Assembly (NCBI GenBank): GCA_023229365.1
Contig: JALNZK010000002.1
Location: 318,343 to 340,072, forward strand
DNA from: Pseudomonadota bacterium
GTDB lineage: Bacteria > Myxococcota_A > Polyangia > JAAYKL01
Reading direction: 5' to 3'
DNA: 21,730 nt
Shown here: positions 1 through 21,730 of the stretch, piece by piece
Layout: each line of letters opens with the position of its first letter
Numbering within the stretch: position 1 is the stretch's first letter
Notes under the pieces: model-generated
What the model was told of the DNA's origin: nothing
Seen by the model: the letters and a program-made list of their open reading frames with translations, nothing else
The model's database searches: none
Program-made: the position numbers and the translations under genes

Positions 1-223
1 TGCTCCGTTGTTTTGTATATTTGTTCGTCACACTTGGTGCATTTTATTTCTGATTCGCCATAACCAGCCGATGCCCCAGGCCAAAACCAACCCCGCTTTA
101 GTTTTGTGTAACACCTAACACATATTGGTTTGATGACTCCAGAATCCAGATAATAATAACAATCTCTTTGAATATTCATAAACCAAATCTCTATCTAATA
201 TTAGTAAGAAAAGGAAAAAATTT

Positions 224-553
224 ATGGCCTGTTCCAAAGTTAAAAACTTATCTCAACAAACCTTGTTGGGAATGACAGCCAATACTCCAACTGGAAACTT
301 TCTTAATAAAATACCACTATCACAATGGGAAGTATTCAGCTTTGATCCTAAAAGATATGAGGCTTGTGTGAAAGTCTATCGGGTTTTTAATCAGGCAGAG
401 ATTCAGGCATATGTTGATAATTTACGAACAGAATTAGCAATAACAACAGACCTTACTACCAAACTAGCACTTCAACAAGTAATATTAGAGCGGGAAAAAC
501 AACTAAATAATCCGCCTTTTAATATGATAACCGTGCCACTTGCCCCTCCATAA
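224..553 (+). CDS. hypothetical protein (109 aa)
   Basis: ORF with AGGA-type RBS ('aagaaaaggaaaaaattt' before the ATG). Protein-like composition. No recognisable motif. Confidence 0.45.
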   Translation: MACSKVKNLSQQTLLGMTANTPTGNFLNKIPLSQWEVFSFDPKRYEACVKVYRVFNQAEIQAYVDNLRTELAITTDLTTKLALQQVILEREKQLNNPPFNMITVPLAPP

Positions 554-600
554 ATTTTTGTTTAATTCACTATATACCATATTGAGAACTGGAGAAAATA

Positions 601-1104
601 ATGCGAACATTTACAGATTATGTCGAACAACAAAAATTAGATGCAATGTTTGAAAATGCCTTTAGACAACTTGCCATAGAAGCCGAACACAACTCACAAT
701 TAAACGATCTTTTGCTCGAACAAGGTTGGGGTGGTATGATACGAAATGCCGGGCAGGCTTTAAAACAATTTGGACAAACAGCATGGAGTGGACTTAAGGC
801 AGGAGCACAAGGTGCCTACAGTCAAATGACAGGACCATTGACACAATACCAGAATGCAATTGGTGCTCTTCAAAAAGCTTGGCAACAAATATCAAAAGAC
901 CCAAATTGGAGCAAATCAATGACTACTGGCGGCGGCGGCTTGCCAGCAATGAATTTGTCAACATGGCTACAGCAAACAATTGCAGAATTACAAAGTCAGT
1001 TAACACAGGTGCAGAACAAACAAGTGAATCCAGCCACTACTCAAACAAATGTGGCGGCAACAACAGCACAAGTAGGTCAAAATCAAAAGAATTTTGGTCC
1101 CTAA
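601..1104 (+). CDS. hypothetical Gln-rich protein (167 aa)
   Basis: GGAG RBS 8 nt upstream. Q/A/T-rich C-terminal half with a GGGG linker. The overlapping +ORF 879-1127 is an alternate-frame artefact. Confidence 0.5.
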   Translation: MRTFTDYVEQQKLDAMFENAFRQLAIEAEHNSQLNDLLLEQGWGGMIRNAGQALKQFGQTAWSGLKAGAQGAYSQMTGPLTQYQNAIGALQKAWQQISKDPNWSKSMTTGGGGLPAMNLSTWLQQTIAELQSQLTQVQNKQVNPATTQTNVAATTAQVGQNQKNFGP

Positions 1105-1439
1105 ATCCACCCAGTTTTAGTGGCTAATTTAATATCCTCAGTAGTAACTCTTCTTCCAAGCACTTCACTGACACTTTCAGTGAAGTGCTTTTCTATGTCT
1201 TTTTGGACTGCTCTAAAAAACATTGGCCCCATTTGTAGAGCTTCTGCTAAACTACTCATATCAACTGACCAGTCTAAAAACTCTCCATCTATGAAAATGG
1301 CTTTTTCTATATTGCCACCCTTGCCTTTTCGCATCATGACCTCAAAGCTTTTTTTTGGAGTGCCATCGGGCAAAAGTGGAGTGGGTGTTACTGGGGGTTC
1401 TTCAAAAGGATTGATAATTTCTGCCATAATATAATACAT
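1101..1439 (-). CDS. hypothetical protein (about 108-112 aa; likely start at Met5, coordinate 1427)
   Basis: Protein-like minus-strand ORF. The antisense +ORF 1120-1434 is S/L-rich noise. Stop codons overlap convergently with the 601-1104 gene. Confidence 0.45.
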   Translation of the reverse strand: MYYIMAEIINPFEEPPVTPTPLLPDGTPKKSFEVMMRKGKGGNIEKAIFIDGEFLDWSVDMSSLAEALQMGPMFFRAVQKDIEKHFTESVSEVLGRRVTTEDIKLATKTGWI

Positions 1440-1449
1440 AAGTAATAGT

Positions 1450-1965
1450 ATGGAATTTTCTAACTGGATTTTGCAAGAATCGAGCCTGAACGACCTTTAT
1501 CAAAGTGCCGTCGAAGCATTCCCCCGCACTACAAAAAGACAACATGCCACCCAACCAATCAAAATAGTGGAACTTACTTGGGTGCCATATAGGGGTGTAA
1601 AAACCCTGTTTGTCAAAGCAATGGCTCGTAATGAAGGTCGTGTCTACAATCCCATCATTGTTTTTAAGAAAGTTCATTATCTGGAATCTGGTGGTATTGC
1701 TCTAAAAGACAAAAATGGACAACGATACTTTGTAGAACAACTATCATTACAAAATAATGATGTTTTGGTCAGATGCCAGTGTGGTGATTTTTATTGGCGA
1801 GGAACACATTTTAATAAATTGGATCATTCGTTATATGGACCCGATAGGAAAAAATACGAAGCCAAACATAATCCTGGTTCTGCAAATCCTACTGAATCCC
1901 CTATTGTGTGTAAGCATTTGATGAAGATGATGGAAGTTTTACACAACTCAGGATTTGCTAAATAA
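1450..1965 (+). CDS. hypothetical protein with a SWIM-type zinc-finger-like C-x-C-x(n)-C-x-H motif (171 aa)
   Basis: Motif 'CQCGDFYWRG...(about 44 aa)...CKHL' near the C-terminus. The antisense ORF 1402-1677 is rejected. Confidence 0.5.
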   Translation: MEFSNWILQESSLNDLYQSAVEAFPRTTKRQHATQPIKIVELTWVPYRGVKTLFVKAMARNEGRVYNPIIVFKKVHYLESGGIALKDKNGQRYFVEQLSLQNNDVLVRCQCGDFYWRGTHFNKLDHSLYGPDRKKYEAKHNPGSANPTESPIVCKHLMKMMEVLHNSGFAK

Positions 1966-2143
1966 TTTTCGAGCCCTTGCTCATATTTGCTTTCTTTTCA
2001 AGCGGTTGCAAATTATCTAATTTCCAACACTCCAAAAATAATGGATCATTCATTGAGGTGTATGGAAAGTTGCTATGAGGCATTATATAGCAATTAAAAC
2101 AAGATTTTTTATGTAGATTTAATTATTATTTTGTTAACAAAAA

Positions 2144-2176
2144 AGCCAATGAGCCCCATAAAGGAACTCATTGGCT
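2144..2176. terminator. bidirectional rho-independent terminator between convergent genes
   Basis: aaaaAGCCAATGAG-ccccataaaggaa-CTCATTGGCTctt: a 10-bp stem flanked by an A-run on one side and T-rich sequence on the other. It lies between the end of the 1450-1965 (+) gene and the end of the 2203-2577 (-) gene. Confidence 0.6.
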
Positions 2177-2202
2177 CTTGAAAGGTTGTTACCTATTATT
2201 TG

Positions 2203-2577
2203 TTATACAGTGTGATGTAAATCTAATCCCCAACCTGTATTCACGACTATCCACTCAACCACATCACCCGGTGTCTCGGCATAGACAACGAATGAAGTAA
2301 AGTGACTAGACGTATCACTCTTGGTGGTCAGACTAGCATTATGTGTAGCAGCCCCTGCACCCCTTGCAGTTAATATAACTGCATAACTAGCAGCAGCCAA
2401 TGGTAGAGCGTCTGGAAAAGTCACTGTAGCTAAACCAGTTCCACCATCAGTTGTTACTATACCAGCAGCTACGATGTGCGGGCTATTTTGCGGAACATTA
2501 AAATTACGATTATTACCTGGACCTTTTAAATTGGAGGCAACGCCTTGTCCAACACCTGTTACACTTGCAGCACCCAT
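2203..2577 (-). CDS. small Gly/Ala-rich protein, paralog 1 of a tandem pair (124 aa); possible abundant or structural protein
   Basis: About 55-60% identical to the adjacent 2621-2989 product (MGA(A/S)SVTGVGQGVA-NLKGPGNNR-F-VPQ...THNAS..TK.DTSS.F..F..Y.E...D...W.V..TGWG.DLHHTV). Own RBS (AGGAAAAAAT ATG). Confidence 0.65.
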   Translation of the reverse strand: MGAASVTGVGQGVASNLKGPGNNRNFNVPQNSPHIVAAGIVTTDGGTGLATVTFPDALPLAAASYAVILTARGAGAATHNASLTTKSDTSSHFTSFVVYAETPGDVVEWIVVNTGWGLDLHHTV

Positions 2578-2620
2578 TATATTTTTTCCTTTTTGTTAGT
2601 TTGAGTAATTTATTGGCATA

Positions 2621-2989
2621 TTACACAGTGTGATGTAAATCAATGCCCCAACCTGTACGAATAACGACCCAATCGATCTCGTCAGTTGCACCCTCTGAGT
2701 AAATTGTGAAATAATCAAACTTACTAGAAGTGTCATGTTTAGTGACTACACTTGCATTGTGAGTAGCAGCCCCGGCCCCAAGAGCCGTTACTAAAACAAC
2801 ATAATTCGCAGCAGCCAAATCCAGAGCATCTGGAAAAGTAACTGTCAATGAATTAGCCGCAGCCGTTCCAACGCCAGCAGCTACAACATGCGGGCAAACC
2901 TGTGGAACACAAAAACTACGATTATTACCTGGGCCTTTTAAATTGGCGGCAACGCCTTGTCCAACACCTGTTACACTTGATGCACCCAT
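2621..2989 (-). CDS. small Gly/Ala-rich protein, paralog 2 of a tandem pair (122 aa)
   Basis: Paralog of 2203-2577. Perfect AAGGAGA RBS 7 nt before the ATG, suggesting high expression. Confidence 0.65.
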   Translation of the reverse strand: MGASSVTGVGQGVAANLKGPGNNRSFCVPQVCPHVVAAGVGTAAANSLTVTFPDALDLAAANYVVLVTALGAGAATHNASVVTKHDTSSKFDYFTIYSEGATDEIDWVVIRTGWGIDLHHTV

Positions 2990-3059
2990 TTTATTCTCCT
3001 TGTGGTTAAATACCCACGTTTTAGATACAATAGATACTCATGCCCTTTTAAATTTATGC

Positions 3060-3088
3060 CTCGTTTGGAAAAATTTTTTCCAAACGAG
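3060..3088. promoter_or_regulatory. 29-bp perfect palindrome in a divergent promoter region
   Basis: ctcgtttggaaaaa-t-tttttccaaacgag: 14-bp perfect arms around a single central T. It lies between the start of 2621-2989 (-) and the start of 3102-3635 (+). Candidate operator or regulator-binding site. Confidence 0.5.
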
Positions 3089-3101
3089 TATATAGGATAT
3101 T

Positions 3102-3635
3102 ATGGAACCAACAAAACGAGAATATCAGGTTATTTTGGGCACTATTATGGGCGGCTCATCAATCATCCGGCCTAAAAAGGGAAAGCATTGTTATTTGTCC
3201 ATGCGAGACAAAAGAGCCAATTGGCTAGAGTTCAAAGCAGATCAATTAGCTCGATACGCCTCGCCAGAGCCTTTTACGATTGAAAAAACAAATCGTTGGC
3301 ACTCTTTGGCATATCCTATTTTCGATGAATTTAGAGAAAAGTTTTATAATCACAAAAAACGTTGTGTCGATATCGAAAGCCTTACTTTCTGGGACGTGGG
3401 ATTGTCTATTTGGTTTGGAGATGTGGGCAAGTTCGAAAATGGACAAGTTATATTAAACACTCACATCTGGGGCGAAAAAGGATCAGAAACCCTGGCAAAA
3501 TATTTCGAATATTGTCAATGGCCTGCTGAAATATTTAAAGACCGCACCTATTACCGTTTACGATTGAACAGAGAGGCTTCTGTGCATTTTATGAATACGG
3601 TTAGCCCTCATTTGCCATTCCCATTGACTCAATAA
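3102..3635 (+). CDS. putative LAGLIDADG-family homing endonuclease (177 aa)
   Basis: Two LAGLIDADG-like dodecapeptides about 95 aa apart ('ILGTIMGGSSI' and 'LSIWFGDVGKF'). Size and the free-standing context fit a homing endonuclease. Assignment is from motifs only. Confidence 0.4.
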   Translation: MEPTKREYQVILGTIMGGSSIIRPKKGKHCYLSMRDKRANWLEFKADQLARYASPEPFTIEKTNRWHSLAYPIFDEFREKFYNHKKRCVDIESLTFWDVGLSIWFGDVGKFENGQVILNTHIWGEKGSETLAKYFEYCQWPAEIFKDRTYYRLRLNREASVHFMNTVSPHLPFPLTQ

Positions 3636-3671
3636 TTATTATTTGTTAAAATTGACTGTGGAGGATTACAA

Positions 3672-3956
3672 ATGATTAAATTTTTAAAACTAATTACCGG
3701 CGAAGACACATTGGCAGAAGTTACAGAAGAAACCGAATTGCATTATGTTTTAAAGAACCCAATGCGATTTATACCCACCGAACAGGGCATAGGTATAGCC
3801 CCCTTCGCAATGTTTGTGAAAAAGGGCTCTACAATCACAATTGATAAAGATAAGGTTATTTTTGCCGCCGATCCAGAAGATGAAATAGCCAATGTTTATA
3901 ATGAAAAATATGGCTCTGGGATCGTTGTGCCACCCTCAAGCATACAATTACCATGA
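3672..3956 (+). CDS. hypothetical protein (94 aa)
   Basis: GGAGGA RBS. ATGA overlap with the downstream NUDIX gene. Confidence 0.45.
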   Translation: MIKFLKLITGEDTLAEVTEETELHYVLKNPMRFIPTEQGIGIAPFAMFVKKGSTITIDKDKVIFAADPEDEIANVYNEKYGSGIVVPPSSIQLP

Positions 3957-4543
3957 CAATGCCACATTTAATGAATTGCCCACATTCACCTGATGGGTGG
4001 TGCCTTGATTGCGTCAGTAAACAAGGCAAGCTTTTGCTTGAAATTGACCAAGCCATACAAGACCCGGATAAATTTCTGGCGATGGTTGCTAATCGTGGCC
4101 GACCATTAATCGGCGTTTGCGTTTGCATTTGTCGTCGTGAACCATCCAGCGGCAAAGTTCTTTTGCACAAAAGAAAAGGAAAGCACGCTCCTGGCACATG
4201 GGCATTCCCTGGCGGGCATATGGAAAAATGGGAATCCTTTGAAGGAGTTGTTCGTAGAGAACTAGAAGAAGAAGCAGGGCCAGATATAGAAATTGATAAT
4301 TTGCAATTTTGGACTGTTGCCAATACTCGATTTCATGATGAAGACAAGCATTATGTTGTTCTTTTTATTATGGCTGATTGGGTATCTGGCGAGCCAAAGA
4401 TTATGGAGCCAGAAAAATGTGAATGCTGGGAATGGTTTGATTGGAATGATCTTCCTTCACCACTGATGATGGGGATACAAGATATTGTTGATCGTAAACT
4501 GAGCCCTTTTGACTATGGAGGCGAACACGAAACATTATGCTAG
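3953..4543 (+). CDS. NUDIX hydrolase with an N-terminal Cys/His-rich extension (196 aa)
   Basis: Canonical Nudix box G-x5-E-x7-R-E-U-x-E-E-x-G-U, read as 'GGHMEKWESFEGVVRRELEEEAGP'. N-terminal 'CPHSPDGWCLDC'. Confidence 0.85.
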   Translation: MTMPHLMNCPHSPDGWCLDCVSKQGKLLLEIDQAIQDPDKFLAMVANRGRPLIGVCVCICRREPSSGKVLLHKRKGKHAPGTWAFPGGHMEKWESFEGVVRRELEEEAGPDIEIDNLQFWTVANTRFHDEDKHYVVLFIMADWVSGEPKIMEPEKCECWEWFDWNDLPSPLMMGIQDIVDRKLSPFDYGGEHETLC

Positions 4544-5109
4544 AAGTAGAAGCTAAATTCATTGTGGATAGTTTTGATTTATTGGAAGCCAAATACCAAT
4601 TTGATGGCCCCGTGTTACAAAGAGATATATATTATCAGCATCCCTCTCGTGATTTTATGAAAACTGGAGAGTGGTTCCGTGTGCGAAGAATTTTTAAGGG
4701 CATTCCCTGTGCGGAAAACCTCGGGTGCGAAGAAATTCATCTGTGTCACAAAGGATCAAATCAAGGCTCATCTGATGTTAAAAGTCGCAGAGAGATAGAA
4801 TTTTCTGTGCCTATGGACATAATTGAACTTTTGCAAATCCTTGATTTTGCAGAATTGATACGAGTGGAAAAATACCGCCGATCAGCCGTGGTTACACCAA
4901 CTAACGATAGTGGCGAACCCACCTTTACCATAACATTAGATGAAGTTTTGGGATTGGGAAAATATGTAGAAATTGAAATGCTGGTTCTCAAAGAAGAATT
5001 TAAAGCAGGAGCAATTGAAGCCATTAATGACATAGCCAAAAAACTGGGACTCACCCAGCCAGAGAAACACGGATATGCTAAATTAATGCTGAAAAAAGAG
5101 AAAAAATGA
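4537..5109 (+). CDS. CYTH-domain protein (triphosphate tunnel metalloenzyme; CyaB/class IV adenylate cyclase or thiamine-triphosphatase-like) (190 aa)
   Basis: N-terminal 'MLEVEAKF' carries the CYTH E-x-E-x-K signature. Length and charged-residue pattern are typical of the fold. Overlaps the NUDIX stop. Confidence 0.55.
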   Translation: MLEVEAKFIVDSFDLLEAKYQFDGPVLQRDIYYQHPSRDFMKTGEWFRVRRIFKGIPCAENLGCEEIHLCHKGSNQGSSDVKSRREIEFSVPMDIIELLQILDFAELIRVEKYRRSAVVTPTNDSGEPTFTITLDEVLGLGKYVEIEMLVLKEEFKAGAIEAINDIAKKLGLTQPEKHGYAKLMLKKEKK

Positions 5110-5288
5110 TGCCTAATTACGAATATCAGTGCGATACTTGTGAACACAAGTTTGAAATATTTCAACACATGAATGATAAGCCCATTAAAATTTGCCCTAA
5201 GTGCGGCAAAAAAGTCCATCGATTGATTACTGGCGGAACTGGCTTTATTCTTAAAGGAACCGGCTGGACTCCAAAAGGAAATAAATGA
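5106..5288 (+). CDS. FmdB-family zinc-ribbon protein (60 aa)
   Basis: 'MPNYEYQCDTCEHKFE...ICPKCGKKV' is the characteristic FmdB/putative regulatory zinc ribbon with two CxxC pairs. ATGATG overlap with the upstream gene. Confidence 0.7.
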   Translation: MMPNYEYQCDTCEHKFEIFQHMNDKPIKICPKCGKKVHRLITGGTGFILKGTGWTPKGNK

Positions 5289-5539
5289 GCACTTATGTCC
5301 ATAACGCCATTGTTGAGAATGGCTTACAATCTGAGTTTGCTTATGGAGATAAGCTTGCGAAAAGACACGGATTTGAAGATGGACCGCTGCATCGACGCCG
5401 ACAAGGAACTATTGAGCAATTCGATGAGTGGATTGCCAATTGTTTAAAGGATGTTGAAGAAGGGAAAATGTGCCCTGTTAGAGCTAGAAAAATAATTGAA
5501 AGATGGTGGACACTTCGAGAAAAAAAGGCAAATAGATAA
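5285..5539 (+). CDS. hypothetical protein (84 aa)
   Basis: Translationally coupled (ATGA) to the zinc-ribbon gene. Confidence 0.45.
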   Translation: MSTYVHNAIVENGLQSEFAYGDKLAKRHGFEDGPLHRRRQGTIEQFDEWIANCLKDVEEGKMCPVRARKIIERWWTLREKKANR

Positions 5540-5628
5540 TGAAATGGGAAGCTTTTTGTGGTCATGAATTAGGCAAGTTTGACCAATACAAAGATGCTGT
5601 AAAAGCCATATTTGATGAATTGCTATAA
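5539..5628 (+). CDS. possible small protein (29 aa; MKWEAFCGHELGKFDQYKDAVKAIFDELL)
   Basis: TAATG stop-start overlap with the upstream gene. Below the ORF-track size cutoff. Confidence 0.25.
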   Translation: MKWEAFCGHELGKFDQYKDAVKAIFDELL

Positions 5629-5639
5629 AAGAAGGTCGC

Positions 5640-5765
5640 ATGAGTTATTTAATCTTGGAAACAGCGACTTGGGTTGTTTCTGATGGCCTGCCAATTATGT
5701 TTTATGAAATGCGAGACAATGCAATTGATCGTGGGTGGATCAATGAGAGTAAATGGTGTGGATAG
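5640..5765 (+). CDS. possible small protein (41 aa)
   Basis: AAGAAGG RBS 4 nt upstream of the ATG. Last ORF before the terminator. Confidence 0.3.
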   Translation: MSYLILETATWVVSDGLPIMFYEMRDNAIDRGWINESKWCG

Positions 5766-5851
5766 TGTGTAATTTAAAGAATGGTTATTGACCGAAAAGG
5801 CAGAACGCACCTTCCAAAGTGGAAAAGAATTTAAGTGGTCGATAGCTAAAC

Positions 5852-5887
5852 AAAAAAAGGCAGGGATTTTTCAATCCCTGCCTTTTT
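5852..5887. terminator. strong bidirectional rho-independent terminator
   Basis: aaaaaaaGGCAGGGATT-tttc-AATCCCTGCCttttt: a 10-bp GC-rich stem flanked by an A-run and a T-run. It lies between convergent transcription units. Confidence 0.75.
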
Positions 5888-5900
5888 AGCTTTTCCAGAA

Positions 5901-6422
5901 CTATCTATTTCGGAATTGCTGACACCAGAAGATTACTCCGCTGGCAGTACGAAAAGCCGCCACACCAATGCGTAGATGACCTGGGTTGAGAATGTTCGCC
6001 CTGTGACCTGACGAATTCATCCAACAATTGACCACATCACTACTGTGCGGTTGTCCCATTGCAATGTTTTCAGCAAGTGGGAGCCTCGTATGCACCATTG
6101 CCTGATTGCGAGTCATCCAGGCAGCGTGCCCTCTGGCGGTCTGCATCAAATCCTTGTCAACCTCGAAAGGCGGAAGACCATATCGTGCCCGCTCTTCGTT
6201 GGTGAATTTAATGATGTTGGCTTCAATTTCGGCAAGCTTCACACCATCAACCACCACTACTTTATCCGCAGCAGTCGGATAATTTGTTATTGCTTCCACT
6301 TCAGTGGTCTGTGCCGTCGTTGGGGCATTATAACTCTGCTGGCGACGACCTCTGCCTCTGGCTTCTGCCACTGAACAAACACACAACACAACAACAAACG
6401 CAAACAATAGATTCAACCTCAT
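5901..6422 (-). CDS. secreted CAP/SCP/PR-1-like (YkwD-like) domain protein (173 aa)
   Basis: N-terminal signal peptide (MRLNLLFAFVVVLCVCSVAEA). CAP-domain motifs 'HAAWM', 'GENIAMG', 'CWMNSSGHRANILNPGHLRIGVA'. AAGGAG RBS. Confidence 0.7.
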   Translation of the reverse strand: MRLNLLFAFVVVLCVCSVAEARGRGRRQQSYNAPTTAQTTEVEAITNYPTAADKVVVVDGVKLAEIEANIIKFTNEERARYGLPPFEVDKDLMQTARGHAAWMTRNQAMVHTRLPLAENIAMGQPHSSDVVNCWMNSSGHRANILNPGHLRIGVAAFRTASGVIFWCQQFRNR

Positions 6423-6461
6423 ACGATACTCCTTAGGGCTAGGGGTTGAAACACACAGAAT

Positions 6462-6478
6462 GTCCTCACCGTGAGGAC
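6462..6478 (-). promoter_or_regulatory. palindromic hairpin between the vWA and CAP genes
   Basis: GTCCTCA-ccg-TGAGGAC, followed on the minus strand by the U-rich 'ATTCTGTGTGTTTC'. Possible weak terminator, attenuator or processing/stability hairpin. Confidence 0.35.
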
Positions 6479-6484
6479 GAAATA

Positions 6485-7219
6485 TTAGCTATCGGTTTTG
6501 TGCAATGCATCGTATTCCGCCGATGTTGCTCGCAGAACGGCCCTGTTGTGAACTTCATCGGCATCACAAGAAGCAGAGGTTCTCGATTCGTAATCGGCAT
6601 AGGCTTTGCTTCCAGCCGCCGCAAAAGCCATAGCTTCCATCGTTCTTGCCGATTTGCCGCCTGTGAACTCATTCAACAGCATTAGTTTGGTATCGGCAGC
6701 TTGAGCCACATTAGCCCAGAATTTGCTTCCGCTATTCAGGCATTGCAACGGGAAAACACGGACACCCATTTCTTTGAGGGCAGCCAATTCTTGTCTCCAA
6801 TTCAGCTTGCCTTCATTCTGCGGATAATTAACATCGTGGGGATCAGCATCACCAATCATGACGAAAGCCGCCGCCACACCGGGGGTCCAACCCAAATCCC
6901 TGGCTTCGTGCAAAACCAATTCATAACATTCATCGCAATCGCCACCCGATGTGTCAGGTGCATTGCGAATAAAGTCGAAGATTTTTGCACGATCATTCGT
7001 GAGCTTTAGCACACGGATGCAGTTTTGTCCATCGCAATAATCCCCGTGAGAAATAAATGCCATTTTCAAGCCGGGAATATTTGCAAATAAACCCTCACAG
7101 GTTTCTTCCAGATGTTTGCGAACATCAGCGATACACGGTCGCATGGAACCTGTGGTGTCAAAACTTATGCCAATTTCCGTAGCGTCATCAATTCTTTCGC
7201 CAAGTGTTTGTTCCGCCAT
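6485..7219 (-). CDS. vWA (von Willebrand factor A) domain protein with a MIDAS motif (244 aa; start taken at the internal Met)
   Basis: 'ISFDTTGSM' is a D-x-T-x-S MIDAS site. Downstream Thr/Asp positions ('PDTSGGD', 'MIGDADPHD') are also present. RBS AAGAGGAAAAA precedes the ATG at 7219. The longer ORF to 7315 would overlap the E1 gene. Confidence 0.75.
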   Translation of the reverse strand: MAEQTLGERIDDATEIGISFDTTGSMRPCIADVRKHLEETCEGLFANIPGLKMAFISHGDYCDGQNCIRVLKLTNDRAKIFDFIRNAPDTSGGDCDECYELVLHEARDLGWTPGVAAAFVMIGDADPHDVNYPQNEGKLNWRQELAALKEMGVRVFPLQCLNSGSKFWANVAQAADTKLMLLNEFTGGKSARTMEAMAFAAAGSKAYADYESRTSASCDADEVHNRAVLRATSAEYDALHKTDS

Positions 7220-7232
7220 TTTTTCCTCTTTT

Positions 7233-7877
7233 CTAGTGCATTGCACTAATGTGTAAGTCACGCAGGGTAATGGACCATGATTGATGCCGTGGCGATGATG
7301 CCAAGAAGAAATCAAGGATTTCCTCTGAGGCTGCCGCTACTGTCAACATGATGATGTTACGAGCCAAGGGATAGTCGCAAACGTCGCCACCGCTGTCCTT
7401 TGGCACCTTGTAGCGATCATCCCATACAACCTCGCCATAATCTTCAAATAATCCAGTGTGCAGACATGGAATCTTCTTTGCCCGGCAATGGGTTTGAACA
7501 ATTTGCCGTGCAGCATTATTATCAAAACAATCCAACACCAATGCTGAGCCACGCAGCATTTTATCCACGGTAGCGGCGGTCAATTCCTTGTCCACGGTGT
7601 CAATTTCAACACCAATGTTGCCAAACACCTTCTGTTTGGCGGCGGCAACTTTCAAAGCTCCAACATCCCGCTCATTCCAAAACTGGGTGTTTAGATTATG
7701 AGTATCGACACGATCTTTGTCAATACCACGGAGATTGGCAAATCCTTGTCGAGAAAGATTGTCAAGCAAATTGCTACCCAGGGCTCCTACACCACAAATG
7801 GTGATTAGACCTTGCAATTTCTTGGCATAATCCTTGCCTCGGTAAATTTCTTCATGATGGAATTTATTCGTTGCCAT
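7233..7877 (-). CDS. minimal E1-like adenylyltransferase (ThiF/MoeB/HesA superfamily) (214 aa)
   Basis: Rossmann GxGxxG 'ICGVGALGSNL' and 'GIDKDRVDTHNLNTQF', corresponding to the D-x-D-x-V-x(2)-SNLNRQ motif. Also 'ALKVAAAKQKV' and 'LDCFDNNAARQIV'. Cys residues in the C-terminal part. GGAGGA RBS. Confidence 0.8.
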   Translation of the reverse strand: MATNKFHHEEIYRGKDYAKKLQGLITICGVGALGSNLLDNLSRQGFANLRGIDKDRVDTHNLNTQFWNERDVGALKVAAAKQKVFGNIGVEIDTVDKELTAATVDKMLRGSALVLDCFDNNAARQIVQTHCRAKKIPCLHTGLFEDYGEVVWDDRYKVPKDSGGDVCDYPLARNIIMLTVAAASEEILDFFLASSPRHQSWSITLRDLHISAMH

Positions 7878-14815: not shown

Positions 14816-15046
14816 TTAGCCGAAAACTGCCTCCGGTCGGAGTGTAAGGGTGTTAGTTTCACCATTACGATCAACAGCAAAAGCCCGTAGCTTCCCTTGA
14901 GGGATGCCTAGCCAATCGGCGGCAGCATTGCGGATATCGGCATCCGAGCTATTGTCGCCAATATTCAGTTCCGCCAAGGGAACGTCGTAAGACCTTCCTT
15001 CGACTCGAACGTGCAGCATGTTTTCAAGTTGGTTTTCGTTGTCCAT
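14816..15046 (-). CDS. ubiquitin-sized beta-grasp-like small protein (76 aa; ends ...TLTLRPEAVFG)
   Basis: AAGGAG RBS 9 nt upstream. The alternating strand-helix pattern 'HVRVEGRSYDVPL...DIRNAAADWLGIPQGKLRAFAV...TLTLRPE' resembles ubiquitin/ThiS ('GIPPDQQRLIF...LHLVLRLRGG'). It ends in a single Gly. Confidence 0.45.
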   Translation of the reverse strand: MDNENQLENMLHVRVEGRSYDVPLAELNIGDNSSDADIRNAAADWLGIPQGKLRAFAVDRNGETNTLTLRPEAVFG

Positions 15047-15089
15047 CGTAATTTCTCCTTATATCGTTCGTTCGTCTTTCACTTTCCCT

Positions 15090-15117
15090 ATTATACTTCA
15101 GAAATTTGAGTTGTAAA
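15090..15117 (-). promoter_or_regulatory. sigma70-like promoter P2 (minus strand), driving the Ubl-like and Ro60-like genes
   Basis: Minus-strand TTTACAACTCAAATTTCTGAAGTATAAT: -35 TTTACA, 16-nt spacer, perfect -10. Confidence 0.55.
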
Positions 15118-15153
15118 CAAGAAAAAATCCGTCCAAGTTACAAAAACTGTTTT

Positions 15154-15228
15154 TGGTAAACAATGCAGGAATTGAACCAGCATTCTTCAGTTTTCAAGAC
15201 TGACGCTCAACCATTGAGCTAATTGTTT
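15154..15228 (-). tRNA. complete cloverleaf tRNA, anticodon UGA (Ser), but with a short (5-nt) variable arm and an encoded CCA
   Basis: Minus strand AAACAAT-TA-GCTC-AATGGTT-GAGC-G-TCAGT-CTTGAAA-ACTGA-AGAAT-GCTGG-TTCAATT-CCTGC-ATTGTTT-A-CCA, 75 nt. All four stems pair (one U·U in the T stem). U33 is present. The A/U-rich acceptor stem is unusual. Confidence 0.55.
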
Positions 15229-15257
15229 GTAAGTTTTAGTGGTATGGGACGGAAAGT

Positions 15258-15313
15258 GGAGGGTGTTGGATTCGAACCAACATTTTTTCGTTTTCAGTGA
15301 AAAAAGTTACCTT
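15258..15313 (-). ncRNA. partial tRNA-like module (anticodon-like hairpin, canonical T-arm and a 7-nt acceptor-3'-like segment; no D-arm or 5' acceptor strand found)
   Basis: Minus strand ...TTTTTTC-ACTGAAAAC-GAAAAAA-T-GTTGG-TTCGAAT-CCAAC-ACCCTCC-A, immediately followed by the next A-motif. Confidence 0.3.
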
Positions 15314-15395
15314 TTGTTTGTATGTCTCTCAGGTGTGGGACAATTGCTTGTCCAAGTTTGGGAAACTGAACGTTTTTAACCCTCCAAAGTATCAG

Positions 15396-15521
15396 CGGGG
15401 AAGATGGGATTCGAACCCATAATTTTTCCTTAACAGGGAAACTTTTACCAATTGTTTGTATGTCTCTCAGGTGTGGGATGGTCGCCCATCCAAGTTTGGG
15501 AAACTGAACTTCTAACTTCCC
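15396..15521 (-). tRNA. tRNA-like gene (anticodon GUU, Asn-like) interrupted by a roughly 57-nt conserved hairpin element in the D-arm region
   Basis: Acceptor 5' strand GGGGAAG (15515-15521) pairs perfectly with CTTCCCC (15397-15403). Canonical anticodon arm TTTCC-CTGTTAA-GGAAA. T-arm ATGGG-TTCGAAT-CCCAT. Between the acceptor and the anticodon arm lies AGTTTCCCAAACTTGGATGG-GCGA-CCATCCCACACCTGAGAGACATACAAACAA, the B'-GNRA-A' element. Confidence 0.4.
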
Positions 15522-15612
15522 CATGTGCCCGGTTTATAATTCTCTGCCTGCAACCGGAAACCCGGCAGAAAAGCCTCCAGTTATTGGTTTATCCCAAGAG
15601 GCGAGTAATCAG

Positions 15613-15738
15613 ACCCGGTGGTAGGAGTCGCACCTACAATCTTTTCCTTAGGATGGAAACGCTGTTTGTACGTCTCTCAGGTTTGGGATAATTTCTTATC
15701 CGAGTTTGGGAAACTGTTTGCTGTTTAGCTTCACCGGG
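15613..15738 (-). tRNA. tRNA-like gene (anticodon CCU, Arg-like) interrupted by the same conserved hairpin element
   Basis: Acceptor CCCGGTG (15732-15738) pairs with CACCGGG (15614-15620). Anticodon arm TTTCC-ATCCTAA-GGAAA. T-arm GTAGG-TGCGACT-CCTAC (T-loop has G at position 55). Inserted AGTTTCCCAAACTCGGATAA-GAAA-TTATCCCAAACCTGAGAGACGTACAAACAGC. Confidence 0.4.
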
Positions 15739-15788
15739 ATATTCATAAGGCAAACATTTGATCGTCCAAGTCGAAGAAACTGTTTTTT

Positions 15789-15860
15789 GCAACAATGTTG
15801 GATTCGCACCAACTACCGAAACTTTATGGAAGTTTTGCTCTACTGATGAGCTAATTGTTT
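15789..15860 (-). tRNA. near-canonical cloverleaf tRNA-like gene, anticodon CAU, enclosed by a 24-bp perfect leader-trailer stem
   Basis: Minus strand AAACAAT-TA-GCTC-ATCAGTA-GAGC-A-AAACT-TCCATAA-AGTTT-CGGTA-GTTGG-TGCGAAT-CCAAC-ATTGTTG-C, 72 nt. Deviations: A1·G72, C33, G55 and a D-loop lacking GG. Flanked by the perfect inverted repeats 15744-15767 and 15879-15902. Confidence 0.45.
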
Positions 15861-15913
15861 GTAAGTTCCGTCAGTATGGGACGATCAAATGTTTGCCTTA
15901 TGTTGATTTTACC

Positions 15914-16090
15914 GACGCAAGCAAGTGTTGGCCCGTCCAAGTCGAAAAAGCTGTTTCACATAGTGACAGTTTAATAGACTGTTGCCTTTACCATTAGGCT
16001 AAAACACATTTTGGCGTGTTTGTTGGATTCGAACCAACAGATTGTTTGTAAGCTCTGTCTGTGTGGGACGAGCAAACACTTGCCTGCGTC
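15914..16090 (-). ncRNA. circularly permuted tRNA-like / Y-RNA-like unit Y2
   Basis: Minus strand order: 25-nt 5' stem strand (16090-16066), then A' motif, then T-arm GTTGG-TTCGAAT-CCAAC, then a closed acceptor-like hairpin AAACAC-GCCAAAAT-GTGTTT, then TA, then D-arm GCCT-AATGGTAA-AGGC, then anticodon-like hairpin ACAGT-CTATTAA-ACTGT, then B' motif, then the 3' stem strand (15938-15914). The terminal stem has 3 mismatches, 2 of which are G·U-compatible only in the minus-strand RNA. Confidence 0.45.
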
Positions 16091-16262
16091 AACATCATCA
16101 AGCTTCCGTCTGTCCAAGTTGAAGAAGCTGTTCAACTTTTGACAGTTCCAATTACTGGTGCCTGACCGTTAGGCTACATTCCTTGCGGAATGATGGGAGT
16201 CGAACCCACTTATTTGTTTGTAAGCTCCGTCTGTATGGGACAGACGGAAGCTTGATGATGTT
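16091..16262 (-). ncRNA. circularly permuted tRNA-like / Y-RNA-like unit Y1
   Basis: Enclosed by the perfect 25-bp inverted repeat 16238-16262 / 16091-16115. Internal order: A' motif, then T-arm GTGGG-TTCGACT-CCCAT, then closed acceptor-like hairpin CATTCC-GCAA-GGAATG (GNRA loop), then TA, then D-arm GCCT-AACGGTC-AGGC (G18G19 present), then hairpin CAGT-AATTGGA-ACTG, then B' motif. Confidence 0.45.
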
Positions 16263-16339
16263 TACAACTCAAATTGTCAAAGAACACAAAATTGGCTATC
16301 CAAGTTCATAGAGGGGAGAACATTCAAATCTCCCCCTTC

Positions 16340-16475
16340 AAGCGGGGGAGAAAGTCGTTTGTAACCTCTATAGGTTTGGGATAGCAAGGGGAGCCGTTGG
16401 AGTCGAACCAACAAAACCACAAGCCCCGTCTTTCAACACTATACGCTGAATACCGTATTGCGGTTCATTCAGTAT
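16340..16475 (-). ncRNA. first transcribed module of the array: 5' stem-loop, T-arm/acceptor minihelix and G/C-rich alternative hairpins
   Basis: Minus strand from about 16473: CTGAATGAACCG-CAATA-CGGTATTCAG hairpin. Then GGGGCTT...GTTGG-TTCGACT-CCAAC-GGCTCCC (acceptor-like pairing with G·U). Then A' motif. Then TCTCCCCC-GCTTGAA-GGGGGAGA-TTTGAATGT-TCTCCCC, two mutually exclusive hairpins sharing GGGGGAGA. Confidence 0.3.
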
Positions 16476-16480
16476 GATCT

Positions 16481-16508
16481 ATTATACGCCTTTTTTATTC
16501 CCTGTCAA
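16481..16508 (-). promoter_or_regulatory. consensus sigma70 promoter P4 (minus strand), immediately upstream of the tRNA-like array
   Basis: Minus strand TTGACA-GGGAATAAAAAAGGCG-TATAAT: perfect -35 and -10 with a 16-nt spacer. The transcript would begin with the CTGAAT...ATTCAG hairpin. Confidence 0.65.
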
Positions 16509-16542
16509 CACCAGTTTCTCAATTTTCAAAAAAATTTTTCGG

Positions 16543-16782
16543 TTATTCTTCCCGCATGGCTTTTAATGCCGCCTGGGAAATTTCAATTCCCCGAAAAAAT
16601 TCCTGCAAATGTTCGTCATTCTCGCCCAGGTTGAAGTCAGCCTCATGAAGAATTTCCCCATGAACAAAGGCGTTGTGTACGCCAGTCATAATGTACCGTG
16701 GATCGGCTTGTGCTTCAACTACAAGCATTCTAATGAAATGCTCGACTACTTCGTGGGTTTGTATTTGATCTGCTGTCATCAT
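16543..16782 (-). CDS. hypothetical acidic protein (79 aa)
   Basis: GGAGG RBS. Sits directly downstream of promoter P3 and upstream of P4 and the array. The antisense +ORF 16609-16902 is rejected. Confidence 0.5.
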   Translation of the reverse strand: MMTADQIQTHEVVEHFIRMLVVEAQADPRYIMTGVHNAFVHGEILHEADFNLGENDEHLQEFFRGIEISQAALKAMREE

Positions 16783-16796
16783 TTTCCTCCACCGCC

Positions 16797-16824
16797 ATTA
16801 TACTTCAGCTTTCTGGTTTGTAAA
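16797..16824 (-). promoter_or_regulatory. sigma70-like promoter P3 (minus strand)
   Basis: Minus strand TTTACAAACCAGAAAGCTGAAGTATAAT. Third copy of the TTTACAA-N16-TATAAT family; the conserved CTG(A/G)AG lies just before the -10. Confidence 0.5.
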
Positions 16825-16891
16825 CCCCAAAATTACCCCACAAACTGGTGGTTTTTACTGAAACTGGCAGGGCAAAGGATAGATACTCAAT

Positions 16892-19240
16892 ATGGAAATT
16901 AAAGGTGCATTTAAGGCCGAAACGATTGTTGCTGGCAATATTAATTATTCAGCAGATACTGGGGCTGCCAACGCTTATGTTGTAAGCTTGGGTTTAAATT
17001 ATTTATTTATAGGGCTGCCGGTTTCTTTCAAAGCCTCTCATGATAATACAGGTGCGTCAACTTTAAAAGTTGATAGTCTGCCTGCTGTTGCTATTAAAAA
17101 AAATGTAAGTGATGCCCTGGATATGGGCGATATCAAAACAGGACAAGTCATCACTGTTATTTATGATGGAATATATTTTCAAATAGCAAGTGCCCTTGGC
17201 TCAGGTATTAGCGGATATTCTGGCTACTCTGGAATTGGTATTAGTGGGTATAGCGGATATTCAGGTGACTCAGGCATTAGTGGGTATAGCGGATATTCAG
17301 GTGACTCAGGCATTAGTGGGTATAGCGGATATTCAGGTGACTCAGGCATCAGTGGATACTCAGGATACTCAGGATCAGGCATCAGTGGATATTCAGGATA
17401 CTCAGGATCAGGCATCAGTGGATATTCAGGATACTCAGGATCAGGCATCAGTGGATACTCAGGATACTCTGGAACCACAAATATATATTTGGGAAATCCA
17501 ACGACTGGCGATTACCTAGATGGGTTATTTCCCTGGGAACCCAATGTAACTTTGATTGCTGATGCCGAACAAGAAGTAAATGAAGTATTAGCTGCATTAG
17601 CACCCGCACCAGCACCCAATTTTTCGACATATAACAATGCCCAAACAACAGGAGCAACAGGAAAACTAAGTTTTGATGGATCATATCCCATAGGCGGTGT
17701 ATCGAACGTAGATGGCATTGGCAATTGCACATCTGTCGCTGTCGATGGTGCATTTACTTATAATGCTTTAAGCGGCATGCGAAGAGGTGTTTTTAGTTCC
17801 ACAACAACAAGTTTTACAGGACAATTGGCATCTAATATTGTTGCAGAACCGAATGGAGCATATCTTCAATATGCTTTTATTGACGGTGACACAGGAATTC
17901 TAAGTATATATGTCAATAATGATGTAACACCAAAACATACTGTTGATTTATCAATATTTAGTTCTGGAAGCTCTCTGAATGGCAATGGCACCGGGTTTAC
18001 AAGTATATCAGCAGTAACCTATGAAAAATTTCCTAATGGCAGTGATTTTACATTATTTGTTTATAGGACAGCACAATGGGTGGTCAATACCGCTGATTGC
18101 AGAGAAGGTTGGAATTGGGTGCGTATTACCCATACCGTAGGAACAGATCGCCCGCCCACCAATCTTTATTGCGATTTTATTCGTGACCTAAATACTACGA
18201 CCACGACTTTTTCTGCGGACACGCTTACAGGATTTACTGGCAGTGGATCAAAATATTTGTCGGGAGTAAATTATTATACGGGTGGATCGGCAACTTATGC
18301 CGCAACAATCAGCAATCTTTACAGAAACACATGGTATACAGGATCAGATGCTATTGCTTACAGCTTTAACAGCACCCCTTTACAAGCATTGACAAATGAA
18401 TCTTTGGGCAATTCAGGAGGGGATGAAGCACTAGATGTAACTAAATCAAAAACAGTAAACATTACTTCATCCAGCACCAGACTAAATCCCACTGCTGGAC
18501 ATACCATTAGTGTTAGAACAACTGCAAAAAGGACTGTGCAATCTACTCAATCTTCATCCTATCGATCTATCACAGATATACTTCTTGATAATTTTGTTGC
18601 CTCATCTACCGTTACTGCTGAATATTTTGACGATGAGACTTATAGATTGCCATCAAATTCAGATTTTGACAACGACGCTACAGCCGTCACTAGTTCGTGG
18701 ACATCATCTAATACCATTGCTGATGCTGGTAGTGCTGGATACAACGATGGAACACAAACATATAATGGCACACTTGTGTATCCAACAATGAATTTCTCAA
18801 CCATAGCCAATGGTCCCGCTGGAAACGTTAACTACTCCACAGGTATATCTGGTGAACGTTGCTATTATAGATTTTTTGACATGTTAACCACAGCTAGGAG
18901 CAATTTTACACTTACGGTAAATGGAGCGTCAATAACACCAATATCAAATGGAACGGCTTTTTCTACAACAAGTCAAATAAAAATAGATATTAAGCTACCT
19001 AATGATGGTGGAGAAGGCACTGGTTGGCTAGATGTAACTGCATTGTTCGCAACAGCCCATTGGTCAGACGGTGACGGATGTTTGTTATCAGGAACATTTT
19101 CTATGAATTCTGCCATGTCAATAACTGTTGGCACAAAATCTACGGGAGCCGCAAGTGTTAATGGCAAGGTATTTTTAAGAATTAGAGTTCCTAGTGGATG
19201 GATTAGAAATTTGACTAGTATTACATTGGTTGGAGCATAA
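16892..19240 (+). CDS. putative tail fibre / receptor-binding protein with a collagen-like (Gly-X-Ser)n segment (782 aa)
   Basis: N-terminal about 100-aa domain ('AETIVAGNINYSADTGAANAYVV...'). About 95 aa of GYS/GIS/GDS triplet repeats (17198-17472). Then a large Ser/Thr/Asn/Gly-rich C-terminal region typical of fibre or adhesin distal domains. 'PAPAPN' linker. Confidence 0.75.
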   Translation: MEIKGAFKAETIVAGNINYSADTGAANAYVVSLGLNYLFIGLPVSFKASHDNTGASTLKVDSLPAVAIKKNVSDALDMGDIKTGQVITVIYDGIYFQIASALGSGISGYSGYSGIGISGYSGYSGDSGISGYSGYSGDSGISGYSGYSGDSGISGYSGYSGSGISGYSGYSGSGISGYSGYSGSGISGYSGYSGTTNIYLGNPTTGDYLDGLFPWEPNVTLIADAEQEVNEVLAALAPAPAPNFSTYNNAQTTGATGKLSFDGSYPIGGVSNVDGIGNCTSVAVDGAFTYNALSGMRRGVFSSTTTSFTGQLASNIVAEPNGAYLQYAFIDGDTGILSIYVNNDVTPKHTVDLSIFSSGSSLNGNGTGFTSISAVTYEKFPNGSDFTLFVYRTAQWVVNTADCREGWNWVRITHTVGTDRPPTNLYCDFIRDLNTTTTTFSADTLTGFTGSGSKYLSGVNYYTGGSATYAATISNLYRNTWYTGSDAIAYSFNSTPLQALTNESLGNSGGDEALDVTKSKTVNITSSSTRLNPTAGHTISVRTTAKRTVQSTQSSSYRSITDILLDNFVASSTVTAEYFDDETYRLPSNSDFDNDATAVTSSWTSSNTIADAGSAGYNDGTQTYNGTLVYPTMNFSTIANGPAGNVNYSTGISGERCYYRFFDMLTTARSNFTLTVNGASITPISNGTAFSTTSQIKIDIKLPNDGGEGTGWLDVTALFATAHWSDGDGCLLSGTFSMNSAMSITVGTKSTGAASVNGKVFLRIRVPSGWIRNLTSITLVGA
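17198..17472 (+). repeat. 36-bp/33-bp tandem coding repeats encoding (G-Y-S / G-I-S / G-D-S)n
   Basis: Repeating 'SGISGYSGYSGD' (12 aa), then 'SGISGYSGYSG' (11 aa) units. The ORFs on other frames and on the antisense strand across this region (17190-17519+, 17224-17478-, 17448-17753-, 17512-17730-) are repeat artefacts. Confidence 0.85.

Positions 19241-21730: not shown

Follow-up and report, generated by a model that had tools for sequence, protein, structure and literature searches.

Candidate Y-RNA-like genes of a huge-phage genome: a minus-strand array of tRNA-like RNAs on a shared scaffold beside a Ro60-like gene

Upstream of a gene for a Ro60-like protein lies a 1.4-kb region in which gene callers predict no open reading frame, and the question that it raises is what this region encodes. 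Working on the 21.7-kb stretch of DNA that surrounds it (the window), we favour, as the fairly probable answer, a set of polycistronic genes that a huge-phage genome carries on its minus strand and that specify a family of Y-RNA-like non-coding RNAs. Each specific statement of a previous, sequence-only reading that we checked proved correct. The core of that reading, namely minus-strand polycistronic RNAs (tRNAs plus permuted mimics) on a repeated scaffold, with the adjacent Ro60-like protein as their proposed partner, passed in-silico tests and is supported, because the scaffold covaries and co-occurs with the Ro60-like gene, a unit from Zavarzinella matches YrlA and the neighbouring protein has a predicted Ro60 fold.

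Promoter, T-arms and the shared RNA scaffold

The array is preceded by a sigma70-type promoter (16481-16508, minus strand; TTGACA-N16-TATAAT) matching the consensus at 12 of 12 positions, as had been read from the sequence. 3' of it, on the minus strand like every unit, rod and gene of the window mapped below, lie eight T-arm-bearing units and a bipartite motif present nine times in the window. The T-arms (16413-16396, 16210-16193, 16039-16022, 15814-15797, 15638-15621, 15421-15404, 15282-15265 and 15182-15165) are co-oriented with the Ro60-like gene, in agreement with the earlier count of at least eight, and their T-loop motif has no other copy on either strand of the window. Homing endonuclease genes are found close to the array.

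The two halves of the motif, A and B, base-pair to form a conserved rod, about 50 nt long and present once per RNA, which consists of a helix P1, an internal loop of approximately 4x4, a helix P2 and an invariant UACAAAC heptamer. P1 pairs GUC[C/U]C with [G/A]GAC and is extended outward; the internal loop places an invariant ACU opposite C..A; P2 is variable in sequence and covaries; and the AAAC of the heptamer usually pairs with a nearby GUUU, forming P3. Two topologies occur, A-cargo-B (stem type) and B-hairpin-A (hairpin type). We found 77 rods across 18 related loci, which belong to huge phages, to MAG contigs of planctomycetes and to a cultured bacterium, Zavarzinella formosa, with counts of up to 9-15 per array; some have a tiny cargo of 21-32 nt and others are part of an mRNA leader. 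In Rfam the rod matches no family.

In the aligned hairpin-type rods (n = 32, nine loci), 88.2% of cells are paired against 33-47% with the partner slid, and compensatory double changes are found in 111 cells against a shuffle mean of 41.6, a count equalled by none of 500 shuffles. P1 is 100% paired in these rods, with covariation at six of six pairs, and G.U pairs occur. Among the stem-type rods (46 among the 77, 18 loci), cognate A/B partners score 6.2/8 versus 3.8/8 for non-cognate ones in the P1 extension, and 7.2/8 versus 4.5/8 in P2. A chance origin of the rod array is ruled out, since the rod CM gives 58-63 bits (E ~1e-12) on the three hairpin copies of the window and its strong matches all share the orientation of the Ro60-like gene; the rod is real RNA structure on the sense strand.

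These data bear on a reading that denies the units any function as RNA and takes them for decayed tRNA pseudogenes, attP-type fragments of tRNAs or repeats at the DNA level. Several units do fall under the tRNA gathering threshold, and homing endonuclease genes are nearby, but the compensatory changes, G.U pairs and strand specificity argue the opposite, as do the conservation among phages whose Ro proteins are just 37-57% identical, the perfect, unit-specific stems of 24-25 bp, the consensus promoter upstream and the lack of any called ORF. We give this reading hardly any credence, as the covariation data effectively refute it, and the earlier claim that the signal is at the RNA level stands.

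Hammerhead and twister ribozymes occur in circularly permuted topologies, and the rod might likewise be a small ribozyme whose self-cleavage separates the units of the precursor. It has one conserved core in two permuted connectivities, invariant unpaired nucleotides (ACU, C, A and UACAAAC) beside covarying helices, and a location at unit boundaries. However, no Rfam ribozyme family matches it even at E up to 10, and its two coaxial helices and single internal loop include neither a multi-helix junction nor a pseudoknot. Self-cleavage would also leave unexplained the strict link with the Ro60-like gene and the rods inside D-loops, since a cut there destroys the body. We therefore consider it highly improbable.

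tRNA-like cargo and three modes of attachment

The rod is a common handle for a variable cargo, which in the window is almost always tRNA-like. The rod is attached in three modes, each of which leaves the L-shape intact: at the acceptor end, around a whole tRNA (units U3 and U7); at the variable-loop position of a permuted, YrlA-like body whose acceptor stem is closed by a loop (U1 and U2); and inserted into the D-loop region (U4-U6).

Closest to the promoter, 3' of a hairpin at about 16470-16443, is the first T-arm unit (16388-16427), which we recognized from the T-arm family, the MFE fold and direct reading. It is a minihelix resembling the 3' part of a tRNA (GGGGC..., T-arm 16413-16396, ...GCUCCCC) and is the least well defined of all units. 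It is followed by rod 1 (16295-16385), of the stem type, with A/B partner scores of 7/8 in P1 and 8/8 in P2 and a concordant MFE fold; its helices, GCUAUCC/GGAUAGC (P1) and CUAUAGAGG/CCUCUAUG (P2), precede UACAAAC, and its 46-nt cargo contains a G+C-rich 8-bp hairpin with a 7-nt loop.

U1 (16088-16265; inverted repeat, Rfam YrlA match and folds) and U2 (15903-16101; inverted repeat and folds) each have a permuted body within a rod and a leader-trailer stem, of 25-28 bp in U1. The order that had been proposed for both, T-arm, acceptor, UA, D-arm and hairpin, is recovered in the MFE folds. In U1 the 6-bp acceptor stem carries a GCAA tetraloop, the D-arm contains GG, and the last hairpin is anticodon-like with the loop AAUUGGA; in U2 the acceptor strands are linked through G-CCA-AAAU and the anticodon loop is CUAUUAA. 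Checked base by base, the U1 stem (16262-16238/16115-16091) is Watson-Crick at 25 of 25 pairs. The U2 stem (16090-16066/15938-15914), said to bear three substitutions, has 22 Watson-Crick pairs, two G.U and one U.C, and on the plus strand the two G.U pairs would indeed become C.A and A.C. The 3' arm of U1 and the 5' arm of U2 share 14 nt.

The complete and the near-complete tRNA that had been recognized were also recovered. U3 (15744-15902; tRNA search 46.3 bits, inverted repeat and fold) holds a complete cloverleaf at 15789-15860 with anticodon CAU, C33 and an A1.G72 mismatch, inside a stem (15902-15879/15767-15744) that is perfect over 24 of 24 pairs, as claimed. U7 (15122-15255; 69.9 bits, P1 7/8 and P2 7/8) holds a complete 75-nt cloverleaf (15154/15157-15228) with anticodon UGA, A1-U72, an encoded CCA and no long variable arm; its closing stem is followed by a run of six U residues, giving it a terminator-like appearance.

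While the tRNAs and permuted units of the earlier inventory hold, it had overlooked that U4, U5 and U6 carry the scaffold in the D-loop region. U4 (15613-15738; rod CM 58.1 bits, E 5e-12) has the acceptor CCCGGUG/CACCGGG, the anticodon loop AUCCUAA, a T-arm and, within its D region, a hairpin-type rod at 15662-15718 with a GAAA loop; ARAGORN makes no tRNA call when this rod is deleted in silico. Such deletion turns U5 (15396-15522; rod at 15452-15508 with a GCGA loop, CM 60.0 bits; partial Rfam tRNA match, 26.6 bits) into a called tRNA-Asn(gtt), and U6 (15257-15385; rod at 15314-15370 with a GCAA loop, CM 63.4 bits; Rfam tRNA 25.3 bits) into tRNA-Phe(gaa), so we describe these bodies as tRNA-Asn(GUU)-like and tRNA-Phe(GAA)-like. 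The stems of these three short B-hairpin-A copies (loops GCAA, GCGA and GAAA; stems GGACAA/UUGUCC, GGAUGG/CCAUCC and GGAUAA/UUAUCC) covary beneath their GNRA loops, as had been observed. Between U4 and U5 a spacer (15521-15612) has two hairpins predicted by MFE folding and no rod; it gives no match in rod CM and Rfam searches.

Nine copies of the motif were found where 9-10 had been counted, eight within 15122-16385 and a ninth that the sequence-only reading had missed, outside the array, in the 5' UTR of the Ro60-like gene (14718-14796; P1 8/8 in A/B scoring, and fold). Its cargo is a small hairpin; downstream come a U-rich run, a Shine-Dalgarno sequence and the start codon (ATG at 14694), and the rod is a candidate autoregulatory or attenuator site.

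To judge from sequence features, the array appears to differ from a generic tRNA supply. Relatives have conventional, rod-free tRNA arrays immediately upstream, whose anticodons the rod-bearing bodies duplicate (for example Thr UGU and Gly UCC in locus L003 and Lys UUU in the L007 phage), and many rod-enclosed bodies are non-canonical, with A1-U72, C33, or Leu/Ser anticodons but no long variable arm. As the chief alternative to our reading, the rod could be an intron-like or processing element, cut on both sides by an endonuclease and followed by ligation, in which case the array would encode functional split or permuted tRNAs. D-loop-interrupted genes would then yield continuous tRNAs, rod-enclosed tRNAs would simply be released, and permuted genes would yield circles to be opened in the acceptor loop by RNase P, with 3' trimming, as in Cyanidioschyzon. 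With this agree the single junction logic shared by A-cargo-B and B-hairpin-A, the tRNAs that ARAGORN calls in 22 of 27 D-loop-interrupted units after rod deletion in silico, the mostly canonical anticodon loops of these D-loop-inserted bodies (7 nt, U33 and A37), the CCA encoded in about half of the rod-enclosed tRNAs, and the permuted-gene-like order of U2 and of L006 6941 (3'-acceptor strand, discriminator, CCA, spacer, 5'-acceptor strand). The permuted, split and intron-containing tRNA genes of Cyanidioschyzon merolae and Archaea (PMC3978253, PMC3218864) share with the array leader-trailer pairing and insertions at non-canonical positions, the D arm included, and with U2 the CCA and spacer between acceptor strands.

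Those genes differ from the array, whose host domain is bacterial or phage, in that the rod has two long helices flanking a symmetric internal loop and is not a bulge-helix-bulge, and no splicing endonuclease or RtcB-type ligase was found in the window or the conserved cassette. A canonical D-loop is restored by no unique deletion boundary, many positions serving equally well; the GNRA- or UUCG-closed acceptors of three of the five permuted units look designed to stay closed; and splicing out rods with a 21-32-nt cargo, or those in an mRNA leader, would yield no product. Such tetraloop-closed acceptors and empty rods are at odds with maturation into tRNAs, to which are added the conventional tRNAs with the same anticodons nearby and a Zavarzinella unit that is YrlA-like and has no anticodon arm. 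We regard intron-like processing as unlikely.

A Ro60-like neighbour and the conserved cassette

The gene at 13123-14694 (minus strand) encodes a divergent, 523-aa Ro60-like protein, identified with Foldseek and phmmer, with a TROVE-type HEAT ring and a vWA domain bearing the MIDAS motif DKSGS. A Pfam search of the protein gives no TROVE match, and PF25045 (vWA_Ro60) is matched below threshold by some of its homologues, which form more than 1,282 clusters. Its AlphaFold model (pLDDT 81) matches Ro60/TROVE structures over the full length; the top 13 Foldseek matches in the PDB are all Ro60 (E 5e-10 to 4e-7, TM ~0.6), and the best PDB match at the sequence level is the TROVE protein of phage phiLo (phmmer, E 0.013). 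The protein is thus predicted from its model to adopt the Ro60 fold, as had been proposed.

Rods are concentrated 0-4 kb upstream of the Ro60-like gene in the window and in loci L001-L008, L010 and L016. In a scan of 596 Gb of genome sequence, the A-strand pattern was found in 59 loci, only five of which have a cognate B partner; those five, and no others of the 59, have the Ro60-like gene, the gene for a conserved 76-aa protein, or both. True rods were found only in genomes with the 523-aa Ro60-like protein. At the Zavarzinella formosa locus the Ro60-like gene is accompanied by three rods in ordinary chromosomal surroundings, and in distant Ro lineages (37-40% identity) the rod architecture is kept while loop and P1 sequences differ. 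The Ro60-like protein is accordingly the predicted binding partner of the rod, and the array looks like a new, expanded form of the Ro60/Y-RNA partnership of animals and bacteria.

The rod would dock on the co-encoded ring in the manner of the terminal bulged stem of Y RNAs. The primary transcript from the 16508-16481 promoter would be cut into units, probably by RNase III within the long perfect stems, and RNase P may open the CCA-bearing acceptor stems. The tRNA-like cargo might recruit tRNA-binding factors to the Ro ring or act as a decoy for them, candidates being modification enzymes, nucleases such as PNPase and host anticodon nucleases, and the 5' UTR rod could provide feedback control of the Ro60-like gene.

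Other genes travel with the rods. The 76-aa gene (14816-15046, minus strand; tblastn, alignment and AF2 model) sits between the array and the Ro60-like gene with its own promoter (15117-15090), and adjoins rods in 17 distinct loci, a contig fetched in duplicate being entered once. It precedes the Ro60-like gene in most phage loci, the distant L009 and L014 included, and genes for p335 (335 aa), Prok-JAB and a ThiF/E1-like protein follow the Ro60-like gene in nearly all, distant ones included. The AF2 model of the 76-aa protein is a predicted beta-grasp, with the invariant C-terminus ...PEAVFG.

Ubl/E1 pairs act in the thiolation of tRNA in Thermus and eukaryotes. The rod could be bound by the 76-aa protein, p335 or the Ubl/E1/JAB cassette, in one version for Ubl-thiocarboxylate-dependent thiolation of the cargo (in the style of TtuB/TtuC and Urm1/Uba4), while the Ro60-like ring acts on the cargo or on other RNAs. 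The near-constancy of p335, Prok-JAB and ThiF/E1-like genes, the presence of the 76-aa gene in most phage loci and the invariant C-terminal Gly of its beta-grasp product are compatible with this, as is the occurrence of rods 15-20 kb away from the Ro60-like gene in locus L022; the 76-aa and 335-aa proteins are as conserved as the Ro60-like one. Yet Zavarzinella has rods and the Ro60-like gene without the four other cassette genes, p335 has no PP-loop motif and no relative found in Pfam or the PDB, and the matches of the 76-aa protein to UBL folds are weak and not significant (E ~0.1). A partner other than the Ro60-like protein seems to us quite doubtful.

Relation to known Y RNAs

YrlA RNAs have been described as permuted tRNAs with closed acceptor stems, encoded beside Ro60, in phages as well (Chen et al. 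2014, PMC4201824; YrlA structure, bioRxiv 10.1101/312249). Both they and the array lie a few kb at most from a Ro60 homologue on the same strand, are modular, with a long stem made of 5' and 3' parts, follow the tRNA-like order T-arm, closed acceptor stem, D-arm, and can be present in multiple copies per locus; the YrlA family, too, is known from phages. The acceptor is closed by a tetraloop in three of five permuted units (GCAA, UUCG and GCAA) and two have CCA in the acceptor loop; the CCA-containing loop of U2 parallels M. smegmatis YrlA, which is opened by RNase P and gains CCA.

The array RNAs are nevertheless YrlA-like and not demonstrable YrlA members, because their scores are below the Rfam gathering score (RF02553, 69 bits) and the array contains no copy of GNCGAAN0-1G, the Ro-site motif of bacteria. 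No unit reaches that score, the best of the window being U1 (27.7 bits, E 0.0024), over its T/acceptor/D region (16160-16209, model positions 31-81); the internal loop, P1 and UACAAAC fall outside the model or mismatch it. Full-length alignments give 42 bits for the Zavarzinella homologue of the permuted units and 40 bits for an L087 unit. U1 and U2 have the YrlA order but keep the anticodon arm that YrlA lacks, a point that the earlier reading had not noticed; in them the rod departs at the variable-loop position instead of taking the place of the anticodon stem. Unlike in YrlA, the rod also surrounds whole tRNAs and tiny or large cargo and enters D-loops, arrays reach 9-15 rods, and the partner protein escapes Pfam TROVE.

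Thermus phage phiLo encodes a Ro60 with Yrl1/Yrl2 (PMC12135203; PDB 9KOP, 9L5Y), Y-like RNAs just upstream as in the array, and its Ro60 is a top fold match of our protein. Its RNAs are two simple stem-bulge-stem molecules that contain a CGAA motif, whereas the window has nine rods of another consensus and adds tRNA-like cargo and the Ubl/E1/JAB cassette.

Metazoan Y RNAs also join distant strands in a terminal helix, with a variable module at the opposite end; that helix bears the protein site, and in the rod a Ro site is predicted by analogy. They differ in that the rod has a symmetric internal loop, an extra invariant heptamer and tRNA-like cargo, and Rfam Y_RNA does not match the window at E up to 10. 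The 3' strand of the vertebrate Ro site, as in hY1, is ACUUGAC. Its 5' strand is GGUC(C)GA (GGUCCGA as quoted in PMC4201824). The rod sequences GUCC(C)A / ACUUGGAC seem to resemble this vertebrate pair, GGUC(C)GA / ACUUGAC, and offer a lead.

The RNA array and its shared rod

The sequence-only reading of the array, a minus-strand string of tRNA-like units of about 1.4 kb, is confirmed in detail. The promoter claimed to head it (TTGACA-N16-TATAAT, 16508-16481, minus strand) is of sigma70 type and matches the consensus at 12 of 12 positions, and the array ends at about 15122 (minus strand) with a stem and then a U6 run. The array has eight T-arms, in line with the eight or more described there, and the T-loop motif occurs eight times on its minus strand and nowhere else on either strand of the 21.7-kb window. 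ARAGORN and Rfam agree on two complete tRNAs in the window, both on the minus strand: the cloverleaf proposed at 15154-15228 (Rfam tRNA 69.9 bits, 15154/15157-15228), which combines a Ser anticodon (UGA) with A1-U72 and has no long variable arm, and the body at 15789-15860, described before as near-complete (46.3 bits), which has C33 and an A1.G72 mismatch. These two (the first as 15157-15228) pass the RF00005 gathering score of 29 bits, while the remaining six T-arm units score 16.9-27 bits or are unmatched; a permissive Rfam scan gives four more sub-threshold tRNA matches on the minus strand. Of the three long leader-trailer stems, the first has 25/25 Watson-Crick pairs and the third 24/24; the second, said to hold G.U pairs that exist only in RNA of this strand, has 22 Watson-Crick pairs, two G.U pairs, which become C.A and A.C on the other strand, and one mismatch. 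A protein-coding reading was rejected, since the gene caller used for the source assembly calls none of the ORFs that overlap the array (e.g. 15294-15524) and leaves the region free of genes.

The bipartite motif (A and B) for which 9-10 copies had been counted is present nine times in the window. A and B each contribute one strand to a single structure of about 50 nt, here called the rod, consisting of a helix P1, an internal loop of about 4x4 nt, a helix P2 and then UACAAAC. As RNA, the A strand reads (P1 strand)GUCCC-A-Y-A-C, about 8 nt of P2 strand and N-UACAAAC, and the B strand (P2 strand)-R-ACUU-GGAC(P1 strand). Six rods are of the stem type, in which A and B enclose a cargo (UACAAAC starts at 16363, 16222, 16050, 15863, 15231 and 14773), and three are of the hairpin type, in which B, a GNRA-capped P1 and A follow each other (at 15670, 15460 and 15322). 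The minimum free energy fold of each unit reproduces P1, internal loop and P2. Invariant positions are ACU on the 5' side of the loop, C and A on its 3' side, and the stretch C-UACAAAC that follows P2. A GUUU close by is the usual pairing partner of the heptamer's AAAC; where a rod encloses a tRNA, these pairs make up positions 1-4 of the acceptor stem.

Covariation strongly supports the GNRA-capped helices, on which the earlier reading had asked for such evidence. RNAalifold, applied to an alignment of 32 hairpin rods from 9 loci, recovers P1 and most of P2. With the structure as specified, 88.2% of the cells are paired, versus 33-47% when the 3' partners are slid, and 111 cells show changes on both sides of a pair, versus a mean of 41.6 in shuffled alignments (0 of 500 shuffles reach 111). 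P1 is 100% paired and all 6 of its 6 pairs covary, including a coupled change from GGAC/GUCC to AGAC/GUCU; several U.G and G.U pairs occur as well. Among the stem-type rods (46 of the 77 rods, 18 loci), the P1 extension pairs at 6.2 of 8 positions with the cognate strand versus 3.8 with non-cognate strands, and P2 at 7.2 versus 4.5 of 8. This covariation of the rod contradicts the alternative that the units are decayed pseudogenes or attP-type tRNA fragments, which was rejected.

On the three hairpin copies of the window, a covariance model derived from the hairpin rods reaches 58-63 bits (E ~1e-12), with every strong match on the gene strand. Rods associated with Ro60-like proteins of 37-40% identity keep the architecture and differ in P1 and loop sequences (for example CCGCGC/GCGCGG with GAAAC, and the heptamer variants UACAUAC and UACACAC). 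No Rfam family matched the rod in scans of the window, of the array at E up to 10 and of the related locus L001. The possibility that the rod is a self-cleaving ribozyme, or belongs to another Rfam family, finds no support and was rejected: these scans, together with one of a large cargo RNA in locus L010, returned only tRNA, weak YrlA and noise.

Some further features concern the array as a whole. The 3' arm of the stem of the first unit (U1) and the 5' arm of that of the second (U2) have 14 nt in common (16088-16101), and the rod model also matches the B strand of one unit with the A strand of the next at 34.7-42.2 bits (15855-15955, 16042-16132 and 16214-16318, minus strand), so that, judging from these sequences, the array could alternate between pairings in cis and with the neighbouring unit. 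A spacer of about 90 nt between units U4 and U5 (15521-15612, minus strand) folds into two hairpins and has no rod, T-arm or database match. A perfect 17-nt inverted repeat (16275-16259 and 15119-15103) brackets U1-U7, its arms 1,139 nt apart. It was rejected as an RNase III stem around the whole array because it has no counterpart in five related loci and its 3' arm lies beyond the terminator-like U run, over the -35 box of a promoter at 15117-15090.

Three ways of joining rod and tRNA-like body

The rod is attached to its cargo in three ways (all units on the minus strand). It encloses a whole cloverleaf in U3 (15744-15902) and U7 (15122-15255). It encloses a permuted body in U1 (16088-16265) and U2 (15903-16101), where the order noticed in the sequence, permuted within an enclosing 5'/3' stem, is indeed found: T-arm, closed acceptor, D-arm and anticodon arm. 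A hairpin rod lies in the D-loop region of a tRNA-like body in U4 (15613-15738), U5 (15396-15522) and U6 (15257-15385). The ninth rod of the window stands in the 5' UTR of the Ro60-like gene (14718-14796), followed by a U-rich run and a ribosome-binding site. Extra length is tolerated by tRNAs at the acceptor end, in the variable loop and within the D-loop's variable parts, and all three attachment points are sites of this kind.

When the rod is deleted in silico, ARAGORN calls tRNA-Asn(GUU) for U5 and tRNA-Phe(GAA) for U6, and across loci it calls tRNAs in 22 of the 27 D-loop-inserted units. The strongest rival explanation is that the rod is excised and its flanks ligated, the array then being a set of tRNAs from split and permuted genes. 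The junction logic is identical in both rod topologies, the D-loop-inserted bodies of the U4-U6 type have canonical anticodon loops, the acceptor loops of U2 and of a unit in locus L006 contain CCA, and in U1 and U2 the 3' half precedes the 5' half with a short spacer between the acceptor strands, as in permuted tRNA genes. However, deletion at many boundaries yields no unique splice junction, as ARAGORN accepts many of them, which leaves that test without discrimination. The bulge-helix-bulge (BHB) motif of splicing, in which a 4-bp helix between two 3-nt bulges marks the leader-trailer or exon-intron junction, is absent, the rod consensus having a P1 of at least 6 bp, then a symmetric internal loop and then a P2 of 9 bp; and neither a splicing endonuclease nor an RNA ligase is encoded in the 21.7-kb window (of a 228-kb genome) or in the conserved gene cassette. 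The strands of the acceptor are joined by a GCAA loop in U1 and by G-CCA-AAAU in U2, and three of the five permuted units have tetraloop-closed acceptors (GCAA, UUCG and GCAA), which point to RNAs that stay closed. Excision also fits poorly with rods that are empty, with the rod in an mRNA leader and with a YrlA-like unit of Zavarzinella that lacks the anticodon arm. We regard it as quite improbable that the rod is a protein-recognised excisable element at which the Ro60-like ring, with the neighbouring 335-aa protein, the Ubl/E1/JAB proteins or host enzymes, cuts and rejoins the flanks. Were it so, these would be the first split, D-loop-interrupted and permuted tRNA genes outside Archaea and Eukarya, in phages and a planctomycete, with a maturation mechanism unrelated to BHB splicing.

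Stem-type rods of related loci carry other cargo too: tiny inserts of 21-32 nt, hairpins of 44-52 nt, and a conserved structured RNA of 268-284 nt, found in homologous form in L001 (10500-10790, minus strand) and L010 (5429-5725, plus strand). The large RNAs had no Rfam match at E up to 10; their 5' part (ACGGUCAUAAGGUAGCGAG) presumably resembles the region of 23S rRNA around the I-CeuI site. Several relatives have conventional, rod-free tRNA arrays directly upstream, with anticodons that overlap those of the rod-bearing bodies, and many of the bodies inside rods are non-canonical in having A1-U72, C33, or a Leu/Ser anticodon but no long variable arm. Both observations argue that the rod-bearing bodies are not just a phage tRNA supply. 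Unusual anticodons, for example UCA, which is of opal-suppressor type and which ARAGORN calls as tRNA-SeC, and AUU, whose A34 looks unmodified, are seen in rod-associated bodies of three related loci (L005 7703-7774, L004 7535-7605 and the unit at 7052 of L003) and at 15903-16101 of the window, and may bear on stop-codon recoding in huge phages.

A Ro60-fold protein and the kinship with YrlA

The 523-aa protein encoded downstream of the array (13123-14694, minus strand) has no match to Pfam TROVE, and its best PDB match by sequence, the TROVE protein of Thermus phage phiLo, is weak (E 0.013). We modelled it with AlphaFold2 from 31 homologues (mean pLDDT 81) and compared the model with the PDB by Foldseek. 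The top 13 matches are all Ro60 proteins (human and Xenopus Ro60, Deinococcus Rsr and phiLo Ro60), full length, with E 5e-10 to 4e-7 and TM ~0.6. The Ro60/TROVE architecture, a HEAT-repeat ring with a vWA domain and MIDAS, is thus seen at the fold level; the C-terminal domain has the MIDAS motif DKSGS, and TDEGEN is also visible in the translation. The claim of an adjacent Ro60-like gene is borne out by this predicted model. More than 1,282 clusters make up this large protein family, and contigs of 100-595 kb carry many of them.

The window shares ~69% DNA identity with an uncultured huge phage (LR756511, 595 kb), whose array of the same elements is longer. We retrieved 15 loci, on viral contigs of up to 572 kb, through an alignment of homologues of the 523-aa protein, and in most of them a motif ending in UACAAAC clusters just upstream of the Ro60-like gene on the sense strand. 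Two collections were then scanned for the A-strand pattern GTCYCCNAYN7RCWTACAAAC, counting as true rods those with a cognate B partner. Among viral contigs, true rods occur only in those of the phage clade of the window, one genome having a second rod cluster 15-20 kb from the Ro60-like gene. Among prokaryotes (one genome per species, 596 Gb in total), 59 loci have the pattern, about the chance expectation; five of them have a cognate B partner, and exactly these five encode the Ro60-like protein, the 76-aa protein that is its neighbour in the window, or both.

One of the five lies in the chromosome of a cultured planctomycete, Zavarzinella formosa DSM 19928 (L089; NZ_JH636440.1, 6577-7660, minus strand), where a kinase-like gene, a promoter, three rods and the Ro60-like gene follow each other in a normal chromosomal context. 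In sequence the cargo of the first rod closely resembles U7, and a perfect hairpin of ~30 bp lies between rods 1 and 2. The other cassette genes, those for the 76-aa and 335-aa proteins included, are absent from this locus; for the phages, binding of the rod by one of these two proteins instead of Ro60 is a less probable alternative. One Zavarzinella unit has T-arm, closed acceptor and D-arm directly inside the rod and no anticodon arm; the Rfam YrlA model aligns to it in full (42 bits, E 2e-8 for that stretch), its terminal helix coinciding with rod P2; the model does not extend to the internal loop and P1.

Bacterial and phage YrlA RNAs are permuted tRNA mimics with a closed acceptor stem (PMC4201824; bioRxiv 10.1101/312249), for which PMC4201824 used as a criterion a position within ~4 kb of a Ro60 orthologue. 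From the array to the 523-aa gene downstream of it the distance is 0.02-1.8 kb; the product of that gene has the Ro60 fold in the model, and this arrangement recurs in more than 12 loci. The proposal that the permuted units are YrlA-like is borne out by the order of T-arm, closed acceptor and D-arm and by the Ro60-fold neighbour, and not by the family score or the YrlA motif. The Rfam YrlA scan gave a partial match at 16160-16209 (27.7 bits), below the gathering score of 69 bits, which covers exactly the T-arm, the closed acceptor hairpin and the D-arm (model positions 31-81 only); two relatives match the full RF02553 model at 42 (L089) and 40.2 bits (L087), also below threshold. Unlike YrlA, which lacks an anticodon arm, the permuted units of the window keep an extra one. 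The YrlA motif GNCGAAN0-1G, the presumed Rsr site near the 5' end, is absent from the array in a search of 14600-16600 (minus strand); both matches in that interval lie at 15004-15076, the one within the 76-aa ORF and the other shortly upstream of it. Rfam Y_RNA gave no match at E up to 10, and the rod strands GUCC(C)A/ACUUGGAC resemble the vertebrate site, the bulged Ro-binding helix GGUCCGA/UUGAC of metazoan Y RNAs, by eye only. The units thus fall below the YrlA threshold and lack its motif, yet they are distantly related to YrlA and, by analogy, would work like it.

Proposed working and genomic setting

Known Y RNAs are modular: the stem formed by their ends carries the Ro60 site, and the other end binds effectors. 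Phage-encoded Ro60 and YrlA-like RNAs are already known from 22 phages (PMC4201824) and from phiLo. In one phage, Ro60 binds Y-like RNAs whose genes immediately precede its own, and it forms a complex with host PNPase (PMC12135203). With the structure, covariation and strand of the rod, its co-occurrence with the Ro60-fold protein and its distant YrlA homology in hand, the array most likely fits, by analogy, the Y RNA scheme, the rod providing the docking stem common to all units and the tRNA-like bodies the modules that vary. The Ro60-like ring would bind the rod, the long perfect stems would be RNase III sites, RNase P would open acceptors such as that of U2 (loop G-CCA-AAAU), for which M. 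smegmatis YrlA offers a comparison, and the rod in the 5' UTR may autoregulate the Ro60-like gene. The bodies might serve tRNA-binding enzymes as decoys or adaptors, a plausible but speculative role. In relatives, two permuted units carry the anticodon loop of tRNA-Lys(UUU), which makes host anticodon nucleases one candidate target, and the repetition of ordinary phage tRNA anticodon loops in the cargos, Lys UUU included, suggests a role in the conflict over tRNAs between phages and these nucleases.

Measured against Rfam 15 and the literature searched, which reports phage Ro60 and YrlA and nothing on the rod or such arrays, several points appear to be new: the existence of the conserved rod; the use of this rod in three topologies, among them its placement in a tRNA D-loop and around a complete tRNA; its repetition to 9-15 copies per array; a family of Ro60 proteins that Pfam does not see; and the fixed association in phages of the Ro60-like gene with beta-grasp, 335-aa, JAB peptidase and E1-like genes. 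Since Pfam misses the protein and Rfam the rod, huge phages probably carry Ro60/Y RNPs far more often than has been assumed.

The conservation of Ro60 and Y RNAs extends from bacteria to humans, and the role of the variable Y RNA module is still largely open. Here one docking rod is joined to many cargos (whole tRNAs, permuted mimics, D-loop-interrupted tRNAs, hairpins and, in relatives, an RNA of ~270 nt), with up to 15 rods per locus and more than 1,000 protein clusters, which turns module recruitment into a comparative, testable question. The same locus in cultured Zavarzinella makes experiments feasible in a tractable organism.

The Ro60-like gene belongs to a conserved cassette (6485-15046, minus strand) with the same order in L001-L014, L016 and L050. 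It begins with the 76-aa protein (14816-15046), predicted to be a beta-grasp protein and ending in ...VFG, whose fold gave only non-significant, UBL-like matches. The Ro60-like gene is followed by the 335-aa protein (11278-12285), which has 678 homologues and no match in Pfam, PHROGs, PADLOC, phmmer or a profile search against the PDB, by Prok-JAB (8098-8661), by a ThiF/E1-like protein (7233-7877) and finally by a vWA-like protein of 276 aa, all on the minus strand. We found no earlier description of a Ubl or sulfur-carrier system linked to Ro60 in the literature searched, and such a conserved Ubl/E1/JAB link is unexpected for Ro60.

Inserted in the cassette of the window are DUF5662, NADAR and a GIY-YIG homing endonuclease with NUMOD3 (9174-9893, minus strand); a LAGLIDADG_2 homing endonuclease lies at 3102-3635 (plus strand), and the window also has NUDIX, CYTH and CAP-domain genes. 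A promoter scan placed TTTACA-N16-TATAAT before a 79-aa ORF (16543-16782; promoter 16797-16824, minus strand) and before the 76-aa ORF (15090-15117, minus strand), and a promoter of the same type is seen by eye at ~13030-13065 (minus strand), just past the terminator of the Ro60-like gene. The recurrence of this promoter type suggests a shared expression class, probably dependent on host sigma70.

What the first reader, a model, noticed from the sequence alone, without database searches (positions are those of the whole stretch)
15396..15738. Two tRNA-like genes whose D-arm region is occupied by a conserved ~55-nt hairpin element (intron-like or mobile insertion)
Two units have perfect 7-bp acceptor pairings across about 120 nt: GGGGAAG/CTTCCCC for 15396-15521 and CCCGGTG/CACCGGG for 15613-15738. 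Both have a canonical anticodon arm (CUGUUAA with anticodon GUU; AUCCUAA with anticodon CCU), a 5-nt variable loop and a T-arm at exactly canonical spacing from the 3' acceptor strand. Between the 5' acceptor strand and the anticodon stem, where a 16-nt D-arm belongs, lies the conserved element [AGTTTCCCAAACT][stem-GNRA-stem][TCCCA.AC..GAGAC.TACAAACAA]. Either the D-arm has been replaced by a larger structured module, which would give a D-armless tRNA mimic, or the element is an intervening sequence at a non-canonical position that must be removed. Bacteria lack the archaeal/eukaryal splicing endonuclease. Processing would therefore need another route, for example the RNase III-type stems noted in the array finding, or a phage enzyme.
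Basis: seen in the sequence. Interest (0 to 1): 0.65.

Follow-up and report, generated by a model that had tools for sequence, protein, structure and literature searches.

The report
tRNAs carrying a Ro60-partner RNA module
The hairpin sitting in the D-loop of these phage tRNA genes is probably not an intron: it is a portable RNA module that always accompanies a divergent Ro60-like protein encoded just downstream, so these are tRNA/Y-RNA hybrids of a kind I could not find described.

Summary
On the minus strand there are three units, not two: 15522-15396 (GUU), 15738-15613 (CCU) and 15385-15257 (GAA). Each has a 7-bp acceptor stem, a canonical anticodon arm and a T arm, with a conserved 52-nt hairpin in the D region.

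The hairpin is one of nine copies in the window of a two-helix module, Pa-loop-Pb-UACAAAC. Both helices covary across 53 copies from 15 sources. The module occurs in three topologies: closed by a tetraloop inside a tRNA D-loop, flanking ordinary tRNAs, and flanking circularly permuted tRNA-like RNAs. One copy lies in the 5' UTR of the next large gene.

That gene (534 aa as listed) has a Ro60 fold; the top 13 PDB matches are all Ro60. In 91 related loci the heptamer occurs 189 times on the gene's strand and 2 times on the other strand within 1.5 kb upstream. A module pattern scan of IMG/VR hit only six contigs, all encoding this protein.

Best reading: a retained protein-binding module, the equivalent of a Y RNA stem, grafted onto tRNA bodies. 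The intron reading is not supported. There is no common excision boundary, no BHB motif or ribozyme match, and no recognisable nuclease or ligase in the conserved operon. Binding and function remain untested.

The parts
15396..15522 (-). tRNA-like unit 1 (anticodon GUU, discriminator G) with the module in its D-loop
   Evidence: Sequence reading. 7/7 acceptor pairs and 5/5 anticodon-stem pairs. Rfam tRNA partial match, 26.6 bits. The centroid fold shows acceptor stem, module, part of the anticodon stem and T arm.
15454..15505 (-). Module copy inside unit 1: Pb 3' strand AGUUUCCC, AAACUUGG, Pa hairpin AUGG-GCGA-CCAU, CCCACAC, Pb 5' strand, UACAAAC
   Evidence: A row of alignment A2.
15613..15738 (-). 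tRNA-like unit 2 (anticodon CCU, U73) with the module in its D-loop. A 3-bp D stem GCU/AGC brackets the module.
   Evidence: Rfam tRNA partial match, 16.9 bits.
15664..15715 (-). Module copy inside unit 2 (Pa AUAA-GAAA-UUAU)
15257..15385 (-).
   Evidence: (the MFE shows acceptor stem, module, anticodon arm and T arm). Rfam partial match, 25.3 bits.
15316..15367 (-). Module copy inside unit 3 (Pa ACAA-GCAA-UUGU)
15128..15253 (-). Module halves flanking an ordinary tRNA (15228-15154, anticodon UGA, encoded ACCA). tRNA position +1 is the first A of the heptamer's AAAC.
   Evidence: ARAGORN and Rfam, 69.9 bits..
15747..15899 (-). Module halves, with a Pa extended to about 21 bp, flanking an ordinary tRNA (15860-15789, anticodon CAU)
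15914..16090 (-). Module halves flanking a circularly permuted tRNA-like RNA: T arm, acceptor stem closed by CCAAAA, D arm, anticodon arm (AUU)
   Evidence: Sequence. The fold recovers all arms..
16093..16260 (-). Module halves flanking a second permuted tRNA-like RNA (acceptor stem closed by GCAA)
   Evidence: Weak Rfam YrlA match at 16209-16160, 27.7 bits against a gathering score of 69.
16292..16387 (-). Module halves flanking a non-tRNA hairpin cargo
14717..14797 (-). Ninth module copy, in the 5' UTR of the Ro60-like gene (cargo is a 5-bp hairpin). It ends about 20 nt before the probable ATG at 14696.
   Evidence: z = -5.7.
13123..14727 (-). Ro60-like protein gene (534 aa as listed from TTG; probable real start is the ATG at 14696)
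   Evidence: AF2 model, pLDDT 81. Foldseek top 13 PDB hits are all Ro60, E from 1e-10 to 6e-8. PDB profile hit to phage phiLo Ro60, E = 0.002. Homologues hit Pfam vWA_Ro60 below its cut-off.
14816..15046 (-). Conserved 76-aa ORF between the RNA array and the Ro60-like gene (ends ...RPEAVFG)
   Evidence: tblastn homologue in 51 of 91 loci. No family hit.
11278..12285 (-). Conserved 335-aa protein downstream of the Ro60-like gene. Only OB-fold matches.
16481..16508 (-). Promoter-like site (12 of 12 matches to TTGACA-16-TATAAT) in front of the RNA array
   Evidence: consensus match only.
15090..15117 (-). Second promoter-like site (11 of 12) between the array and the small ORF / Ro60-like gene
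   Evidence: consensus match only.

Best explanation
The ~52-nt element is a portable RNA module. It consists of helix Pa, a conserved internal loop (5' GUCYC.NAY / 3' ACUURGAC with an invariant mismatch), helix Pb, and the invariant single-stranded heptamer UACAAAC.

I propose that it is the assembly site for the Ro60-like protein encoded in the same operon, possibly together with its two conserved partner proteins. It would play the part that the Ro-binding stem plays in Y RNAs. In the three units of the finding the module is closed by a GNRA tetraloop and sits inside the D-loop of an otherwise complete tRNA. I expect it to stay in the RNA rather than be spliced out, tethering a tRNA-shaped body to the Ro60-like ring.

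Shown here: the module's structure and covariation, its three topologies, and its two-way genomic linkage to a Ro60-fold protein.

Inferred: that the protein binds the module, and that the module is retained.

Speculative: the purpose. Candidates are presenting tRNA bodies to tRNA-recognising enzymes, or guarding, chaperoning or decoying phage tRNAs during infection.
For: Structure. Across 53 module copies from the window and 14 loci, 15 of 17 proposed pairs show changes on both sides. The covariation score is 0.598, against 0.22 for shuffles (0 of 500 reach it) and 0.11 for slid partners. One position pair never forms a standard pair. Within the window, the three hairpin copies keep Pa paired with different sequences: AUGG/CCAU, ACAA/UUGU and AUAA/UUAU.

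Protein. The downstream 534-aa ORF models as a Ro60 ring plus vWA domain, and the top 13 PDB hits are all Ro60.

Linkage, protein to RNA. In 91 loci fetched through the protein, TACAAAC occurs 189 times on the gene's strand and 2 times on the other strand within 1.5 kb upstream. It is present in 70 of 91 loci, bacterial chromosomes included.

Linkage, RNA to protein. A module-only pattern hits six IMG/VR contigs in the whole collection, and all six encode the protein. In metagenomes, 13 loci have at least 3 kb of sequence downstream of the module. One of these is a chance match, and 9 of the 12 real ones carry the gene on the same strand.

Modularity. The same module flanks ordinary tRNAs (14 cases), T-loop-first permuted or YrlA-like RNAs, 17-25-nt loops and other hairpins. 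It also lies in the gene's own 5' UTR.

Precedent. Bacterial and phage Ro60 genes are flanked by Y RNAs whose effector domain mimics tRNA. M. smegmatis YrlA is cut by RNase P and receives CCA (PMC4201824). Thermus phage phiLo Ro60 binds two upstream Y-like RNAs (PMC12135203).
Against: No binding data exist. The module lacks the motifs reported for Ro60 recognition: metazoan GGUCCGA and bacterial GNCGAAN0-1G. Rfam's YrlA model matches only the tRNA-like cargo of one copy, at 27.7 bits against a threshold of 69.

The direct binder could instead be the conserved OB-fold protein or the 76-aa protein.

The host tRNAs look built for decoding. Anticodons are diverse, U33 is present in 60 of 72 and a purine at position 37 in 66 of 72. 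G73 accompanies GUU and A73 accompanies GAA. This is not obviously needed for a mere tether, and it fits equally well with removal of the insert before use.

Two real metagenomic copies have no Ro60-like gene within 5-11 kb downstream.

The copies in alignment A2 were selected partly by their ability to pair, which inflates the percentage paired, though not the diversity of pair types.
Confidence: 0.65

Rival explanations
1. The element is an intervening sequence. It is cut out of the D-loop and the halves are ligated, by host RtcB-type ligase or an unrecognised phage enzyme. When it flanks permuted tRNAs, the same cuts plus ligation circularise them, as in the permuted tRNA genes of Cyanidioschyzon (from my own knowledge).
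For: Hosts look like working tRNAs with diverse canonical anticodon loops. D-stem halves bracket the insert in 34 of 72 hosts. A large arm near the tRNA elbow might hinder translation (inference). Permuted tRNA-like genes sit in the same array. Ro60 genes are found in RNA-repair operons with RtcB in other bacteria (PMC7790460 abstract).
Against: No common cut positions give callable tRNAs for all three units, and none does for CCU. The lengths of D-loop sequence on either side of the module vary widely, with 1-23 nt lying between the heptamer and the anticodon stem. No BHB-like geometry is present, and no Rfam intron or ribozyme matches. The module also encloses 17-25-nt loops and sits in an mRNA leader, where splicing makes no sense. 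The conserved neighbours show no nuclease or ligase fold. The chromosomal bacterial copies read here (L004, L012) carry tRNA-like cargo whose acceptor stem is closed by a loop.
Confidence: 0.15
2. The module is an RNA-processing signal: a self-cleaving ribozyme or the site of a sequence-specific endonuclease cutting at UAC|AAAC. It would separate and mature the members of the polycistronic tRNA array. The Ro60-like protein would be a chaperone or only a neighbour.
For: In all 14 module-flanked ordinary tRNAs, position +1 falls within 2 nt of the first A of the heptamer's AAAC (exactly on it in 6 of the 14), which is where a 5'-maturation cut is needed. The heptamer is invariant in all copies aligned. 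The array appears to be one transcript from a consensus promoter.
Against: No match to any Rfam ribozyme at E up to 10. RNase P alone would explain the +1 coincidence. A cut at the heptamer inside a D-loop would split the three units of the finding. The strict linkage to the Ro60-like gene, including single copies in bacterial chromosomes and a copy in an mRNA leader, is not expected of a general processing signal.
Confidence: 0.12
3. The element is a small selfish repeat (MITE-like palindromic insertion) that has landed in tRNA genes and disabled them. On this view the units are pseudogenes.
For: The three hairpin copies in the window share identical Pb strands, as recent copies would. The element is hairpin-shaped.
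Against: Strand bias of 189 to 2. Compensatory changes keep two RNA helices paired across distant lineages. In 72 distinct metagenomic and viral hosts the acceptor stem (at least 6 of 7 pairs), the anticodon stem (at least 4 of 5 pairs) and a T arm are retained. Insertion is always at RNA-structural positions.
Confidence: 0.03

Closest known systems
YrlA-type bacterial Y RNAs with Rsr/Ro60 (Salmonella, Mycobacterium, mycobacteriophages; Chen et al. 2014, PMC4201824)
   Same: RNA genes lie next to a Ro60-fold protein gene. The ends of the RNA form a stem. The body mimics tRNA in permuted order (T arm, closed acceptor stem, D arm). Phages carry them too. One member is cut by RNase P and receives CCA. 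The window's two permuted units and the chromosomal copies in L004 and L012 have this layout.
   Different: The protein is too divergent for Pfam TROVE. The stem carries a different conserved motif (GUCYC.. / ACUURGAC plus UACAAAC) instead of GNCGAA. The Rfam YrlA model does not reach threshold here. The cargo can be a complete tRNA with anticodon arm. The module can be a closed hairpin inside a D-loop or can flank a normal tRNA. One phage locus (L090) holds 13 heptamer sites upstream of the gene.
Thermus phage phiLo Ro60 with Yrl1/Yrl2 (PMC12135203)
   Same: A phage-encoded Ro60 homologue with Y-like RNAs upstream of the gene. It is the best sequence-level PDB match to the window protein.
   Different: As described in that paper, those RNAs are simple stem-bulge-stem RNAs with a CGAA motif. 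They have no tRNA bodies and no UACAAAC module.
Archaeal tRNA introns at non-canonical positions, and permuted or split tRNA genes (from my own knowledge; not tested against a database)
   Same: Extra sequence interrupts the D-loop of a tRNA gene, and permuted gene order occurs in the same genome.
   Different: Those depend on bulge-helix-bulge motifs and the splicing endonuclease. Here the junctions are variable single-stranded stretches and the inserted structure is a 15-bp two-helix module. The context is bacterial or phage.
Ribozymes that flank phage tRNAs, e.g. HDV-like theta ribozymes (from my own knowledge)
   Same: A conserved structured RNA lies immediately next to phage tRNAs.
   Different: No ribozyme family matches. 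The module occurs on both sides of, or inside, the tRNA, and is linked to a Ro60-like gene.

Membership tests
Y RNA (partner RNA of Ro60) | Encoded next to a Ro60/TROVE protein gene | tested here: met
   Ro60 fold. The module lies upstream on the same strand in 70 of 91 loci. The reverse test gave 6 of 6 IMG/VR contigs.
Y RNA (partner RNA of Ro60) | Stem formed by distant parts of the RNA, holding a conserved site | tested here: met
   Pa and Pb covary, and a conserved internal loop with an invariant mismatch lies between them.
Y RNA (partner RNA of Ro60) | Known Ro60-recognition motif (GGUCCGA bulged helix in animals; GNCGAAN0-1G in bacteria) | tested here: not met
   The consensus 5' strand is GUCYC.NAY and no CGAA is present. 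The resemblance of GUCC.../...UUGGAC to the animal helix is from memory only.
Y RNA (partner RNA of Ro60) | Physical binding to Ro60 | not testable with these tools
   Needs gel shift, RIP or a structure.
Rfam YrlA (RF02553) | Score at or above the family's gathering threshold (69 bits) | tested here: not met
   The best match is 27.7 bits, covering only the tRNA-like part of 16209-16160. No hit in 15 related loci.
tRNA (RF00005 / ARAGORN) | Full cloverleaf, including a D arm of normal size | tested here: not met
   ARAGORN calls none of the three units. Rfam matches model positions 7-64 or 9-63 only, at 16.9-26.6 bits, below 29.
tRNA (RF00005 / ARAGORN) | 7-bp acceptor stem, 5-bp anticodon stem with a 7-nt loop (U33, purine 37), T arm with a UUCGA-type loop | tested here: met
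   for the window units. Across 72 distinct hosts elsewhere, U33 is present in 60 and a purine at position 37 in 66.
tRNA intron (bulge-helix-bulge type) | 3-nt bulge, 4-bp helix, 3-nt bulge at the exon-intron junctions | tested here: not met
   The junctions are unpaired D-loop stretches of variable length. The inserted helices are 9 bp (Pb, with one mismatch) and 6 or more bp (Pa). Judged by inspection, not by a dedicated tool.
tRNA intron (group I) | Conserved catalytic core of more than 200 nt, in the anticodon loop | tested here: not met
   The element is 52 nt and lies in the D-loop. No Intron_gpI match at E up to 10.
Small self-cleaving ribozymes (hammerhead, twister, HDV-like, hairpin, pistol, hatchet) | Match to the family's covariance model | tested here: not met
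   None appears among 16 matches at E up to 10 over 15050-16600.
Ro60 / TROVE protein family (the neighbouring gene) | HEAT-repeat ring plus vWA domain with a MIDAS motif | tested here: met
   Full-length Foldseek matches to Ro60 structures, TM 0.5-0.6. DKSGS aligns with DVSGS of phiLo Ro60.
Ro60 / TROVE protein family (the neighbouring gene) | Pfam TROVE / vWA_Ro60 above the curated cut-off | tested here: not met
   No TROVE hit for the window protein. Homologues reach 25.1 bits on vWA_Ro60 against a cut-off of 27.7.

The most novel reading that the evidence does not exclude
These are working, chargeable tRNAs that permanently carry a docking arm for a Ro60-like ring. The arm sits in the D-loop, or at the variable-loop position in permuted two-piece forms that RNase P opens at an encoded CCA. 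Phages and many Planctomycetota and Chloroflexota would then use a previously unrecognised Ro60-tRNA particle. It could shield or repair tRNAs under attack by anticodon nucleases, or deliver the ring to tRNA-binding machines. This would give bacterial Ro60 biology a direct and testable link to tRNA.
Probability: 0.2. Interest if true: 0.85.

Novelty: new variant of a known kind. Interest (0 to 1): 0.68.

Why it matters
What Y RNAs and their tRNA-like domains do in bacteria is still an open question. In one search the authors of the founding paper say they do not know the interactors.

This system offers three things:
- a large, unannotated branch of Ro60-like proteins, with more than 2,000 clusters and at least 583 hits in species-representative genomes;
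- a sharply defined partner RNA module with an invariant heptamer;
- natural experiments in which the module is grafted onto real tRNAs at several different positions.

Together these make the question of what the tRNA part is for directly testable. If the module-bearing tRNAs are charged or are spliced, either result would be new for bacteria and phages. The work also explains why tRNA finders miss a recurrent class of phage tRNA-like genes, with 72 distinct examples.

Tried and rejected
1. Ribozyme idea. By eye, the leader ACCUGAGAGACAUAC resembles loop B of the hairpin ribozyme, and CUGAGAG resembles the hammerhead core. I dropped this because that stretch is the variable Pb strand in other copies and no ribozyme model matches.

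2. A leader-only pattern scan of IMG/VR gave only single, chance-level hits.

3. A window-specific hairpin pattern returned five loci. All proved to be chance matches: four are copies of one apparently protein-coding stretch, none has a hairpin, and none has a Ro60-like gene.

4. A single-protein search of viral contigs found nothing. The alignment-based search was needed.

5. In-silico excision over 110 cut-pair combinations per unit gave no shared solution.

6. A third helix Pc, pairing AAAC of the heptamer with an upstream GUU(U), is only weakly enriched: 35 of 59 against 22 of 59 in a control window. I left it as tentative.

8. Literature searches found no description of this module or of module-bearing tRNAs. 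Two Wolin-lab reviews were not held, so prior description cannot be fully excluded.

Full report
**What is in the sequence**

Everything relevant is on the minus strand. A consensus sigma-70-like site (16508-16481, 12 of 12 matches) precedes an array running from about 16450 to 15130.

- Unit 1: GGGGAAG (15522-15516) pairs with CUUCCCC (15403-15397). The anticodon loop is CUGUUAA.
- Unit 2: CCCGGUG (15738-15732) pairs with CACCGGG (15620-15614). The anticodon loop is AUCCUAA.
- Both units have regular T arms.
- A third unit of identical build lies at 15385-15257, with anticodon GAA.

ARAGORN calls none of the three. Rfam's tRNA model matches only from the end of the acceptor strand to the T arm, below threshold. 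Each is therefore a tRNA body with an abnormal D region.

**The inserted element is a repeated module**

The inserted 52 nt (15505-15454, 15715-15664, 15367-15316) is not peculiar to these units. The leader motif CCCANAC-N10-UACAAAC occurs nine times in the window, always on the minus strand. TACAAAC occurs 13 times against 3.4 expected.

Reading the copies side by side gives one architecture:

- helix Pa;
- an internal loop, 5' (G/A)UCCCA.AC opposite 3' AACUUGG;
- helix Pb, 9 pairs with one recurrent mismatch;
- the heptamer UACAAAC.

**Three topologies**

1. Closed by a GNRA tetraloop and placed inside a tRNA. These are the three units above.
2. Opened, with its two halves flanking an ordinary tRNA. 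Examples are 15228-15154 (anticodon UGA, encoded ACCA) and 15860-15789 (anticodon CAU), both called by ARAGORN and Rfam.
3. Opened and flanking a circularly permuted tRNA-like RNA, at 16260-16093 and 16090-15914. The order is T arm, acceptor stem closed by GCAA or CCAAAA, D arm, anticodon arm.

One further copy encloses a plain hairpin (16387-16292). Another lies in the 5' UTR of the next large gene (14797-14717).

**Is the module a real RNA structure?**

I located copies through the heptamer, found their partner strands, normalised them to the hairpin form and aligned them with MAFFT. This gave 53 distinct copies from the window and 14 other loci.

- Fifteen of the 17 proposed pairs show changes on both sides.
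- The covariation score is 0.598, against 0.22 for shuffles (0 of 500 reach it) and 0.11 when partners are slid.
- One position pair never forms a standard pair, and the heptamer is invariant.

A caveat applies. Copies were accepted partly because they could pair, which inflates the fraction paired. The variety of pair types at each position does not depend on that selection. The three hairpin copies in the window also show it directly: AUGG/CCAU, ACAA/UUGU and AUAA/UUAU.

**What it travels with**

The ORF after the array (14727-13123, 534 aa as listed) has no Pfam TROVE hit. Several lines nevertheless place it with Ro60:

- Its best PDB sequence match is the Ro60 of Thermus phage phiLo.
- Some homologues touch Pfam vWA_Ro60.
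- An AlphaFold2 model (pLDDT 81) matches Ro60 structures over its full length. The top 13 Foldseek hits are all Ro60, at E from 1e-10 to 6e-8. Only isolated vWA domains follow them.

The family is large. More than 2,000 clusters turned up. They lie mostly in Planctomycetota, and also in Chloroflexota, Cyanobacteria and Abditibacteriota. There are also 11 IMG/VR contigs and one GenBank record, an unannotated 595-kb uncultured phage.

**Linkage in both directions**

From protein to RNA: in the 91 loci fetched through the protein, TACAAAC occurs 189 times on the gene's strand and twice on the other strand within 1.5 kb upstream. It never occurs on the gene's strand inside the gene. It is present upstream in 70 of 91 loci.

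From RNA to protein: a pattern made only of module features hits six contigs in all of IMG/VR, and each of the six encodes the protein. In metagenomes, 9 of the 12 genuine hits with at least 3 kb of sequence downstream carry the gene on the same strand. Many shorter contigs carry the conserved small ORF.

Two further proteins belong to the neighbourhood:

- A 76-aa ORF (15046-14816) has a homologue in 51 of 91 loci.
- A 335-aa protein (12285-11278) is found in 54 of 91 loci. Its model shows only OB-fold similarities.

**Where exactly the module sits in the finding's units**

I analysed 17 hairpin-form hosts from the window and viral loci, then 115 distinct hairpin-form copies once metagenomes were added.

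- 90 of the 115 are followed by a T arm.
- 72 have at least 6 of 7 acceptor pairs and at least 4 of 5 anticodon-stem pairs.
- Among these 72, anticodons are diverse (CAU, GAA, UCU, UUU, GUA, GUU, AUU and others). U33 is present in 60 and a purine at position 37 in 66.
- A 3-bp D stem brackets the module in 34 of the 72.
- GG, as in G18-G19, follows the module in 50 of the 72.

The module is therefore an insertion in the D-loop, 5' of the GG, rather than a replacement of the whole D arm. One metagenomic copy sits after a complete D arm instead (L222). The chromosomal bacterial copies attach the module where YrlA attaches its stem. Many attachment points with one constant module are what a portable binding handle looks like.

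**Intron or retained module?**

Several points argue against splicing:

- Excising the element in silico over 110 cut-pair combinations gives no shared solution for the three units, and none at all for CCU.
- The D-loop stretches either side of the module vary in length.
- There is no bulge-helix-bulge geometry.
- No intron or self-cleaving ribozyme model matches, even at E up to 10.
- The module also encloses 17-25-nt loops and lies in an mRNA leader.
- No nuclease or ligase is recognisable among the conserved neighbours.

In favour of splicing, or at least not against it: the hosts look like decoding tRNAs with identity-consistent discriminators (G73 with GUU, A73 with GAA), and a large arm near the elbow might be awkward on the ribosome. 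Without RNA data this rival keeps some weight, which I put at about 0.15.

A processing-site reading is suggested by one fact. In the module-flanked ordinary tRNAs, position +1 falls at or within 2 nt of the first A of the heptamer's AAAC. RNase P alone would account for that, so I put this reading at about 0.12.

**Comparison with what is known**

The nearest relatives are the YrlA-type Y RNAs. These are encoded beside Ro60, have a stem formed by their ends, and carry a permuted tRNA-like body. [quoted passage not shown] Phage phiLo Ro60 with its two upstream Y-like RNAs is another relative (PMC12135203).

This system works like those, but it fails their membership tests:

- The reported recognition motifs are absent.
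- Rfam's YrlA model does not reach threshold, either in the window or in 15 related loci.
- The protein fails the Pfam cut-offs.

The new features are the module itself, complete tRNAs as cargo, the D-loop insertion topology, and large arrays: one phage locus (L090) has 13 heptamer sites upstream of the gene. I found no description of it in Rfam 15 or in the held literature. Two relevant reviews were not available.

**Verdict**

The intron reading is not supported.

The most likely mechanism is assembly of a Ro60-like particle on the module, with the tRNA body as the tethered part. The linkage and the structure are shown. Binding, retention of the module and the biological purpose are inferred.

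Noticed in passing
window 16260-16093 and 16090-15914 (-): Two circularly permuted tRNA-like genes: T arm first, acceptor stem closed by GCAA or by CCAAAA (an encoded CCA in the loop), then D arm and anticodon arm. Each is enclosed by very long leader-trailer stems of up to about 25 bp.
   Followed up: partly
window 14797-14717 (-): A module copy sits in the 5' UTR of the Ro60-like gene, ending about 20 nt before the probable start codon at 14696. This hints at autoregulation or co-processing.
   Followed up: partly
window 15046-14816 (-): A conserved 76-aa ORF ending ...RPEAVFG lies between the RNA array and the Ro60-like gene, with a homologue in 51 of 91 loci. No family hit. A related contig has Prok-JAB and ThiF genes a few kb away, so a ubiquitin-like role is conceivable, but I did not test it.
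   Followed up: partly
window 12285-11278 (-): A 335-aa protein is conserved downstream of the Ro60-like gene in 54 of 91 loci. The confident model has only OB-fold matches. An identical protein lies on a 228-kb contig, so the window probably comes from a jumbo phage.
   Followed up: yes
hairpin-form hosts in the window and in L001-L091 and L222-L280: The discriminator is followed by C-U-(U/A/G) in 66 of the 72 hosts and by CCA in only 1. The module-flanked ordinary tRNAs, by contrast, often carry an encoded CCA, as the window's UGA tRNA does. Unexplained.
   Followed up: no
window 15228-15154 (-); also L087, L090, L091, L085: Module-flanked tRNAs with Ser or Leu anticodons (UGA, UAG, AAG) have short variable loops, and others carry unusual anticodons (AUU, UAU). 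All begin with AAAC... because the heptamer overlaps the acceptor stem.
   Followed up: no
window 16450-16391 (-): Just before the first module lies a T-arm-like hairpin (GUUGG-UUCGACU-CCAAC) embedded in GGGGCU...GGCUCCCC. It has no obvious remainder of a tRNA.
   Followed up: no
window 17230-17480 and 19770-21250: Long in-frame tandem repeats. SGYSGYSG-type repeats with a weak collagen hit occur in the 782-aa ORF 16892-19240. A second highly repetitive ORF lies at 19770-21248. These are probably fibre-like structural proteins.
   Followed up: no
L014, L020, L026, L042, L050 (upstream 3 kb): Several related loci carry arrays of 17-25 ordinary tRNA genes without modules. These are followed by two to four heptamer (module) sites and then the Ro60-like gene.
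   Followed up: no
L222 3017 (minus-strand coordinates): A genuine module copy is inserted after a complete D arm (GCUC-AAUGGGA-GAGC) rather than in the D-loop. No Ro60-like gene lies within 11 kb downstream.
   Followed up: no

Follow-up and report, generated by a model that had tools for sequence, protein, structure and literature searches.

The two neighboring genes at the end of the window (the whole 21,730-nucleotide stretch of DNA that was analyzed) probably encode virion fiber proteins of a huge phage with collagen-like Gly-X-Ser (GXS) stalks, and these stalks may be O-glycosylated by the products of genes located close by. We favor this explanation in its entirety, glycosylation included, albeit with some reserve. 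The source of both genes is a huge phage represented by contigs of 228 and 340 kb, on which the gene 1 protein is identical. Collagen-like stalks are already known in phage fibers, while the Pro-free Gly-(Tyr/Ile/Phe)-Ser subclass is apparently undescribed, as the peptide string SGYSGYSG had no match in 8 million full texts. The features of the gene pair within the window are as follows.

16892..19240, + strand: gene 1, a predicted 782-aa fiber protein with an N-domain, a GXS stalk and a large β-rich distal region (ORF and translation)
16892..17197, + strand: gene 1 N-terminal domain, 102 aa, of tail-fiber type (phrog_4900, PDB 9b45)
17198..17470, + strand: gene 1 GXS tract, aa 103-193, 91 aa (GYS, GIS and GDS triplets; four GS doublets and one GI doublet)
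17471..19240, + strand: gene 1 distal region, 589 aa, β-rich (AF2, structural relatives and tblastn)
19241..19762, + strand: gene 2 N-terminal domain, 174 aa, a conserved partner downstream of gene 1
19763..21160, + strand: gene 2 GXS tract 1, aa 175-640, 466 aa, with 20 G1G "GS" interruptions
19770..21248, + strand: spurious ORF of 492 aa in the +1 frame of gene 2
21161..21538, + strand: island A of gene 2, aa 641-766, 126 aa, a small β-rich knob between tracts
21539..21730, + strand: gene 2 GXS tract 2, truncated by the window edge (full length 72 aa)

The start of gene 2, at 19241, immediately follows the TAA of gene 1. The initial annotation had placed its ORF from 19241 to beyond 21730, and this is correct: the window covers the first 830 codons (19241-21730, + strand) with no stop, and the full ORF is present at 12350-18559 of an independent 228-kb assembly (L001), where it encodes 2,069 aa vs. 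~2,125 aa for the version in the window. The assignment of both consecutive genes to the fiber type also stands, based on the tail-fiber matches of the N-domain and on the retention of the tandem across relatives, in which the gene-2 N-domain follows a gene-1 homolog at all seven further family loci and at no fewer than 26 of 34 IMG/VR loci. By these sequence comparisons genes 1 and 2 form a conserved tandem of predicted fiber genes from a huge-phage lineage. Their neighbors in the window are non-structural genes and tRNAs; no recognizable baseplate or tail genes were found within the window, and a megablast of the window against GenBank phages gave no match. The 534-aa protein encoded at 13123-14727 gave a first impression of being TROVE/Ro60-like, for which Pfam provided no support.

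The N-domain of gene 1 has similarity to phrog_4900 "tail protein" (E=1e-6) and to residues 240-324 of PDB 9b45 "gp47 Tail fiber" (E=0.003, with a convincing motif alignment), a weak but consistent match that points to homology with a known tail-fiber domain. The tract that follows was originally reported as 95 aa long; it is real, at a length of 91 aa. Its longest uninterrupted run is 15 triplets and its Pfam Collagen score is 25.6 bits, just under the cut-off of 27.2. The gene 1 family has 67 relatives, which at the same position carry a GYS tract, a mixed tract, a canonical Gly-X-Y tract, or no tract. The remainder of the protein was modeled by AF2 with pLDDT mostly >90 (residues ~230-782), and the only structural relatives of this distal fold are in the jumbo phages CcrColossus and Atu_ph07. 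Matches to the distal region by tblastn were restricted to the huge-phage genomes LR756500-508, and a Foldseek search of the gene-1 model against the PDB returned only generic Ig-like/β-sandwich proteins (TM <0.15). We presume that the distal region is the receptor-binding end.

The order of gene 2 is the N-domain, four stalk segments (~720-780 aa in total) split by two paralogous knobs, a 789-aa SGNH region and the C-domain. The N-domain is 55% identical to a stand-alone protein, P0068. The initial layout of a tract of ~470 aa, an island of ~120 aa (21166-21540) and then repeats up to the window edge was borne out, with the tract revised to 466 aa and the island to 126 aa (21161-21538). Island A is not, as first thought, a unique domain. 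Its paralog, island B, lies 72 aa further on, outside the window (25% identity, E=1e-3), and it has weak relatives in P0069, which has two copies that were the only matches, both marginal, in an exhaustive HMMER search, and in the island of P19250A_0023 from phage P19250A (E=5e-4). A word-indexed protein search with islands A and B aligned returned no matches, the query protein included. The AF2 model of island A is β-rich, but its low confidence (pLDDT 55.8) did not suffice for a fold search. Beyond the window, gene 2 goes on with island B, another two tracts, a hydrolase domain of the GDSL/SGNH type and a 145-aa C-domain. The hydrolase domain (L001 ~15900-16500) matches PF13472 with 72.3 bits against a cut-off of 32.9 (E=9e-20) and retains catalytic blocks I (GDS, "GIGDSIMSG"), III (GxND, "GGVNDI") and V (DxxH, "DGVHFT"), while its matches in the PDB were limited to generic GDSL proteins (9hi5, 4iyj; E about 1e-7). 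Gene 2 thus carries a predicted SGNH/GDSL esterase, which probably modifies a surface polysaccharide receptor.

Tract 1 of gene 2 is composed of 142 triplets (GYS 84, GIS 39, GVS 11, GKS 6, GHS 1 and GDS 1) and 20 GS doublets, with no Pro. The doublets are irregularly spaced, with 2-22 triplets in a row between them. For both genes a collagen-like Gly-X-Ser register free of Pro had been proposed, which agrees with our data, since Gly occupies every third residue and there is no Pro in the tracts. The alternative label of a silk-like register does not, because the period of Gly is 3 rather than 2 and the X position holds bulky Tyr/Ile; accordingly, the β-sheet repeat of silk (fibroin GAGAGS/GAGAGY), which needs Gly at period 2, was rejected. 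Tyr at the X position and Ser at the Y position reportedly rank among the least favorable residues on the Persikov host-guest scale. The known stabilizers of non-animal triple helices are Pro in X, KGE/KGD pairs and Thr (PMC11923368, PMC7824840), and across the 621 tract residues there were 0 Pro, 0 Thr and 0 KGE/KGD, with 11 charged residues (1.8%).

The Ser codons in frame 0 are divided between AGY (48%) and TCN (52%), all four Gly codons are used, and frame 0 runs on into the conserved N-domain and, in the full-length copy, into the Pfam GDSL domain. Based on this synonymous-codon use and on the conserved domains in the same frame, we consider frame 0 to be the selected frame. The +1 frame of gene 2 is open because of the codon make-up of the repeat. 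Its amino-acid entropy is 3.14 bits vs. 2.05 bits in frame 0, and the ORF at 19770-21248 contains no conserved peptide, so the earlier view that this ORF-track entry is in the wrong frame was right. The accompanying statement that the repeats open every frame on both strands went too far: only the +0 and +1 frames are open and the other four carry 44-54 stops in tract 1. Similarly, the two genes had been credited with near-identical DNA repeat units suited to recombination between them. No exact match between their tracts is longer than 17 nt, the best-matching 66 nt are 77% identical, and long exact repeats (of 74 and 85 nt) occur only inside each gene; because exact identity is at most 17 nt, we reject exchange between the gene-1 and gene-2 tracts. 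The 33-bp period ascribed to the repeats holds in part of gene 1 and in short stretches of gene 2, and in gene 2 an 18-bp period predominates.

The linkage of the repeats to glycosyltransferase and methyltransferase genes was missed in the initial account of these genes. In L001 the module (19202-22349 and beyond) is located beside gene 2, with its glycosyltransferase genes 1.1 kb downstream. The Gly-X-Ser repeat was found in >119 viral contigs, and among 118 viral loci selected by the repeat DNA pattern alone, 76 had a GT2b or GT9-like homolog. The median distance of GT2b from the repeat is 671 bp (≤3 kb in 70 of 74 cases), and at all 40 loci without a glycosyltransferase the tract gene is cut by the end of the locus. 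A methyltransferase is also present at 71 of the 119 repeat loci fetched. In the reverse direction, 44 of 80 loci selected by glycosyltransferase contained a GXS gene, with Ser at 88% of Y positions, and the module was absent from all 39 control loci with canonical collagen or tract-less fibers (Fisher p=2e-14). As for the enzymes, the GT9-like ORF (154 aa) has a borderline match to PF01075 in its C-half only (23.2 bits vs. a cut-off of 22; RfaC E=3e-5), and GT2b matched no curated family and gave no match in a PDB profile search. A 319-aa protein downstream of the gene-2 orthologs L217 and L218 is weakly related, has no Pfam match and was not counted as support.

The linkage between repeat type and module suggests that the fiber stalks are O-glycosylated. 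We infer O-glycosylation of Ser because the known stabilizers are absent and the repeat is tied to the glycosyltransferase/methyltransferase module; such O-glycans would stabilize and shield the rod. There is precedent: Ser residues in adhesin repeats are modified by heptosyltransferases (PMC4358343), and (GPT)10 becomes triple-helical when its Thr is glycosylated (PMC11923368). We propose, tentatively, that GXS repeats could be the dedicated substrate of a phage O-glycosylation/methylation module, so far undescribed, that comprises GT2b, a methyltransferase and a GT9-like enzyme in split form. It would produce sugar-coated collagen-like fibers on a wide range of aquatic phages, siphoviruses of 38 kb as well as huge phages, and glycosylation would take the place of Pro and salt bridges in stabilizing the triple helix.

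The strongest competitor to this proposal, although in our view unlikely, is that the module has nothing to do with the fiber and modifies DNA or host surface glycans, its linkage being synteny inherited in one phage lineage. Most linked loci may indeed belong to one viral lineage, as their GT2b proteins have a median identity of 67% (mostly 65-70%) and 55 of 66 fall into one dominant cluster. Nor is the link without exceptions: a GXS gene is missing from five GT2b loci whose 10-kb flanks are complete, and there is no GT2b within 8-10 kb of L217 and L218, the closest gene-2 orthologs with GSS/GTS tracts. In addition, papers on freshwater phages read phage glycosyltransferases as DNA protection (PMC10202952). 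However, the module recurs in otherwise unrelated phages that share no other gene (seen in the huge phage, in a siphovirus of 38.7 kb and in many IMG/VR contigs), and no further window gene is common to the repeat loci. It is located on the same strand as the repeat gene, at a median distance of 0.7-1.3 kb and inside the late fiber operon, the enzymes that provide its methyltransferase function in the two contexts are not homologous, and its absence from the 39 control loci also argues for a connection to this type of repeat.

We consider it most likely that the stalks are homotrimeric collagen-like rods with Tyr, Ile, Val or Lys in X; the triple helix and trimerization are both inferred. Gene 2 scores 131.8 bits against Pfam Collagen (PF01391; cut-off 27.2, E=7e-39), a score that is largely compositional. 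Contiguous Gly-X-Y triplets reach 22 in gene 2 and 15 in gene 1, above the 6-8 needed, with 20 G1G breaks over the 466 aa of tract 1. Canonical Gly-X-Y tracts occur at the same position in P0032, P0051 and P0052 of the gene-1 family and in the L203 ortholog of gene 2, which has >450 aa of uninterrupted GVT/GLQ/GVN, and in P0014 and IMG/VR proteins GYS stands in register with GAP, GQA and GPQ (GAT is also seen in the mixtures of relatives). Judged by these alignments, GXS tracts hold the position of canonical collagen-like stalks in orthologs and are interchangeable with them. If triple-helical, the rod would be ~26 nm long in gene 1 and ~200-220 nm in total in gene 2, the Gly-Ser-Gly (G1G) interruptions would kink it or make it flexible, and register among the three chains would be maintained by the knobs.

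An improbable alternative is that the tracts serve as flexible, disordered or elastomeric tethers (glycosylation could turn them into mucin-like bottle-brushes), which space the knobs and the enzyme from the virion. The absence of every known triple-helix stabilizer (PMC11923368) and the frequent, irregular G1G interruptions would suit such tethers, as would the glycosyltransferase link, which fits a mucin-like design, and the GSS/GTS tracts of L217 and L218, a composition typical of O-glycosylation. AF2 gave no structure for the tract as a monomer (pLDDT ~28), which also agrees with a tether but decides nothing, because an obligate trimer is expected to be unstructured as a monomer. A tether would not need exact third-position Gly over hundreds of residues, yet this is kept despite heavy synonymous change, and neither the canonical collagen tracts at the same position in orthologs nor the GYS runs that pass in register into GPQ, GAT and GQA triplets would be expected of it.

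Even less probable is a single-chain fold, either a polyproline-II/polyglycine-II helix bundle or a β-solenoid with the GS doublets as turns. Gly-rich tripeptide repeats can form PPII bundles, as in the snow-flea antifreeze protein and the phage S16 gp38 adhesin, and parts of the tracts do have runs of only 2-5 triplets between doublets. Over the whole range, however, 2-22 triplets separate the doublets, which is unfit for equal helices or a regular solenoid, and we reject both folds because the interruptions are irregularly spaced; moreover, the L217, L218 and L203 orthologs have hundreds of uninterrupted triplets and AF2 predicts no intrachain fold.

Returning to the collagen-like rods, their length is unstable, as the initial annotation had anticipated. 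The window and L001 are identical over ~13 kb except for two in-frame tract indels and one SNP.

19829..19885, + strand: 57-bp (19-codon) segment in the window, missing from L001, bounded by a 47-nt perfect direct repeat
20240..20350, + strand: 111-bp (37-codon) segment in the window, missing from L001, with 8-nt microhomology at the junction
20777, + strand: sole SNP between the assemblies, in a repeat triplet at position X, GAC (Asp) in the window vs. TAC (Tyr) in L001

A comparison of repeat number among relatives, which had been suggested as a check, gave the same picture: in other phages from different metagenomes, indels of 6 and 45 aa in the tract are all that separates fiber proteins of ≥99% identity. 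Changes in the length of the repeat DNA would arise inside one gene, through slippage or unequal exchange, and not by exchange across the pair. With respect to the putative host-range switch first proposed, a change in stalk length leaves the receptor-binding domains as they are, and for module swapping at tract boundaries the evidence is from other phages.

The length differences between assemblies could be short-read assembly errors. That the repeat region or its variation is an artefact of this kind, as might be suspected from the fact that all tract sequences compared are metagenome assemblies, that the contigs of three relatives end inside tracts and that the window and L001 differ only within the tract, is nevertheless barely credible given an ORF intact over 6.2 kb with conserved domains on either side, codon patterns that show protein-level selection, a 1,202-aa protein of the same kind in a cultured, fully sequenced phage, and a direct repeat at the first indel (47 nt) shorter than the contig k-mer (k=141). 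On these same grounds the existence of the repeat is secure; only its exact copy number is uncertain.

The GXS subclass is common in environmental viruses, against the known sequence rules of triple-helix stability. Short-read assemblies break at its tracts, and ORF calls and annotation go wrong there; the only deposited example that comes from a cultured phage bears a tape-measure annotation. The near-obligate linkage to the module leads to a testable hypothesis of glycosylated fibers, for which phage P19250A is culturable. If true, phage virion glycosylation would reach past the mycobacteriophages, and there would be another solution to the collagen folding problem.

One of the closest known counterparts is P19250A_0023 of Methylophilaceae phage P19250A (KX815270), a 1,202-aa protein which like gene 2 has tracts (GYS/GFS/GIS/GWS) and knobs. 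The gene order in P19250A is J, tail fiber, GXS protein, methyltransferase, GT2b and GT9-like, and the GT2b (36% identity) and GT9-like (45% identity) proteins are homologs of those near gene 2. As P19250A_0023 lies after J and the tail fiber gene, its annotation as a "tail length tape-measure protein" is almost certainly wrong. Unlike the source of the gene pair, P19250A is a 38.7-kb siphovirus of a freshwater methylotroph, and P19250A_0023 lacks the N-domains of genes 1 and 2 and the SGNH domain and mixes in more canonical triplets (GEQ, GAQ, GPE) than are found here. An SGNH domain embedded in a receptor-recognizing fiber is known from esterase tailspikes and fibers such as phage G7C gp63.1, and in gene 2, as in those systems, it implies deacetylation of a surface polysaccharide; in contrast to them, the domain of gene 2 sits between collagen-like stalks.

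Glycosylated collagen-like filaments are represented by the BclA exosporium hairs of Bacillus and the collagen-like fibrils of giant viruses, whose repeat Thr/Ser residues carry O-glycans that include methylated sugars. They share with the tracts described here a Gly-X-Y repeat rich in hydroxy residues (GPT in BclA), a polymorphic repeat number and transferase genes close by. BclA differs in having Pro in X, Thr in Y and a C1q-like trimerizing head, and whereas BclA is glycosylated, glycosylation here is proposed from gene linkage alone, with no homology of the enzymes implied.

Among tail fibers, the collagen-like EPclA and EPclB of E. coli O157 and the Stf-type side tail fibers of lambda, for which a trimeric triple helix has been shown experimentally in EPclA, likewise have Gly-X-Y tracts flanked or interrupted by non-collagen fiber domains, lengths that differ by multiples of three residues, and a modular, recombining organization (PMC3368898). 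The EPcl tracts are rich in Pro and charge with at most one interruption, whereas those here have no Pro, Ser at every Y, an X that is aromatic or β-branched, and a G1G about every 23 residues. The domains that flank the tracts here are not homologous to those of EPcl, with no matches to PfN, Pf2 or PfC. The proposed modification has a parallel in the bacterial autotransporter heptosyltransferases TibC and Aah acting on the AIDA-I/TibA repeats: although those substrates are 19-residue β-helix repeats and not Gly-X-Y as here, the arrangement is alike, in that a GT9-related enzyme, its gene adjacent to that of a Ser-rich repeat adhesin, hyperglycosylates the Ser residues of the adhesin (PMC4358343).

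The tract-bearing region comprises two abutting genes on one strand, as the initial annotation had proposed: the first base of gene 2 (19241) immediately follows the TAA of gene 1, and no stop is reached in gene 2 before the window ends.

Gene 1, gene 2 and their Gly-X-Ser (GXS) tracts, in window coordinates
16892-19240, +, gene 1, ORF of 782 aa
aa 103-193 of gene 1, +, Gly-X-Ser tract, from the translation
19241 to past the window edge, +, gene 2, ORF with no stop inside the window
19763-21160, +, gene 2 tract 1, 466 aa
21161-21538, +, gene 2 island, 126 aa
21539 to the window edge, +, gene 2 tract 2, cut by the edge

The 466-aa tract of gene 2 is composed of 142 triplets, mainly GYS, GIS, GVS and GKS, and 20 Gly-Ser doublets that are irregularly spaced, with 2 to 22 triplets between them. 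The tracts of both genes are free of Pro and Thr, and only 1.8% of their residues are charged. Tandem Repeats Finder gave repeat periods of 18, 33, 36 and 66 bp and longer. Full-length gene 2 is available in L001, an independent 228-kb assembly, where it encodes 2,069 aa that include an N-domain, four tracts (410, 72, 98 and 141 aa), a 789-aa region that contains an SGNH/GDSL hydrolase and a 145-aa C-domain. The island, initially described as unique, is one of two in this protein that are paralogs of each other. Directly 3' of gene 2 in L001 (18683-18934, +; window-equivalent ~25574-25825) is an 83-codon ORF whose low-complexity product is rich in Asp and extremely acidic (ELELELELDAFDNDDNDDNDDDD...); no family match was found for it.

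The tracts had been thought to leave every frame open on both strands. Just two frames, +0 and +1, are open; in tract 1, each of the other four has 44-54 stops. Frame +1 (window 19763-21730) is stop-free over 1.4 kb, with the peptide VTQALV..., and yields a false 492-aa ORF, the ORF-track entry 19770-21248, which was correctly flagged as the wrong frame. Frame +1 is probably open as an incidental effect of codon choice, because no NTA codons precede Gly. No conserved peptide was found in frame +1 of the tracts. Frame 0 uses all four Gly codons and both Ser codon sets (48% AGY, 52% TCN), runs unbroken from a conserved N-domain that is 55% identical to the related protein P0068, and in full-length gene 2 is also continuous with the Pfam GDSL domain. 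The codon evidence identifies frame 0 as the selected frame.

The phage encodes tRNA-Ser(UGA) (15154-15228, -) and tRNA-Met (15789-15860, -), a pair located 1.7 kb upstream of the fiber genes. The Ser content is 35% in the tracts versus 6% in other genes, and the UCN codons (52% of tract Ser codons; UCA, 31%) could be read by this tRNA-Ser, so it may support fiber translation. Elsewhere in the window, a cluster at 6485-8661 (-) of a ThiF (E1-like) protein, a Prok-JAB deubiquitinase-like protein and a weakly vWA-like protein resembles ubiquitin-like conjugation modules, which is unusual for a phage. Two small tandem paralogs of ~123 aa lie at 2203-2577 (-) and 2621-2989 (-), one with a weak match to a Gp53-like tail-fiber C-terminal domain (E=0.002). 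Homing-endonuclease-type genes, LAGLIDADG and GIY-YIG, are at 3102-3635 (+) and 9174-9893 (-), and 3953-5109 holds what we take, by eye, to be a NUDIX-like and CYTH-like pair.

The exact gene 1 protein is present on L001, an ENA contig, and on a 340-kb contig under an NCBI MAG name. Its N-domain matches the PHROG family "tail protein" and a tail fiber of known structure, gp47 (9b45), and AF2 models residues ~230-782 with confidence as a beta-rich structure. The only deposited phages in which its distal domain was found are the huge-phage genomes LR756500-508, and its distal fold was found only in the jumbo phages CcrColossus and Atu_ph07. A homolog of the gene 2 N-domain directly follows the gene 1 distal domain in seven other loci of the family and, in IMG/VR, in at least 26 of 34 loci. 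What comes after that N-domain differs among loci, and the gene 1 family has an equivalent interchange of tract types at its own stalk position.

What follows the gene 2 N-domain in related loci
L002, L204-206: nothing (stand-alone protein, 200-370 aa)
Window, L201, L202: GXS tracts
L217, L218: GSS/GTS tracts with knobs, up to 1,104 aa
L203: long uninterrupted canonical GVT/GLQ/GVN tract

In the related phage L002, the stand-alone homolog is followed (5742-11626) by giant Cys-rich proteins with dozens of YadA-head-like "GSHAEG..T.A.G" repeats, a quite different repeat serving as fiber stalk or head at the same locus.

Between the window and L001, the 12,984 bases upstream of the first difference are identical, as is the rest of gene 2; the only differences are two indels in the tract, both in frame, and one SNP that exchanges Asp and Tyr at an X position. 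The 57-bp indel is flanked by a perfect direct repeat of 47 nt and the 111-bp indel by microhomology of 8 nt. In another phage group, fiber proteins that come from different metagenomes and share at least 99% identity have no internal differences other than tract indels (6 and 45 aa), and the terminal modules differ in more distant fiber proteins. The exact tract copy numbers could be assembly error. Three relatives (L201, L202 and L214) have contigs that end inside the GXS tract of the gene 2 homolog; therefore, these repeats systematically break short-read assemblies, as well as producing false ORFs such as the 492-aa one. Recombination between the tracts of the two genes had also been proposed, but is unlikely because no exact match between them exceeds 17 nt. 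The initial annotation was largely right in its description. Several statements it made at the DNA level are not supported, nor is the mechanism of recombination and host range that it suggested.

A degenerate DNA pattern for GYSGYSGSGISGYS matched more than 119 viral contig stretches. Among the matches listed, 117 loci contained 141 ORFs with a tract of at least 30 aa (median 303 aa, maximum 2,207 aa). Downstream of gene 2, L001 encodes a protein (at least 894 aa) that combines GT2, FkbM-methyltransferase and GT2 domains; an overlapping 154-aa GT9-like ORF comes next. Among the matches listed, 76 of 118 pattern-selected loci had a homolog of the GT9-like ORF or of GT2b, the second GT2 module, and the median distance from GT2b to the tract gene was 671 bp; a methyltransferase was also found in 71 of 119 fetched loci, and no other window gene was shared. 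In 40 of 40 exceptions the tract gene was cut by the locus end. In the reverse test, which started from GT2b and its viral relatives (at least 552), a GXS gene was present in 44 of the best 80 loci, at a median distance of 1.3 kb and with few exceptions in the same orientation. Five GT2b loci had no GXS gene within 10 kb, and GT2b was not found near L217 and L218. None of the 39 gene 1-family loci that lack GXS has the module, and some of these 39 carry canonical collagen tracts. The complete arrangement is present in the cultured Methylophilaceae phage P19250A, with a 1,202-aa GXS protein. Much of the linkage signal may come from one lineage. We consider fiber glycosylation a testable hypothesis.

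The P19250A_0023 product (L243 4723-8328 = KX815270 21390-24995) is annotated as "tail length tape-measure protein," which is very likely wrong because it is a GXS collagen-like repeat protein encoded after protein J and a tail fiber gene. In two other huge phages (L241, reverse complement, 818-3165; L242, 8030-10567), a conserved 303-319-aa protein with weak similarity to the GT9-like ORF is encoded downstream of GSS/GTS fiber genes. The gene beside it, which from its sequence we presume to be S-adenosylhomocysteine hydrolase-like, hints at a connection with SAM-dependent methylation.

Silk-like (period 2), regular solenoid and PPII-bundle readings of the tracts were rejected as misfits with the sequence. 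Known stabilizers of the triple helix are Pro in X, KGE/KGD salt bridges and glycosylated Thr (PMC11923368, PMC7824840). All are absent from the tracts, which also have G1G breaks about every 23 residues. The host-guest scale rates Tyr in X and Ser in Y as unfavorable, and the AF2 monomer model of the tract is uninformative; a flexible tether rather than a triple helix therefore stays a serious rival. The main argument for a variant of the collagen-like stalk is the positional equivalence of the tracts to other stalk types together with in-register mixing, GYS triplets being interspersed with GPQ, GAT and GQA triplets. The object is of an ordinary kind, a collagen-like phage fiber, in an undescribed and widespread variant.
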